DNA from: a virus | Lineage: Duplodnaviria > Caudoviricetes | Strand: one strand, 5' to 3' | Length of the DNA stretch: 64,000 nucleotides | Virus record (IMG/VR): IMGVR_UViG_3300037067_027602 | Coordinates: 32,001 to 96,000 of that record | Shown here: piece by piece, positions 1 to 64,000 of the stretch | How the letters are laid out: the number at the start of each line of letters is the position of its first letter | Position numbering within the stretch: position 1 is the stretch's first letter | The notes under the pieces: model-generated | What the model saw: the letters and a program-made list of their open reading frames with translations, nothing else | What the model was told of the DNA's origin: nothing | Database searches by the model: none | Made by a program: the position numbers and the translations under genes

Positions 1-1469
1 TCCTCCGGGGAGGACACGCCGTCCAGGAGGCTGTAGTGGCTGTGGCAATGGAGGTGGACGAAATCGTCGGCGGGACGGCGGTGCCCGGTCTTCTTGTGGG
101 TCAACCGCTCGACCTCGTCCTTGAAAGCTTTGGCGGACTCCGGGGCCGACCATTCAAGGCCCTTCAACGCCTCTCCGCCGCAGACATGGATCCTTTTTCC
201 AAGCGGAAGCCTGCCCAAGGAAAAGGAGACCAGATGTTTCAGTTCGTTCGGGGACCTGGGGGCGCATGATTGGTCATGGGTGTTCACCATGGCGCAATTG
301 CGGGGCTGCAGCGGTATGACGACATGGGGTTTGGATCCAACCAGGAAGAACTCGTCCCAATTCTGCTCCATGATATGCGTGGTCGCCTCATCAGGCGTCT
401 CCCATTTTTTTACGAGCCTGGCGGCCGCCTTCGCCAGGACGACGCTAGGCCACATCTCCCCCTCCGCCATGGGGATTCCTCGGGACACGTTCAACGCGAG
501 CTCGCCGCCGGAGGCCATGGCTTTGGCCATGGCCCCTATCGACGGCGGGCCGGTTTCCGGTGACATCTCTTTCGGGGACGCTTTTCTGGCGGGGCAGCGA
601 AGGAGGGAGGTTGCGGTCGGGACGACCGAGAGGTCCGTCCATTCCGAAAAAGCTATGGACCACGGCAATTTGGCTTTCCCTAGCACATAATGGGAGAAAT
701 TGTCGGCGAACGCTTGGTATCCCTTGAAGAACCCCTCTTTGTCCTCTCCCGGCTCCGCCCTGGCCACCATCAGGCTGGCGATCTTCTGGGAGGACATCCA
801 ATCCAAGTTAGGATCATTGCCGATGTTCACCGGGGCTACGCCGAACTTGCCCTTGGCCCTGCCCGGCTCATCCCCGCAAATCCATCCCACCAAAGGGGCG
901 GGAGCTTTGATGGCCTCCCCGGGGACCATGTGCATGGCCTTGAAGCCGAAATCGCCGGCCGCCTCCTCGAACCCCCTCTCCCAGTCGCACATGGCGTCCT
1001 CCGGGGGCATGACGAAAATTGAGAGGCTTGGGATCTCGGGCGGCATGAACGCCACCCCGCGGAGGGCGTCGTCGCATTTCCCCTGGTCGCATAGAAGGCA
1101 GGCGGCGTAGGCCGGGGATGCGGGCATGGAGTCAACCTTGCCGGATACCTCCATGCGGGATTCCTGCCTCTCCTTGTCGAACCCCTTCTCCCGGGACTTC
1201 AACAAATCCCCCATCGAGACGAAAAACGCCCTTCTGGAATTCTTGGACATGTTGACGGCGACGTCCGTGGGCAGTAGGTCATCCCTTGTCAGGAACGCCC
1301 CGTCCTTCATGCTGGCGACGATATGGCTCTTCTCCTCCTTGAACGCCGTGGCGAAGAACCTGCGTCCGTTCGGCAATTTGAAACAACCGTCCTGCAACGT
1401 CAGCGACCCTGGCTTCAATCTACCGAAGTACAAAGACAACGCGGCCACGTGGCCATTTATCTGCGCCAT
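1..1469 (-). CDS. dnaE: DNA polymerase III alpha subunit (DnaE), 5' part only, with ~470-aa N-terminal extension; runs off the window start
   Basis: Not in the ORF track because it has no stop in the window. Manual translation from ATG 1469 (GGGGAG RBS) stays open to position 1 and ends ...DDFVHLHCHSHYSLLDGVSSPE, the canonical DnaE PHP-domain start motif. Confidence 0.88.
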   Translation of the reverse strand, partial: MAQINGHVAALSLYFGRLKPGSLTLQDGCFKLPNGRRFFATAFKEEKSHIVASMKDGAFLTRDDLLPTDVAVNMSKNSRRAFFVSMGDLLKSREKGFDKERQESRMEVSGKVDSMPASPAYAACLLCDQGKCDDALRGVAFMPPEIPSLSIFVMPPEDAMCDWERGFEEAAGDFGFKAMHMVPGEAIKAPAPLVGWICGDEPGRAKGKFGVAPVNIGNDPNLDWMSSQKIASLMVARAEPGEDKEGFFKGYQAFADNFSHYVLGKAKLPWSIAFSEWTDLSVVPTATSLLRCPARKASPKEMSPETGPPSIGAMAKAMASGGELALNVSRGIPMAEGEMWPSVVLAKAAARLVKKWETPDEATTHIMEQNWDEFFLVGSKPHVVIPLQPRNCAMVNTHDQSCAPRSPNELKHLVSFSLGRLPLGKRIHVCGGEALKGLEWSAPESAKAFKDEVERLTHKKTGHRRPADDFVHLHCHSHYSLLDGVSSPE

Positions 1470-1488
1470 GGCTGGCTCCCCTATAAAA

Positions 1489-1557
1489 GTTTCTGGTTAC
1501 CGGAAAATATAGCGCCGCCAAACGACGGCGCAAGTCATCAAAGAAAAATATTTTTTT
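1489..1557 (-). promoter_or_regulatory. Putative sigma70-type promoter P1 for dnaE, with leader motif AACCAGAAAC
   Basis: TTGCGC (1533-1528), 16 nt, TATATT (1511-1506), with an A/T tract upstream. An inverted repeat GCGCCGTC/GGCGGCGC spans the spacer and could also act as a terminator for the upstream gene. Confidence 0.55.
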
Positions 1558-1561
1558 AGCG

Positions 1562-2320
1562 CTAGAAAAGCTGCGGGTCGTCCAGGTGAGCCTCGCACTC
1601 GGCGAACACGGACGCCTCGGTGCAATGATGATGCTGGACGGTGCGGCCATGGACGAGGTTCTGCCGGCTCTGCCTCATCCTCCGCCCCCGCACCCGGCGG
1701 TCGACGCAGAAACATTTGTCCGCCATGGCCCAATGGACCCCGTCCCACTGGAACATCGCCGGGGTGCCCGAGTCCACCGACACCGCATGGTTGCCGAGGC
1801 CGAACCTCGGGTTGGCGGCGCGGCGTACGATCATCGGCTTGTTGTACATGCCGTTGATCCCCTTGGTCCGGTTCGGGTCGCCGTGCCGCCGTTGCGTGAC
1901 GGCCTCCAGCCCCGGGTCGAGGTCGGCGTCCAGGCGGTGCCGGAAAGACTGCCACATGGCGGCCCTGACGACGCTGTGCCCCGGGGAGACGGACTCCAGC
2001 TCCGCCCTGGGGTCGGACATGGCTCCGTCCCTGCGCGGGAAAACGAGTTCGTCGACGTCGGCGGAGATAATCCAGTCGCAGTCCAAGGACAGGCACTTCT
2101 CGTTGATGGCTTTCGTCTTCAAGTCGTCGTCCATCATGTCGGGGAATTTGAACTCCATCACCTCGACGTTCGGAAACCTGGAGCATATCTCCTCCGTGCG
2201 GTCGGTAGTGTCGGAGTCCAACATCACGTTGATGCGGTCGACCCAGCGGTAATGCCCAAGAAAAAACGGTGAGAGGAACTCCTCGTCGAACGCCATACAA
2301 ACAATTTCAACTCTCATCAT
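1562..2320 (-). CDS. Glycosyltransferase family 2-like (GT-A fold)
   Basis: EEFLSPFFLGHY...LDSDTTDRT...DWIISADVDE (DxD motif) and KPMI, typical of Glyco_tranf_2_4-like proteins. Confidence 0.8.
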   Translation of the reverse strand: MMRVEIVCMAFDEEFLSPFFLGHYRWVDRINVMLDSDTTDRTEEICSRFPNVEVMEFKFPDMMDDDLKTKAINEKCLSLDCDWIISADVDELVFPRRDGAMSDPRAELESVSPGHSVVRAAMWQSFRHRLDADLDPGLEAVTQRRHGDPNRTKGINGMYNKPMIVRRAANPRFGLGNHAVSVDSGTPAMFQWDGVHWAMADKCFCVDRRVRGRRMRQSRQNLVHGRTVQHHHCTEASVFAECEAHLDDPQLF

Positions 2321-2862
2321 GCCCTCCTCTTTATCCAGCTTGTGTCCCGAAAAACCTTGTCCGGCGTCCCCAGCATCCGCTCGATAGCCGCCTTCACCCC
2401 GGGGTAGGAGGCGTTGCCGTAGTCATGCCCGCCGATGAACCCTCCCGGGGCGACTTTCGGCATGTAGAGCCGCAGCTCCTCGAGCAGGTGTTCCTCGGTG
2501 TGCTGGCTGTCGATGTAGACCAGATTGAAAGCCCCGTCAGGAAGAGTTTCACTGGCGCGCCTAGAATCATCCTTGATCTTCCTCACCATGCCGGGGAATT
2601 TCGACATCCTGATGTCGAACTCCAACTCGACGCTTTCCATGGGGGCGGCCCGGGTGTGGACGTCGAACATGTCCAGCCTGTCCATCCAGGCGTCGACGGC
2701 CACGAGCAAGGAGACGTTGCCGGAGGAGAGGAAGATCTCGGCGCTCTCGCCTGCGTACGACCCCACCTCCAGCACCTTCGAGCCGGGGCGGAGCGACGCC
2801 GCCAGCTCCTTCAACCCTTGTTCCCAAAAGCTGCCGGGCGGGCGCATGACATGCGGGGTCAA
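2317..2862 (-). CDS. Class I SAM-dependent methyltransferase (Methyltransf_24-like)
   Basis: VLEVGSYAGES, VDAW, VYIDSQH and GGFIGGHDY motifs. Start is probably TTG 2862 (overlapping the upstream stop) or ATG 2847. Confidence 0.85.
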   Translation of the reverse strand: MTPHVMRPPGSFWEQGLKELAASLRPGSKVLEVGSYAGESAEIFLSSGNVSLLVAVDAWMDRLDMFDVHTRAAPMESVELEFDIRMSKFPGMVRKIKDDSRRASETLPDGAFNLVYIDSQHTEEHLLEELRLYMPKVAPGGFIGGHDYGNASYPGVKAAIERMLGTPDKVFRDTSWIKRRA

Positions 2863-3422
2863 GGCGTCACCCGTGACAGCGTGGTCAGGCCGTTGTTGTT
2901 CGTCCGCACGTCGCTCTTGGTCCACTCGGGATGGTTGCGGAGGAAGGCGTCGACGGCGCCGTTCAAGCCGGGCGACCGCCCGTCCTCGCCCCGTTCCCCG
3001 AAGGACACTGTGTCATGGAGCACAATCTTCTTGGCGACTTTAGCGGCGTGGCGCTCCAGCTCCGCCAGCAGCTGCCCGTAGGTGTGCAGCGTGTCGATGA
3101 AAAGCAGGTCTGTGGGCTCGATGACGGCCTCCAACGTGGACTCTTTGTGGAAAATCCACTTCTTCCCCTCGGCCTTCGCCGCCTCCGCCACCTGGGCGAA
3201 GCGCGGCTTGTTGTCGGCGATGTCGTAGCTCCTCACGTCGCCGCAGCCAAGCAGCAGCGGCACGGTGGAGACCGACGACCTCACCCCAAACTCGGTGGCG
3301 TTGCCGCATTCCCCCGCGAGCTCCCGCAACCGCAGGAGATGCTCGTAGATGTCGCCGTTGATGACGCCCTCCCTGTCCAGTGGCCTGGAACATATCCTGG
3401 TGTACTCCTCTTCCAGATTCAT
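2859..3422 (-). CDS. Class I SAM-dependent methyltransferase (Methyltransf_24-like)
   Basis: DIYEHL...EFGVRSSVST...DLLFIDTLHTYGQL...IVLHDT...NNNGLT; GGAGG RBS before ATG 3422. Confidence 0.85.
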   Translation of the reverse strand: MNLEEEYTRICSRPLDREGVINGDIYEHLLRLRELAGECGNATEFGVRSSVSTVPLLLGCGDVRSYDIADNKPRFAQVAEAAKAEGKKWIFHKESTLEAVIEPTDLLFIDTLHTYGQLLAELERHAAKVAKKIVLHDTVSFGERGEDGRSPGLNGAVDAFLRNHPEWTKSDVRTNNNGLTTLSRVTP

Positions 3423-3424
3423 GA

Positions 3425-4306
3425 TCAATTCCTCCCGAAAATTGTTGAACCGCGCCCTTCGCAGTTCTTCCCGTCCTCTTGCCTGTCCCCCCGGTAATTT
3501 CCCGGATACCAAGACTTGGCGTTCTCCTCAATCCTCTCCCTGGTCAACGTCCCGTCGAAGACCTCGACATCGTCAATCCCGGGCAGCCCTTTTTCCCTGA
3601 ACTCCTTGAGGAGCCCCGGGGAGAACTTCTCCCTTCTCTGCTCCAGCTTCTCCCTGGGGATGGGGACGGGCATGCCGCACTTCCCGCACCAGCGGTCCAC
3701 CTGGTCCTTGAACTGGTCGGGCGTCCTTTTCCACCAGCCCGGCTCGACCGGGAACCCGCCGGGGCCGTCGAAGATGGTGTCCAGCGCGTAGGCCACCTCG
3801 CAGAAAAACCCGCCTTTGTCGCCGATGGTGGGGCACCATGTCCTCTGGACCCAGCAGTCGTCGATCAGCCGCTTTTTCAACTCAGCGTCCTGGACGACGT
3901 CATTGATGGCGACGGTGATCGGCTGGTGCCGGCAGACTTTCCGCTGCTCGGCGTCGTGGGGGTTGTGGGCGACCATCCCGAACGTCGAGTCTATGAGCCC
4001 CTTGATGGAGTCGAACCGTTTCCCTCCGATGGTCCACAGCCCCATCCGTTGCCTGGGGTATTTGGACTTGATCAGGGTACACACCTCCTCGAACTCCGGA
4101 TGAAGCATGGGCTCCCCGCCAATGATCCCGATCCTTCCCGGGAAATCCTTCAGGGAATCCAAGGCCAGGGAAATCTTCTCCAGGGACATATGGAAACGCT
4201 GGTCGGGGCGGATGTGCCGGCTATGCCGGGAACAATACAGACAATTCATGTTGCAATGGTTGGTCACTTCAATGTGGCAGAACCAGGCTTCCGATATCGC
4301 TTTCAA
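3425..4306 (-). CDS. Radical SAM protein with additional C-terminal Cys
   Basis: CNMNCLYC (CxxxCxxC) and GGEPMLHP; further Cys in CWVQRTWC, FFCE and CGKCG. Likely TTG start at 4306 coupled to the upstream TGA, with a GGAG RBS. Confidence 0.88.
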   Translation of the reverse strand: MKAISEAWFCHIEVTNHCNMNCLYCSRHSRHIRPDQRFHMSLEKISLALDSLKDFPGRIGIIGGEPMLHPEFEEVCTLIKSKYPRQRMGLWTIGGKRFDSIKGLIDSTFGMVAHNPHDAEQRKVCRHQPITVAINDVVQDAELKKRLIDDCWVQRTWCPTIGDKGGFFCEVAYALDTIFDGPGGFPVEPGWWKRTPDQFKDQVDRWCGKCGMPVPIPREKLEQRREKFSPGLLKEFREKGLPGIDDVEVFDGTLTRERIEENAKSWYPGNYRGDRQEDGKNCEGRGSTIFGRN

Positions 4307-5127
4307 AATTTGGTCTCCATGGTTTTCCCCGCCTCCGCGATCCAGTCGATCCCGGGGGCGAGCATGTTGTTGACTACGTGGGTGGACAGGGACGGGGAGG
4401 GGCTCCACAAAGGGTATGCCCTTTCGTCGGACATGCCGAAACTCCGGTGCTTCCATGCCTGCCGGTAGTATGGATCCGGATCGTCCGGCCTGGAGTTGCG
4501 GGGTTTCGTCAAAGACAGCCACATCGAACAGTCGTGGTTGCCCTCGCTATAGCTCATCATCCTGTGCTTGCCTTGGCGGAAAGCTCTCGACGTGGCCATG
4601 AAAGTCAAGCAGGTCGAGGCCCGCTCCCGCCATATCCTACCATGGCGACCAAGGGGTTGCCTCAAGTTCGACTGGGTGAGCGGATTGTGCTGAGCGCTGC
4701 CATTGCTGTAGTCAGGATGGTCATACAGCGTGACGAACCCTTCCTCCATGGTGGTCCGCAAAAACTCCTCCGCCTCCTCCATCGCCCCCGGAAGATAGAG
4801 ATAGTCGTCCTCGGCCACGCATACCATCCCCTTCCAGCCATCCGGCACGGAATCTAGCTGGCGCCGGAACGTCGGGAGGTTCCCTATGCCGGGAGTCCTG
4901 ACGATCTCTAGGCCGACGTTGGAGCCGGAGAAGACTTCGTTGAAAATCTCTATGTAACCATCCGGGCAACCGTCCAGCATGACCTGCATGCTCGCCTTCA
5001 AGGAGCCAAGCCCGATCCGGAACGACTTGGCGCAAAGCCTGACAAGCCCTTCCTTGTCGCCGTCGAACACCGGCCTGTTGCCGGAGCTTTTGGGGCAAAC
5101 CCTGTATGTGATGAACAAATCCTTCAT
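4303..5127 (-). CDS. Glycosyltransferase, GT-A/GT2-like
   Basis: GIGNLPTF...VAEDDYLY...FVTLYDHPDY...STCLTF pattern; CAGGAG RBS before ATG 5127. Confidence 0.7.
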   Translation of the reverse strand: MKDLFITYRVCPKSSGNRPVFDGDKEGLVRLCAKSFRIGLGSLKASMQVMLDGCPDGYIEIFNEVFSGSNVGLEIVRTPGIGNLPTFRRQLDSVPDGWKGMVCVAEDDYLYLPGAMEEAEEFLRTTMEEGFVTLYDHPDYSNGSAQHNPLTQSNLRQPLGRHGRIWRERASTCLTFMATSRAFRQGKHRMMSYSEGNHDCSMWLSLTKPRNSRPDDPDPYYRQAWKHRSFGMSDERAYPLWSPSPSLSTHVVNNMLAPGIDWIAEAGKTMETKF

Positions 5128-5138
5128 GAGGTTCTCCT

Positions 5139-5181
5139 GAAAAAGAGGCCGCCCCGGGATTTTGGGGATCCAGGGGCGGCC
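5139..5181 (-). terminator. Intrinsic terminator-like hairpin
   Basis: GGCCGCCCC-T-GGAT/ATCC-C-GGGGCGGCC stem followed by TCTTTTTC. Confidence 0.6.
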
Positions 5182-5228
5182 AAACCAGAAACAGGAGGGC
5201 GGTGTCTGGGGAACAAATCCGCTCACTG
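5139..5228 (-). ncRNA. Candidate ~90-nt small RNA or structured 5' leader
   Basis: Lies between a near-consensus promoter and a GC-rich hairpin with U-tract. Contains CCUCCUGUUUCUGGUU, complementary to the leaders of three replication genes. Confidence 0.5.
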
Positions 5229-5233
5229 ACCTG

Positions 5234-5262
5234 AATCTACAACCACCCCCCGCGATTGTCAA
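5234..5262 (-). promoter_or_regulatory. sigma70-type promoter
   Basis: TTGACA (5262-5257), 17 nt, TAGATT (5239-5234). Confidence 0.7.
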
Positions 5263-5269
5263 GCAAAAA

Positions 5270-6418
5270 TCAGACGGAAAGCAAAAAATCCCTCATTTTG
5301 ACGCAAGCCATGTCCCAGGTCCAGAGGCTCTCCATGGAGATCCTCGCCCTCTTGCCACGTTCCCTGGCGGCCGCCGGGTTGGCCCTCGCCTCCAGCATGG
5401 TCTCCACCAGGTGGTCGAAGCTGGGCTCGGCCCACTTCTGGCCATGGTACAGGGGGAGGTTGGGGGCGTTGGCCGGCCTGATGTCGACCAGCTTGTAGTC
5501 GAGGAGCCAGGAGTTGTCCTTGGTCATGTACTCCGTGTTGCCGCCCCAGTCCGTTGCGACCACGGGGACCCCGGCGGCCATGGCCTCGGAGGCGCACAGG
5601 TTCCAGCCCTCGCAGTGCGACGGGGCGAGGAGGCAGTCCAGCGACGTGTAGAACGACGGCATGTCCTCGCCGGGCAGCACGGAGCTCACCATGTACACCG
5701 GAGCGGTCTCCGCCCTGGATTTCCCGGTCTCCCGCCGGCACATCTCGACGGCGCGGGCGAGGGTCTCCGCCCCGCCCTTCTCGCCCCTAGCCCCGGCCTT
5801 GAGGATCAGGGCGACCCCGTCGTTTTTGCCGAAGGCCGTGAAATATGCCCTCAACGCCTCGAGCGGGCATTTGCGCTCGTTCCAGTCGATGTTCATTCCG
5901 AAGGAGAACACGCCATCCCTCTTCTGGAACATGGGCTCGACGCCGGGGTTGAACCTGGCGCAGTCCACCCCGTGCGGGACGACATGGACGTTCCTGGCGC
6001 CGGCCGCGGTGAACGTGCCCCTGTTGAACTCCGAGAAGACGACGACATGGTCCATCGCCCGAAGGGGGAGGAGCCATTGCTTCGGGACGCCGTCGGTCTC
6101 CCAGGTGGTGACGGCGACATGGACGTCCGCCAGGGGGTCTATCCCCCAAAGCTCGGCGGTGAGGTTGTAGGCCAGGATCTTCCTGGCCCCCTCCACGTCG
6201 GGGCGGACCTTCGAGAGGCGGTTGACGTCTTTCGCCACCTGGCCGATGCCCGCCGGCTCCTTCCAGAAGGAGAGCGGGGTCAGCCGGACGTCCACTCCGA
6301 GCTTGTCCAGGCCGATGACGTAGTTTCTGGTCGCCTCCCCGTAGCCGGAGGGGTCCAGGGCGGAGCCCGCCCAGCGGACCTGGATGGGCGGTCGGACGGT
6401 TTTGTCGATGTCTGGCAT
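5270..6418 (-). CDS. Glycosyltransferase family 4 (GT-B fold)
   Basis: SGYGEATR, TTWETD, VVPHGVD, ERKC and EGWNLCASEAMAAGVPVVATDWGG (Ex7E motif). Confidence 0.9.
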   Translation of the reverse strand: MPDIDKTVRPPIQVRWAGSALDPSGYGEATRNYVIGLDKLGVDVRLTPLSFWKEPAGIGQVAKDVNRLSKVRPDVEGARKILAYNLTAELWGIDPLADVHVAVTTWETDGVPKQWLLPLRAMDHVVVFSEFNRGTFTAAGARNVHVVPHGVDCARFNPGVEPMFQKRDGVFSFGMNIDWNERKCPLEALRAYFTAFGKNDGVALILKAGARGEKGGAETLARAVEMCRRETGKSRAETAPVYMVSSVLPGEDMPSFYTSLDCLLAPSHCEGWNLCASEAMAAGVPVVATDWGGNTEYMTKDNSWLLDYKLVDIRPANAPNLPLYHGQKWAEPSFDHLVETMLEARANPAAARERGKRARISMESLWTWDMACVKMRDFLLSV

Positions 6419-6422
6419 GTTT

Positions 6423-8228
6423 TCAAATCTCCAAAAGGGTTGGTTTCGGGGAGGGGAGCGAGGAGTCGTGCCCCAGCGTCATGTCGAACAGTTTCATCCA
6501 GGCGTCGAGGAACGGCCCCCAGGCGTATTCCTTGGCCCTCTCCAGCCCGAGCCCGGAGAGCCGGGAGCGCAGCCTCGAGCCCGTCTCCAGGGCGGACTCG
6601 TCCCAGCCTGGCGAGGTCTCGTCCAAATAGCGGCGCCATTTCTTGACGAACCCGTCCTTGTCCTCCATGTACATCTTGTCGAGGCGCATGGCGAAATCCA
6701 GCTCGTCCACCAGGGCCCGCTGGGCGTTGATCCGGGGTTCAGTCATGAAATGCGCCACGCGGATCAGCTCGGCGCAATCGGCGCAGAAGTCCAGATGGGC
6801 GCTGTAGTTCGTGATGAGCATCGGGGCGCCGCAGGCCATCGCCTCGAGGGCAGGGAGACAATTGTGGACGGCTACTCCGGATACCGTGTAAGAGTTGTCA
6901 TCCTCCACCTCAAGGTTGTAAATATCCCCCTCGTATACACGGGAAGATTTGGCCGACACGATTCCCGGAGTAACGAAAGAGGGGCGGAACAGGCCATTCC
7001 CCACCTCCACGGAAGAAGCTTCCCTCCAGTCGAACCCCTCATCCCCAGGGTGGGAATACAGAAGATGTTTTGGGGTACATTCCAAAACGCCGTCATCAAA
7101 ACTAAGGACGGACAGTTCCCCGCAGTATCTTCTAGAGAAAGTTTCTGTCACTTTTTTTAGCCGACCGACATGTGTGACCACTTCTTCGCCGATGGTGACA
7201 TCCTCAATAGGCTTCTTTCCATCCTTGCATTCCACCATGCTTCCTGGAGGAAAACAGAATCCCTCCCCGGTGGTCGGCAACGCCCAAACGTCGAAAGACC
7301 CGATGATCCTCCCGAGGGTCTCGACGTCCACCCCCATGCCGACCTTCATGCCGCGCGGGAACACCAGCTTGTCGACCACGCCCTCCCTTCCCGCCAGCTC
7401 CACGAGATCCCATCCGATGTCGTCGGTGGCGGCGTGGATATAGAGGACTGTGTCCTCCTTGGCCGGGAAGCGGTGAAAGCCGGACAACCCGCCGCAGGCG
7501 CACTTGGCCGGCTCCTGCCCGAAGGCGATGGAACCGCAGTCCATGCAGGTGGAGCAGGCGGATGAGAACATGGAGAACGCCCGGATCAAGGCCGGGAGGT
7601 TCTTCCGCGGCTGGTTCCTCGCCACGGTGCCGACGATGAACTTGTCTCCGTTGGGGCAGATGGTGGCCCTGGTCCCAACCCTCTCGTCCGGGGACGGAGG
7701 TTTGAACACCGACAGGTCGACGCCGTGCGGGATCGCGGCCAGACGGCCCTTGTTCACGTTCGGGAAAGCCTTGGCGATCTCCTCCACGCCGTACTTGCCG
7801 TAGAGCACCAGCTGGTCGGCGGCCTGGAACACGTCCGCCCAGCGGCTGTAGATGGGGCCGGAGTCGATCGGGATGTAGAGGACCAGCTTGAACCTGTTCC
7901 TGAACTGCGACTTTGTGGCGGCGGTGACCATCCAGGCGTCGCCCACGGCGAGGACCAGGTCGGGCCGGAAACGCGAGCACACCTCGTCGAAGGTGACGTG
8001 GGCGTACTTGTCCTTCTCCCTCTCCTCCCCGTTGCCGTGCTTCGTCCGGCGGATGCCGTAAGGGACGGCCTCCCCGGAACCGTTGTCGAACCAGCCTATG
8101 ACCGCCAGCTCGTGTTTCCCCGACCCGGCGATCCTGTCGCAGATCTTCCGGATCACCGTGGCGAACCCCGTGTGGATGCGGGGACTGTCTCCCATAACTA
8201 GAATTCTCGGTTTCCTCGCCCAGGACAT
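6423..8228 (-). CDS. Glycosyltransferase family 4 (GT-B) containing a mini-intein and a Cys-rich zinc-ribbon insert
   Basis: DSPRIHTGFA, IPHGVD and VARNQPRKN; the GEGF|CLPALEAMACG motif is split by the intein; CSTCMDC...CAC insert. Confidence 0.9.
   Translation of the reverse strand: MSWARKPRILVMGDSPRIHTGFATVIRKICDRIAGSGKHELAVIGWFDNGSGEAVPYGIRRTKHGNGEEREKDKYAHVTFDEVCSRFRPDLVLAVGDAWMVTAATKSQFRNRFKLVLYIPIDSGPIYSRWADVFQAADQLVLYGKYGVEEIAKAFPNVNKGRLAAIPHGVDLSVFKPPSPDERVGTRATICPNGDKFIVGTVARNQPRKNLPALIRAFSMFSSACSTCMDCGSIAFGQEPAKCACGGLSGFHRFPAKEDTVLYIHAATDDIGWDLVELAGREGVVDKLVFPRGMKVGMGVDVETLGRIIGSFDVWALPTTGEGFCFPPGSMVECKDGKKPIEDVTIGEEVVTHVGRLKKVTETFSRRYCGELSVLSFDDGVLECTPKHLLYSHPGDEGFDWREASSVEVGNGLFRPSFVTPGIVSAKSSRVYEGDIYNLEVEDDNSYTVSGVAVHNCLPALEAMACGAPMLITNYSAHLDFCADCAELIRVAHFMTEPRINAQRALVDELDFAMRLDKMYMEDKDGFVKKWRRYLDETSPGWDESALETGSRLRSRLSGLGLERAKEYAWGPFLDAWMKLFDMTLGHDSSLPSPKPTLLEI
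6861..7256 (-). mobile_element. Mini-intein (132 aa, no homing endonuclease)
   Basis: Starts CFPPGSMV, block B CTPKHLL, block F/G IYNLEVEDDNSYTVSGVAVHN followed by Cys+1; visibly lower GC than the flanks. Confidence 0.93.
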
Positions 8229-8245
8229 GTTTTCCCCCTGCCTTT

Positions 8246-9415
8246 CTATTTGGTTTTTTTGACCTTTTTGGCGGACGTCCCAACTTTGGTGACGAGAGGG
8301 TATCTCGCCCCGTCCATCTCCGTCAGCATCCCCTCCAGCTCCGCGTAGGCGGCGCCATCCCCGGACACGAACTTGATGAGGTCGTTCACCGGCACCCAGG
8401 ACAGGAGATCTTTCTCCATGCCCCTTTTCCTGATTAGCCCCTCGATGTCCTCCCTGACGCAGAATTTCTCCTTGCGCTGCACCAGCGAGAGCTTGACGTC
8501 GTCGAACACGAGCTTGCTATGCCCGCCCTCGAACAACGCTGCGGTGACCCATCCCTTCACCGGTTTCCTTTCCTTCTCGACGTTCGACTCCATGACGCCC
8601 AGGGCGTCGTAGACGATCGCCATGGAGCGCAAATCTCCGCCTCTGGCCTTGTCGGCGATGTCCGCCAGCCCGGGGATCGCCTTCGCGGCGATGGAGAAAA
8701 GCTTGGAGTACTCCTTGCATTCGGCCCGGTGGGGGCAGTTCCAGCAAAAGGAGTTCACCGTCTCCACCGGATGGTCGTCCTTGACGATGCAGTCGAAGAG
8801 ATGGTCGAAGTACGTCAGGTACTCCATCGCGTCCTTGCGGAACACGCTGATGGTCTCCACCCTTCCGGTGTTCAGGTAGATATACCTGAACCGCACCTCC
8901 TCCACGCCTGCGAAATCGAGGTTGGAGAAGATGTAGGCGGGGTAGAGCAGCGTCTGGTGCTTTTTCGCCAGCTCGTCCCTCGAAGGAATGAAAAAACCCG
9001 ACTTGTAGTCGTCGATCTGGACGACCGTGGGGGAGACGTAGTCGAGCCGGTCCATGTAGCCGATGCCCTCCTGGCCGCCCGGCCGGAACAGGTGGAACTC
9101 CACCTCGCAGCCGATGACCCCGAGGTCCTCGTGGCGCGGCTCCCAGTCCATCATCCAGCGGGCCATCCTGATGGCGTGCTCGAAATTCTCCTTGCCGGGG
9201 CAGGAGACCTCGGCGCAGGCGAGCCGGACGCATTCCTCCGGGTTGGCCAGCTTGCACGGGTCGTAGTAGAGCTCCAGGATCTTGTGGGCGAGCGTCCCCT
9301 TGCGGGTGGCGTCGGTGTTCTCCGACCTGATCCCGAGCTCGTAGCGCTTGTAGTAGGCCATGGAGCAGGACTCATAGGTCTCCGCCCCGGATTGGCTAAG
9401 GCGGTCGCATTTCAT
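8246..9415 (-). CDS. PD-(D/E)xK nuclease, Cas4/RecB-like with Fe-S cysteines
   Basis: LSQS...YESC, GTLAHKILE, GYMDRLD, IDDYKSG and CWNCPHRAEC. Confidence 0.85.
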   Translation of the reverse strand: MKCDRLSQSGAETYESCSMAYYKRYELGIRSENTDATRKGTLAHKILELYYDPCKLANPEECVRLACAEVSCPGKENFEHAIRMARWMMDWEPRHEDLGVIGCEVEFHLFRPGGQEGIGYMDRLDYVSPTVVQIDDYKSGFFIPSRDELAKKHQTLLYPAYIFSNLDFAGVEEVRFRYIYLNTGRVETISVFRKDAMEYLTYFDHLFDCIVKDDHPVETVNSFCWNCPHRAECKEYSKLFSIAAKAIPGLADIADKARGGDLRSMAIVYDALGVMESNVEKERKPVKGWVTAALFEGGHSKLVFDDVKLSLVQRKEKFCVREDIEGLIRKRGMEKDLLSWVPVNDLIKFVSGDGAAYAELEGMLTEMDGARYPLVTKVGTSAKKVKKTK

Positions 9416-10158
9416 GGCTTCGCCGCTTTCTTGGTTTTGGGGGGTTTGGCTTTTCTCGGCGGCACCGGAAAGAAAACGCTCTCGGCGATGGACTCGGACA
9501 CCAACGGGCGCAGCTCGTCGTCACGCCGCAACTTGACGTTCGCCTTTGTGATCATCTCCTTTTTGCGGATGTCCCCGGACAGCATGCCGAATTTCATGGT
9601 CTGGCAAAGCTCCGGCCAAGATTTGTCCCATGTGCCCTCCGAGAACGCAGTTTGGCGGTCGAGGGCCATGGCGATCATGGCGGCGTCCGCCTCATCGTCC
9701 GTGGCGAACGAGATGCCCGTCCTCTTCTGGGCGAGCAGGAGGTAGCCGGTGTCCTTTTTGACGCTGCCGTCGCCGAGAACCAGGAATTTCCAGCTGGTGG
9801 AAGGCATCGTGGAGAGCTTGACCGAGGACGCCCCCACGAAGATCTCCTCGATCTGGGAGATCATGAAAAAGTTTAGCACCCCGTTCAGCTCCGCCAGCTT
9901 CGTGATGTTGCTGGTCTGGGCGCTGAAGGCGTAGCCCTCGCGGACCACGGCCACGGAATACCCTGGCTCTGCGCGCAAAAAAAACTCCGTGAGGGTGGAA
10001 ACTATGTTTACCGGCGTCTTGATCGACCTGAGGACGCCATCGGCGATGTCGGTTGGAAAACGTTCGGACAACACCGGAATAGAAGACCCCCTCTTGATGA
10101 TGGACAAGGCCGCCCCTGTGATGGAGGCGTCGATGCCGACGATGTATTGCTCTGGCAT
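9412..10158 (-). CDS. ruvC: RuvC-like Holliday junction resolvase
   Basis: IVGIDASITG, VVREGYAF, LAELNG, PSTSWKFL and DDEADA. Confidence 0.82.
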   Translation of the reverse strand: MPEQYIVGIDASITGAALSIIKRGSSIPVLSERFPTDIADGVLRSIKTPVNIVSTLTEFFLRAEPGYSVAVVREGYAFSAQTSNITKLAELNGVLNFFMISQIEEIFVGASSVKLSTMPSTSWKFLVLGDGSVKKDTGYLLLAQKRTGISFATDDEADAAMIAMALDRQTAFSEGTWDKSWPELCQTMKFGMLSGDIRKKEMITKANVKLRRDDELRPLVSESIAESVFFPVPPRKAKPPKTKKAAKP

Positions 10159-10206
10159 TTCTTGTTCCCCTTGGAAAGCCGCCCCGGAGGGCGGCTATGG
10201 TTTGCC

Positions 10207-10980
10207 TCACACCGGGATGTCGTCCTCGGGGGGAGCGTCCTGATATTGTTGCTGCGGGGCGGCCGGGCGTCCGTATGGCTGTTGGGGCGGGCGCTGGTAT
10301 CCCTGGTGCGGGGGCGGAGGTTGTTGATAACCGCCCTGGGGATGCGCCGGCCGCTGCTGCGGAGGGGGCTGGCCCTGGTATCCGCCGCTCTGCCTGGTGG
10401 GGGTGTCGCGGTCGACGTCGGGGGGAGGGGGCTGTTGCCGCTGTTGATAACCCCCCTGTTGTGGCTGGCGCTGGCCGCCGTTGTTGTTGCCCTTGTTGCC
10501 GAAGAACATTGTCCCGGGAGGGCCCGCCATGAAGAAGACGAACTCGTGGATGATGGCGCCGCGCGCCTGGGGGTTGGTGTTCTTCCAGGGGGCGTACTTG
10601 CCGACGAGCTGGACCATGTCGCCGGGGTTGCACTGGTTGATGAACTCAAGCGCCCGGTCGCCGAAGACTTTGCAGGAGATGTAGGCCTGGCTTCTCTCCT
10701 CGGCCACATGCAGCCTGAACTTGGCGAACTGCTTGCCGTTCTGGGTCGCGCCCCACTCGATGGACTCGCGCCCCTGCATCTGCGTCTGGCAGATCTCGCC
10801 GATGAACATGCAGCAATTGACGCTGAAAAGGTCGCCTCCGCCGCCCTGCGCTTGCTGCTGGGGGGGTTGCTGTTGCGGGGGAGGCTGTCCCTGGTATCCT
10901 CCGCCGCGCTGTTGGTAGCCTCCCTGTTGCGGACGGGGCTGCTGGTATCCGCCCCCCTGGTCTTGGTAGCCCTGTGACAT
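10207..10980 (-). CDS. ssb: Single-stranded DNA-binding protein (internal start within the primase ORF)
   Basis: AGGAG RBS before ATG 10980; OB-fold pattern VNCCMFIGEI...AKFRLHV...CKVFG...GDMVQLVGK; Q/G/P-rich linkers; acidic tail EDDIPV. Confidence 0.78.
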   Translation of the reverse strand: MSQGYQDQGGGYQQPRPQQGGYQQRGGGYQGQPPPQQQPPQQQAQGGGGDLFSVNCCMFIGEICQTQMQGRESIEWGATQNGKQFAKFRLHVAEERSQAYISCKVFGDRALEFINQCNPGDMVQLVGKYAPWKNTNPQARGAIIHEFVFFMAGPPGTMFFGNKGNNNGGQRQPQQGGYQQRQQPPPPDVDRDTPTRQSGGYQGQPPPQQRPAHPQGGYQQPPPPHQGYQRPPQQPYGRPAAPQQQYQDAPPEDDIPV

Positions 10981-12081
10981 TTGACCCGCTCCTTCTGGTT
11001 CTTGGTTTAAAACCCCATACTGTACACCACGCACATCCGGGGCGCAAATAATTTTTTCCGCATTGTTCAACAATTTATGGATTTCCTCCGGCTCCATGGA
11101 CCCTATGTCCCTGGAGTCGGCGAACGGCAGCCTCAGCAGATCCACCCGCCCGAACATGGCCGCCACGGCCTTGTCGGAACCTTTCCTGCCGGCCTTGTCG
11201 GGGTCGAGGGCGAGCACGACGGTGGACGAGAGCCCCACGACCAGCTCCATCTGCTCCATGGTCATCCCGCTTCCCATGATTGCGACGATGTTTTCGATCC
11301 CTGCCATCCAGCATTTCCAGAGGTCGCAGAAACCCTCGACGACAAGGACCCATCCGGACTCCGCTATATGGGGTCTGGCCAGGTGCAGCCCGTAGAGGTT
11401 CCCTCCCCGGTCGCTGCCCTTCCCCTGCCGGTATTTTCCCGGGGCGTCCTCGTCCGCCACCATCCTGCCCGAGATGCCAACCAATGATCCATCCCCCGAC
11501 CTGATCGGGATCACCGCCCTGTTCGGGAACTCGTCGTGCATCCACGGGGTGTCCATCGAGTGGCAGGAGCCCACCTCGAACAAATCCAGGACCCAGTCCG
11601 GGAACCCCCTCTCGTTGAAATAGGAGTTCCTCCTGGATTTGCACCTGGCGACGAACTCCTCGCAAAGGTACTCGGTGGGGATGACCTCTTTCCTCGCCCT
11701 CTCCCCCCACAACGCCTCCGCGCATTTGGCGAGCGCCCCTCCGGACGCCCGTTTGTGGAAGACGCCGTCGTCGTCGACCCCGCAGAAATCCATGAGCCAA
11801 CGCAAAGCGGCGGGGAAATCCACGTCCATCAACGCCATCACCAAGTCTACAGCGTCGCCGTGCGCCCCGCCGCATTGGGTGTAGCACTTCCAATGGAAGC
11901 CCTGCCCTCCCTCGACGGAGCGGAGGTTGATGGCGAACGCCGTCGGGTTGTCCCCGCCATGGATGGGGCATGGGCTGCGCAGCTCCGTCCCGTCGTCCTG
12001 GCAAATCTGGACTCCCAGCTCGGCGCAGAGGGCCCGGCCGTCGAGGTTCGCCATCAGCTCGTCTTTAAGCTCGGCGTTCAT
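10207..12081 (-). CDS. dnaG: DnaG-type primase (CHC2 zinc finger + TOPRIM) reading without a stop into an SSB domain
   Basis: CPIHGGDNP...CYTQC, SGR, NLYGL, VEGFCD and LDPDKAG; ATG 12081 overlaps the dnaB stop (ATGA). Confidence 0.88.
   Translation of the reverse strand: MNAELKDELMANLDGRALCAELGVQICQDDGTELRSPCPIHGGDNPTAFAINLRSVEGGQGFHWKCYTQCGGAHGDAVDLVMALMDVDFPAALRWLMDFCGVDDDGVFHKRASGGALAKCAEALWGERARKEVIPTEYLCEEFVARCKSRRNSYFNERGFPDWVLDLFEVGSCHSMDTPWMHDEFPNRAVIPIRSGDGSLVGISGRMVADEDAPGKYRQGKGSDRGGNLYGLHLARPHIAESGWVLVVEGFCDLWKCWMAGIENIVAIMGSGMTMEQMELVVGLSSTVVLALDPDKAGRKGSDKAVAAMFGRVDLLRLPFADSRDIGSMEPEEIHKLLNNAEKIICAPDVRGVQYGVLNQEPEGAGQMSQGYQDQGGGYQQPRPQQGGYQQRGGGYQGQPPPQQQPPQQQAQGGGGDLFSVNCCMFIGEICQTQMQGRESIEWGATQNGKQFAKFRLHVAEERSQAYISCKVFGDRALEFINQCNPGDMVQLVGKYAPWKNTNPQARGAIIHEFVFFMAGPPGTMFFGNKGNNNGGQRQPQQGGYQQRQQPPPPDVDRDTPTRQSGGYQGQPPPQQRPAHPQGGYQQPPPPHQGYQRPPQQPYGRPAAPQQQYQDAPPEDDIPV
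10989..11056 (-). promoter_or_regulatory. Putative internal promoter P3 for ssb, with AACCAGAAGGAG leader
   Basis: TTGCGC (11047-11042), 17 nt, TACAGT (11024-11019), with an A-tract upstream. Confidence 0.5.
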
Positions 12082-13652
12082 CCAGGGAGCTCCAGCAGGC
12101 AGTCCATGTCCTCCTGCGTCATCTGCTCCGGCGGCTTCGGCGCCCCGGCGGCCTTTTTTTCCCTCTCCGGGGCGTGGTGGGAATTGATGATCTCGCCGGT
12201 CTTGTCGAAATGCTTGAGGTTGACGTACTCCCGCTCGTGGTAGGTGAGCACGGGGCCGTCCAGGTCGTAGCATATCCCCTCCGGGCAGGCGCGGCCAGCC
12301 CTTTGGTCGAGGACATGGAGCATCTGGTTGAAGCGGTACGGCTTCGGCAGCCGGTCGGCTATGGCCTGCTCCTCCTGCCCCAGCCGCCTGGCCAGGATCA
12401 ACGCGTCGCAGAACATGAGGATCTGGTCGGAGCCGGAGACGCAGCCGTCGGCGGAGTGGACTGCCTTGGCGCTGGCCGACTTCTCGATCCCCTCCCGGTT
12501 GGCCTGCGCCCCCACCACCCCCGGCATGTCAAGCTCCTTCAACGAGTCTTTGAACATGGTGGCGATCTGTCCGAGGATCTGATATTCCTTCATCTGCTGC
12601 TGCCCCTGCCCGACAGGCACCTTGAGCCAGTCGTAGAAGACGCAACAGGGGTTCGTGGCCACCATGCCGCCATGGACGCTGGTCCCGACGGAGGCGCGGA
12701 AATCCTCCATGATCTTGCGGATGTAGTCGATGCTTTTCCCTGAGATGTTGACATAATACAGCGGGATGCCGCGGACGGTGGCGGCGGCCTCGCCCAGCCT
12801 GCCCGACAACATCTCGTCGGAGAGGTATCTCCCGGACTCGATCATGTGCTCCGGGACGCCCGACACCATGGACAGAACCCGGGACGCCTGCTCCATCCGG
12901 CTCATCTCGGAGTCGAGGTAGAGCCCGGGGATGTCCTGCCGGGTCAGGTCGGTGGCCATGTTCGCCATGTGGGTGGACTTCCCCACCTTCGACCTGGCGA
13001 ACAGGACGTTCATCCGTTTGCGGCGAAGCCCGTGCAGGACGTCCATGAGCTTAGGATATCTTTTGACCCAGACTCCGGTGAGGAACCCCCTGGCGGCGTT
13101 CATGCCGGCCTCCGCCAGGACGGCGTCCACCCCCATGCCTATCCTCGACAGCCCTGGCGATTGCCTCAGGGAGGACAAGGGGGCCATGAAACCCAGGATG
13201 TGGTCCACCATCTCCGTCCTGGTCATCTCGCTGGTGGAGGCATGAAAATTGTCCACGGCGCTCCTCAGCATGCGGTAGGCGGACACCTTGGCGTCCGCCC
13301 GCAGAACGTTCTCCATGTACGACCCGAGCATCGCCGGGTCGGGGTTGATCTTCATCAAAAGCTTCAACGAAAGCTCCCCGCCCACCTGCTCGAGGAACTT
13401 CTCGCCATAGCCGCGCGCCTGGGCCGCCGCCAGGATGGAGTAGGGGTCGAGGGCCGGCAGGACGTTGTCCCGCCAGCCGATCTCCGCCACCTTCCTCATC
13501 ATCCGGTAGAGCCCGCGGTTGTTCGGCAAATGGATCTGTCCGTCCGCTATCTCCGCCATGGCCTTCACGGCGCATGACGGAAATTTCGCCAAACAAGCTA
13601 GGAACAAGGACTCCGCCCCCGCGCTGTAGAGCTCGTCCTCACCCTGGGCCAC
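12078..13652 (-). CDS. dnaB: Replicative DNA helicase, DnaB family
   Basis: Walker A ARSKVGKST, YLDSEM, FYDWLK, AQANR, VSGSDQI and DQRAG. Confidence 0.9.
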   Translation of the reverse strand: MAQGEDELYSAGAESLFLACLAKFPSCAVKAMAEIADGQIHLPNNRGLYRMMRKVAEIGWRDNVLPALDPYSILAAAQARGYGEKFLEQVGGELSLKLLMKINPDPAMLGSYMENVLRADAKVSAYRMLRSAVDNFHASTSEMTRTEMVDHILGFMAPLSSLRQSPGLSRIGMGVDAVLAEAGMNAARGFLTGVWVKRYPKLMDVLHGLRRKRMNVLFARSKVGKSTHMANMATDLTRQDIPGLYLDSEMSRMEQASRVLSMVSGVPEHMIESGRYLSDEMLSGRLGEAAATVRGIPLYYVNISGKSIDYIRKIMEDFRASVGTSVHGGMVATNPCCVFYDWLKVPVGQGQQQMKEYQILGQIATMFKDSLKELDMPGVVGAQANREGIEKSASAKAVHSADGCVSGSDQILMFCDALILARRLGQEEQAIADRLPKPYRFNQMLHVLDQRAGRACPEGICYDLDGPVLTYHEREYVNLKHFDKTGEIINSHHAPEREKKAAGAPKPPEQMTQEDMDCLLELPG

Positions 13653-13656
13653 GCGG

Positions 13657-14577
13657 TCAACCCCTGGTGTTCTGGTACTCTCGGCACCAGCGGTCGATCA
13701 TCTTCTTGAGGGAGTTGTCCATCTGGACGAATGCCTCGAACATGTGCTCCGTCATCTTCGCCCTGATGACATAGACGTCGAGCTTGTCGCGCATCTCCCT
13801 GATCTCGGGGTACGCCTCCAAGGCCAGCGCCTCGCGCTCCTTGACGGTCGACCCCTCCATATGGGAGGCGGCTTTTTTTAGGTACTCCTCGACGTCGCGC
13901 TTGATCTGGGACGACAACCCCTGCCAGCGGTTCTCCTTGCCGGCCACGAAGGCGGAATGCGCCGCCAACGCCATCTCGCACGCCTGCATCTCGTCGATGC
14001 CGCAGGTGTTGAAGTAGCCGGGGTTGAAACGCATGTTGTGGATCGCCCGGTGGAGCTGGGACGTCTCGTCGTGCTTCGGGTCGTTCAGGACGGCCAGGCA
14101 GAGGGCGGCCTCCATCTCGTCGATGGTGGAGAGGATGGGCTTGGACATGGCCTTCGACGCCTCTTTGAGACCCTTGCGGAAAGCGGCGTCGTCCTGGCCG
14201 GCGGCCGCGTGCGAGTCGTTCTCCGCGGCGCGGGCGGGCTCCTCTTTCGGGGGCTCTTCCCGCCGGGGCGGCTCCTGGGGTTTCTGGACGGCGGCCTGGC
14301 GCTGGGCCGGCGGGGCGGAGGGGGCTTGCGGCAACGCCGGGGCCGCGGGGAGATCCTGTTTGGGGGCGTTCCATGGAAGGGCCGGACGCCCTTGCGGTTG
14401 CGGCGCGCACACCGGAGCCGGGGGCGGACCCCAACCGGCGCACGGCGGGGCGTTCCCCTGCGGGGTGGGAGGGGCGTCTTGGGAATCGTCGCCGCCGCCA
14501 TCGTAGAGGGGGATGTCTCCGAACATAGCGTTGAGCTCGTCCTCAGTCATCATCGCGTCTGTGTTTTCCGTCGCCAT
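13657..14577 (-). CDS. Hypothetical protein: Pro/Ala-rich N-terminus and coiled-coil C-terminus (possible UvsY-like recombination mediator)
   Basis: Helical C-terminal half and position next to RecA; the UvsY-like call is an inference. Confidence 0.45.
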   Translation of the reverse strand: MATENTDAMMTEDELNAMFGDIPLYDGGGDDSQDAPPTPQGNAPPCAGWGPPPAPVCAPQPQGRPALPWNAPKQDLPAAPALPQAPSAPPAQRQAAVQKPQEPPRREEPPKEEPARAAENDSHAAAGQDDAAFRKGLKEASKAMSKPILSTIDEMEAALCLAVLNDPKHDETSQLHRAIHNMRFNPGYFNTCGIDEMQACEMALAAHSAFVAGKENRWQGLSSQIKRDVEEYLKKAASHMEGSTVKEREALALEAYPEIREMRDKLDVYVIRAKMTEHMFEAFVQMDNSLKKMIDRWCREYQNTRG

Positions 14578-14581
14578 TTTT

Positions 14582-14974
14582 TTATTCCTTGCTCTGGATT
14601 TTGATGGCCTTGTCGACCATTTTTTTGAAACTAGCCCCCGTCAGCTTCACGCCATCGGGGATCTCCACCAGGAAATGTCCGTTCTCCCGGCACCATCTCC
14701 TTTTGATTTCGTCGTTGCTCCTCGATCTTTCGAACCCCGCTTTCCCCCTATGGAAAAAGGTGACGGGCTCGTCATGTTGCCGCCCCTGGCACTCGATCTC
14801 CAACCTCATCCCTGGCAGGGAGATGTCGAAATACAAAGTGCGCACCCCCGCCGGGGTGGAGACTTTCACCGCCTTCTCCTGCTCTATCCTTTGCAGGGGA
14901 TAGGCGAGCTTCACGGCCTCCAGCACCGAACGATGGAGCTTCGAAGCTCCCTCCCTGGGGGCGGCGCAGCTCAA
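14582..14974 (-). CDS. DUF559/Vsr-like PD-(D/E)xK endonuclease
   Basis: LYFDISLP...IECQGRQH...DEIKRRWCRENG pattern. Confidence 0.7.
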   Translation of the reverse strand: MSCAAPREGASKLHRSVLEAVKLAYPLQRIEQEKAVKVSTPAGVRTLYFDISLPGMRLEIECQGRQHDEPVTFFHRGKAGFERSRSNDEIKRRWCRENGHFLVEIPDGVKLTGASFKKMVDKAIKIQSKE

Positions 14975-16170
14975 AACTGCTGCCCCGCCACCGCCGGAAG
15001 CGCCTCGACAAGGATATCCTCCTCGCTTGGCGCTATATGCAGCTCCTCGCCGGCGGCGGGGATCTCCCCGACCTCCTCCTCGTCGATGTAGGAGTCTATA
15101 AGGGCGTTCCGGAGAGACTCGAACTGGGTTTTACCCTCGCCCCGGAAATATTCCACGACTTTAGACCTGCCTTGGCCGATGTTATGGCCGTCGCAGGAAT
15201 ACCACGCCCCCTTTAGCTCAATCATGCCCCTCTCCACGCAGGAGTCGAGGATGACGCCCTCCTCGTCCACGCCATGGCCGAAGATCAAGTCGAACTCGCC
15301 GTAGCGGAACGGCGTGCCCACCTTGTTTTTGACGACAAGGAACTTGATGCGCTGGCCGATCACCGGACGCTCGTCCTTGGCCCCGTCCTTCAGCTCGATC
15401 TTCCCGCCCTCCTTGATCTTGGCGACCACGGAGAGCTCCATGCGGATCGTGCTATAGAATTTCGAGCCCTTTCCGCCGGGCTGGTAGGTGGACTTTCCAT
15501 AACCCTTCAGGGACTCGCGCGTCTGGTTGGTGAAGATGACAGTGGTCATGGTCTTGCCGATGACCGGGTTGTTCCTGCGGAAAAACATCGACATCATCTT
15601 CCCTTGCTGCCCCATGGTGTCGTTCTCAAGGCTCGCTTTCTCCATCTCCGCCTTTGGCAGCAAACTGGCGATGGAGTCGCAGATGATGAGGTCGAACACG
15701 TTGGTCTTCGCCAACACCATGAGGATATCGAGGGCCTGCTCCCCGTATTCGGGCTGGCTGAGCCAAAGATCGTCTACGTTGACGCCCAGTTTGCGGGCGT
15801 AGGCGGGGTCTATAGTCTGCTCCACGTCCACAAAGGCCACCCTTCCACCCTTTTTCTGGACGGCGGCGGCGGTGAGAAGGCACCAGGTGGTCTTTCCGGT
15901 GGACTCCTCGCCGTAGATCTCAATGAACCTCCCACGGGGTAGGCCATAGATTTTCTCCCCTTTGGTGGAGCGGTAGAAAATACCCACCGCCTGGTCCACC
16001 GCGAAGGAACAGGAGGGGATCGTCCCCTTCCCGTCGGCGAAGCAGCGCTTGTCGCCTAGCCGGATGACGAGGTTGTCGCCTCCGTAGGTCTTCTTGATTA
16101 CCGCCAAGGCCGTGACGAGCTCGGCCGGCATCGGCGGGTTCTTGTGCTTCTGTGTTTTTTGGGCGGCCAT
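14971..16170 (-). CDS. recA: RecA recombinase
   Basis: GLPRGRFIEIYGEESTGKTT, DPAYARKLGV, SQPEYGEQAL, DSIASL, IFTNQTR and VVKNKV. Confidence 0.97.
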   Translation of the reverse strand: MAAQKTQKHKNPPMPAELVTALAVIKKTYGGDNLVIRLGDKRCFADGKGTIPSCSFAVDQAVGIFYRSTKGEKIYGLPRGRFIEIYGEESTGKTTWCLLTAAAVQKKGGRVAFVDVEQTIDPAYARKLGVNVDDLWLSQPEYGEQALDILMVLAKTNVFDLIICDSIASLLPKAEMEKASLENDTMGQQGKMMSMFFRRNNPVIGKTMTTVIFTNQTRESLKGYGKSTYQPGGKGSKFYSTIRMELSVVAKIKEGGKIELKDGAKDERPVIGQRIKFLVVKNKVGTPFRYGEFDLIFGHGVDEEGVILDSCVERGMIELKGAWYSCDGHNIGQGRSKVVEYFRGEGKTQFESLRNALIDSYIDEEEVGEIPAAGEELHIAPSEEDILVEALPAVAGQQF

Positions 16171-16173
16171 GGC

Positions 16174-17574
16174 TCAGTCCCTCCTGGAGGCGGAGCCAGG
16201 CTTGGCACCGTATTTCTCGCGGAGGGCGGCGAAGTTTATCTTCCCCATTGGCGGTGCGGGGGTTGCGTCCGGGGGTTTCTGGACAGCCGCCGTCCGCGGC
16301 TCCTCGACGGCCGGCGACGTGTCGGAAAGGGCGTCCTGGGCTTGGACGACGGGCGGTTCCTCCCGCGGCGCCGGCTGGGCCGCCGCAGGGGCCGCCTTCA
16401 GCGACGCCCTGGCCTTGCCGTACGCCTCGATGGCGTTGAACTTCCAATCGGTGGCCAGGGTGGAGATGGAGAGGTCGAAACCGGCCGCCCCGACGCTGGG
16501 GTTGGCGTCGGCTATCCCGGAGCGGAAATTGCCGAGGTACATGATGGTGGCGTAGAGCCGCTGATGGCCGTATTTCTCCAGGATCGGCTTCATCCTGGCC
16601 GGGTCGCCGGGGTAGCTGGGGAAGGAGAACCCGCCCTCCTCCTTGCGGTCCTTCGCCGCCAGGCAATAAAGAAGGGCCACGAAGTCCGGGTTCTTCCATT
16701 CCGCCACGTCCTTGTTCTTGAGGGCGGGGAGCTTCATGTAGTTGCAATAGGCGACGAAATCGTTGCGGGCGGCCTCGCGGAGAGCCTCGGCGGCGTCTTT
16801 CGGGGCGTCCTGCGCCGGGGCGGCGGCCTGCGGGGCGGGATCGACCTGGGCCTGCCCACCGGGGACGGCCATGCCGTCGACGCAGAACTGCGTTGCCAGG
16901 TCGAGCAGGTCGTCGAACCACGCCGTCTCGCCGAAAGGCTCCGAATGGGCGAGCTGCAGCTCGGGGAGGAAGGGGGAGCAAGGACGGTCTTCCTCGACGC
17001 GGGAGTACGGCATCCCCAAGGACGAGAGATGGTTCAGCGCGGAGAGGACGTCCAGGACTTTCTCCCCCGTGACCTCCGAGGAGAACACGGCCGGCTTGAT
17101 CCCGCAGAACACCTCCGAGGAAAGCGGCCCCGGGGGAAGATAGCCCTTGTCAAGACGGCGCGACAGCTCCCCCCGGTCGATGTATTTCATCTCGAAAGGG
17201 CAACCGTCGGGGGCGTCCTTCAGGCAGTCCTTGAAAACGTTGGGGATGGCCTCGGCGAGAAACAGGGCCAGAGGCGACCACGCCCAGGTGCGGCTGCCGG
17301 CCCCGTCCCCGCCCTTGAGCTTGGCCAGTATGCCAGCGGCGCGCAGCTCCTCCATCCCCTTGTCGAGCCGGGACGGGGGCATCTGCGCCATCTCGTTCTT
17401 GAGCAGGTCGGCGCGCGGGACGGCGCCGACCCAGATCCCGTCCTTGAACTTGGCGAGTTTTTTCTCCACGAGACGTTCCATCCCACGGAAGAAAGCGGCG
17501 GCGGCGAGGGCGCCGTCCACCCCGACGCACGACGCCAGGGGAAATGAGAAGACGAGCGATCGTTGATCCTGCAT
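16174..17574 (-). CDS. Hypothetical protein, first gene of the replication operon (possible initiator)
   Basis: 466 aa, AGGAGG RBS; function inferred from position only. Confidence 0.55.
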   Translation of the reverse strand: MQDQRSLVFSFPLASCVGVDGALAAAAFFRGMERLVEKKLAKFKDGIWVGAVPRADLLKNEMAQMPPSRLDKGMEELRAAGILAKLKGGDGAGSRTWAWSPLALFLAEAIPNVFKDCLKDAPDGCPFEMKYIDRGELSRRLDKGYLPPGPLSSEVFCGIKPAVFSSEVTGEKVLDVLSALNHLSSLGMPYSRVEEDRPCSPFLPELQLAHSEPFGETAWFDDLLDLATQFCVDGMAVPGGQAQVDPAPQAAAPAQDAPKDAAEALREAARNDFVAYCNYMKLPALKNKDVAEWKNPDFVALLYCLAAKDRKEEGGFSFPSYPGDPARMKPILEKYGHQRLYATIMYLGNFRSGIADANPSVGAAGFDLSISTLATDWKFNAIEAYGKARASLKAAPAAAQPAPREEPPVVQAQDALSDTSPAVEEPRTAAVQKPPDATPAPPMGKINFAALREKYGAKPGSASRRD

Positions 17575-17580
17575 TTAGGA

Positions 17581-17651
17581 CCTCCTTTTTCTGGTTGACA
17601 AAAATATAGCGCCCCCCGGCGCGCTTGCAAATGGCGTTAAAAAATTTTTTT
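17581..17651 (-). promoter_or_regulatory. Putative promoter P2 of the replication operon, with AACCAGAAAAAGGAGG leader
   Basis: TTGCAA (17630-17625), 16 nt, TATATT (17608-17603); A/T UP-like tract; GCGCC-GGGG-GGCGC palindrome abutting the -10. Confidence 0.6.
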
Positions 17652-17734
17652 CACAGGATTTGGCCGAGGAAGCCCCGACCCTTCAGGGCGGGGAGGAATC
17701 GGCCAGCCATCTATGACATTTCTTTCAACAACAC

Positions 17735-17763
17735 TTGACATTTTAATCTCCTCGTGATATTCT
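17735..17763 (+). promoter_or_regulatory. tnpB promoter; start site predicted at the ATG (leaderless mRNA)
   Basis: TTGACA (17735-40), 17 nt, TATTCT (17758-63) with extended TG; ATG at 17770; no SD. Confidence 0.6.
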
Positions 17764-17769
17764 TACAGC

Positions 17770-18927
17770 ATGAAGACGCAAAGAACAATAGCCCTGGTGA
17801 TAAAAGATTCCAAAAACCTCGTCGGGGTTGTCATGGAATACAACCGCTACCAGAAAGCGATCAGCGAGACCGCTTTCAACGGCGGCGAGCCGCTGTCTGC
17901 CTTCGATCTTCAGAAGGCCGTCTACCACACGGTTGAGACCACTCTCCTTTCTCAGATGAAATGCTCCGCCATTCGTGGCGTCGCCTCGGCCTACTCGTCG
18001 GCCAGAAGCAACGGACGCCCGGCCACCAGGCCGTTCATCTTCAAGCGTCCGGCGGCGTTGTTCCTTTTTAACAAGAACTTCAGTTTCACCGGCAAAGGCA
18101 AACTTTCCATAACCACCTCCCAAGGCAGGGAGAAACTCGATTTCATCGTCCCGGACTACGCCAAGGCCGACTTCGACCAAGCCGTGTCCTACGACAGCAT
18201 TACGGTCACAGGTTCCGGGGCGGTCAGGCTTTGCCTGACGCTCGAAGTCCCGGATCCCAAATCCATCACCCCGGTCGGCATCGACCTCGGAGCCAACAAC
18301 CCGCTCGTCGCCTCCGTCGAGGGCGGGGAAGTTTTGTTCGTGTCCGGATCCGCGTTGGCGCAGGCCAACCGCCGGACGAGGAAGACCCGCCAGCGGCTGC
18401 AAAGCAAGCTGGCCGTCCAGAAGGCACAAGGAAAAAGCGCACGGAGCGTGCGCCGATCCTTGAAACGGCTGGGACGGAAACAAAGCGATAGAAGCCGGAC
18501 GTTCTGCAAACAGACCGCCGCCGAGCTCTGCTCGTGGGCTCCCAAGGATTCCGTGCTCGTCTTCGAGGATCTGAAATTCGACCAGGTCTCCAAGGGCGAC
18601 AGGAAACGCAAGGGAACCCACCGCAAACTCAGCCAGTGGTTCTACGGGCAGATGATCCAGGCGTGTTCCAGCAAGGCCGAGAGGCTCGGGTTGGGGGTGG
18701 CTTTCGTCAACCCCGCCTACACCTCCCAAAAATGCAGGAAATGCGGTCTGATTGGAACTCGTTCCGGTCATTCTTTCTCCTGTGTCTGCGGCCATTCCGA
18801 GCACGCCGACGTCAACGCATCGCACAACATCCGGCGAAACTACGCCGTCCTACGGGACGGTGGGCATCAGTCAGCATGCCCCGAAGCTCGGCCTCGCAAG
18901 AGGCGCGGGCAAGCCACAGCCCTTTAG
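17770..18927 (+). CDS. tnpB: RNA-guided endonuclease TnpB
   Basis: RuvC-I GIDLG, RuvC-II FEDL, zinc finger TSQKCRKCG...CVCG and RuvC-III HADVNASHNI; the D-E-D triad is intact. Confidence 0.95.
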   Translation: MKTQRTIALVIKDSKNLVGVVMEYNRYQKAISETAFNGGEPLSAFDLQKAVYHTVETTLLSQMKCSAIRGVASAYSSARSNGRPATRPFIFKRPAALFLFNKNFSFTGKGKLSITTSQGREKLDFIVPDYAKADFDQAVSYDSITVTGSGAVRLCLTLEVPDPKSITPVGIDLGANNPLVASVEGGEVLFVSGSALAQANRRTRKTRQRLQSKLAVQKAQGKSARSVRRSLKRLGRKQSDRSRTFCKQTAAELCSWAPKDSVLVFEDLKFDQVSKGDRKRKGTHRKLSQWFYGQMIQACSSKAERLGLGVAFVNPAYTSQKCRKCGLIGTRSGHSFSCVCGHSEHADVNASHNIRRNYAVLRDGGHQSACPEARPRKRRGQATAL

Positions 18928-18962
18928 GGCGTGGTAGCTGACTTTATGGTTTCATCCCGGAG
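18850..18962 (+). ncRNA. Predicted omega/reRNA scaffold plus guide (guide about 18943-18962, TTTATGGTTTCATCCCGGAG)
   Basis: Stacked hairpins GGGCAT/ATGCCC, GCCTC-GCAA-GAGGC and the right-end hairpin overlap the tnpB 3' end, as known for TnpB systems. The 5' boundary is approximate. Confidence 0.6.
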
Positions 18963-19011
18963 GACACCGCCGATTGGAGCCGAATGGGTAAAGTTTACAT
19001 GGAGGTGGAAC

Positions 19012-19254
19012 ATGGACAAAAACAAAACTTCGACGGACGAGAGGGAGGCCAAACGCAGAAGCGAGGCCCTTGCCTCCCACACGGGGGAATTCCTCCTCTG
19101 TTTCGTCATGGTGGGCTTCGACGCCGAGGGGCGGATGTACCTGGTTCAAAAAGAGAAGGGGGAAATGCAGCGCATGGCAATCACCCGCGCGCTCGAAAAT
19201 GTCTTGAGTTTGAGGGAGGTTGGCGACATGGAGGAGCCTGGAATCCTGGGTTGA
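19012..19254 (+). CDS. Small hypothetical protein (80 aa)
   Basis: GGAGGT RBS before ATG 19012; protein-like composition. Confidence 0.65.
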   Translation: MDKNKTSTDEREAKRRSEALASHTGEFLLCFVMVGFDAEGRMYLVQKEKGEMQRMAITRALENVLSLREVGDMEEPGILG

Positions 19255-19891
19255 GGGAGGACAGGGCTTCCAGCACCATGCTCGACGGAACACCCCTGTC
19301 GGCCGACTTCGCCAAAGCGAACAGGCCGGAGAGCTTCGCCGCGGAATAGCTCGCCCCCCTCATCCCGAAAGCCCTGTCGTCTATATTGACGTCCCCCCCG
19401 GATCCGGCCGCCGACACGACCATCCCGTAAGCCGCCGGCCATGGCATCCTGGGGTTGTGGCTGGCAGCTATCAACGACCCGGAGCGGCCGGCCTTCTCCA
19501 ACAACGCCCTGACGGCGGAGTCGTCCACGCCATAGGCCAGGCTGAGGTTGATTACGTCCGCGGCCCCGGCGGCGCCAAGCGCCGCGGCCAGCTCCGGGGT
19601 CCCGACCCTCCCCCACAGTATGGCCGGGTAGAGCACCACCCTGCACAACGGGGCTATGGACAGGATCACCGAGCAGACAAACCTGGAATGGAACGGCTTC
19701 ATCGGCGGCGCGGGCCTGCCAGGGAAGATGTCCCTCTCCTCGACGCCGGCCACGGGGTCGTCCAGCGAGGTGTCCACCACCGCCACATGGACGCCCTCCC
19801 CGGAAGATTCCAGCCAATCGCCCGGGACGGCTATGTCGAGTCCTTCCCCACGAACGCGTCCGACACCCTGAAATGCGAGTCCTTCACCCAT
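19181..19891 (-). CDS. Minimal subtilisin-like (S8) serine protease
   Basis: GEGVHVAVVDT (Asp), FHSRFVCSVI (His), VINLSL, IAASHN (oxyanion Asn) and GASYSAAKLSGLFAL (Ser); GGAGG RBS. Confidence 0.75.
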   Translation of the reverse strand: MGEGLAFQGVGRVRGEGLDIAVPGDWLESSGEGVHVAVVDTSLDDPVAGVEERDIFPGRPAPPMKPFHSRFVCSVILSIAPLCRVVLYPAILWGRVGTPELAAALGAAGAADVINLSLAYGVDDSAVRALLEKAGRSGSLIAASHNPRMPWPAAYGMVVSAAGSGGDVNIDDRAFGMRGASYSAAKLSGLFALAKSADRGVPSSMVLEALSSLNPGFQAPPCRQPPSNSRHFRARG

Positions 19892-20961
19892 TGCTCATGC
19901 CTCCCTCCGAAGTTGTCGACATATCTCACCAGCGCGGCGGCCTTCACCACGCCGCCAAGGAACTGCTCCACCCAAACCCCGTCCATGGAAGGCTCCAAAG
20001 CCTCCGGAACGCGCCAGACGACAGGCTGCCCCAAAAAACCGGAGGGTACGTCGTACACGGCCTTGGATGACGTCTCAGGCGACGGGTTGGCGGAGGGATA
20101 CACCGGGATTCTCCCCGGATGCCTGTCAGCGAACCCGTTGCAATAAACCCCGAACGGGGAGCAATTGTCGCTCGACGAGCTGAAAGGCGAGAGTATCTCG
20201 CCCGCGGCGCTCTTGAGGGGCAGCGAGAGCTCGATCTCAAACCCGTCCCCGCCCTCCGTCCCCGCCCTTTCCGGCGGCCTCTCCCAGTTCAATTGGTCGA
20301 CCCGCTGGTATTCTATGGTCGGGCCGGCGTATCTGAAGTCGCTCCATGCCTGGACCCTGGCATTCGCCTGGGAGTCCGGGGCCCAGAACTGCGTCGGTAT
20401 CGGATAGGAGGCCTCCGCGTCGTATTCCCTCCCCGGCAGATCCCACAACCCCTCCCCCGCGGAAAGCCCGACAAGATTGTCCCTGGAAGTCCTCTCCGGA
20501 TTTTTGAAGTACTCCAGGGGCAGCGTTCTGGCGCAGTCGTTCCAGTAGAAGAACGATCCCCTCGCCTCGCGCCATGGGCCGTGGGTGTGGAAAGACGCGC
20601 TGGCGTCGTACTTGATGCCTTTGCCGCCACCGGAGTCCCAAGGTTGTATATATACCCTCCTCCAGTACTCCCTCACCAAAAAATACCATTCGGGGAGACC
20701 TTCGAACACGATGTTCTTGGTCTGGTTGGGGTCTTCCGTCCTGGGAGACCACACGTCCGCCAACTTGAATTTGTAGAGCTGCTCCCCCGTCCACGCCCTC
20801 CTGGAGGCCTTCGCGTAGTCGAATCCCGGCATGAAGAAATGGGTGTGCCCATAATGCGGAAAATTCTCATACGTGGTCCCCCATGGGCTGACATGGGGTA
20901 TCTGATATCCCCATTGGTCATGGGCGATCAGGTACAGCGGAAGGAACTCGAAATTCGGCAT
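19831..20961 (-). CDS. Hypothetical aromatic-rich protein of the tail operon
   Basis: 376-aa ORF in tandem with its neighbours. Confidence 0.65.
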   Translation of the reverse strand: MPNFEFLPLYLIAHDQWGYQIPHVSPWGTTYENFPHYGHTHFFMPGFDYAKASRRAWTGEQLYKFKLADVWSPRTEDPNQTKNIVFEGLPEWYFLVREYWRRVYIQPWDSGGGKGIKYDASASFHTHGPWREARGSFFYWNDCARTLPLEYFKNPERTSRDNLVGLSAGEGLWDLPGREYDAEASYPIPTQFWAPDSQANARVQAWSDFRYAGPTIEYQRVDQLNWERPPERAGTEGGDGFEIELSLPLKSAAGEILSPFSSSSDNCSPFGVYCNGFADRHPGRIPVYPSANPSPETSSKAVYDVPSGFLGQPVVWRVPEALEPSMDGVWVEQFLGGVVKAAALVRYVDNFGGRHEQWVKDSHFRVSDAFVGKDST

Positions 20962-20962
20962 C

Positions 20963-21349
20963 CTATGTCTCCACGCTAAGGTCTATCCGTCTCGGCCCTG
21001 GCATCCCCGCGGCCGCGTCTATGTAAGACTCGTATTTTGGTTCCAGATATAGGTCAACCTGTCTCATCAAAGAGATTATATGATGCTCGGACGCGAAATC
21101 GGGGAAATTCGACGGGACGCCCGTATGCTTGGACACCCCGTCGTATTTCGGGAACGCGATATGGTCCAACGCCCACGAGGAGAACGGCTGGACAAGGGTC
21201 ATCGCCGGGCTGGCCGCCCCGTCACGGGTGGGGGATGGGCTGTTCACCCCGCCCCCCGACGACGGCGACGAGGCGTTCACGGCGGCGGACGACATGTCGG
21301 CCGGATCGACTCCAAAAGCTGGGGATACCCCGGTGTTGGTGACCGCCAT
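20963..21349 (-). CDS. Small hypothetical virion-associated protein
   Basis: ATG 21349 coupled to the upstream TGA (TGATG). Confidence 0.6.
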   Translation of the reverse strand: MAVTNTGVSPAFGVDPADMSSAAVNASSPSSGGGVNSPSPTRDGAASPAMTLVQPFSSWALDHIAFPKYDGVSKHTGVPSNFPDFASEHHIISLMRQVDLYLEPKYESYIDAAAGMPGPRRIDLSVET

Positions 21350-24300
21350 CAGAAATCGTCCCCCCAATCAAAATATTTGACAGCCGGATCGTAGACGAAC
21401 GCGCCCGGAGACGCGTCCGCCCCCAAGCTGGCGGCATTGGACGATCCCACCCAATCAGAGCTCAGACTATACACCCTCTGGGACGTGTGCGCAAATGAAA
21501 TCCTGAAAAGGGCGTCCTGGGGGCGCTCCAGGGCTTTGTAGGCCGCGGACACGTAACCGTTGTCGAGGACGGTGAACGAACGGACGGAAGGGTTTCTCCA
21601 ATCCCCGGATATGCCCGTCACGTCTCCGGACAGCGCCAGCGCCGGGTTGCTGGAGACGAGAGTCCATCCTCCCCCGCGCAGGACGGCGGTGAAAATACGG
21701 TCGTCCCCGTCGACGGACCTGTTATAATAGACCCTTGTGGCGGGGTCTCCTCCGTCCGAGTCCGCCAGCGCGCTCAAGTTATACACCCCTGACGCCAACA
21801 TGGACTCCGCGCCCCATCCGGAGGCGGAGGCGTCCCTGACGAAAGTGGCGGGGGACGAGCCCGAGTATCCGGTGTAATAAAGTTTCCCCCCGAACATGCA
21901 TGGCGAGGTGAGATCCATCCCTCCGCCAAACCCGGCATCCAGCGTCGACGAGAATACCTCACCGTCCAGGGACTCGGCGAACGACAGCACGGACAATCCC
22001 CCGGACGCCCTCGCGAAACACATCGTCGCCACCGACCCCGACACGCTGACCCATGGTGAATACCCTGCCGGCAGCCCTGACACCTGCACCGGATCCCCCC
22101 ACGAGGAGGCGTCCTCCGACCACGAGACATGGATGGCGTTCAACCCGTCCTTGACGGCGGAGAACCACATCCCCCATCGGCTTCCGAATTTGGCCACGCA
22201 CGGCGAATGGGCCGCCGAGATCCCGAATTTTTCCTGGAGCGACTCATACCTCCCCATCGGCAAAGCCAGAGACCTCTCCCCGGCCCTGGAAGGGGACATC
22301 GCCCTGGCGTGGAGCAATGTCGGCTCCCCCCTTGACCCGGTCTTGGAGTACCACATGAAATATTCCATCCCGGAAGTTTTCACGACCGACGGCCTCGACC
22401 TGGATCTGGACAACGGCGTCCACACGTCCAACTCGTCCTCGTGCCCGGATGGGGGGTCGGTCGGCCATTCGACCGCCGCCTCATCGTACAAATACGCCCC
22501 GGACGAGGAGACGCGGAACTCCAGCTTTGACATGTTGAACGTCCCGGCCCCTTTCGGCGCCCAAAGAGCGAAATACACGGACAGCGACGATCCTGACATA
22601 GCCCTGGAGAGGATCTCGGGGGACGCGGACGAAAAGTCGTCCGCGGTCACCAGGTTGTATGACCTTGCACGCCACAGATATTCTCCGGCGTACGACCCGC
22701 CAAACGGGGGGAGGTCGCCGGAGGCTTCCCCGGGCAGGGCCGCCATCGGTATTGTCAACGTCGTGTAAATCCTCTCCTTTTGCGCTTCCTCCCCCTCGGC
22801 TTCGGCGTCGCCCCCGGTGTCCATGACCTCCCCCGCCCATAGATAGGAGTTGTTGTCGACGACGGACTCCACCGTCCCCGACGGGACGGAATAGGAGGTG
22901 ATGGTGGTGTCGTCGGAATGTATCCTCGAACCGGACTTGTCAAACAGCAAAGTCCGGAACGGCTCCCCCGAGGCGGACGCGAAACCCGGGTCAGGGTCCA
23001 GCTGGAATTCGCAGTAAACCTGGCATCTGGGATCATAGAGCCCGCTCGCCCCGCTCAGCACCCGGTAATCGAAAACTCCCCCTTCCGGGGAATTGCCGTT
23101 GAACCCATTGCAATAGAAACCCTGGTCTATGAGCCTCTCCCTCGCCGCCGACAGGGCGTCCAGCCTCATGTCGACATACGCCGGGAGGCCGTCTATCATC
23201 CCGGACAGCTCCTGCTCCATGTCCATCAACCTGTCGCGCCTGGTGACCCCCGGGATGACCGCCGCCGACATCCACCCCTCGTACCCCGCGCCGTCGGCCA
23301 CATTTCCGGATGCGTCGAGGAACGCGAAAAGGCCGGAGGGGGGCGGATACGACTTGAACTCCTCTATCCTGGACATCGACAGGTCGATTCCTCCGGGATA
23401 TCTGACAGGGGCCGCCAGGACGGAGGTCTCTCCGGTGTCGGGGTTGTAGTGGTAATATTGAGTCTTGCCGGAAAGCGACACGACCCCGTCGTCGCCGGTT
23501 TTCCAGGCGGGGTTGTAGTCGGCCGAGAACGACAGCCTGGGGGGCGACATCCCGTCGACTATCTTGGACGGGACTATCTCTATCGCCACGCGGCATGACT
23601 GCGTGGGGGACGATATGTAGCCTTTCGCCGCCCACACCAGCTTGTGGACGCCGCCTTGCGCCGAAGGGGACGTCCTGGAGTCCAGATGGTCGGTGTCGCC
23701 CATCACATCCCCCATGGACACCTGCAGGAAATCGCCCCCGACGCTGTACCACAAGCCCATGACGTTGTACATGTTGCCGTTGACGTCGTCTATCGAATAA
23801 GTTATGACCAATCTGCCAGTCCATGGCTCGTACTCGCACGAGATGACGTTGGGGGCGGCCGGAGCCCCTCCGCCGACCTTGAATTTCGAAGACCCCACCC
23901 AAGACGAGAACGTGTTGCTGGTCTTGTCATATTGGCGTATCCTCATCTTGTAGTCGAACCCCGGCTCCAAACCCTGCCTGCCGATGGTGTCCCAATAGTC
24001 GTAGAACGCCCCCTTGGTGGCGAGCCAGGCGTTCGCCCCCATGTCGAACGAGGCTCCGTCCAGGATGACGTCGACGTACTCCGTACTGGACCCGTCCTCC
24101 AGCAGCCTGCACACCTGGAGCTGCACGCTGGTCGTCGCCCCCATGGTCCCCCTCCAATGGAGCAGGTTGTATGAATCCCACTCCGGCTGGAGGTATGCCA
24201 TTCCAAGCTTCTGGACGTCGGCGCTCTTCCACACCCCGCCCCCCATCCTGTACAATCCCCTCTCCCAGCGGTTGGTCGGCTCCACGCGGTTGCAGAACCC

Positions 24301-26220
24301 GGGAGCCTCGGAGGGCGAATATCCAGGGACGTATTCGGTCATGCCATGCCCGATTTCCCCGACGGCCGGGGAGACATGGTCGCCAAAGCCCACGGATTCC
24401 CCCAAAACGCCTTGGAAAGGGGCGGCGTGGGGGTCTTCCACAGCGGTCTCCGTCTTGACCGCCATATGCCCGGCGGCGTCGAACCTCGGATTGACCCCCC
24501 CCGACGCCGACGGGCAATCCTCCTGGACGGTCCTGCCGGAAGCGTCCCCGACCGCTTCCCATGACGCGGAGTTCCTTTTTGAGTCGTACATGAACAACGT
24601 CTGCCTGGAGGATATTTGGCCGCCGAACGGGGGGGCGGACCTCCTTCCCCTGGACAACGGGGCCAGCCATCTCTCCAGCGGCTCATATCGCGACAAGCCA
24701 TACGCCAAGACGGGAAGCCTCTCACCGCCGCCGTCGACATAAACGTCCTCGAACCTCTCCCCGCTGCAAACCGGGCACATAACCCTTCCGGACGCCGCCA
24801 CCCACCCCTTGCCGGAGCAGGTCGAGCAGACTTTCTTGTCCGAGAGGATGACGTCCATAAAACGGATCGCCGCCTTTCCAGGCGAGGACATGTCGTCCTG
24901 CCCGGCCACGGCGATGTCCCCGGAAAGAGACCATCTCAGGGGGAGGGAGGCATAGTCGGGATCGCCGGGGTCCAAATCTTCGGCCGCCGCCCCGTCCATC
25001 CCATAGGCAGTTCTGTTCAATGGCAACATCGTCCCCCTAGGGGCGACGAGATAGTCATAGGCGGAGTTTACCCATCCGAACTGACCCCTGTCCTCGCCCT
25101 CGAAATAAATCGAATGGGACGCCTGCGCCCCGGCGACGGGGAAATGCCCCCCGTCGTGGGAGCTCCTGGAGGCGGCAGTGGCGCAAGACACCGGAAACTG
25201 CGGCTCGTCGGCGTCGGTCTCCGTCCTGATGGCCATCCTGCCGAAAAAAGGATATGTGTCGTCCACGGCCCCGAAGCCTCCCGGATCGGCGCCCACCGAC
25301 GAGTTGTCCAAAAAGCCGATGTCGATGTAGTCCTCGTCCGTGGATCCGGACGCGTCGGTGGCCATGACGAACAGCACGCACCCACCGGACGTCAAAGGGA
25401 AATCCCTTCCACTTCTCCAGACGAGAGTCAACGTCCCGGGAGAGACCTTGCAAAGGGCCTGCAGCGTCGACCCCTGCTCCTTGTCCCCGCCGTCGACGGA
25501 ATATCTCAGGCTAAGGGAGACATCCCCTCCGTCCGCCACCTCCACGACGATCTCGACATCTCCGTAGGAGTTCCCCACCACCCTCGCGGAGACAATGCTG
25601 ACGGACGGCGGGGGATCGTCCAGGACACGCACGGCGTTGGTCACCGACCATGCCCCCAGGTCATATCCGTCGTAGGCCCGCACCCTCCAATAATAATGCC
25701 CGTCCTCCAGGTCGGGGAAAACGGCCCCGGGGGATGACGACCATCCATCGGCGACCATAAGCCCGGGGGAGGAGAACACCGGATCCCTGGACATCTGATA
25801 TTGGTAGGTGATCGTCTGCCCATCTGGGTCCACGACGTTCCCCCAGGACGCGGAGAACGCCCCCCCGACGGTCTCAAGCCCCGGGTCGTAGACAAAGGAT
25901 CTTGGCCCCGACGTTATCTCGAAGTCCCCCGATAAAGACTCCGACAAGGCAATTTCAACCGTGCATAGCCCCAGGAACGCCGCCGTGAACGGATTCCCCA
26001 CGGGATATTGGAAAAATTTATCCGTGGACGCCCTAGCCCCGGACTGGTAAAGCCCCCCGCCCTCCACTCCGACAATCCTCACGGAGCTGCGTCTTTGGGA
26101 GAAACCATCGGGCGGGCTCCATGAGAACACGGGCGTCGACGAGTCCGTGGGGGCGGGAAGCGCGAACGCCAGCCCGTCGCCCGCCACGGACACCACGAAA
26201 TTTAAAATATCGGAAGGCAT
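21349..26220 (-). CDS. Large tail/baseplate protein with FN3/Ig-like domains, CxxCxGxG zinc knuckle and C-terminal beta-propeller
   Basis: FN3 motif YYWRVRAYDG...GAWS; CSTCSGKG/CPVCSGE; repeated SP-V---YxMWY/F blades and Asp-box-like SEDASSW and SLDGEVF. Confidence 0.7.
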   Translation of the reverse strand: MPSDILNFVVSVAGDGLAFALPAPTDSSTPVFSWSPPDGFSQRRSSVRIVGVEGGGLYQSGARASTDKFFQYPVGNPFTAAFLGLCTVEIALSESLSGDFEITSGPRSFVYDPGLETVGGAFSASWGNVVDPDGQTITYQYQMSRDPVFSSPGLMVADGWSSSPGAVFPDLEDGHYYWRVRAYDGYDLGAWSVTNAVRVLDDPPPSVSIVSARVVGNSYGDVEIVVEVADGGDVSLSLRYSVDGGDKEQGSTLQALCKVSPGTLTLVWRSGRDFPLTSGGCVLFVMATDASGSTDEDYIDIGFLDNSSVGADPGGFGAVDDTYPFFGRMAIRTETDADEPQFPVSCATAASRSSHDGGHFPVAGAQASHSIYFEGEDRGQFGWVNSAYDYLVAPRGTMLPLNRTAYGMDGAAAEDLDPGDPDYASLPLRWSLSGDIAVAGQDDMSSPGKAAIRFMDVILSDKKVCSTCSGKGWVAASGRVMCPVCSGERFEDVYVDGGGERLPVLAYGLSRYEPLERWLAPLSRGRRSAPPFGGQISSRQTLFMYDSKRNSASWEAVGDASGRTVQEDCPSASGGVNPRFDAAGHMAVKTETAVEDPHAAPFQGVLGESVGFGDHVSPAVGEIGHGMTEYVPGYSPSEAPGFCNRVEPTNRWERGLYRMGGGVWKSADVQKLGMAYLQPEWDSYNLLHWRGTMGATTSVQLQVCRLLEDGSSTEYVDVILDGASFDMGANAWLATKGAFYDYWDTIGRQGLEPGFDYKMRIRQYDKTSNTFSSWVGSSKFKVGGGAPAAPNVISCEYEPWTGRLVITYSIDDVNGNMYNVMGLWYSVGGDFLQVSMGDVMGDTDHLDSRTSPSAQGGVHKLVWAAKGYISSPTQSCRVAIEIVPSKIVDGMSPPRLSFSADYNPAWKTGDDGVVSLSGKTQYYHYNPDTGETSVLAAPVRYPGGIDLSMSRIEEFKSYPPPSGLFAFLDASGNVADGAGYEGWMSAAVIPGVTRRDRLMDMEQELSGMIDGLPAYVDMRLDALSAARERLIDQGFYCNGFNGNSPEGGVFDYRVLSGASGLYDPRCQVYCEFQLDPDPGFASASGEPFRTLLFDKSGSRIHSDDTTITSYSVPSGTVESVVDNNSYLWAGEVMDTGGDAEAEGEEAQKERIYTTLTIPMAALPGEASGDLPPFGGSYAGEYLWRARSYNLVTADDFSSASPEILSRAMSGSSLSVYFALWAPKGAGTFNMSKLEFRVSSSGAYLYDEAAVEWPTDPPSGHEDELDVWTPLSRSRSRPSVVKTSGMEYFMWYSKTGSRGEPTLLHARAMSPSRAGERSLALPMGRYESLQEKFGISAAHSPCVAKFGSRWGMWFSAVKDGLNAIHVSWSEDASSWGDPVQVSGLPAGYSPWVSVSGSVATMCFARASGGLSVLSFAESLDGEVFSSTLDAGFGGGMDLTSPCMFGGKLYYTGYSGSSPATFVRDASASGWGAESMLASGVYNLSALADSDGGDPATRVYYNRSVDGDDRIFTAVLRGGGWTLVSSNPALALSGDVTGISGDWRNPSVRSFTVLDNGYVSAAYKALERPQDALFRISFAHTSQRVYSLSSDWVGSSNAASLGADASPGAFVYDPAVKYFDWGDDF

Positions 26221-26234
26221 CGGCCACCCCTAGT

Positions 26235-29003
26235 TCAAACGGACAGGTCATAATACTTTCCGGATATTTTCCCGCTAAACGCTTTTTTTCCGGCGGTTGT
26301 CGACGGATAGCTGTTGCCCCCAAGGTCAAGACACCAGAAACACCTGCCGAAGCAAACTCCTCTCGGAGGAAGCACGAAGCCGAAGACCTTGTTTTTCCAA
26401 ACAGATATTGCGGACGACGCCTCCGATTTCACCGGGGTGGCGTTGAAAGTGTAATATTGCCTCATCTCGACGGCCGAGCGGCTATGGGTCTCGGCCGCGG
26501 TGCCGGTCTGGATGTCCCATGGGCGGTTGACGTCCACCACCTGGTCCACCGTTCCATCCCCGTCGTTGTCGTAGCCGCGGGCGACCATCTCGAACTTGCC
26601 GTTCTCCAAAATCGCCTCGCCCTCGTTCACGAACTTGATGTCTCCCCAGGTGAAATCCGGATACACCGTCGTGTTGTCGGCGACAATCAAAGAATTGCGG
26701 AACTCGAGCTGGCCGCGGCCGTCGTTGGACAGCCGGGTGTAGGTGTGGCGGTAATAGTCGGCTTGGACTCTTGACCCGGACGGGGTGTAATAGAACTCGT
26801 CCAAACCATATCCCGCCCCGTTCTCGAACTCGACGATCCCCCTGTCCTTGTCCCAGGTGTGGTGCGAGTCGACGACGCCGCTCGGGGATCCCGGGGTCCA
26901 TACGAGGGAATCGTCGAAGGGGGCCCCGCTGGGGGCGGCGCGGAGAACGGGGTCGAGGTAGTCGACGAAATCGTCGTCCCCCGCCAAGTACATCCTGGTC
27001 CTGTCCCCGCTGGACAAATCCTCCTCCTTGATGTAATGGGAGTAGTCGGCGGTGACCTCCCCGGACGGCGGGACGGCGAACACCACCCTGCCATCGTCCA
27101 GGGAATAGGAGACGTCGGCGTCGTAGTAGTCGTAGACCATCCTCACCGTGCCGTTGTAGCCCGCCCCGTTTGGGTAGCGGTGCAGCCAAAGCTCCCCGTT
27201 GACGTTGTCCATGTCGTAGTTGGAGAAGACCGTCTCGTGCTTCGGGCCCGACTTCAGGCGGAAACCGCTCATCGAGCTGCTGGCGTCCGTGTAGAGGATC
27301 AGGCATATCTTGGCGCAGTCCTTTATCGCCTCCGCCACGAAACCTCCGTTCACGTCCGCCCCCACGAGATACCCTCCCGTAAGCTCCAGGACCTGCGACC
27401 CCGAACCCGTGAAGGCCATTATCTCCACGAGTTTGGAGGAGTCGTCCAACTCGTACGCCGTGGATCCGTCGGAGGACACCACGGCTTTAAGGGCCCCCGC
27501 CGCGGTGGCGTCATAGACGACGAGGACGTCCCCGGTGTGCGGGGAGCACTTGTTGTACGGCGGGCCGTAGGATCCGCTGTCGAGTCGGAAATGCTCGAAC
27601 TCCAGCTCTATGTCGCCGTATCCGGTGTTGTCGATCACCCATGAGCGGACGTTGCCCGCGTGCGAGCTCTCGAGGTTGGAGTAGTTCTTGGTCCCGTCTG
27701 TTGTCCAGGCGATGATCCGCGGACGCCCCTCCGTGTCATATGACAACGCCCCGGCGCTGACGGCCGGGGCGTCGTTGTACTCGTTCGAGACCCCGGCCAT
27801 CGCCGACCCCGCGACGGCGTCGAAATCGCCGTTGGCGTCCACCGGAAACGAATGGGACGCCGGATAGAAGACGTCTTTCCATTTGCGGATGTACTCCGAG
27901 GACGACGTCTCCGAGGATGGCACCGTTATCTCGGCGTTGGCCGAGGTGACCATGAAAACTTGGTGGGCGTACGACGACGACTCGGGGACGAGGTTTTTCT
28001 GCGCGGTTTGGAGAACTTTGGTGTTCAACCTGATGGAGGAGGTGACCGAAGACGTGTTGCCGGCAGCGTCCCTGGCCTCCATCGTGACGGGCACGTCGTC
28101 GTCGAAACCATAGTCGTCGCCCGGAAGTACCCCGGAGACGCTGCTGGACAGGACATCCCCGCCGCTGGTGTATTGGAACCAGCCGCTGGCGCTGACCGAG
28201 TCCAACCCGGTTATCCTCACCTCCAGATCGAGGGCGTCCGAGGCGTAGAAAGACACCACCGCCGACCGGTCGGGGACGAAGCCGCTGGAGGTTGGGACCA
28301 TCCCCGTGTAGGGGAGCCCGGCGCCGGCCGCCCCCTCCACGCCCAGCACCAGGCTGGCGGGCGGCGTCGTGTGCATTACCGTGGAGTCGACGTAGGCCTG
28401 GCTGACGTTGAAATAGGCGTCCCTGACCCTCGCCCGCAAAGTCTTCGTCCCCTCGGCGGCCGAGGCGAACGATACGGACATCGTGCCGCTGGCGGACAAA
28501 GCCGCCCAGGCGGACGGGAAGGACAGGCTCTCCGTGGTCTGGTAATGGGTCGCCTCCCCCGAGCACGAGGGGGCGATGGTCTGCGAAACTCCGTTTATGT
28601 AGGCCGGAAGGGAAAATGACAAGGAGGGTTTCTCCGTCCTCGCCAGGAAGGCCCCCGATTGCACGTAGGCTGACTCCCCGGAAGCGGAGTCCATCAATTT
28701 CAGCCTGAGAAAAACGTCCCCGTCGAAACCGGGCAAATCGGCGTCCACGTCCCAGAAAAGCTGCGCCGACCTGCCCGGCGCGGTGGAGTAGCTGCTGATG
28801 GCGGTCCCCGGGGTGGACGGCATCAGCGTCGCTTCGGTCCAATCCCCGGACGCAGAAGCCTGGCAATATTGGAAGCCGGACGCCGGCACATGGCAGACCA
28901 GGAGCGTGTCCTGAACGACCTTGAAGTCCGCCTGGACGAATGGGATCAAGTTGACGGAGTCGCCCGCCAGGACGGCCGTGAAATTATTTATGGTGATGGC
29001 CAT
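26235..29003 (-). CDS. Virion protein with Ig-like repeats and a CUB-like domain
   Basis: KTLRARVRDAYFN and EARDAAGNTS (Ig-like); WVIDN...IELEFEHFRLD...C...DVLVVYD...LILYTDASSSMSGFRL (CUB-like). Confidence 0.7.
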   Translation of the reverse strand: MAITINNFTAVLAGDSVNLIPFVQADFKVVQDTLLVCHVPASGFQYCQASASGDWTEATLMPSTPGTAISSYSTAPGRSAQLFWDVDADLPGFDGDVFLRLKLMDSASGESAYVQSGAFLARTEKPSLSFSLPAYINGVSQTIAPSCSGEATHYQTTESLSFPSAWAALSASGTMSVSFASAAEGTKTLRARVRDAYFNVSQAYVDSTVMHTTPPASLVLGVEGAAGAGLPYTGMVPTSSGFVPDRSAVVSFYASDALDLEVRITGLDSVSASGWFQYTSGGDVLSSSVSGVLPGDDYGFDDDVPVTMEARDAAGNTSSVTSSIRLNTKVLQTAQKNLVPESSSYAHQVFMVTSANAEITVPSSETSSSEYIRKWKDVFYPASHSFPVDANGDFDAVAGSAMAGVSNEYNDAPAVSAGALSYDTEGRPRIIAWTTDGTKNYSNLESSHAGNVRSWVIDNTGYGDIELEFEHFRLDSGSYGPPYNKCSPHTGDVLVVYDATAAGALKAVVSSDGSTAYELDDSSKLVEIMAFTGSGSQVLELTGGYLVGADVNGGFVAEAIKDCAKICLILYTDASSSMSGFRLKSGPKHETVFSNYDMDNVNGELWLHRYPNGAGYNGTVRMVYDYYDADVSYSLDDGRVVFAVPPSGEVTADYSHYIKEEDLSSGDRTRMYLAGDDDFVDYLDPVLRAAPSGAPFDDSLVWTPGSPSGVVDSHHTWDKDRGIVEFENGAGYGLDEFYYTPSGSRVQADYYRHTYTRLSNDGRGQLEFRNSLIVADNTTVYPDFTWGDIKFVNEGEAILENGKFEMVARGYDNDGDGTVDQVVDVNRPWDIQTGTAAETHSRSAVEMRQYYTFNATPVKSEASSAISVWKNKVFGFVLPPRGVCFGRCFWCLDLGGNSYPSTTAGKKAFSGKISGKYYDLSV

Positions 29004-29005
29004 GG

Positions 29006-30130
29006 TCAGACGCCTTTCAAGGTCAAATTGTCATATGGGGTTATCGTCCTCGCGACCGGCGTCAGCTCCCCGCCGGCGTAGATGTTCCTCACGGTGGTCT
29101 CGTCGTCCCTGCCAACCCATCTCGCCCCATGGGACAACGGGTGCCTGGGATCGGGGGAGGCGGCGTAGGCGACGCCCCATTCGCCGGAGGCGACCGGCTC
29201 CAGGGTTTGCCCCGTGACGTTGGACACCCCCGCCAGATGCGCGTAGCTGGCCCTCACGGGGGTGGAGGCCGAGTCCACCCCGGAGGCGAACAGCACCATC
29301 CCCATGCGGCAGTCCAGCTGGTATTCCGCCTCCTCGACATAGTGCGGTATCTCCCCCTGGACTATGGGGACCCCCGTGGACTCGTCTATGGTGTCGTCCC
29401 CGGCGTAGTCGTGCATCCCGCGGAACACGTCGGGACCCATATACATGTGCCCCCCGGCCCTCCCTTTCGTGTTTGGCAAAACCCAGAGATCGTGCTCGGC
29501 GATGAACGTCTTCGACCATGGGGACAGTTTCCAGAATTCCATGGACACCTCCCCCGACGGCGCGGAGGACAGGGCCACAAGGCCGGACGCCCCCACCGTC
29601 GAATACCCGGAGGGGAACAGCTCCAGGGAACCGTCCAAAACCACGGGTTGGAAAGACCTGTTGCCCCCGTCGTAGAAACCCGAGCACGACGCCGCCCAAT
29701 ACAGGGATGACGCCGCCCCCTCCTTCCAATACCTCACCCCGCACCCGGACGGGGCGGCCGCGGTGAACATCACCCCGCTCGGGGTCGCCTGGTAGCCGCT
29801 GGACGCCACCATGGATCCGCCCCCGTCGTAGACGGAGGGGTTGAACGGGGAGACGCCGTTCACGAACATGTCCGTGGCGGCCGTCTCCGGGGTTAGCCAC
29901 GGCCATGTGCCCTCGAGGAGGGAGTCGACGTATCCAAAAGCCACGTCCACGGCCTTCAGCGTCTCCGTGATCAACCCGGACACCCCGGTCATCTGGTAGG
30001 CGTCGTCCGGCGACTGCGGTTTGTCCACCACGGGCAGGAGCTCGTCGAAAAGCGTCTGCTGGATGTCGGCGTCCTCGGAGGCGACATAGCCAACGGGGAG
30101 CTCATAAAGCTTTATTTTTGGTGCGCCCAT
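29006..30130 (-). CDS. Virion structural protein (374 aa)
   Basis: ATG 30130 after an AAGGA RBS; YQLDCRMGMVLF...VRASY beta-module shared with the neighbouring tail proteins. Confidence 0.65.
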   Translation of the reverse strand: MGAPKIKLYELPVGYVASEDADIQQTLFDELLPVVDKPQSPDDAYQMTGVSGLITETLKAVDVAFGYVDSLLEGTWPWLTPETAATDMFVNGVSPFNPSVYDGGGSMVASSGYQATPSGVMFTAAAPSGCGVRYWKEGAASSLYWAASCSGFYDGGNRSFQPVVLDGSLELFPSGYSTVGASGLVALSSAPSGEVSMEFWKLSPWSKTFIAEHDLWVLPNTKGRAGGHMYMGPDVFRGMHDYAGDDTIDESTGVPIVQGEIPHYVEEAEYQLDCRMGMVLFASGVDSASTPVRASYAHLAGVSNVTGQTLEPVASGEWGVAYAASPDPRHPLSHGARWVGRDDETTVRNIYAGGELTPVARTITPYDNLTLKGV

Positions 30131-30153
30131 AAAAAATCCGTCCTTTTGAATAT

Positions 30154-33100
30154 TTACGCCAGGGGAACTCCCTCGTCGCGCTCTTTCATGAACACATACA
30201 CCTGCGGCGTCGAGAAGCACACCGCCTGTTTTCCGGTCTGCGACCCGCCGCCGGCGGAGACGTTTGAATATCCGAGCGCGAACCCGGTGCTTTTAAACCC
30301 GCCGGTGCGCTCATATGTGCTGACGACCGACATCGAGCCGTTCTCCGACACAAGCGTCCTGTCCCTCCTGGTCATCCTCTTGGCGTAGAGGTAGACGTCC
30401 CCGGACAGCATGGTCCCCGGCGGCCCCGTCACCTCCACCGTCCCGGACGCCGTCCCGGATATCAAGGTTTTCGGGACGTTGCCGGAGGCGTCGGGGATGC
30501 CGGCCATGATCTGGTCGGAGCCCCCGAACAACGCCGCCATGTCGCCCTCGTTCCACTTGGAGGCGCCAAGCTCATCACCCTTGATGTAGCCGATCGAGAA
30601 ATCTCCGTCCATCCTGGTCGTGTTGTAGCATGTCCACTGCAGCTTCCTCGCCGCCCCGTGGATGGGCAGGGACCAACCAGGATCCGGGAACGGGGACGGG
30701 GCGGCGGCCGGGATGCCCACCACGGCCGGTGGCGTCTCCCCCGCAGGCTCGCATCCGAGGATGTTGCAGACGGCGTCCCTTTCAACCACATAGGACGGGC
30801 CCGTCCCCACGGCGAAGGCGGTGGTCTCCACCGTGGTCCCGTTTCCGGTGAAATACCTCACCTCCAAGGAGACGGGGACGCTGTCCGGGTTTATGGCCCC
30901 GTCGATGTCCCAGATATTGGCGGGGGACGCCCCGGACCCGTAGACGGTCGGGAACTCCACGGAATTGGTCGCCCGGTCGTAGTAGCACGCCCCTCCGACG
31001 ATGCCCGTCCCGGACGCCGCCGGGCCCACTTGCCAGCGCAACCTCGTCTCGTCCCTGGTGCTGAGCAGATCCATCGGGATGGCGTAAGTCCCGTCGCTGC
31101 TCGCCCTCACCGAGGTTATTTTTGTCGGGCGGTCGCCCAGCTGGAACTTGTTGAGCCCGGTGTAGAACGGGAACAGCTCCGTCTCCCCTTCCGGGGTCAC
31201 CAGCACGTCCCCCGGCTCGGTCTCGTGGCCATACACCTCGAACCTTGAGCAATATGAAAGATATTTCGAGTTCTCCAACCTGGGCGACCCCGACGGGACG
31301 ACCGAGGGGAAATCGAACGCCGCCGAGAAAAACACTCCGCTCGCCGAGTTGGACAGCACCGGGACGCCGACCACGCCGTCCGAGGTCGGTATCTCCATGG
31401 ATCCACCATCCCAGTATCCAGGGACAAGCCCGGACGCCGGCATATATGACGAAACGGATGCCGGGAGCGACCCGGCTGGGATGTCTTTGTGGAACACCAT
31501 GGCCACCGGCTTTGAGCGGAACCGCACCATCCTGGCGAGCGGCACCACGAAATTTTTCCCCTCGTAGTCGGAAGCCGTGTTGACATCCCCGCCCTGGGCC
31601 CAGAACCCCGTGAAGAAATCGGGGAGCGAGCTTGCCTGGACAATTTTCAGAGCCTTGTCGGAACCGTATTCGGGGATGTTCCATTTCTTCGATCCGTCGT
31701 CCCACCCGACGGAGAACAAGTTCCTCCATTGCCCGTCCTCCGGCATATAGTCGACGCAAAACCCGTGATGGGCGTCCAGGCCGGATATCCCATGCCCCAC
31801 GCGGACGGCGGTGACAAAATGGTTCCTGTCGGGCTCGGGGCCGTAGAACGCCGTCTCTATGCCGTCCCCGGCTTCGTAGAACGCCCCGGACGCGGAGAGC
31901 AAAGACGACCCGCATTTCAGGCACTTCGTCCCGTATATCGTCGGGACGACCGTGGCCGAGGGGCTGGATTTGCACCATTGAATGTAAGTGGCCACGGACA
32001 TGCTGTTCCTGCCCACGAAACAGTTCTGGTTCTGGCAGATTGCGTTCGCCATGTTCCACCGCCCCGCCTTGGCCCGCCAGTCCCTGTGCGAGGTCTGCAC
32101 CGGGAACCCGATCAAATCGACCACGAAGCTCTGGTCGACCCCCAGCGCGTTCTGGCACATCCAATACCCGGACGGCTGCGCCGGCTCGGATCCTTGGGGA
32201 AGGGGAGATCCGTCGGCGCCGAGGGCCAGCTGCGAGACATGGTATCCATCATATCCCGGATCCCCCTCCTCCAGCAACCCGCTCGGGCCGGCGTCCACGA
32301 AAAAATCCGTCACCAGATCCTCGGGGAACCTGCACCCGGACGAGAAGGCGTAGAGGTCTCCCGACACCTTGACGGGCATCTCGCCCCCGTCGAGCAACGG
32401 AAAATGCCATGGATCCGACAACCACATCCCGTGGGAATTGAAATATCTGTAGTTGACATATTGCTGGGGGTCGTCCAAACCGTCGGAGAACTCCGTTTTC
32501 TCGAATCTGTCCCTCGTCCCGGACGCGAGCGCCTGGAAGGATTTTCCGGTGGACATCTTATATCCCCGGTCGATCCTCTCGTCATACCTGGATTTGAACA
32601 GGGAGGATATGTCCATCACCTGCCGGCTCCATCCGGCGCTCAAATTCCCGGCCCCTCCCGAGCTTCCGTCCCCGCCGCCATAGGTGGCGTCCGATCCGTC
32701 CTGGATGACGACCTCGCCCCCCTCGGTCCAATCAAGCCCGGACGGGAGGACCATCTTGGGGCCGTCCTTGTGGTACAGCAACTTGTCGTTCATCCCGGAC
32801 AGGTCGAAATACCCGGGGATGGGCTGGGTCTCGTTGTTGGCGTGGATGTCCAGGAAAGACCTGGAGAACATCTTGAAATCTTTCTCCGTTCCGTCGACGC
32901 CAGGCCTCCCGGCGAACATCCTCCCGTCTATCCTCTCCTTCATCATGTAGGCCGAGAACTCCGCCGAGGTGTACCTTTTCCACATTTCCTGCTCTGTGAC
33001 GATCGAAATTATCCCGCTTCCATAACCACCCCAGGCAAGCACGCTCTGGTCGACGAAATAACCCCTGGCGGTGTCCACGAACTTCGATATGGCGGAGTCC

Positions 33101-36100
33101 TCCAGCCCGAAATACGGGTTGTCCATCCCGTGGGACGGGCGGTAGCTGTCAGTCGTCCAGTAGAACGGGTTGTCGGCCTGAGAGCGTCCCTCCGCCCATT
33201 GCTCGTTCGTGCCGTTGAAATATTGCCTGTAGCGCGCCCCCGACCAGACGATGCCGACCGCCGGGGTCGTGGGATGGCAGACCGGCTCGAAGACGGCGAA
33301 GGCCTTGTCGACCTCCTTATCCATTGGCAGCCAGCCCTGCAAGAAATGGAAGCTGTTCGATCTGACATTCCCCGTGTAGTTGAGCCAGTGCCCCCCATCC
33401 GCACCCACGGCGGCGCTGTCCAGCCCCAGCGCGGATCCAAGCCCGTCCCGTTGGATGAAACCGACGTATTTGTGGCGTCTCCACCAGATCGGATCGGTGG
33501 GGAAATAGTAGTAGATCGACCTGCCCGGGAAATTACCGTCCCAGAATTCCACATATTGGCGGCGCCCGGTGCTATTGGCCCCTATGACCTGGGCGGGGAG
33601 CCCTTTCATTTTTTTCTCCCATGACCGGACCGTCTTCGTCCCATATCTGTCTTTATACCCCGGCTGCTTGTCCACGCTGAAATCCACCCCCCCGTCAGAC
33701 CCGCCCAATTGCACGGCGAACACCGGGGATATGTGGTTCCTCAACATCTTCAGGCTGGAGACGGACACCATGTCAAGCCCGGAAGCCCCGGCGTAGGGGG
33801 AGACGAGGTTGTCGGTGTACACCCCGGACGACGGCCGTGAATTATCCAGGCCGGACATCCCGGCCGCCAACATCCCATCCTCGTATCCAGGATCAAGATA
33901 GGCGTGGTCAAGATCCCCCGATCCCCCGGGCGTCCCCTGTATCATATGGGCCCAATAGGGCAAATCCAGCTTGGCGACAGACGCCTCCGTGGTGGCGTTC
34001 GCCGAGGACGACCCCAGCTCATATCCCCCTCCCGTGTTGCCTCCCCCCAATTTCGACAATATCTGCGTGACGAACTGGCGCCCAACCGGGACGGGGTTCC
34101 TCCAATAATATCCGTCCCCGCACACCTCCTGGCCCGGCAGACCCCAGACATTGACCACCCCTTTCGCGTACACCCCGGGGAATGCCGCCCATTTTCCGCC
34201 AGGGGACAAAGCGGTGGAGCATCTCGGGCACGACGTATCCCTGGCATATTCCAGATCGGTTACGACCTGGTCCACCACCGGCTCCCCGAAATAGTTCAGG
34301 GAAGATCCCGAGGCGGCCACCCCGCACGCCGGGCAGATGTAGTAATCCCTCTCGGCCGGGAGCATGTCCCTGCTCATGTCGGGGAGATATATCCGGCTCC
34401 CGAGATCGTTCTCATAAGTCTGCGCGTCCACCGCCGCCAAAGAGGCCTGGGTGTCGGACGAATAGACCGTGATGGCCCCGGCCGTGGATCCGAAACTGTC
34501 GTCGGCGGTGATCACGCTGTTCGTCCTGTAGGCGAAAATCGGGACCGCCCCGCTCGCGTCGACGCCCGTCCCCATCCTCGACCCGTCGGAGGCCGGCCCG
34601 CCCAACCCCCTTCCGTCCACTATGTAGTCGCCAGTCTTGTCCACCCTGTAGCCGATGTAATACGACGACCCCTGCTCCGGCTGCGACTCCGGGTCGTTGT
34701 CTCCCCCCTCCAGGCCGTATATCGACCCTCCCCCGCCAACCTGGCAGAGGACTTCCTCCCCCATCCTGGAATAGTCCTTGTATTCTGGCGCCCTGCCGCC
34801 CATGAACGGCCTCTCGTTGTCGATGTAATTGACAAACCTCGACGGCGAGGCGTAGTCCTCCAATAGCTCGACCAGCCATGGGGCGCCGGACGCCCCGGGG
34901 ACGGATAGCTGGACGCCGTCGGCGTCGCGCTGGTCGATGAACCCGAAAACTCTGGCCGACAAGTTAAACCCCGACGCCGACGGGTCGGAGTCGAAACAGA
35001 AAAACGAAACCCCGGACGCCGTCGTCATGGCCTCCACGCCATAGACGTCCCCAGGCTGCCCCATGGCATGGTAGACCCCGCTCCCCATCATGGCGACGGA
35101 CAGGGACGGGAACCCGTCCATCCCGAACTGGCGGAACGGCGCCAGAACCGTCCCCAGCAACGTCGAGTACGCCTCGTCATATTCAAGGGCTCTCCGCGGA
35201 ATGGACATCCCGGGGCACCCGCCATTGTAATATTTGCAGTACGGCTCGCCGTCAACCCCCGCAAGAGACCCCGCCGAATATCCGTCGGAATACTGGAACC
35301 CATGGGCTTTGTCGCACACCCCAGGCTTGTAGCAGGGCATGCAGCTCTGGCCGAACCGATGGGCGCTGAGGTTGTTCCTGTCGCCGAAAAAATTCTCGTC
35401 GACGCCACCGTAGCTATATTCTTTTTTGTCGAAGGCGAATTTGCCGGTCCCCCTTTTGTAGGTGTCCGAACCGATGCCCGCCGAAGCCTTAGAGGACAGC
35501 TCCCTCCCCTCCGATTGAACTTTCTTGAACTCGTATGTCACGTTCCATGTGATGTCCGCCTCCGCCAGGTCGGACGGCTCCTCGGTCCTGTCCTGCCCCA
35601 GCTTCCTGAAAACATCGCCGGCCACCGCGAACCCCAGGCTGGTAAGCCCGGTGTCGCTCATCGCCATAGCAGACTTTCCGTCCACGAGGTTAGCCGCCCC
35701 CCCGGCCATGGAATACCCCTCGATCCCTGCGTACGCCGAGGCGAACTCGGAGCTGTTCGTGGCCTCGACGGAGAAATTTCCGACAAGCCTTTGCCCCGTG
35801 TGCTGATATAGCGGGCATAAACCCCCGGCCGCCGAATACTCGGCCTTGACGTCCGTGCCCGGGCCGACGTTGGACGGGTAGAACTGGCATTTGGACGGAT
35901 CCACGACCACTCCGCTTTCCCCGACCTCCTCTTGTATAGAGCACCCCGCCCCCTGCGCCAGCGTCCCTTCCCAGAACTGGCATCCCTTATGGACTAAGTC
36001 CCCCTCGTCGCAGTTGTGCGGGGTTATCGACGCCCCTTTCATCCTCTGCTCCGGGATCGGGACGGGGACACCTCCAGGATCCACGGAATATCTGAACGGG

Positions 36101-37038
36101 ATCACGCCGGAGGCGCTGGTCTTCGTGTAGCCGCACGGTTGGATGGTGGGACGCCCGGCGAACGACACCACCCCGTCCGCCCATGCGTACAAAGGGGCCC
36201 CGAACGTGGCCGTGACCTTTGGGACGATGACGTCGGAATACATGTCGTCCGGCTCCAGCCACGCCTTCGGGGCCGACATGGACAGGGAATGGGGCGGGAT
36301 GTTCCCGTGCGCCCCAATCTTCACGCATGTGGCCGGCAAATCCTTTTTGTAGATCCTGACCCCTTTGTTCTCAGACCAATATCCGAGGCCTCCCCGCCGC
36401 CCGTATACCCCCTGGCGTTTGAACGTCCTCTGCTTCCCCTCCGGGGCGGCGGGGTCAGTCCATGGAGTTCCGTGGGTCCCTTTCTCGAGATCCTCCTGCT
36501 TGTAGACTTTCCCCGAGACCCCTTTGAAATTGTAGAGGCTTTCGAAGGAAACCAGCTTCACGCCCCCGACTATGCCGCATCGGAACGTCTCCTCCTTGCC
36601 GCAACCGGACGCCACGGCGGGGGCCGACCCGTAAGGGGCCATGATGTCATAGACCCCGTTGGCGACCGCCAAAGTGAACGGGTTGAACAACGGCGGCTCC
36701 ACCACGACCCCCGATGCGGCCGTCCCCTGGAAAATGTAGTCGGTGAACTTCCATGGGGAATCGACCTCGGGGAACTGCTGGCAGAAGGCGTTCGTGTCGG
36801 AGATCGCCGCGAAACGGACGTCCGGCTCGAACTTGTCCGACCAGTTGCCCCAACGCTGATATCCGGACGCGTTGTTGGCCACGCATGGAGCCCCGTAAAA
36901 GTTCGCCCTCTCCTGGACATGGTCCAGATTGAACAACGCCTCTCCGGGGGAGGTGTCGAAGGAGAAACCGGTTTTATCCGGCCACTTCACATTGACGTCC
37001 ATGATCCCGCTAGGCATTTTTACCAACCCATCCGCCAT
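30154..37038 (-). CDS. Very large (2,294 aa) tail tip/baseplate-associated protein, Cys-cluster rich
   Basis: Uninterrupted ORF in the tail module with multiple CxxC pairs. Confidence 0.7.
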   Translation of the reverse strand: MADGLVKMPSGIMDVNVKWPDKTGFSFDTSPGEALFNLDHVQERANFYGAPCVANNASGYQRWGNWSDKFEPDVRFAAISDTNAFCQQFPEVDSPWKFTDYIFQGTAASGVVVEPPLFNPFTLAVANGVYDIMAPYGSAPAVASGCGKEETFRCGIVGGVKLVSFESLYNFKGVSGKVYKQEDLEKGTHGTPWTDPAAPEGKQRTFKRQGVYGRRGGLGYWSENKGVRIYKKDLPATCVKIGAHGNIPPHSLSMSAPKAWLEPDDMYSDVIVPKVTATFGAPLYAWADGVVSFAGRPTIQPCGYTKTSASGVIPFRYSVDPGGVPVPIPEQRMKGASITPHNCDEGDLVHKGCQFWEGTLAQGAGCSIQEEVGESGVVVDPSKCQFYPSNVGPGTDVKAEYSAAGGLCPLYQHTGQRLVGNFSVEATNSSEFASAYAGIEGYSMAGGAANLVDGKSAMAMSDTGLTSLGFAVAGDVFRKLGQDRTEEPSDLAEADITWNVTYEFKKVQSEGRELSSKASAGIGSDTYKRGTGKFAFDKKEYSYGGVDENFFGDRNNLSAHRFGQSCMPCYKPGVCDKAHGFQYSDGYSAGSLAGVDGEPYCKYYNGGCPGMSIPRRALEYDEAYSTLLGTVLAPFRQFGMDGFPSLSVAMMGSGVYHAMGQPGDVYGVEAMTTASGVSFFCFDSDPSASGFNLSARVFGFIDQRDADGVQLSVPGASGAPWLVELLEDYASPSRFVNYIDNERPFMGGRAPEYKDYSRMGEEVLCQVGGGGSIYGLEGGDNDPESQPEQGSSYYIGYRVDKTGDYIVDGRGLGGPASDGSRMGTGVDASGAVPIFAYRTNSVITADDSFGSTAGAITVYSSDTQASLAAVDAQTYENDLGSRIYLPDMSRDMLPAERDYYICPACGVAASGSSLNYFGEPVVDQVVTDLEYARDTSCPRCSTALSPGGKWAAFPGVYAKGVVNVWGLPGQEVCGDGYYWRNPVPVGRQFVTQILSKLGGGNTGGGYELGSSSANATTEASVAKLDLPYWAHMIQGTPGGSGDLDHAYLDPGYEDGMLAAGMSGLDNSRPSSGVYTDNLVSPYAGASGLDMVSVSSLKMLRNHISPVFAVQLGGSDGGVDFSVDKQPGYKDRYGTKTVRSWEKKMKGLPAQVIGANSTGRRQYVEFWDGNFPGRSIYYYFPTDPIWWRRHKYVGFIQRDGLGSALGLDSAAVGADGGHWLNYTGNVRSNSFHFLQGWLPMDKEVDKAFAVFEPVCHPTTPAVGIVWSGARYRQYFNGTNEQWAEGRSQADNPFYWTTDSYRPSHGMDNPYFGLEDSAISKFVDTARGYFVDQSVLAWGGYGSGIISIVTEQEMWKRYTSAEFSAYMMKERIDGRMFAGRPGVDGTEKDFKMFSRSFLDIHANNETQPIPGYFDLSGMNDKLLYHKDGPKMVLPSGLDWTEGGEVVIQDGSDATYGGGDGSSGGAGNLSAGWSRQVMDISSLFKSRYDERIDRGYKMSTGKSFQALASGTRDRFEKTEFSDGLDDPQQYVNYRYFNSHGMWLSDPWHFPLLDGGEMPVKVSGDLYAFSSGCRFPEDLVTDFFVDAGPSGLLEEGDPGYDGYHVSQLALGADGSPLPQGSEPAQPSGYWMCQNALGVDQSFVVDLIGFPVQTSHRDWRAKAGRWNMANAICQNQNCFVGRNSMSVATYIQWCKSSPSATVVPTIYGTKCLKCGSSLLSASGAFYEAGDGIETAFYGPEPDRNHFVTAVRVGHGISGLDAHHGFCVDYMPEDGQWRNLFSVGWDDGSKKWNIPEYGSDKALKIVQASSLPDFFTGFWAQGGDVNTASDYEGKNFVVPLARMVRFRSKPVAMVFHKDIPAGSLPASVSSYMPASGLVPGYWDGGSMEIPTSDGVVGVPVLSNSASGVFFSAAFDFPSVVPSGSPRLENSKYLSYCSRFEVYGHETEPGDVLVTPEGETELFPFYTGLNKFQLGDRPTKITSVRASSDGTYAIPMDLLSTRDETRLRWQVGPAASGTGIVGGACYYDRATNSVEFPTVYGSGASPANIWDIDGAINPDSVPVSLEVRYFTGNGTTVETTAFAVGTGPSYVVERDAVCNILGCEPAGETPPAVVGIPAAAPSPFPDPGWSLPIHGAARKLQWTCYNTTRMDGDFSIGYIKGDELGASKWNEGDMAALFGGSDQIMAGIPDASGNVPKTLISGTASGTVEVTGPPGTMLSGDVYLYAKRMTRRDRTLVSENGSMSVVSTYERTGGFKSTGFALGYSNVSAGGGSQTGKQAVCFSTPQVYVFMKERDEGVPLA

Positions 37039-37478
37039 GTCTCGTCGCCGAGGAACATTTTTATCTCGTGTTCCCTGCGCCGGACTATTCCTGGTTCCAC
37101 CACGGCAACGTCGTTTTTATGGACGTAGACCCATCTCCTCAATTCCCTGATGGCGTACGCCAGCCGCCCTAGATTGATCTCTTTCAGCAAGGTCGAATCA
37201 GAGAATGCCCTCTTTCCTTGCTGATATGAGAAACTCGTCAACGCCGCCTCCTGGCATGGAAGCAATCTCGTCTTGACTTCCTTCCTGACATGCGCCAGAA
37301 AACCGTCCACACGGTATTCCAACAGCTTCGACGCCTCCTCCTTGGTGATGGAATCGCCTCCATAACAAGTTTCGCCGTAGCCTATCGTCCTTTTGCCAGC
37401 GCTGTCAAGATACCACGCCGCGCTGAATTTCTCAATCATCTTGAGAATTTCAATCGCCAGTTTTTTCGCCTCGTCCAT
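37020..37478 (-). CDS. GH24 (T4-type) lysozyme
   Basis: E-x8-D-x5-T catalytic motif (EKFSAAWYLDSAGKRTIGYG), ALTSFSYQ, STLLKEIN and GIVRRREHE. Confidence 0.92.
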   Translation of the reverse strand: MDEAKKLAIEILKMIEKFSAAWYLDSAGKRTIGYGETCYGGDSITKEEASKLLEYRVDGFLAHVRKEVKTRLLPCQEAALTSFSYQQGKRAFSDSTLLKEINLGRLAYAIRELRRWVYVHKNDVAVVEPGIVRRREHEIKMFLGDETWRMGW

Positions 37479-37483
37479 GGCGG

Positions 37484-37873
37484 TCACCACGGCTTCTGGC
37501 GCGGGCCGGTGGGGGCCCAGGTGGCGAAGGCGAAGCCGCCCTCCTCCGGCCGTGTGTGGCAATGCTGGCCGCGGACGCCAGCTATCGCGCCGCCGTCGTA
37601 GTCGGAGGTGTGGTGGTGGAGGTTGTAGCCCTCGGTGGCGGTGGCCGGGACTTCGATCTTCGACCCCCTGGTCATCTTGTTGTAGCCGACGACCGCCTGG
37701 ACGTCGTTCCAGGCGATGGACGGCTGCCGCCCGTCGTGCTGGTGCATCATGGAAAGCAGCATGTGGTAATGCTGGGCGGCCGTCTCGTCGTCGTCGCCGT
37801 TGACGGAGCGGATCAGCTGTGCGATATTCGTCGCCAAGGCCTCTGCGGTCAACCTGACCAGTTTGTCCTCCAT
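37484..37873 (-). CDS. His-rich small protein, possible metal-tipped tail spike
   Basis: HHH and HCH followed by GG-x-A repeats at the C-terminus; located between the hub and lysozyme genes. Confidence 0.5.
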   Translation of the reverse strand: MEDKLVRLTAEALATNIAQLIRSVNGDDDETAAQHYHMLLSMMHQHDGRQPSIAWNDVQAVVGYNKMTRGSKIEVPATATEGYNLHHHTSDYDGGAIAGVRGQHCHTRPEEGGFAFATWAPTGPRQKPW

Positions 37874-37882
37874 CGCAGCCTC

Positions 37883-40819
37883 CTAATATATGGTTCCAGG
37901 GTCGGTGCCGCCAGACCCCTTTGATTTAACCTTGTTTCCTGCCAACGGCACATACCCCCTCCAGGAATCGTACTTGGGGCGGAGTATCTTCATCTCCATG
38001 GTCCGGGAATAATCCTTCTCCGACTCCCTTTTGTCGCCAACCCGGAGCTCCTCCGTGGTCAATTCCAGCGATGTCATGAACCCGTCGGAGAAGCTATGCT
38101 CCACTTTCACCACGCAAGCCTTCCTGCCGTCCGGAAACTCCACGTAGCCCATGCCCTCGTCAAGGCCGTAGACCATGCCCTTCAAAGTGAGGTCGCCGGA
38201 TATCTGGATGTCGTTCCTTCGCTCCAGCTCCCTGGCCGCCTTACACGCCAGTTTATAGCGGTCGTCGCGGTGGATCCACTTGAAAGGTTTGATAAACGTG
38301 TCCGGGCGCATCACGATCTCGCCGGACACCCCGAGGACGTTGGCCTCGGACTGGCGGAGCCCCTCCGACACCGCGATCTCCCCGAAAGGATGTATGTAGC
38401 CAGCCTCCGACCTCAGCTTGTATCCGTCCGCCTCCCATGAGTCGGAGGCCCCGGACGGGGTCGGGATGGCCTTGTAGTCGGCCGGATGCACCTGCCATCG
38501 GTGGTCGTCGATGGTCTCGCCCTTGATCACGGGCCTCCCGACGAACTCGTTCGCCCCGGAGTATATTTTCGACACCTCCACGACGGGACGCCCGGAGTCT
38601 ATCCGGAACGCCGCCCTGTAGGAGCTGAAATCCTGCGTTCCGCTGGGGAAGATGGTGGCGACGCCAGTTTTCAGGGTGTCGTCCCTGTACGCCGGGCGGT
38701 TGAAATAGCAGGTCACCCAAGCCCGGGGAGGCCTCCAAAAACACAGCGTGTCGCCGGAGATCTTGATACCGTCGCCGCTTTTGTCATATACGGTGGAGTC
38801 CCCTTCGGTGCTATTTTGGACCAAGTAGAACTTGCCGCTTCCCGCCGGCTTCTCAACCTCCTTCACGGCCTTGAAGTCTTTGGCGCAAAGAACGCCCATC
38901 CTGTCGGGGAACATGACATTCCCCCTCTTGTGGTCGATGGTGACGCTGCCAGCCTCCGTGATTTGGGTGTGGAATATCTTTCTGACGCTTTTCTCCTCGT
39001 CCGTGGAGAAAATATCTTTTTTCGTGTCCCCGACAAGGGTCCTGACCTCGGCTAGGGAATGGTGCGGCATCGTCCCGCTGGCGGTCCAGGAGGCGGCGGC
39101 GAACTGCGTGGACTGCTCCACGTGGACACGCGGGCCGTAGGAGTAGTTATATTCCTTGGCGAGCTCGTCCCAGGTTTTCGCCACCCCCGACGCCGCCAGT
39201 TTGGCGTCCTTCAATTTCATCCTGTCCAGCGGGACGTCCATCAAGGAGTCGAGTATGTTCGTCACCTTGAAGTTGGGCTCCATCCCCACCCCCCTGCAGG
39301 CGGGGCAGGTGTTCAGCCAGGGGACGGGGTGCGCCTGGGAGCCAGACCCGCTATAGTCGAAGGGCTCCATCGCGTCTTTGGACATACCTCCGCCGGCGTC
39401 CCTGCTCGCCCCGAAAGAGTCAGACCAGTCGCCCACGATGGCTTTCACGGCGCCTTTCCCCTGGCAATATGGGCATGGCCCGGGGTATGGCATCCAGGCC
39501 TCGTAGAGCAACCCGAAAGCGTTGTCCACAGGAGCCTCGCCGACATCCCTAACAAAACTCTCGCTTCCGGGGAAGGCTTGGTCCAGGGCGGAGAACCCCT
39601 GGTTCTCCTCCCAGCTGCCCGACGCCATGACGCCGCTCGCCCCGTAGGTCCCATCCCTCCACTTGACGACCCTCTCGACCTTTTTCTTCGCCGGGCCATA
39701 TCCTTTCGATGGATCCCAGGACGGATAGAGGGGCATCCCGACGACCCCGCAGAAACCCGTGGGCATTATTCCGTTGTCCGTGGGGATGTACTGGTATCCG
39801 TCCCAGTTCAGCGACGGGACGTATCCCTCACCCTCGCCGGACGGGGGGACGTAGGTCTGGATTCCGGACGCCACATGGAAATGGCCGGAGTACCACTCCA
39901 CGGGGGATCCGTAGACACGGTAGACGGTGGCCAGGTCGGAGACCCGGCGTACGGTGTTGTCGGACATGACGTTCACCTCGTCGGCGTAGGCGGACAAGTC
40001 GCCGCCGTTCAGCTGCGCGGGGAACGAGACGTCGACCTTTGGGCCGCACCCGGACGCCCCTATGGAAAGCCTGGTGATCCGTATTTTGTCGCTCTCGTGG
40101 TCGTACACCATCCTGTAGGAGCCGGCGGACGATATCGTCCTATAGACGGCCTCTCCGAGGGAGATGTTGTCGAAGGTGAGGGACTCGGGGATGTACCCGC
40201 TCAACTCCGGCACCTGGGAGAAATCGATGTCGCCGTACTCGAAAAAAGTATATGGTTTGTATTTTAGGTCGAACTCCAGCGCGGTCACCTCCGCCGAATG
40301 GAACAAATCCTCGACGATCTTCATGACATCCCAGAGCTGGCAGTCCAGGGGGGTGGTGAGGACGTTGGCCTCGTCGAAATTGGGGTGCCCGACGATGTCG
40401 TAATGGTGGTTGTAGGACTTCATCACGCAGATGTCGTCCATCCTCCTTTTCATGTCGGCGCAACGCACCGTGTAGAACGACCCGGAGTCCGATGACCTGT
40501 GCGACTGCTCCTCCACGATGCCGTGGAATATCAGCCTCTCCGGGGACAAGGCCTCGTTGTCCTCGCAATTGGACGGCGGATTTATCCAGACGTCGATCTC
40601 CGACCCTATATCAGGGACGAAACAGCCGCTCGGGGAGGAGCCGGACGGGTCGGGAATGAGGAACATGCACTCCCCCGGGCTCGCGTCGCTCGTCCACACC
40701 ACGCTCTTCAGGTCGGCGAAAACCTCGGTGGGGGACTCGCCCCCGTTCCTCTTCTCGACCCTGACGCCGTAGGTCGTGAGGGAAAGATTAACATCCGTTG
40801 AATTTTTAAGACCCATCAA
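37883..40819 (-). CDS. Baseplate hub/Tal-like tail protein with DnaJ-like CxxCxGxG pair
   Basis: Hub-like N-terminus (LIFHGIVEEQ...YTVRCAD) and C-terminus (VVKVEHSF...TSLEL); CPYCQGKG and CPACRGVG. Confidence 0.65.
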   Translation of the reverse strand: MMGLKNSTDVNLSLTTYGVRVEKRNGGESPTEVFADLKSVVWTSDASPGECMFLIPDPSGSSPSGCFVPDIGSEIDVWINPPSNCEDNEALSPERLIFHGIVEEQSHRSSDSGSFYTVRCADMKRRMDDICVMKSYNHHYDIVGHPNFDEANVLTTPLDCQLWDVMKIVEDLFHSAEVTALEFDLKYKPYTFFEYGDIDFSQVPELSGYIPESLTFDNISLGEAVYRTISSAGSYRMVYDHESDKIRITRLSIGASGCGPKVDVSFPAQLNGGDLSAYADEVNVMSDNTVRRVSDLATVYRVYGSPVEWYSGHFHVASGIQTYVPPSGEGEGYVPSLNWDGYQYIPTDNGIMPTGFCGVVGMPLYPSWDPSKGYGPAKKKVERVVKWRDGTYGASGVMASGSWEENQGFSALDQAFPGSESFVRDVGEAPVDNAFGLLYEAWMPYPGPCPYCQGKGAVKAIVGDWSDSFGASRDAGGGMSKDAMEPFDYSGSGSQAHPVPWLNTCPACRGVGMEPNFKVTNILDSLMDVPLDRMKLKDAKLAASGVAKTWDELAKEYNYSYGPRVHVEQSTQFAAASWTASGTMPHHSLAEVRTLVGDTKKDIFSTDEEKSVRKIFHTQITEAGSVTIDHKRGNVMFPDRMGVLCAKDFKAVKEVEKPAGSGKFYLVQNSTEGDSTVYDKSGDGIKISGDTLCFWRPPRAWVTCYFNRPAYRDDTLKTGVATIFPSGTQDFSSYRAAFRIDSGRPVVEVSKIYSGANEFVGRPVIKGETIDDHRWQVHPADYKAIPTPSGASDSWEADGYKLRSEAGYIHPFGEIAVSEGLRQSEANVLGVSGEIVMRPDTFIKPFKWIHRDDRYKLACKAARELERRNDIQISGDLTLKGMVYGLDEGMGYVEFPDGRKACVVKVEHSFSDGFMTSLELTTEELRVGDKRESEKDYSRTMEMKILRPKYDSWRGYVPLAGNKVKSKGSGGTDPGTIY

Positions 40820-41628
40820 AGCTGCCTCAACTCAAATTTTGCGGTTATCACCCCGGCCGACCTGGACTGCCCGGAGATGTCGGCGTTCTCCACGAGGTAT
40901 CCGGACAGCGGAGTTGCCCCTCCGACGCTAAGGCTGTCCAAGCCGTCGATTCCCAAGCCATAGTAATCCGAGACCCCGCTCGGGAGTATTTCCCCTGACG
41001 CCCCCGGGAACGACGCTTTGAACGACAGAGAGGCTTTCCTCTTCGACCATCCAAGGAACATGTAATGCTCGCCATGCGACGCCGCCATCTTCGAGGTCGA
41101 CAGCACCGGGGCTCTCGCCACTATGGACAGCGTCGGGGAGTCGAGGGACTCCCCGTCCCTGTCGAAAGCCGCCGGCCTGGCCTGGACCGACTCCAGCGTG
41201 GCGGAATACGAGAGATATGACGCCCAGGAGGATTGCCTCGCCTCCAGGCCCAGCGGTTTGGCGTAGCCTTCGGCGCATATCCCGGACGGAAGCCGGACGC
41301 AGGTGGGGTCTGCCGCGGTCCCCCAATTGTCCGGGTCGGCCGGACGTTTCGAGGATGCGGACGCCGAGAACGAATCCTCCAGGGCTTTGAGCTTTGCGTA
41401 CAACGCCTCCATCGCCGCGATGTCCGTCCCGAGCCCGGGGGCCGCCTTGTTACGGGTGAACACCCCGTTCACCGTGATTTCCGTGGCGGACAAATATTCC
41501 GACGCCCCGTCGTAGTCCATGGCCACCGATTGATGGGCGGTGTAATACCCCCATGTCTGGTCATAGGAGGCGTCGTCGGGTATGTCGCCCGGCCTTGCGT
41601 CGGGGATGTTGGCGTAGTCTATTCCCAT
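40816..41628 (-). CDS. Distal tail/tail-associated protein
   Basis: Second gene downstream of the tape measure gene; beta-rich. Confidence 0.55.
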   Translation of the reverse strand: MGIDYANIPDARPGDIPDDASYDQTWGYYTAHQSVAMDYDGASEYLSATEITVNGVFTRNKAAPGLGTDIAAMEALYAKLKALEDSFSASASSKRPADPDNWGTAADPTCVRLPSGICAEGYAKPLGLEARQSSWASYLSYSATLESVQARPAAFDRDGESLDSPTLSIVARAPVLSTSKMAASHGEHYMFLGWSKRKASLSFKASFPGASGEILPSGVSDYYGLGIDGLDSLSVGGATPLSGYLVENADISGQSRSAGVITAKFELRQL

Positions 41629-41644
41629 GTCCTGTTTCCCTTTT

Positions 41645-42361
41645 TCAGATTTTCTGCGGCGGGGCCAGGAACGACACCCTGACGTCGGCGCAAAGGTCCT
41701 CCACCCTCCAGTCCACGGAGCCGTCGGTGATGACCACCTTCTTCAAGGGCAGCGCCGTGGCCGCCTCCGGGACGAAATCTCCCAAATCCTTGACGTGGGG
41801 GGCGTAAATCCCGTCGCGCTGCTCCAACACGTCAAGAATATTTACAACGTCCGGCCATGTTTTCGCCACCGCGACCCCGGTCAGCATGATCCTCGACGAC
41901 GCCACCCCGCCCAACTGGAAATATCCCATGTTGTGAAGCAGCTTGTAGGAGGTGGCCGTGCGCCCCCCGAACGACAGCGACAGCTGGGAGGAGTAGAGCG
42001 TGATCTCCCCGGAGCCGCCGGCGTCCTTCAAAGTGGCGATCCCGAAGCCCATCTCAGCGTCCACCAGGAACGACACGGTGGCCTTCCCGAAAGGCCTCCA
42101 TATGCCGTCCTCGGTGGACACCCCGGTGACGGCGGCCCCCTCGTAGACCCTGTGCGGGAGCTCCAGCGTCCCCAGCCCCCCGTCCCTCTGGGCGGAGCTC
42201 AGGACGTCGAACTCGTACTGGGATCCGGAGATCACCATGGAAACGGTTATCTCCAAGGACGATTTCTTCCCCTCGGGACCGTTCTTGTAGACGTGCTTCA
42301 GGCTATATAGCCCGTTCGGCCAGTTGGCTGATCCCTTGTTGTTGGTGAATTTGAACGCCAT
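41645..42361 (-). CDS. Distal tail-like protein
   Basis: Immediately downstream of the tape measure gene. Confidence 0.55.
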   Translation of the reverse strand: MAFKFTNNKGSANWPNGLYSLKHVYKNGPEGKKSSLEITVSMVISGSQYEFDVLSSAQRDGGLGTLELPHRVYEGAAVTGVSTEDGIWRPFGKATVSFLVDAEMGFGIATLKDAGGSGEITLYSSQLSLSFGGRTATSYKLLHNMGYFQLGGVASSRIMLTGVAVAKTWPDVVNILDVLEQRDGIYAPHVKDLGDFVPEAATALPLKKVVITDGSVDWRVEDLCADVRVSFLAPPQKI

Positions 42362-42362
42362 G

Positions 42363-45300
42363 TCACGCCGCCTTCATGCTGAGCTTCGAGGACACTTTGG
42401 CCCCGTCCTTCAACCCGGAGGCGGAGTTGGCCGCCTTCTGGATGACCTCGATCGCCTTCTTCAGGTTGTCGTCCAGCGTCGGGAACATCGCCAGGAGCTT
42501 GCCCAGGTCGCTGTCCGACGTGATGCTGACATCGACCTTGCCGTCCACCCTGGCGTCCTTCACTGACGGGCTCTTCCGGGCGTCCTTCAACCCCTCGGAG
42601 GCTTCGTCCCCGCCACGCTTCACCACGGGGGCGGACACAATGGCCTCGGCGGGGCCGCCGTCACCTTTTTTCGGGGCGTCGAACATCCCGGCGATACCAT
42701 ATTCGTCGGGGGCTCTGGAGATGTCGTCGGAACCAAGGCTGTCCCCGTAGACGCTGCCCGCGTCGGCCCCGATGATCCGCCCACCGCGTTTCCGGATGTC
42801 CTTTTTGCTTGTGCCCGTGGCGAAATCTATCGCGCGCCTTTCATCCGCAGCCTTCTCGTATACGGTCTTCTCCTTTTTCTCCGTCTGGGAGAGGATCGCC
42901 AGCGTGTCGTCGCCTTTCAGCTCCTCCCCGAAAAACTTCTTCCCGCCCGATCCGGTGATGAGCCCGCCATGTTTGCGGATTCGCCTCTCGGCGTCCGGGG
43001 ATCTCCTCCTCCGCGCCATGGAAGCTTGCCCCAGCTCTTTTTTGGACAAACCGCCTTCATAGATTTCTTCCAGCGAAACCGTTGGTTTTGTTTTTTTGTC
43101 CTTCGGGGCATTTCCCATAATCGGATCGGCGGAGGCCTCTTCCGTCCACGCCTTCAGCTTCTCGCCGGAAGGCAAACCTTTTTTAGCGGCAACCCTGGCG
43201 TCAACCCCCGCCTCCACCTTGGACATCCCCTCGATGGAATCGTCTGACTCGTAAAAAGCCGGGTCGAAATTGATCGCCTTGGGAACCGGCTTTTCCTTGA
43301 CGACGGCGTCCCCCGACTCGCCATCCCTGACTTTTTTGGAGGCGTCGGAGATGGCTTTGTTCAGCAGCTCAACCCTCTCAAGGATTTTATCCTTTCCCCC
43401 CGCCGTCGAGGTCATCCTCCCCATCTTTGCCTTGCCGCCAGTGAGGTTGCTCAGCAGCTCGTTCAGATCCTTCCCATCCGCGACCGACCCGAGGATATCG
43501 AGATTCCCCTCGTTCATGGACATGAATGCGTCGACGTCGATCTTTGGGTCGTCATCCCCCAGCGCGGAGTTCAACGACTCGACGATCTGCTTCACCTTGG
43601 ACGCCACGTCCGCGGAGCCGGACATCTTCCTCCTGGCGGCCTTCATTCCCCTCTCGGTTGACATGGCGTTGGTGTCGGATTTCCTGGAATCGGCGTATTG
43701 TTTGGCGATCTGCTTGAATTTCCCAGGATGTACTGTGGACAAAAATCCGGATGTTATCTCTGCGTTGCCCTCTGCGTCGTCAAGCATCATCGCCACATTA
43801 CCGGCGTCGCCGCCATCCTTTCTTCCCGAGTCGACCATCGTGTCATATGCGCCGAATACGCTCCCGCCAGACAGAGCTGTCGTAAAGTCTCCGGTTGAAG
43901 ACAAAACCTCGGCGGCCAACCCCCCGCCCCCTTTTTTTCTACCTTGGTCGGACCAATAGTCCCCTATGGAAGAAGCCGCCATCCCGGCGACCCCTGCGGC
44001 CGCTCCTACCAATCCCCCTTTTCCAATATTCTTTGGAATAAATTTTCCTGCCATCGAAGCCACTCTGCCAATTCCAGGAAGAGCCCGCGCTCCTCCTGCT
44101 ATCCCGGACAATCCTCTAATGACCTGTGGGGCATATCTCCCCGCCAGAGCCTGCGTCGCCGGATTGGTGGCAAGCTCTATAGCTCCGCTTACTCCAAGAG
44201 GGATCGCATCTGTAATACTTGCCCTGCCATTGGCTATCTTATACGCCAGGCTGGCGCCTTGCGCCCCTAGACCGGCAAGCCTCATAGCCCCGCCAGCCTT
44301 TCCTCCCATCATCAACCCCGCTCCGTAGGCGGTCTCCCCGGCCGCCCCGACGAAAGGCATTGCGTTGTCTGCTGCGGAAGTACTCTCTCCGGCGGCTTCA
44401 CGGCGGCGAGTCTCATTGAGATTGTCTGTAGCACCTTTCCAGGTGTTCGCCGAATAGGCGATCGCCGCGGCTCCGCCGACTTTCTCCATCCAGTTGGAGG
44501 ATCTTATATGATTGGCGGACGTTGTTGGAGGAACGGGGGCCGCAGGAGCGGATGGAAATGACGTAGATGCGGCGGGAACGGCCGGTGGGACGGGACGCTT
44601 AGGACGACGAGCACCGGGGGTTGCGGAGGTAGCTGCAGGAGGGGCGGCCGGTGGGACGGGACGCTTAGGACGACGAGCACCGGGGGTTGCGGAGGTAGCT
44701 GCAGGAGGGGCGGACGGGGGTGGCGCAACCGGTGCTGGCTGATGGGTGGGGGCCGCCGTCCTTTCTGCCTGCAATTTATCATACATCTTCCAGATCTTCT
44801 TATTGGCCTCCCTTCTATCAGAGAACTCTTTGCGTTCGTCCTCCATTGTCAGAAGCCTGGCCGCATCCGCCCTGTATTTAGATCTCCCTCCATTCTTCTT
44901 GTAGACCAGCTCCATCCCCTCTGGAACAGGAGCTGCTACCCTTTCTTTTGGAGTTGGGGTAAATTTATTTAGTTCACGGTTCCTCTTGTAATGAGCAACC
45001 TCCTTTCCTATATCAGAATGGTCAAATTTTGTAGCAAATCCGTTTTCTGGAGAAAAATATTCGTTAATCCCCTTTCTTAAAGCCAGCTCATGCTTGGTCA
45101 GCTCGTTTTGTGGAAGGGTGGTGGCCCTCTCTATGGAGTTGAGCATTTTGTCTTGAATAGGTACAATGTCTCTGGTAGATAAATGCTCAGTCCTTATATT
45201 TTTAACGGCCTTGGCGATAGCGGCGGCGGATCTTTTATTTTTCGAACCACCCACAATATTCGCAGACGCCTTTTTATCAGGGACGGAGTTGGAACCAAGA

Positions 45301-48300
45301 AACTCTTTGAAGTCATCGTCTAAAATCTTCTTATCCCACATGGACATTTCCGAACGCTTGCCGGAAACTTCGGCGTTCGCTATAATGTTTGTGGAAAGCT
45401 CCGCCGCCCTAGTGTATTCTGGACTATAACCATACCAATTTTCCAAACGGCTTCTGGTGGCGGTATTCCTGGCATGAACAAATTCATGCGCAGTTGTTTG
45501 CATTTTGGTGGCATTTGGAAGCCTTTTATCAATCTCTATCCTATGATCTTCTTCATGGTATAGTCCTGCTGCATTCTCTTTTATTTTGGTGAAGTCGAAA
45601 GTCACCGGTTTATCACCCATCATCGGGGTGTCTTTTCTCAGAGTGTCGGCATACTTAAAAACGTCTTCATTTTTGGTATTTCCAAAAACGCTCTTGATAA
45701 AACCATTACCATAGGATGCCCTTTTAGAAGTAACAGGCCCTCCATCGGCAAAACCCGGAAAGCTCTTCATCTCGCTCTTAGCATCACCACCCTGCTTACG
45801 GATCTTCTCCAGCCAGGGAAACAGCTCACTCATCTCCTGGGGCAAGACATACTCGCCCTTATGCACAATTCCGGCTGGTTCGAATTTACCGCCGGCTCCG
45901 GTGAACCCTCCTGCCGAATGCCCTTTGGTGGCCTCGATTGCCTTAACGCTATCGGAGACCTTGGCACCAACGGAGTCGGAGGGCCCGTTCAACGACAGCA
46001 TCTCCTTTACCACGTCGGCGAAACGGAACACGGCGTCGTCGAAGGTCTTGGTGGAGTCCGCCAGCTTGTCGCTAAACTGCTCCTGCGCCATCTTGTCGGC
46101 CAGGCCGCCGACGAGCGGGCTGGTCTTGGCTATGTCCTTGAACTGCTGCAGCGAGAATATCTGGCTGAACTCGTAGCCTTTCTCCCGCAAACCCTGGATC
46201 TGGCTGTATGCGGCCTGCTCCTGGGAGGAGGAGAGGGCGAGGTTCTTCCTCATGGACGGGTCGGAGTCGTCCCTGACGCGGCGGGCGGCGTCGCCCACCT
46301 CCCTCATGGCGGACTCTATCTTCTCCCTGTCCTTCCCCTCCACCCCGCGCTGCCGCATGGCGTACTCGACGCGCTTGGCGAGCTCGTCGGCGTCGGACAT
46401 CCTGGTGGAGTATAGCGACCGCTGGGCGTCGAGGACGTTCGGGGATTTCATCGCCTTGGCGGCGTCCAGCTCCGCCATCTGGCGGCGGCGCTCGGACTGC
46501 GTCATCCCGACGAGGATCGTCTCCAGGCTCTTAGAAACCCTGTCCCTGTCGACCACGGAGGCGTTCCTGCGCTCCTCGAGCTGCCGGTAGTCCTGATCGT
46601 ACTGCGTTTTGTCCGACCCCGTCGCCCCGCGGCGCTTGGCGTCGATCCCCGAGAGCTCCCTGTCAAGGATGTTGATCGCCGCGCTCAGCCGGTCGATCTC
46701 CGACCTCTCCCTGGAGCCGCGGCCGCCGACCACCATGGAGGACGAGGCCATCCTCTCGGCGTCAGACCCGAGGTTGTCCAACACCCGCGAGACGGCGGCC
46801 CCCGAGGTCACCAGCGAATTCGAGGCCTCGGACACCATGTCCAGGACGCCACGGAGGTCGTCCAGGGAGTTCGACCAGCGCTTGATCCCGGCCTCGGCCG
46901 TCTCCAGCTCCTTGTCAAGAATCTCCGCGGACTCCGTCTTGCCCTCTTCCCTCATCTTCATCGCCCTGGAGCGGATGTCCTCCGCCCCGGCCTTGTTGGC
47001 CTCCAGGGCCTCCCGGAAAAACGCCTCCGTCCCCCCCGCGGCGGAAGTGTACCTGGACACCCCGGCGGTTATGGCGCCGCGCCTTGAGGAGATCTGCCTG
47101 TCGATGGCCTCGGCCTGGGCCGCCGTCATCCCCGACCTCGACCCGGAGACGGACGAGGTGGCGAGATGTTTCTGCATCGCCTCCAAAGAAGACGAGGCGA
47201 CCTTCATCCTGGAGGCGATGTCCTTGCCCTCCTTGGTGAAGTCGTTCGCCGAGGTGTTGAACGGCTCGTCCCAATTTTTGACGGCCTTGGGCATCCTGGC
47301 CCCGATCTCGCGCAGGATGGAAGCCACCGCGGCGTCGCCCTTCTTCCCGCCCACCAACGACTCCACGTCGACGTCCGAGCCGATGCTCCTGAGCATCTCG
47401 TTGACCTTCGCGGTGGCCTGCTGCAACGAGGTTATTCCCTCTTCGCCGTTCTCGGCCTCCCTCTGATCCCTGCCCTTGCCCGACTCCCTGGACTGCGCGG
47501 CAGCGTAATCGGCCGCCAAGTCGAACGCCCCCCTCTGCATCACCTGGGTCATCCCCATGGCGAGCTGGCTCGCCTCCAGCGTGGAGGAGAGGCTGCCGCC
47601 CCCGGTGGAGCGCAGGCTCTCGAGATGGGCGACGACGGACTCCAGCTCCTTCGGCCCCACGGCCCCGCCGGACATCGACTTCGACAACGACGAGAACTCC
47701 GGAGTGACCCTTCCAACCGACCCGCCAAGTTTGGTGGTGTATTCCGCCAGCAACCCCAGGCGGGAGACCGCCTTCGCCATGCTGGACTCCGGCCCGAGAG
47801 GCGACTCCGCCTCGACGTCCAGCTTCGCCCCCATCCTCTTGACCAGGCCGGAGCGGGCGTCGGAGATCGCGGAGTACAGGGTCTTCGCCGACCCGAACGC
47901 CAAACGGGCGGCGTCCGCCGGTATCCTGGACGCCCCCTCGGCGATCTCGCCGGTGTGCATGATGAAATCGCCTATGGACTTCAGGGCGGGCTCCGCCTTG
48001 CGGACGCTCTCCTCCGCCCTCCTGACAATCTCGTCTATCGAAGCGCCCCTCTCCATGGAGAACGGGGACAACGTCTGTTTGCCGGTCTTCTCGTCGTACC
48101 CATGGACGGAGAAATTCCTTTTCCCGTCCTCCTCCCCGGTGTAGGTGAGGGAGAACATCTTGTTCGTCTTCTCGAAGGCCTCCCTGGCGTTCTTCGGGGT
48201 CTCCATGGACGATCCTAGGCCGAACGCCCCCGTCGAATACACCTCGAGCATCCTGCGCGAGAAATCCTTGCCCATGATCTCGCGCACTTTTTCGAGGTTC

Positions 48301-51300
48301 CCGGCGGTCTCCGGACGCTCATATCCGGAGGTGGAGGCGAGCCTGGGCACGACCCCTCTCCGGAACTCCCCGAACCCGCGCCCCGCCGCCCCGGCGGAGG
48401 CGTCCAGCAACGGGTTGATAAGCTTGTCCATCTCCCCGCGGATCTTGTCCGCCTCGTCCAGCACCCCGGAATGCTTGAACCGCATCTGGTTCAGGGTGGA
48501 CAACCGCTTGGCCTTGGTGTAGGGGTCCCCTTCACCATCCACCACCATCTCCTGCCTGCGGATATCCTCGGCGAGCTTGTCCCTCTTGCCCCAGACCCCG
48601 CCCAAATCGGATCGCATCCCCTCCATCATGCCCGAGGAGGAGAACCAGCCGCTCTTGGAGCTGCCGAAAATCATGTTGGCCGATGACTCGTCGAGCTTCA
48701 ACCTCTGGCGCCTGACCCCCATGGACGTGCCCAAGGCGTTGTCCAGCATCCCCTTGTCAAGCTCCGGGGCGTACGGCGTCCCGCCGCTCACCGCCCCGGG
48801 GTAAAGGCGCATCAAGGTGTCCTTCGCCCTCGCCAGGTCGGAATAATTCACCCTGGATATTTTGACGCCCTTCTCGAGCTCGTCGTTGATCCGCTCGTAG
48901 ACGCGCAGGGAATCCTTCGCCCCCTTGAGGCGGTCTATCTCCAGCGACGCCTGCCGTTTCATCAGCACCTCGCTGCCGACGAACGTCTCCTTCACGGAGG
49001 TGAGGACATCGCCCAGTGAACCGGCGGACAGAGCCATGGTCGACAACAAAGCCACCGCCGCGGAGGCGTAGCCGTTGAACTTTCCGAGGTTGGGGAGATG
49101 TTTGTCCATGATCCCCTTGGACAACGAGAACACCGCGGGGGCGGCGGTGGCCCCGAACAACGCGGCGTCCCCCCCGAGATTGAGGGCATTTCCCAACCCC
49201 GTCCGACCCGTGGCGGAGTCCTTGTCCTCCATGGTCTGGGAATAGACCTTGGCGGCCGCCGCGGCGGCCATGGTGAGCATGAGATGCTCCCTGGCGAACC
49301 TGACGGCCTTGATCGCGCCCCGTTCCACGAGACTAGTGTTGTCGTTCAATAGCTGGCGGTATTTCTGCTCGCCGGCTATTTTGGAGGCCGCTATGGTGTT
49401 CACCTGGGTGTGCATGCGGCGGAAATCGTCCTCGGAGATCTCCTCCGGGGCTTTCCCCGCCATCACCCTTTTGGTGTAAAGCCCAAGGTTGTCCCTGTCC
49501 CCGACGAAATGGTCGGCGACGGAGCTCGCGGTCGCCCCGGAGTTGGACTTGATGTAAGCCCCTATCTGCTTCTCCGCCCCCCTCCGCTCCCCCATGCGGG
49601 ACACCATCTCCGGTATCCCGGCGTAGTTCAGCCCCCCGACGATTGCCGCCGCCCCGCCGCCCAGCAGGGCAAAGCTGGAGACGGCCGCGGCGGCTGACGC
49701 CGGCATCTTGTCCAGGAACCCGAGGATGTTCCCCAGGGCGTCCACGAAAGTGCCGGCGACGGCCTTGCCGCCGTTCGCCCCCATGTTCTCGTAGAGGCTC
49801 TCCAAGGATGCCTTGGTGACGGACACCTTCTTCTGGTAGGTGTCCATGACCAGGAGATTCTCCTTGAGCGCGGAGCCGAAGCTGTCCTCGCCCATCGCCG
49901 CCGAGTCGACCGCGGTGCTCCACCCGTCCATGAGGATGAGCAGGTCGTTGTAGCGGCGCGTCCCGGCGACCATGCGCGCGACGTTTGTCCTCTGCACGGA
50001 GTCCAGCTCCCCCCATTTCCCCGACAGGTCTGTGAGGATGCTGTAGACGCCGCGGAACCCGCCCTCGACGTCGTACGAGGCCACCCCGACCTCCTGCAAC
50101 GCCCCCACCGCTTTGTCGGAGCGGATATTGGAGAACAGGAACTTGAAGGCGTGTCCTATCTCCGATCCGGTTCTGCGCGTGGCGGAGCCGACGGCCGCGG
50201 TCATGCCGTTCAACTCGTTGAAGGAGATGTTGGCTACCTTGGCGGCGGCCCCCGACTGTTTCATGGAGTCGGCGAGGTTCACGGCCGTGATGGCCGTGCG
50301 GTTCTCTATCTCGTTCCAGGAGTCGAGGATGGAGAACGCCTTGGACGACTCTATCCCGAACTGGATCGTGGCCGCCGTGAGGTTCTCGGTGGCCTTGGCG
50401 GCGTCCATCTCGGCGACGTTCTGGGCGAGCAGCGACACCCGGGACAGCTTCACCACGTCGTTCATGGCGTTGCCCTGCTGCGAATAGACGGCCATGGCCC
50501 CGGCGGCCTGCACAGTCCCCTGCCCGAACTCCTTGGCCATGTCCCTGGCCGCCCCGGCCACTCTGGCGTTGTCGGCCAGGAACGGGTTCATGACCTTGGT
50601 GACGTTGACCACGGCGGTCTCGAACTCGCCCATGACCCCGACGGCGCTCTTGACGCCGCCCAGCACGCCGTAAAGGGCGAAGGAGAGCCCTCCGTACATG
50701 AAGACTCGGTTCGATATCCCCTTCACCAGGGATCCCACCTTGGAATCAGCGGCCTCCATCTCCCTGCGGATCCTGGAGTAGCCCTTCACCATGGACTCTA
50801 TCTCGGAGGTCTTGTTGGGGCTGGCAACGGGCAGCTCCACGCCCCCCGACCTGGAAAGTATCCCCTCCAGCTCGCGCCGCACGATGTCGCCGGCGGCCTT
50901 GGCGTGTACCCCGGGGGTCTTGTCCCTCACGGCGTCCAGGGATGGCAGCGTCCCCCCCACATCCTTGCTCGAGAACCCTTTGACGTTGGAGGCCAGATCC
51001 TCCTCCACCCGCCTGATCGACGCGGATTTGTCCTCCTGGCTCTGGGCGACGGTCTTGAGCATTGTGTACATGCGGCTGGCGTAGGCGTCGTCGGCCTCGC
51101 TCCCGCCCTTCTCCAGCAGCTCCTTCCTCAGGAACGTGGGCTGGAGGATGGAGGCTATCTCGCCATGCTTCCTGATGACGGCCTTGCCAGTGTCGGACTC
51201 CTCCAGCTTCCCGTAAGAGAATTTCAGGGCCTGCTCGCCGCGTTTCAGGTGGCGGCGCATCTCCTCCACCTCGGGCTGCCTGTCGCCGGCGAGCCAGTCG

Positions 51301-54300
51301 CTGTGCATCTTGGCGTACATCGCCTCGACGGCGCGGGTGCGTTCCCTCAATTCCGCCACCGCGGTCTTGACCCCGGCGTCCAGCTCCGAGTCGAACCCGG
51401 AAGCCCTGGCCTTGGATGCTATCCCCGCCTGTTTCCCGTCCTCCCGGCGTTTCGCCATCATGCCTTTTTGTATGGCCGTGCCACGGAATTCCAGAAGACC
51501 CCTCTTGGCCTCCTGATAGTCCATGTGGTTTTTGTCCAACGCCTTCTGGGCCCGCTCCAAATCTTTCTGGGTCTTCTTGATGTTGGTCTCGACACCCTTA
51601 ATAAACTCGTCGTCCGAGGCGAGCGGGCCGGATCTGGCGTCGGCGAGGATGTCGCTCTTCCTGCCGAGGTCGTCCTTCGTGTCCACCACGGTTTTCGCCA
51701 AGCCGGTCCTGGCGTAAAAGACCTCCCTGACCTTGTCCTTCCTTTTCTGCTCCTGGCCGTAGACGTCAAGACCCTTGCTGGTGCGGTTGCCCTTCTCGGT
51801 CCACTCCCGGAGGACTGGGGGCAAATCCGCCAAATTTCTTTTCACCATGTCGGGGGTGAACGGCTCCGGCTCCCCGGCCATCATGGAATCGACATCGCCC
51901 GACGGGCCGCCACCTTTCGCCCTCTTCGCTTTCAGGGCGTCCAGCTTGCTGGCTATCAGGTCAAGCCTCTGCGGGAGGATCTCCGTGAGGAGCTGCACGC
52001 CGGCGGCGATGTCGGCGATGGCGTTGGTTATGATGTCTATGGACGTCCCCCCACGGGACGCGGATCCAGAGACGTCAGGTGTCTTGCCGAACACACCCCG
52101 CACCGACGCGGAAATCTCGTCGTCCATCGCCCCGGACAACTCCGGCGGCGGCAGCGTCCCCGAACGGCGTCTGCGTCTTTTGCCCGAGGGTTTTTTCGGG
52201 GGGATGGCGATGGATTCCGGATCATCCCCGGCGGCAGCCTCCTCCATGGCCCCGGATGAATAGGGGGTGACGATCGGATTCGCCGGGCTTGATTTCGACG
52301 GACGCTCAAATGGCGTCACGATGGGCTTCCCGGAAACCACCCCCTCCGGCAAAGACATCCTCCCGGGCGCGGCGGAAAGCAAGCGGGTGGAATCAAACTT
52401 CAGGGACGACGCCCCCCCCGCGCTGCGGGAAGAATTGGCCTGGGCGGTCGCCGTCCTTCTCTCCGACGCCTCTTTCCTCCTCAGCATCTCCTCCACCTTG
52501 GCGACGTCTCCGGGATCACCGAGCACGCTCCTCATGGAATCCACCGTGGACGGAATCTCATCATGGACAAGCTTCGAAGAAGACACCCCCTCCCTTTTGG
52601 ACAGATGTTCCACGACACCCAGCCTCTCCCTCAACCGATCGCTCATCGGAGACATCCCCGTGATCGATTTCACAAGCTCCGCCCTAAGGGAGGCCTCCGA
52701 GCCGCGGGACGTCAGCTTGCCCGTCTTGCTTTTGCCGTGAATCGCCTGTCTCTCATAGGCGGCCGCCATCCCCATCGCCGTGATCGGCCTCTTGCCATGG
52801 AACGACTGTTTGAAGTCTGGGTCATTTGCGAGCCGGACATACTCCTCGACGATCCTGTCGGAAGTCCTTTTGTCTACGCCGCCGGACTTCAACCCGCCCC
52901 TGATGGCGTCCATCCCCTCCCCATAGGAATTTTTGTTGAGGAACGCCTCTTTGGCGAGGGTTTTGTAGGTGTCGTCCTTCCCCCACTTGCCGGCCTCAAT
53001 CCCATTTATTGCAGCCATGGCGGATCGCCATTGGGAGGCCAATGTCCTCTGGGCGATGACGGAATTTATCTTCGCCACCTTGTCGGAGCCGCCAGACGCC
53101 GTCTTGGCGTCTATGTCATAATCCCCGGCGGCGTATCTGCTATGCAGCTTGCGAAGCTCCCCGGCCCTCTTCCTCAAAAGCTCCACCCTGTCCTGGTCGG
53201 TCCCGGAGCTCATGGCGGAAGGCATCTCGGACGAGGAGAATTCGTGGGTTTTCAGCCCGCTTGACAACCCAAGAAGAGCCTCCCCCATGGGTTTGGCGTC
53301 TTTCATCAACGGGGCAGGGGTTTTTGAAACCCCCGTCCCAAGGGCGTCCAGCATCTTGGACACCGCCTCGTCCAGCGGGGTGAACCCTATGTCGCCCGCC
53401 CACTTGGCATACGTGTCGCCCCCTTTTTCCTTGGGGGTGTAATATTTGTTGTAAACCTCGTTTCTAAGAGTTTCCGGATCCACCCCGGAGGGGCCGGATT
53501 TTCCGCTAAGATCGGAGAATATTTTCTCCAAGGTTCCGGAAAACCCTTTTTTGAAAGCCTCCGCCTTCGATATCGTCCCCTGGTTATATTTCACCCTCCT
53601 GCCGGATATCGGATCCGTGCGGTAATCCATCATCAAGGTTGACCCGATCATGGATTTGAATTTCTCATAGGTGACAGGGGACGACCCAGAATCCTCCGAC
53701 CCCATGGATTTAGTCGCCTTGTTCAACAGGGCGTCGGTGATGTCTCCAAGTTTCCAGGACGCCCCGGACATCCTGGTCTCCCCCATATCCTGGTCAACCC
53801 TTTTCTGGACGTAGTCTCCGGAAAAACGGCCAAGAACGGTGTTCAGCGCCGCCGCTTTCACCCCCTCCTGCCCAAACCCGTCCAGGCGATGGCCTTTCGC
53901 CATCCTCCTGGTGAAATTCTCCGACTCGGAGTCTGCCCACCCCGCCTTCGCCCCCATGCCGAACTCGTCTTTGGAGAAAAGCTCCTTCGCCTTAATCCTC
54001 TCCTTCATCGCCTCGGTGTCGGGCGTGTCTTTCTCCGGGACGTACTGGGAAACGCTCTTCATGGGTCTGCCGTCGGCGTAGATGTCGCCGCCGGCCGCCC
54101 TGGATTTCTCCAGCCAAGCGTTGAACTTCGCTATCGACCCCTCGTCCATCCTGTCGTAGGAATAGTCGCCATAATCCGACGACCAGTCCTGGATATATCC
54201 CTCTCCCATCCCGACGACGCCCTTGACCGTGTGCCCTTTCGCCGTCTTCATCTCGACGTGCGGGCTCATGGCGGGATCCCCGGACGGGCCGGACGGCAGC

Positions 54301-57194
54301 CTCCTCCTCTTGGACATCGCTGACGACACGATCCTCTTCAGGTAGTCCCCCTCATCCTGGTTTCCGCCCTCCTTGGCCATCTTTCCGATGACCCCGTCGT
54401 CCTTGCCTCCGCGGACGAGCCTCATCGCCGACGACACGGACTCCTCGGTTATCTCCATGCCATGCCCGCGCATGTAGTCGAGGACGGCGGACCTCAGCTC
54501 CCCCTCCATCTCCCTCGCGTCCTGGGACCTCCGCGACGGCCGCTCCTCCTTCATGGCAAGCGGCTTTTTCCCCGCCATCATGGAATCGGCGTCCTCCTGG
54601 CGGCGCCTAGCCATCACCGGGGCGGAGTAGTCCGCCAACCACGACATCCCGGGGTCCCCGGCGATGGCCTTCGCCTCGTCGCCCCCCAGCCCATGGATGC
54701 GCTCCAGCCTCTCGGCCATGCCGGGGCCGGCCACGGAGCGGCCCCCAATCCCCAGCAGCAAGGACGCCTTCGACCGCGCCGCCGCGGCGGCCTTGGATCT
54801 AGACCCCAGGGAGGATATGCCGGACTCGAACCTGGACATGATGAGGTTGTTGGTCTTGGCGCGCATCCGCTCCTCGGGGTTCTCCATGTTGGAGATGGAA
54901 CGGGACAGGGACGAGTCCCTCGCCGGCATCGACCTGGCTTTCCTGAACACGTCCGGGGTCACGTCCGCCCCGTAAAGGGAGGAGAACTCCCCTTTGTCCC
55001 CCGATAGCATGGCCGCCATGCCGCTATCGTTGGTGAGGGCGAACATCCTGGCCAAATGGGTCTCGCTCAGCTCGTTTCCAGGCAGCGGTGACACTTTGCC
55101 CTTGATCGCCCCGGATTTGCGGTTGTCGCGGTAATGGTTCTTCCTGAAATAATCGAGGTAGGCGTCCGACAGCCCTTCGGACGACTCCCCCACGACAGCC
55201 CCAAACCTGGCGGCGAAATCCGCCTTAGACTGTCTTTTCCCGGAGCGGCCACGGTCGTAGCCCGGGAGGCTCTTCTCCAGATATTTGTCCAAGACGGCGC
55301 GGACGTCCTTGGGGATCGATTTGATTTTGGTGTGGAATTTGGCGAACCTGGAATCCGACGATTCCGCATCGGGTCTGTCCTCATACCTGTCGGGGGTGGG
55401 GCGGGAGTCGGGGATGATGTCGAACAGGCTTTGCCCATCCTCCCCCACCTGCCCGCCCACGGTCTTCATCGAACCGCCATGCTTCTCGAAGTAGTTGACA
55501 TGGGCCATGGAGTCGGACTTTGTCCTGGCGGACTCCAGCCAACGGAGAGTCTGCTCCTGTTGTTTCCTCGCCTCGGCAGACCCTATTTTCGGGGATGTCT
55601 TGTTTTTCTTGTAGCGGGCGTCCCATCCGGCGGCGATGCTGCGGATGGCCGACTTCAACCCTTCGACATTCTGGGTGGGCTTGTGGTCTCCGGCGTCCAA
55701 GCTCGCCCTATCGCGGGAGTCGGCGAACCTCTCTACGGCGTCGGAGTCAAGATTGCCCGAAACCCCCATCGCCATTTTCACCATGTCGGCCCCGGACGCC
55801 ACCCTCCTGCCCAGCATCTCCTGCCGGGAGCGGTTCCAGCGGGCGGTGTTTCCATGGGTCTGGGACGCCATTATGGTGGAACGGGGGGACGCCGCCGGGT
55901 GTATCCTGGAGGTGTACCTGCGGATGTCCTTCACCATGATGGAGGCGTAGTCGATAGACGACCCTGTGGCGGTGGACACGGCCTTGATGTAACCGTGGAC
56001 GGCCTCAGACAATTCCCTGCTGTTGCCGGTCAGCTCCGTCGCCCTCGTGGACAACACCTTCTCCAACGTCGACAAGCCTTTGGCGGGAGCCCCAGACACC
56101 CCCTCGCGGAGGGCGGACGCCAAGCGCTTGGACAAGTCCGCGGCCCCGGAAACCTTCGCCCCGGAGGCATTATGCCTCAGGGTGTTCTCGACAGCCTTGA
56201 AGACCTTGTCGGCGTCGTCCTTGGGCATGGAGCCCACGTTGTTCGCATTCTCCGCCACCGATATCAAATTCGTCAACAGCTCGTTCAAGGGGACGCTGCC
56301 GCTACGCCTCCTCACCGCCTTCTCCATCCTGGCCCCGATGGCCTCGGTCCTGACATGGACGTTCTCGTGGATGGCGGCGAACTGCCTGACTGGCCTCGGG
56401 TTCTCCTTGTTCACGTACAGGTCGTTGGTGTGCGCCGGGCGGTATCCGAACCCCCCGGACATCCTCCCAGAGAACACGTCCGATCCAGCCTCCGATATCC
56501 TGACGTTCCTCCGCGTGGCCTCATAGGTCTTCTTCGCCAAACCCCGGTAAAAGGCTGCGTTCTCCCCCGGGTTCTCGGAGCCGAAGATCGACCCCGCCAT
56601 GTGGGAGGAGGTGTCCGGGCGGTTGGCGTTCAGGGACATCTTCTTATAAGTCTGCTCCCTGCGGGCGTTGAACCCCCCCATGGCCCTGTCGAAATCTCCG
56701 AAAAATTTCTCCGTGGCGGCCGCGCCTTTGGACGGCGGCGGCTCCTTGTGGGCGAGGGCGGTTATCCTGGACGACAAGTCGGACACCGCTTTCGCAAGGG
56801 ACTCGACGGAGGCGCTGGCCTTGATTTCCCTGGCGGTGTTCTCGGCCATCTCCTTCGACAAAGCCTCCGTGGCCGACGCCACCTTGTCGCTCTTGGCGGA
56901 GCTGTCGGCGACGGCTTTGGACAAGGAATCCATCGCGGCGGCGGTCTTGACGTCGGCCGCCGACGGCTGGGCGGAGGCTGCGGGCTGCGGGACGACATGG
57001 CCAGGGATGAAGGACGCCGCCTGGGCGAACTGGACGACGCGCTTGATAAGGTCGGAGGACAGCGTCGCGTCGATCCTCGAAAGGTCGCCCGCCATGGAGT
57101 CCAGCCCCTTGCCGCCCATTTTGCTGGTGTCGAGCTGCACGTCGAAAACCCAGCTCTCGCCGATAGACTTCTTGTCGGACATCTCCGCCTCCAA
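42363..57194 (-). CDS. Giant tape measure protein (4,943 aa) with a TP901-type core and two HExxH metallopeptidase domains
   Basis: Core at about 49800-50700 (EFETAVVNVTKV...LADSMKQSGAAAK...TRRTGSEIGHAFK...VAGTRRYN); GHSAGGFTG...GIVHKGEYV motif; follows the tube and chaperone genes. Confidence 0.92.
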   Translation of the reverse strand: MEAEMSDKKSIGESWVFDVQLDTSKMGGKGLDSMAGDLSRIDATLSSDLIKRVVQFAQAASFIPGHVVPQPAASAQPSAADVKTAAAMDSLSKAVADSSAKSDKVASATEALSKEMAENTAREIKASASVESLAKAVSDLSSRITALAHKEPPPSKGAAATEKFFGDFDRAMGGFNARREQTYKKMSLNANRPDTSSHMAGSIFGSENPGENAAFYRGLAKKTYEATRRNVRISEAGSDVFSGRMSGGFGYRPAHTNDLYVNKENPRPVRQFAAIHENVHVRTEAIGARMEKAVRRRSGSVPLNELLTNLISVAENANNVGSMPKDDADKVFKAVENTLRHNASGAKVSGAADLSKRLASALREGVSGAPAKGLSTLEKVLSTRATELTGNSRELSEAVHGYIKAVSTATGSSIDYASIMVKDIRRYTSRIHPAASPRSTIMASQTHGNTARWNRSRQEMLGRRVASGADMVKMAMGVSGNLDSDAVERFADSRDRASLDAGDHKPTQNVEGLKSAIRSIAAGWDARYKKNKTSPKIGSAEARKQQEQTLRWLESARTKSDSMAHVNYFEKHGGSMKTVGGQVGEDGQSLFDIIPDSRPTPDRYEDRPDAESSDSRFAKFHTKIKSIPKDVRAVLDKYLEKSLPGYDRGRSGKRQSKADFAARFGAVVGESSEGLSDAYLDYFRKNHYRDNRKSGAIKGKVSPLPGNELSETHLARMFALTNDSGMAAMLSGDKGEFSSLYGADVTPDVFRKARSMPARDSSLSRSISNMENPEERMRAKTNNLIMSRFESGISSLGSRSKAAAAARSKASLLLGIGGRSVAGPGMAERLERIHGLGGDEAKAIAGDPGMSWLADYSAPVMARRRQEDADSMMAGKKPLAMKEERPSRRSQDAREMEGELRSAVLDYMRGHGMEITEESVSSAMRLVRGGKDDGVIGKMAKEGGNQDEGDYLKRIVSSAMSKRRRLPSGPSGDPAMSPHVEMKTAKGHTVKGVVGMGEGYIQDWSSDYGDYSYDRMDEGSIAKFNAWLEKSRAAGGDIYADGRPMKSVSQYVPEKDTPDTEAMKERIKAKELFSKDEFGMGAKAGWADSESENFTRRMAKGHRLDGFGQEGVKAAALNTVLGRFSGDYVQKRVDQDMGETRMSGASWKLGDITDALLNKATKSMGSEDSGSSPVTYEKFKSMIGSTLMMDYRTDPISGRRVKYNQGTISKAEAFKKGFSGTLEKIFSDLSGKSGPSGVDPETLRNEVYNKYYTPKEKGGDTYAKWAGDIGFTPLDEAVSKMLDALGTGVSKTPAPLMKDAKPMGEALLGLSSGLKTHEFSSSEMPSAMSSGTDQDRVELLRKRAGELRKLHSRYAAGDYDIDAKTASGGSDKVAKINSVIAQRTLASQWRSAMAAINGIEAGKWGKDDTYKTLAKEAFLNKNSYGEGMDAIRGGLKSGGVDKRTSDRIVEEYVRLANDPDFKQSFHGKRPITAMGMAAAYERQAIHGKSKTGKLTSRGSEASLRAELVKSITGMSPMSDRLRERLGVVEHLSKREGVSSSKLVHDEIPSTVDSMRSVLGDPGDVAKVEEMLRRKEASERRTATAQANSSRSAGGASSLKFDSTRLLSAAPGRMSLPEGVVSGKPIVTPFERPSKSSPANPIVTPYSSGAMEEAAAGDDPESIAIPPKKPSGKRRRRRSGTLPPPELSGAMDDEISASVRGVFGKTPDVSGSASRGGTSIDIITNAIADIAAGVQLLTEILPQRLDLIASKLDALKAKRAKGGGPSGDVDSMMAGEPEPFTPDMVKRNLADLPPVLREWTEKGNRTSKGLDVYGQEQKRKDKVREVFYARTGLAKTVVDTKDDLGRKSDILADARSGPLASDDEFIKGVETNIKKTQKDLERAQKALDKNHMDYQEAKRGLLEFRGTAIQKGMMAKRREDGKQAGIASKARASGFDSELDAGVKTAVAELRERTRAVEAMYAKMHSDWLAGDRQPEVEEMRRHLKRGEQALKFSYGKLEESDTGKAVIRKHGEIASILQPTFLRKELLEKGGSEADDAYASRMYTMLKTVAQSQEDKSASIRRVEEDLASNVKGFSSKDVGGTLPSLDAVRDKTPGVHAKAAGDIVRRELEGILSRSGGVELPVASPNKTSEIESMVKGYSRIRREMEAADSKVGSLVKGISNRVFMYGGLSFALYGVLGGVKSAVGVMGEFETAVVNVTKVMNPFLADNARVAGAARDMAKEFGQGTVQAAGAMAVYSQQGNAMNDVVKLSRVSLLAQNVAEMDAAKATENLTAATIQFGIESSKAFSILDSWNEIENRTAITAVNLADSMKQSGAAAKVANISFNELNGMTAAVGSATRRTGSEIGHAFKFLFSNIRSDKAVGALQEVGVASYDVEGGFRGVYSILTDLSGKWGELDSVQRTNVARMVAGTRRYNDLLILMDGWSTAVDSAAMGEDSFGSALKENLLVMDTYQKKVSVTKASLESLYENMGANGGKAVAGTFVDALGNILGFLDKMPASAAAAVSSFALLGGGAAAIVGGLNYAGIPEMVSRMGERRGAEKQIGAYIKSNSGATASSVADHFVGDRDNLGLYTKRVMAGKAPEEISEDDFRRMHTQVNTIAASKIAGEQKYRQLLNDNTSLVERGAIKAVRFAREHLMLTMAAAAAAKVYSQTMEDKDSATGRTGLGNALNLGGDAALFGATAAPAVFSLSKGIMDKHLPNLGKFNGYASAAVALLSTMALSAGSLGDVLTSVKETFVGSEVLMKRQASLEIDRLKGAKDSLRVYERINDELEKGVKISRVNYSDLARAKDTLMRLYPGAVSGGTPYAPELDKGMLDNALGTSMGVRRQRLKLDESSANMIFGSSKSGWFSSSGMMEGMRSDLGGVWGKRDKLAEDIRRQEMVVDGEGDPYTKAKRLSTLNQMRFKHSGVLDEADKIRGEMDKLINPLLDASAGAAGRGFGEFRRGVVPRLASTSGYERPETAGNLEKVREIMGKDFSRRMLEVYSTGAFGLGSSMETPKNAREAFEKTNKMFSLTYTGEEDGKRNFSVHGYDEKTGKQTLSPFSMERGASIDEIVRRAEESVRKAEPALKSIGDFIMHTGEIAEGASRIPADAARLAFGSAKTLYSAISDARSGLVKRMGAKLDVEAESPLGPESSMAKAVSRLGLLAEYTTKLGGSVGRVTPEFSSLSKSMSGGAVGPKELESVVAHLESLRSTGGGSLSSTLEASQLAMGMTQVMQRGAFDLAADYAAAQSRESGKGRDQREAENGEEGITSLQQATAKVNEMLRSIGSDVDVESLVGGKKGDAAVASILREIGARMPKAVKNWDEPFNTSANDFTKEGKDIASRMKVASSSLEAMQKHLATSSVSGSRSGMTAAQAEAIDRQISSRRGAITAGVSRYTSAAGGTEAFFREALEANKAGAEDIRSRAMKMREEGKTESAEILDKELETAEAGIKRWSNSLDDLRGVLDMVSEASNSLVTSGAAVSRVLDNLGSDAERMASSSMVVGGRGSRERSEIDRLSAAINILDRELSGIDAKRRGATGSDKTQYDQDYRQLEERRNASVVDRDRVSKSLETILVGMTQSERRRQMAELDAAKAMKSPNVLDAQRSLYSTRMSDADELAKRVEYAMRQRGVEGKDREKIESAMREVGDAARRVRDDSDPSMRKNLALSSSQEQAAYSQIQGLREKGYEFSQIFSLQQFKDIAKTSPLVGGLADKMAQEQFSDKLADSTKTFDDAVFRFADVVKEMLSLNGPSDSVGAKVSDSVKAIEATKGHSAGGFTGAGGKFEPAGIVHKGEYVLPQEMSELFPWLEKIRKQGGDAKSEMKSFPGFADGGPVTSKRASYGNGFIKSVFGNTKNEDVFKYADTLRKDTPMMGDKPVTFDFTKIKENAAGLYHEEDHRIEIDKRLPNATKMQTTAHEFVHARNTATRSRLENWYGYSPEYTRAAELSTNIIANAEVSGKRSEMSMWDKKILDDDFKEFLGSNSVPDKKASANIVGGSKNKRSAAAIAKAVKNIRTEHLSTRDIVPIQDKMLNSIERATTLPQNELTKHELALRKGINEYFSPENGFATKFDHSDIGKEVAHYKRNRELNKFTPTPKERVAAPVPEGMELVYKKNGGRSKYRADAARLLTMEDERKEFSDRREANKKIWKMYDKLQAERTAAPTHQPAPVAPPPSAPPAATSATPGARRPKRPVPPAAPPAATSATPGARRPKRPVPPAVPAASTSFPSAPAAPVPPTTSANHIRSSNWMEKVGGAAAIAYSANTWKGATDNLNETRRREAAGESTSAADNAMPFVGAAGETAYGAGLMMGGKAGGAMRLAGLGAQGASLAYKIANGRASITDAIPLGVSGAIELATNPATQALAGRYAPQVIRGLSGIAGGARALPGIGRVASMAGKFIPKNIGKGGLVGAAAGVAGMAASSIGDYWSDQGRKKGGGGLAAEVLSSTGDFTTALSGGSVFGAYDTMVDSGRKDGGDAGNVAMMLDDAEGNAEITSGFLSTVHPGKFKQIAKQYADSRKSDTNAMSTERGMKAARRKMSGSADVASKVKQIVESLNSALGDDDPKIDVDAFMSMNEGNLDILGSVADGKDLNELLSNLTGGKAKMGRMTSTAGGKDKILERVELLNKAISDASKKVRDGESGDAVVKEKPVPKAINFDPAFYESDDSIEGMSKVEAGVDARVAAKKGLPSGEKLKAWTEEASADPIMGNAPKDKKTKPTVSLEEIYEGGLSKKELGQASMARRRRSPDAERRIRKHGGLITGSGGKKFFGEELKGDDTLAILSQTEKKEKTVYEKAADERRAIDFATGTSKKDIRKRGGRIIGADAGSVYGDSLGSDDISRAPDEYGIAGMFDAPKKGDGGPAEAIVSAPVVKRGGDEASEGLKDARKSPSVKDARVDGKVDVSITSDSDLGKLLAMFPTLDDNLKKAIEVIQKAANSASGLKDGAKVSSKLSMKAA
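44579..44713. repeat. Perfect 66-bp tandem duplication (2 copies) inside the tape measure gene
   Basis: GCCGGTGGGACGGGACGCTTAGGACGACGAGCACCGGGGGTTGCGGAGGTAGCTGCAGGAGGGGCG x2, encoding APPAATSATPGARRPKRPVPPA. Confidence 0.95.
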
Positions 57195-57197
57195 AAA

Positions 57198-64000: not shown

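What the first reader, a model, noticed from the sequence alone, without database searches (positions are those of the whole stretch)
5139..5262. Candidate small RNA complementary to a shared leader/RBS motif of three replication transcripts
Seen: a TTGACA-17-TAGATT promoter drives about 90 nt ending in a GC hairpin with U-tract. It contains 5'-CCUCCUGUUUCUGGUU-3' (5198-5183), whose complement is AACCAGAAACAGGAGG. This matches the leader of the replication operon at 17596-17581 (AACCAGAAAAAGGAGG, 15/16, covering the SD), the dnaE leader at 1498-1489 (AACCAGAAAC, 10/10) and the ssb leader at 11000-10989 (AACCAGA-AGGAG, with a bulge). In each case the motif lies just downstream of a predicted -10 box. 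Inference: a phage trans-acting sRNA coordinately shuts off translation of the replication genes. Alternative: a cis attenuator in which CUCCUG pairs with the downstream GT gene's own SD (CAGGAG, 5139-5134).
Basis: partly seen in the sequence, partly recalled or inferred. Interest (0 to 1): 0.75.

Follow-up and report, generated by a model that had tools for sequence, protein, structure and literature searches.

The report
Candidate anti-leader small RNA in phage
A 156-kb uncultured phage has a promoter-to-terminator unit for a roughly 87-base RNA that carries the exact mirror image of a ribosome-binding leader shared by several early DNA-metabolism genes; it may switch those genes off by pairing, but no transcript, conservation or effect has been shown.

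Summary
On the minus strand, TTGACA-17-TAGATT (5262-5234) is followed by about 87 nt and one of the strongest intrinsic terminators in the genome (5181-5140). The stretch 5199-5183 is a perfect 17-nt complement of the leader and Shine-Dalgarno (SD) site of a 72-aa gene outside the window (genome 3076-3092). It also matches the leader at window 17596 at 15/16 and a third leader at 14/16. All three leaders have the same 6-nt spacing to the ATG.

Genome-wide, no other anti-SD-containing site extends beyond 13 nt into any translation start region. Weaker matches reach DnaE, SSB, ThyX, a DNA methyltransferase, Rad52 and RecQ.

The function is unproven:
- No usable relative carries the element. The nearest one (81% nt) loses homology exactly at the downstream ATG.
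- No RNA data could be obtained.
- Duplex energy alone is not significant.
- The terminator abuts the ribosome-binding site of a five-gene operon that has no other promoter.
- A second unit of the same build precedes a RecQ gene but has no such complement.

A cis attenuator role is therefore likely in any case. I give the trans-acting reading about 0.4.

This scan has noted similar anti-leader RNA candidates in other phage genomes.

The parts
5257..5262 (-). -35 hexamer TTGACA
5234..5239 (-). -10 hexamer TAGATT, 17-nt G-rich spacer upstream
   Evidence: 16 of 32 promoter-like sites lie in the 8% of the genome that is non-coding.
5140..5227 (-). Predicted terminated transcript of about 87 nt. 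The start at about 5227 is inferred from the -10 position; the end lies in the U-tract.
   Evidence: Inference. No RNA data.
5183..5199 (-). Anti-leader seed CCCUCCUGUUUCUGGUU, between a weak 5' hairpin and the terminator
   Evidence: 17/17 complement to genome 3076-3092(+). Mean unpaired probability 0.58.
5140..5181 (-). Intrinsic terminator: 13-bp GC-rich stem, 7-nt C-rich loop, then UCUUUUU
   Evidence: -27.4 kcal/mol
5125..5139 (-). SD CAGGAG and the ATG of the downstream GT-A-like gene. This is the first gene of a five-gene coupled operon (4303-5127, then on to 1562).
17581..17596 (-). Target leader AACCAGAAAAAGGAGG (15/16) of the 466-aa first gene of the replication/recombination operon, 6 nt after the -10 TATATT
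   Evidence: cofold ddG -17.4
1489..1498 (-). Target leader AACCAGAAAC (10/10) of the DnaE/PHP gene, 7 nt after the -10. It does not cover the SD.
   Evidence: ddG -11.2
10985..11000 (-). Target leader AACCAGAAGGAGCGGG of the SSB-like start at 10980 (gapped match)
   Evidence: ddG -20.2

Best explanation
Transcripts from the TTGACA-17-TAGATT promoter mostly stop at the strong hairpin-plus-U-tract about 87 nt downstream. This gives a small non-coding RNA.

The RNA has a largely open segment just 5' of the terminator, CCCUCCUGUUUCUGGUU. This segment is the antisense of a start-associated leader motif, (C)AACCAGAAA(C/A)AGGAGG followed by 6 nt and the ATG. Several early messages of the phage carry that motif. 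The RNA would pair with these leaders across the SD site and block ribosome loading, or trigger decay.

Predicted targets, strongest first:
- the 72-aa basic protein gene at genome 3098;
- the 466-aa first gene of the replication/recombination operon;
- a 190-aa early gene;
- more weakly, SSB, DnaE, ThyX, a DNA methyltransferase, Rad52 and RecQ.

The fraction of transcripts that reads through the terminator expresses the five-gene glycosyltransferase/radical-SAM/methyltransferase operon. The unit would therefore be both an attenuating leader and an sRNA source.

Shown: the anatomy, the complementarity and its rarity.
Inferred: transcription, termination, trans pairing, and the direction of the effect.
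For: - Promoter and terminator are in the sRNA-gene order, and both are among the best of their kind in the genome.
- The fold keeps the terminator and leaves the seed partly open.
- There is a 17/17 match to the genome 3076 leader, 15/16 to window 17596 and 14/16 to genome 3502. All three have identical spacing to the ATG, and their proteins are unrelated.
- The match is an outlier among all anti-SD sites: 17 nt against a maximum of 13. It is also an outlier among all genome windows, with blastn-short E = 0.001.
- The plus-strand copy lacks a start codon at the conserved spacing, so it is an antisense copy and not a leader.
- The extended match is not explained by cis pairing, because the RNA's own downstream SD shares only 6 nt with it.
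- Cofolding gives ddG of -24 to -9 kcal/mol for nine leaders with the terminator intact, against -6.4 for the RNA's own ribosome-binding site.
- Target genes are DNA-metabolism genes.
Against: - No expression data.
- No conservation or covariation. L029 is the same phage (99.9%). The only informative relative, L028 (81% nt), loses homology exactly at ATG 5127 and has an overlapping unrelated gene there. A distant 184-kb relative has an HNH gene instead and no such leaders.
- Duplex energy is not better than for shuffled seeds (p = 0.115).
- AACCAGAA is no more enriched in leaders than other A-rich words.
- Part of the motif (AGAAA..AGGAGG) is simply an extended SD, so any anti-SD-like stretch has a head start.
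- The downstream operon has no other promoter, so a cis role is enough to explain the promoter and terminator.
- A second unit of the same architecture has no anti-leader complement.
- A 17-nt inverted copy could be a relic of recombination between leader cassettes.
Confidence: 0.4

Rival explanations
1. Cis-only element. The promoter is the promoter of the GT-A/radical-SAM/methyltransferase/GT2 operon. The hairpin is a promoter-proximal attenuator that also acts as an intra-operon terminator for transcripts arriving from the upstream replication operon. Read-through is constitutive but partial, or is controlled by an unknown factor. The short RNA is a by-product. The 17-nt anti-leader match is then a relic of an inverted leader cassette at a mosaic junction and has no trans function.
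For: - The U-tract touches the SD of the operon's first gene.
- The next four genes are coupled or overlapping, and the apparent gaps at 4190-4302 and 2767-2858 are coding.
- A second unit of the same build, promoter then about 85 nt then a -33.5 kcal/mol terminator then a gene, precedes a RecQ-like helicase.
- Terminators directly before the next ribosome-binding site are common in this genome.
- The element sits exactly at a synteny break against L028.
- One fold pairs CUCCUG with the downstream SD.
Against: - It leaves the 17/17 match unexplained, along with the family of matches. The match is an outlier genome-wide.
- No antiterminator alternative structure is visible in the leader (direct reading).
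- No Q-type antiterminator or NusG paralogue was found.
- The cis anti-SD stem is only 6 bp and is lost in a longer folding window.
- There is no similarity beyond the 17 nt that would mark a recent duplication.
Confidence: 0.35
2. DNA-level site. AACCAGAAAC... is an asymmetric operator for a phage or host DNA-binding protein. It sits at or just after the start point of a class of early promoters. The copy at 5183-5199 is one more operator in the opposite orientation, which matters little for a DNA site.
For: - In three promoters (window 17630, window 1533, genome 19730) the motif begins 6-8 nt after the -10, that is, at the start point.
- All these promoters share an AAAAAATTTT UP-like element and TTGCAA.
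Against: - The tightest conservation, including identical spacing, is to the SD and start codon rather than to the promoter.
- In other leaders the motif is 17-23 nt after the -10, or has no visible promoter at all.
- The match runs through AGGAGGG, which is an RNA-level signal.
- The copy in the unit lies about 30-45 nt into the transcript.
Confidence: 0.08
3. Coding. A leaderless GUG at 5226-5224, 7 nt after the -10, starts translation of a GT-A isoform with a 33-residue N-terminal extension. The frame is open from there to ATG 5127.
For: - The frame is open.
- IS genes in this genome are leaderless, with the -10, then 6 nt, then ATG.
Against: - An open frame of 34 codons is expected by chance about 0.3 of the time at this composition (my estimate).
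- The extension is absent from the 71% homologue and from more distant homologues, which all start at MKDLF or align from there.
- A strong SD precedes ATG 5127.
- The frame would have to be translated through a terminator.
- The same test on the second unit gives an obviously non-protein R/P/G-rich product.
Confidence: 0.04
4. Pure coincidence of an anti-SD-like stretch with A-rich extended SD leaders.
For: - Leaders are generally GAAAAAGGAG-like.
- One unrelated 17-nt complement exists in a coding region, at window 22877-22893.
- The duplex-energy test is not significant.
Against: - In the conditional test the maximum elsewhere is 13 nt among 602-1098 anti-SD sites.
- The match falls inside a 142-nt promoter-terminator unit, which gives a per-locus probability of about 3e-4 at the genome's own empirical rate.
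Confidence: 0.08

Closest known systems
c4 antisense RNA of phages P1 and P7 (review PMC12197685)
   Same: It is a phage-encoded RNA of about 77-90 nt. It pairs in trans with the ribosome-binding region of a phage message and blocks translation.
   Different: - c4 serves immunity in temperate phages. It has one target operon (ant) and, from my own knowledge, is cut out of the same transcript that carries its target.
- Here the RNA would have its own promoter and an intrinsic terminator, with many dispersed targets.
- There is no Rfam match to C4 or to any other family.
Start-Associated Sequences (SAS) of Cluster K mycobacteriophages (PMC3203893)
   Same: - SAS is a short asymmetric repeat that contains the SD core and lies a few bases before the start codons of a subset of non-structural genes from unrelated families.
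- Nearly all copies are in one orientation, with a single copy in the opposite orientation.
- The authors left open whether an RNA or a protein reads it.
   Different: - The sequence differs (GGGATAGGAGCCC there).
- Those phages have tens of sites; here there are 3 tight and about 8 loose ones.
- No promoter-terminator unit around the reverse copy was reported there.
Lambda PR'-6S RNA-tR' with Q antitermination (my own knowledge)
   Same: A strong promoter is followed at short distance by a terminator at the head of an operon. This gives a short terminated RNA unless read-through occurs.
   Different: - No Q-family (PF06530, PF03589) or NusG-like gene was found.
- The 6S RNA has no known antisense targets.
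Leader- or attenuator-derived trans-acting sRNAs, such as the riboswitch-derived SreA/SreB of Listeria (my own knowledge)
   Same: A prematurely terminated 5' leader doubles as a base-pairing regulator of distant messages.
   Different: No ligand-sensing fold or known riboswitch is present here.
T4 RegA translational repressor (review PMC3014915, listed, not read; role stated from my own knowledge)
   Same: It gives coordinate repression of many early messages, including replication messages, at their ribosome-binding sites.
   Different: RegA is a protein; here the proposed repressor is an RNA.
C/U-rich anti-SD seed sRNAs such as RsaE/RoxS, RepG and sX13 (my own knowledge)
   Same: A C-rich exposed stretch pairs with G-rich SD regions of several messages.
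   Different: Those are cellular sRNAs. The sX13 model scores only 13.4 bits (E = 3.8) here, which is not a match.

Membership tests
Trans-acting base-pairing sRNA gene (generic definition) | Own promoter and Rho-independent terminator bounding 50-300 nt | tested here: met
Trans-acting base-pairing sRNA gene (generic definition) | Discrete, stable transcript | not testable with these tools
Trans-acting base-pairing sRNA gene (generic definition) | Accessible seed complementary to target start regions, beyond chance | tested here: met
   The energy-only test was not significant.
Trans-acting base-pairing sRNA gene (generic definition) | Conservation or covariation of seed and targets in relatives | tested here: inconclusive
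   Only an identical strain (L029, L072), a relative that lacks the locus (L028) and a very distant relative (L038) were found.
Trans-acting base-pairing sRNA gene (generic definition) | No protein-coding potential | tested here: inconclusive
   The frame is open into the downstream gene, but it has no SD and no support from homologues.
C4 antisense RNA family (Rfam) | Match to the covariance model | tested here: not met
   No hit at the gathering score or at E up to 10.
C4 antisense RNA family (Rfam) | Target sites in the same operon just downstream | tested here: not met
   The best targets are 34 kb and 12 kb away. The RNA's own downstream ribosome-binding site shares only 6 nt.
Start-Associated Sequences (Cluster K type) | Consensus GGGATAGGAGCCC | tested here: not met
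   The motif here is AACCAGAAACAGGAGG.
Start-Associated Sequences (Cluster K type) | Contains the SD core, lies 3-8 nt before start codons of unrelated non-structural genes, and is in one orientation apart from a single reverse copy | tested here: met
   Three sites with 2 or fewer mismatches all lie 6 nt before the ATG. The proteins are unrelated. There is one reverse copy.
Q-type promoter-proximal antitermination unit | Promoter followed by a nearby terminator ahead of an operon | tested here: met
Q-type promoter-proximal antitermination unit | Q-family antiterminator gene in the genome | tested here: not met
   PF06530 and PF03589 gave no match; the record is 89% complete.
Known riboswitch or cis-regulatory RNA (Rfam 15) | Covariance-model match | tested here: not met

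The most novel reading that the evidence does not exclude
The phage runs a private post-transcriptional regulon. A start-associated leader tag marks about ten early DNA-metabolism messages. A dedicated antisense RNA reads that tag. The RNA is made by premature termination at the head of the glycosyl/methyl-modification operon, so one promoter both times the modification genes and shuts down early translation. This would give the first mechanistic reader for SAS-like motifs and an RNA counterpart of T4 RegA.
Probability: 0.3. Interest if true: 0.75.

Novelty: new variant of a known kind. Interest (0 to 1): 0.55.

Why it matters
Repeated motifs next to start codons have been known in phages since the Cluster K SAS report, but nothing has been identified that reads them. 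Here the single reverse copy of such a motif sits inside a clean promoter-terminator unit, which turns the question into a simple reporter experiment. If confirmed, it would show that large lytic-type phages use multi-target sRNAs to time their replication genes. That role is so far assigned to proteins such as RegA. It would also give a search rule for other phages: the reverse copy of a leader tag next to a terminator.

Tried and rejected
- Rfam at gathering and permissive thresholds: nothing credible. No tRNA or tmRNA.
- GenBank phages by blastn: no match.
- IMG/VR searches with the two flanking proteins and the 466-aa protein found no relatives; RecA found only distant ones.
- The 16-mer in IMG/VR and the 17-mer in metagenomes gave chance hits only, plus the same phage's left arm as L072.
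- Protein searches found one 71% relative of the downstream gene, none of the 466-aa gene, and a 41% GT4 on a 184-kb contig that lacks the element.
- Duplex energy against all start regions is dominated by GC-rich imperfect duplexes and is not significant.
- Q antiterminators, NusG paralogues, Hfq and ProQ are absent from the record.
- Homology between the two promoter-terminator units: none beyond architecture.
- The leaderless coding reading was rejected.
- Host inference from the TnpB gene: no relative in genome contigs.
- A plus-strand promoter or gene at the motif copy: none seen. The only start is a GTG 3 nt after the SD, with a 10-codon frame (direct reading).

Full report
**Context.** The window is bases 32001-96000 of a 156,497-bp IMG/VR virus record with 62% G+C, estimated 89% complete. 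Genes from about 10 kb to 137 kb run almost entirely on the minus strand. Upstream of the finding lies a replication/recombination operon:
- a 466-aa protein, RecA, DnaB-like helicase, DnaG-like primase, SSB and a PD-(D/E)XK nuclease;
- then an intein-bearing GT4 and a second GT4.

Downstream lies a tightly coupled five-gene cluster (GT-A-like, radical SAM, a 187-aa protein, a methyltransferase and GT2). After that come a new promoter and a DnaE/PHP gene.

**The observation.**
- TTGACA (5262-5257), a 17-nt spacer and TAGATT (5239-5234) form a promoter that, at 10/12, ties for best in the first 20 kb.
- In the whole genome, 16 of 32 comparable promoter-like sites fall in the 8% that is non-coding, so intergenic predictions are credible.
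- About 87 nt downstream is a 13-bp GC-rich hairpin with UCUUUUU (5181-5140, -27.4 kcal/mol). It is among the strongest intergenic terminators in the genome.
- The U-tract runs straight into the SD CAGGAG (5139-5134) and ATG 5127 of the GT-A-like gene.
- The stretch CCCUCCUGUUUCUGGUU (5199-5183) lies between a weak 5' hairpin and the terminator and is about 58% unpaired in the ensemble.

**The targets.** The three in-window matches are real. The best one, however, lies outside the window.
- Genome 3076-3092(+) is a perfect 17-nt complement. It covers the SD of a 72-aa, very basic protein gene.
- With two or fewer mismatches to the 16-mer there are four sites in the genome. Three are leaders (genome 3076, window 17596, genome 3502), each exactly 6 nt before the ATG. 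The fourth is the reverse copy in the unit.
- The proteins behind the leaders are unrelated, so the leaders are cassettes and not products of gene duplication.
- Looser copies precede DnaE, SSB, an intein-bearing ThyX, a DNA methyltransferase, a Rad52-like protein (there split by a hairpin), RecQ and a few unknowns.
- Five of the leaders follow a distinct promoter class: AAAAAATTTT, then TTGCAA, 16-18 nt, then TAWATT, often with a GC hairpin in the spacer.
- The plus-strand copy at 5183 has no start codon at the conserved spacing, so it is not a leader in its own right.

**Is it chance?** Four tests say no and two are not significant.
- Of 602 CTCCT and 1098 CCTCC sites outside leader loci, none extends more than 13 nt into the antisense of any start region, except this one at 17 nt.
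- Only one other locus in the genome, a coding site at window 22877-22893, has a complement of 16 nt or more.
- blastn-short gives E = 0.001 for the 17-mer.
- Twenty-two start regions share 8 nt or more with the RNA's 5' part, against 6.5 for random windows (p = 0.006).
- Not significant: duplex energy, which is no better than for shuffled seeds in this GC-rich genome (p = 0.115).
- Not significant: AACCAGAA is enriched in leaders only about as much as other A-rich words.

Part of the motif is simply an extended SD. Cofolding gives ddG of -24.1 (72-aa leader), -20.2 (SSB), -18.9, -17.4, -17.4, -15.1, -11.2 and -9.1 kcal/mol, with the terminator intact. The RNA's own downstream ribosome-binding site gives -6.4.

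**Comparative evidence is essentially absent.**
- L029 and L072 are the same phage (99.4-99.9% identity), and the unit is identical in L029.
- L028 is the only moderately diverged relative (81% nt, 3.2 kb). It is collinear up to the base before ATG 5127. Upstream of that it has an unrelated gene overlapping the start, so it has no intergenic region there. The unit therefore sits at a mosaic junction.
- A 184-kb contig with the same gene order but only 41% identity in GT4 has an HNH gene at the corresponding place and no AACCAGAA leaders.
- Pattern scans of viral and metagenome contigs gave only chance hits.
- No RNA data could be obtained.

**Cis versus trans.** The downstream five genes have no other promoter. 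The apparent gaps are coding, and the radical-SAM gene starts at a TTG overlapping the GT-A stop. Their expression therefore needs read-through of this terminator, whatever else the short RNA does.

A second unit has the same build. TTGACG-17-TATATT is followed by about 85 nt of C-rich, strongly folded RNA (z = -5.5), a -33.5 kcal/mol terminator and then a gene. It precedes a RecQ-like helicase at genome 146627-146776, and the RecQ leader carries AACCAGACAGG. That second RNA has no complement of 13 nt or more to any start region, and the two units are not homologous.

The architecture therefore probably has a cis meaning (attenuation). But cis pairing does not explain the 17-nt match, because the RNA's own SD shares only 6 nt with it, and that stem appears in one folding window and not in a longer one. 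No Q-type antiterminator, NusG paralogue, Hfq or ProQ is encoded.

**Verdict.** I rate the readings as follows:
- 0.4: a terminated leader RNA that also acts in trans on the tagged early leaders.
- 0.35: a cis-only attenuator, with the match a relic of an inverted leader cassette.
- 0.08: a DNA-level operator.
- 0.08: coincidence.
- 0.04: a leaderless N-terminal extension.

**Comparison with what is known.**
- The nearest described regulator is the c4 RNA of P1/P7 (PMC12197685). This RNA is not a family member, since there is no Rfam hit, and it differs in having many dispersed targets.
- The leader tag behaves like the Start-Associated Sequences of Cluster K mycobacteriophages, including their single reverse-orientation copy.
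- Functionally the proposal is an RNA counterpart of T4 RegA.
- Notes from this scan describe similar anti-leader RNA candidates in at least eight other phage or plasmid-like genomes. These notes are unchecked and I did not use them as evidence.

Noticed in passing
L161:9627-9776 (genome 146627-146776, + strand; outside the window): A second unit of the same build precedes a RecQ-like helicase. TTGACG-17-TATATT is followed by about 85 nt of C-rich, strongly folded RNA (z = -5.5) and a -33.5 kcal/mol terminator. The RecQ leader then carries AACCAGACAGG. The unit has no complement to start regions.
   Followed up: partly
window 17660-17603, 1556-1506, 11056-11021; L030:3012-3055 and 19745-19702: An early promoter class: an AAAAAATTTT UP-like element, TTGCAA, 16-18 nt, then TAWATT. 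The spacer is often a GC hairpin (for example GCGCCGGGGGGCGC). The AACCAGAA leader follows.
   Followed up: partly
window 10207-12081 (-): The DnaG-like primase and the SSB-like protein (Q/G/P-rich tails, C-terminal DDIPV) lie in one uninterrupted frame. A promoter-like stretch, the tagged leader and an internal ATG at 10980 sit in a low-GC3 linker. This suggests a fusion protein plus free SSB from an internal start. In the distant relative L038 the two are separate genes.
   Followed up: partly
window 17735-17772 (+); L030:8796-8758 (-), 1123-1160 (+), 14044-14006 (-): The IS genes (three TnpB copies and an IS607-type TnpA) have near-perfect TTGACA-17-TATAAT promoters with the ATG 6-7 nt after the -10. 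They would be leaderless messages, unlike the phage's own genes, which have strong SD sites.
   Followed up: no
window 6423-8228 (-); L030:17248-18939 (-): There are two inteins. A Hint domain sits in the first GT4 (601 aa, against 469 aa without it in L038). A LAGLIDADG domain sits inside a ThyX-like gene.
   Followed up: no
L029:6741-6808: The JGI contig of the same phage carries an Illumina adapter sequence in place of the AT-rich UP element upstream of the dnaE promoter. This is an assembly artefact, not a variant.
   Followed up: yes
window 5128 / L028:670: Homology with the 81% relative ends at the base before the GT-A start codon. This is a module junction placed exactly at a gene start.
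   Followed up: yes
window 22877-22893 (-): This is the only other long complement (17 nt) to a start region in the genome. It lies inside the 1572-aa gene and matches the leader of a gene at about genome 131066. It is probably chance.
   Followed up: no
L030:3098-3316 (+): The perfect-match target encodes a 72-aa, lysine/arginine/alanine-rich protein. It has no family match and looks like a small nucleic-acid-binding early protein.
   Followed up: partly
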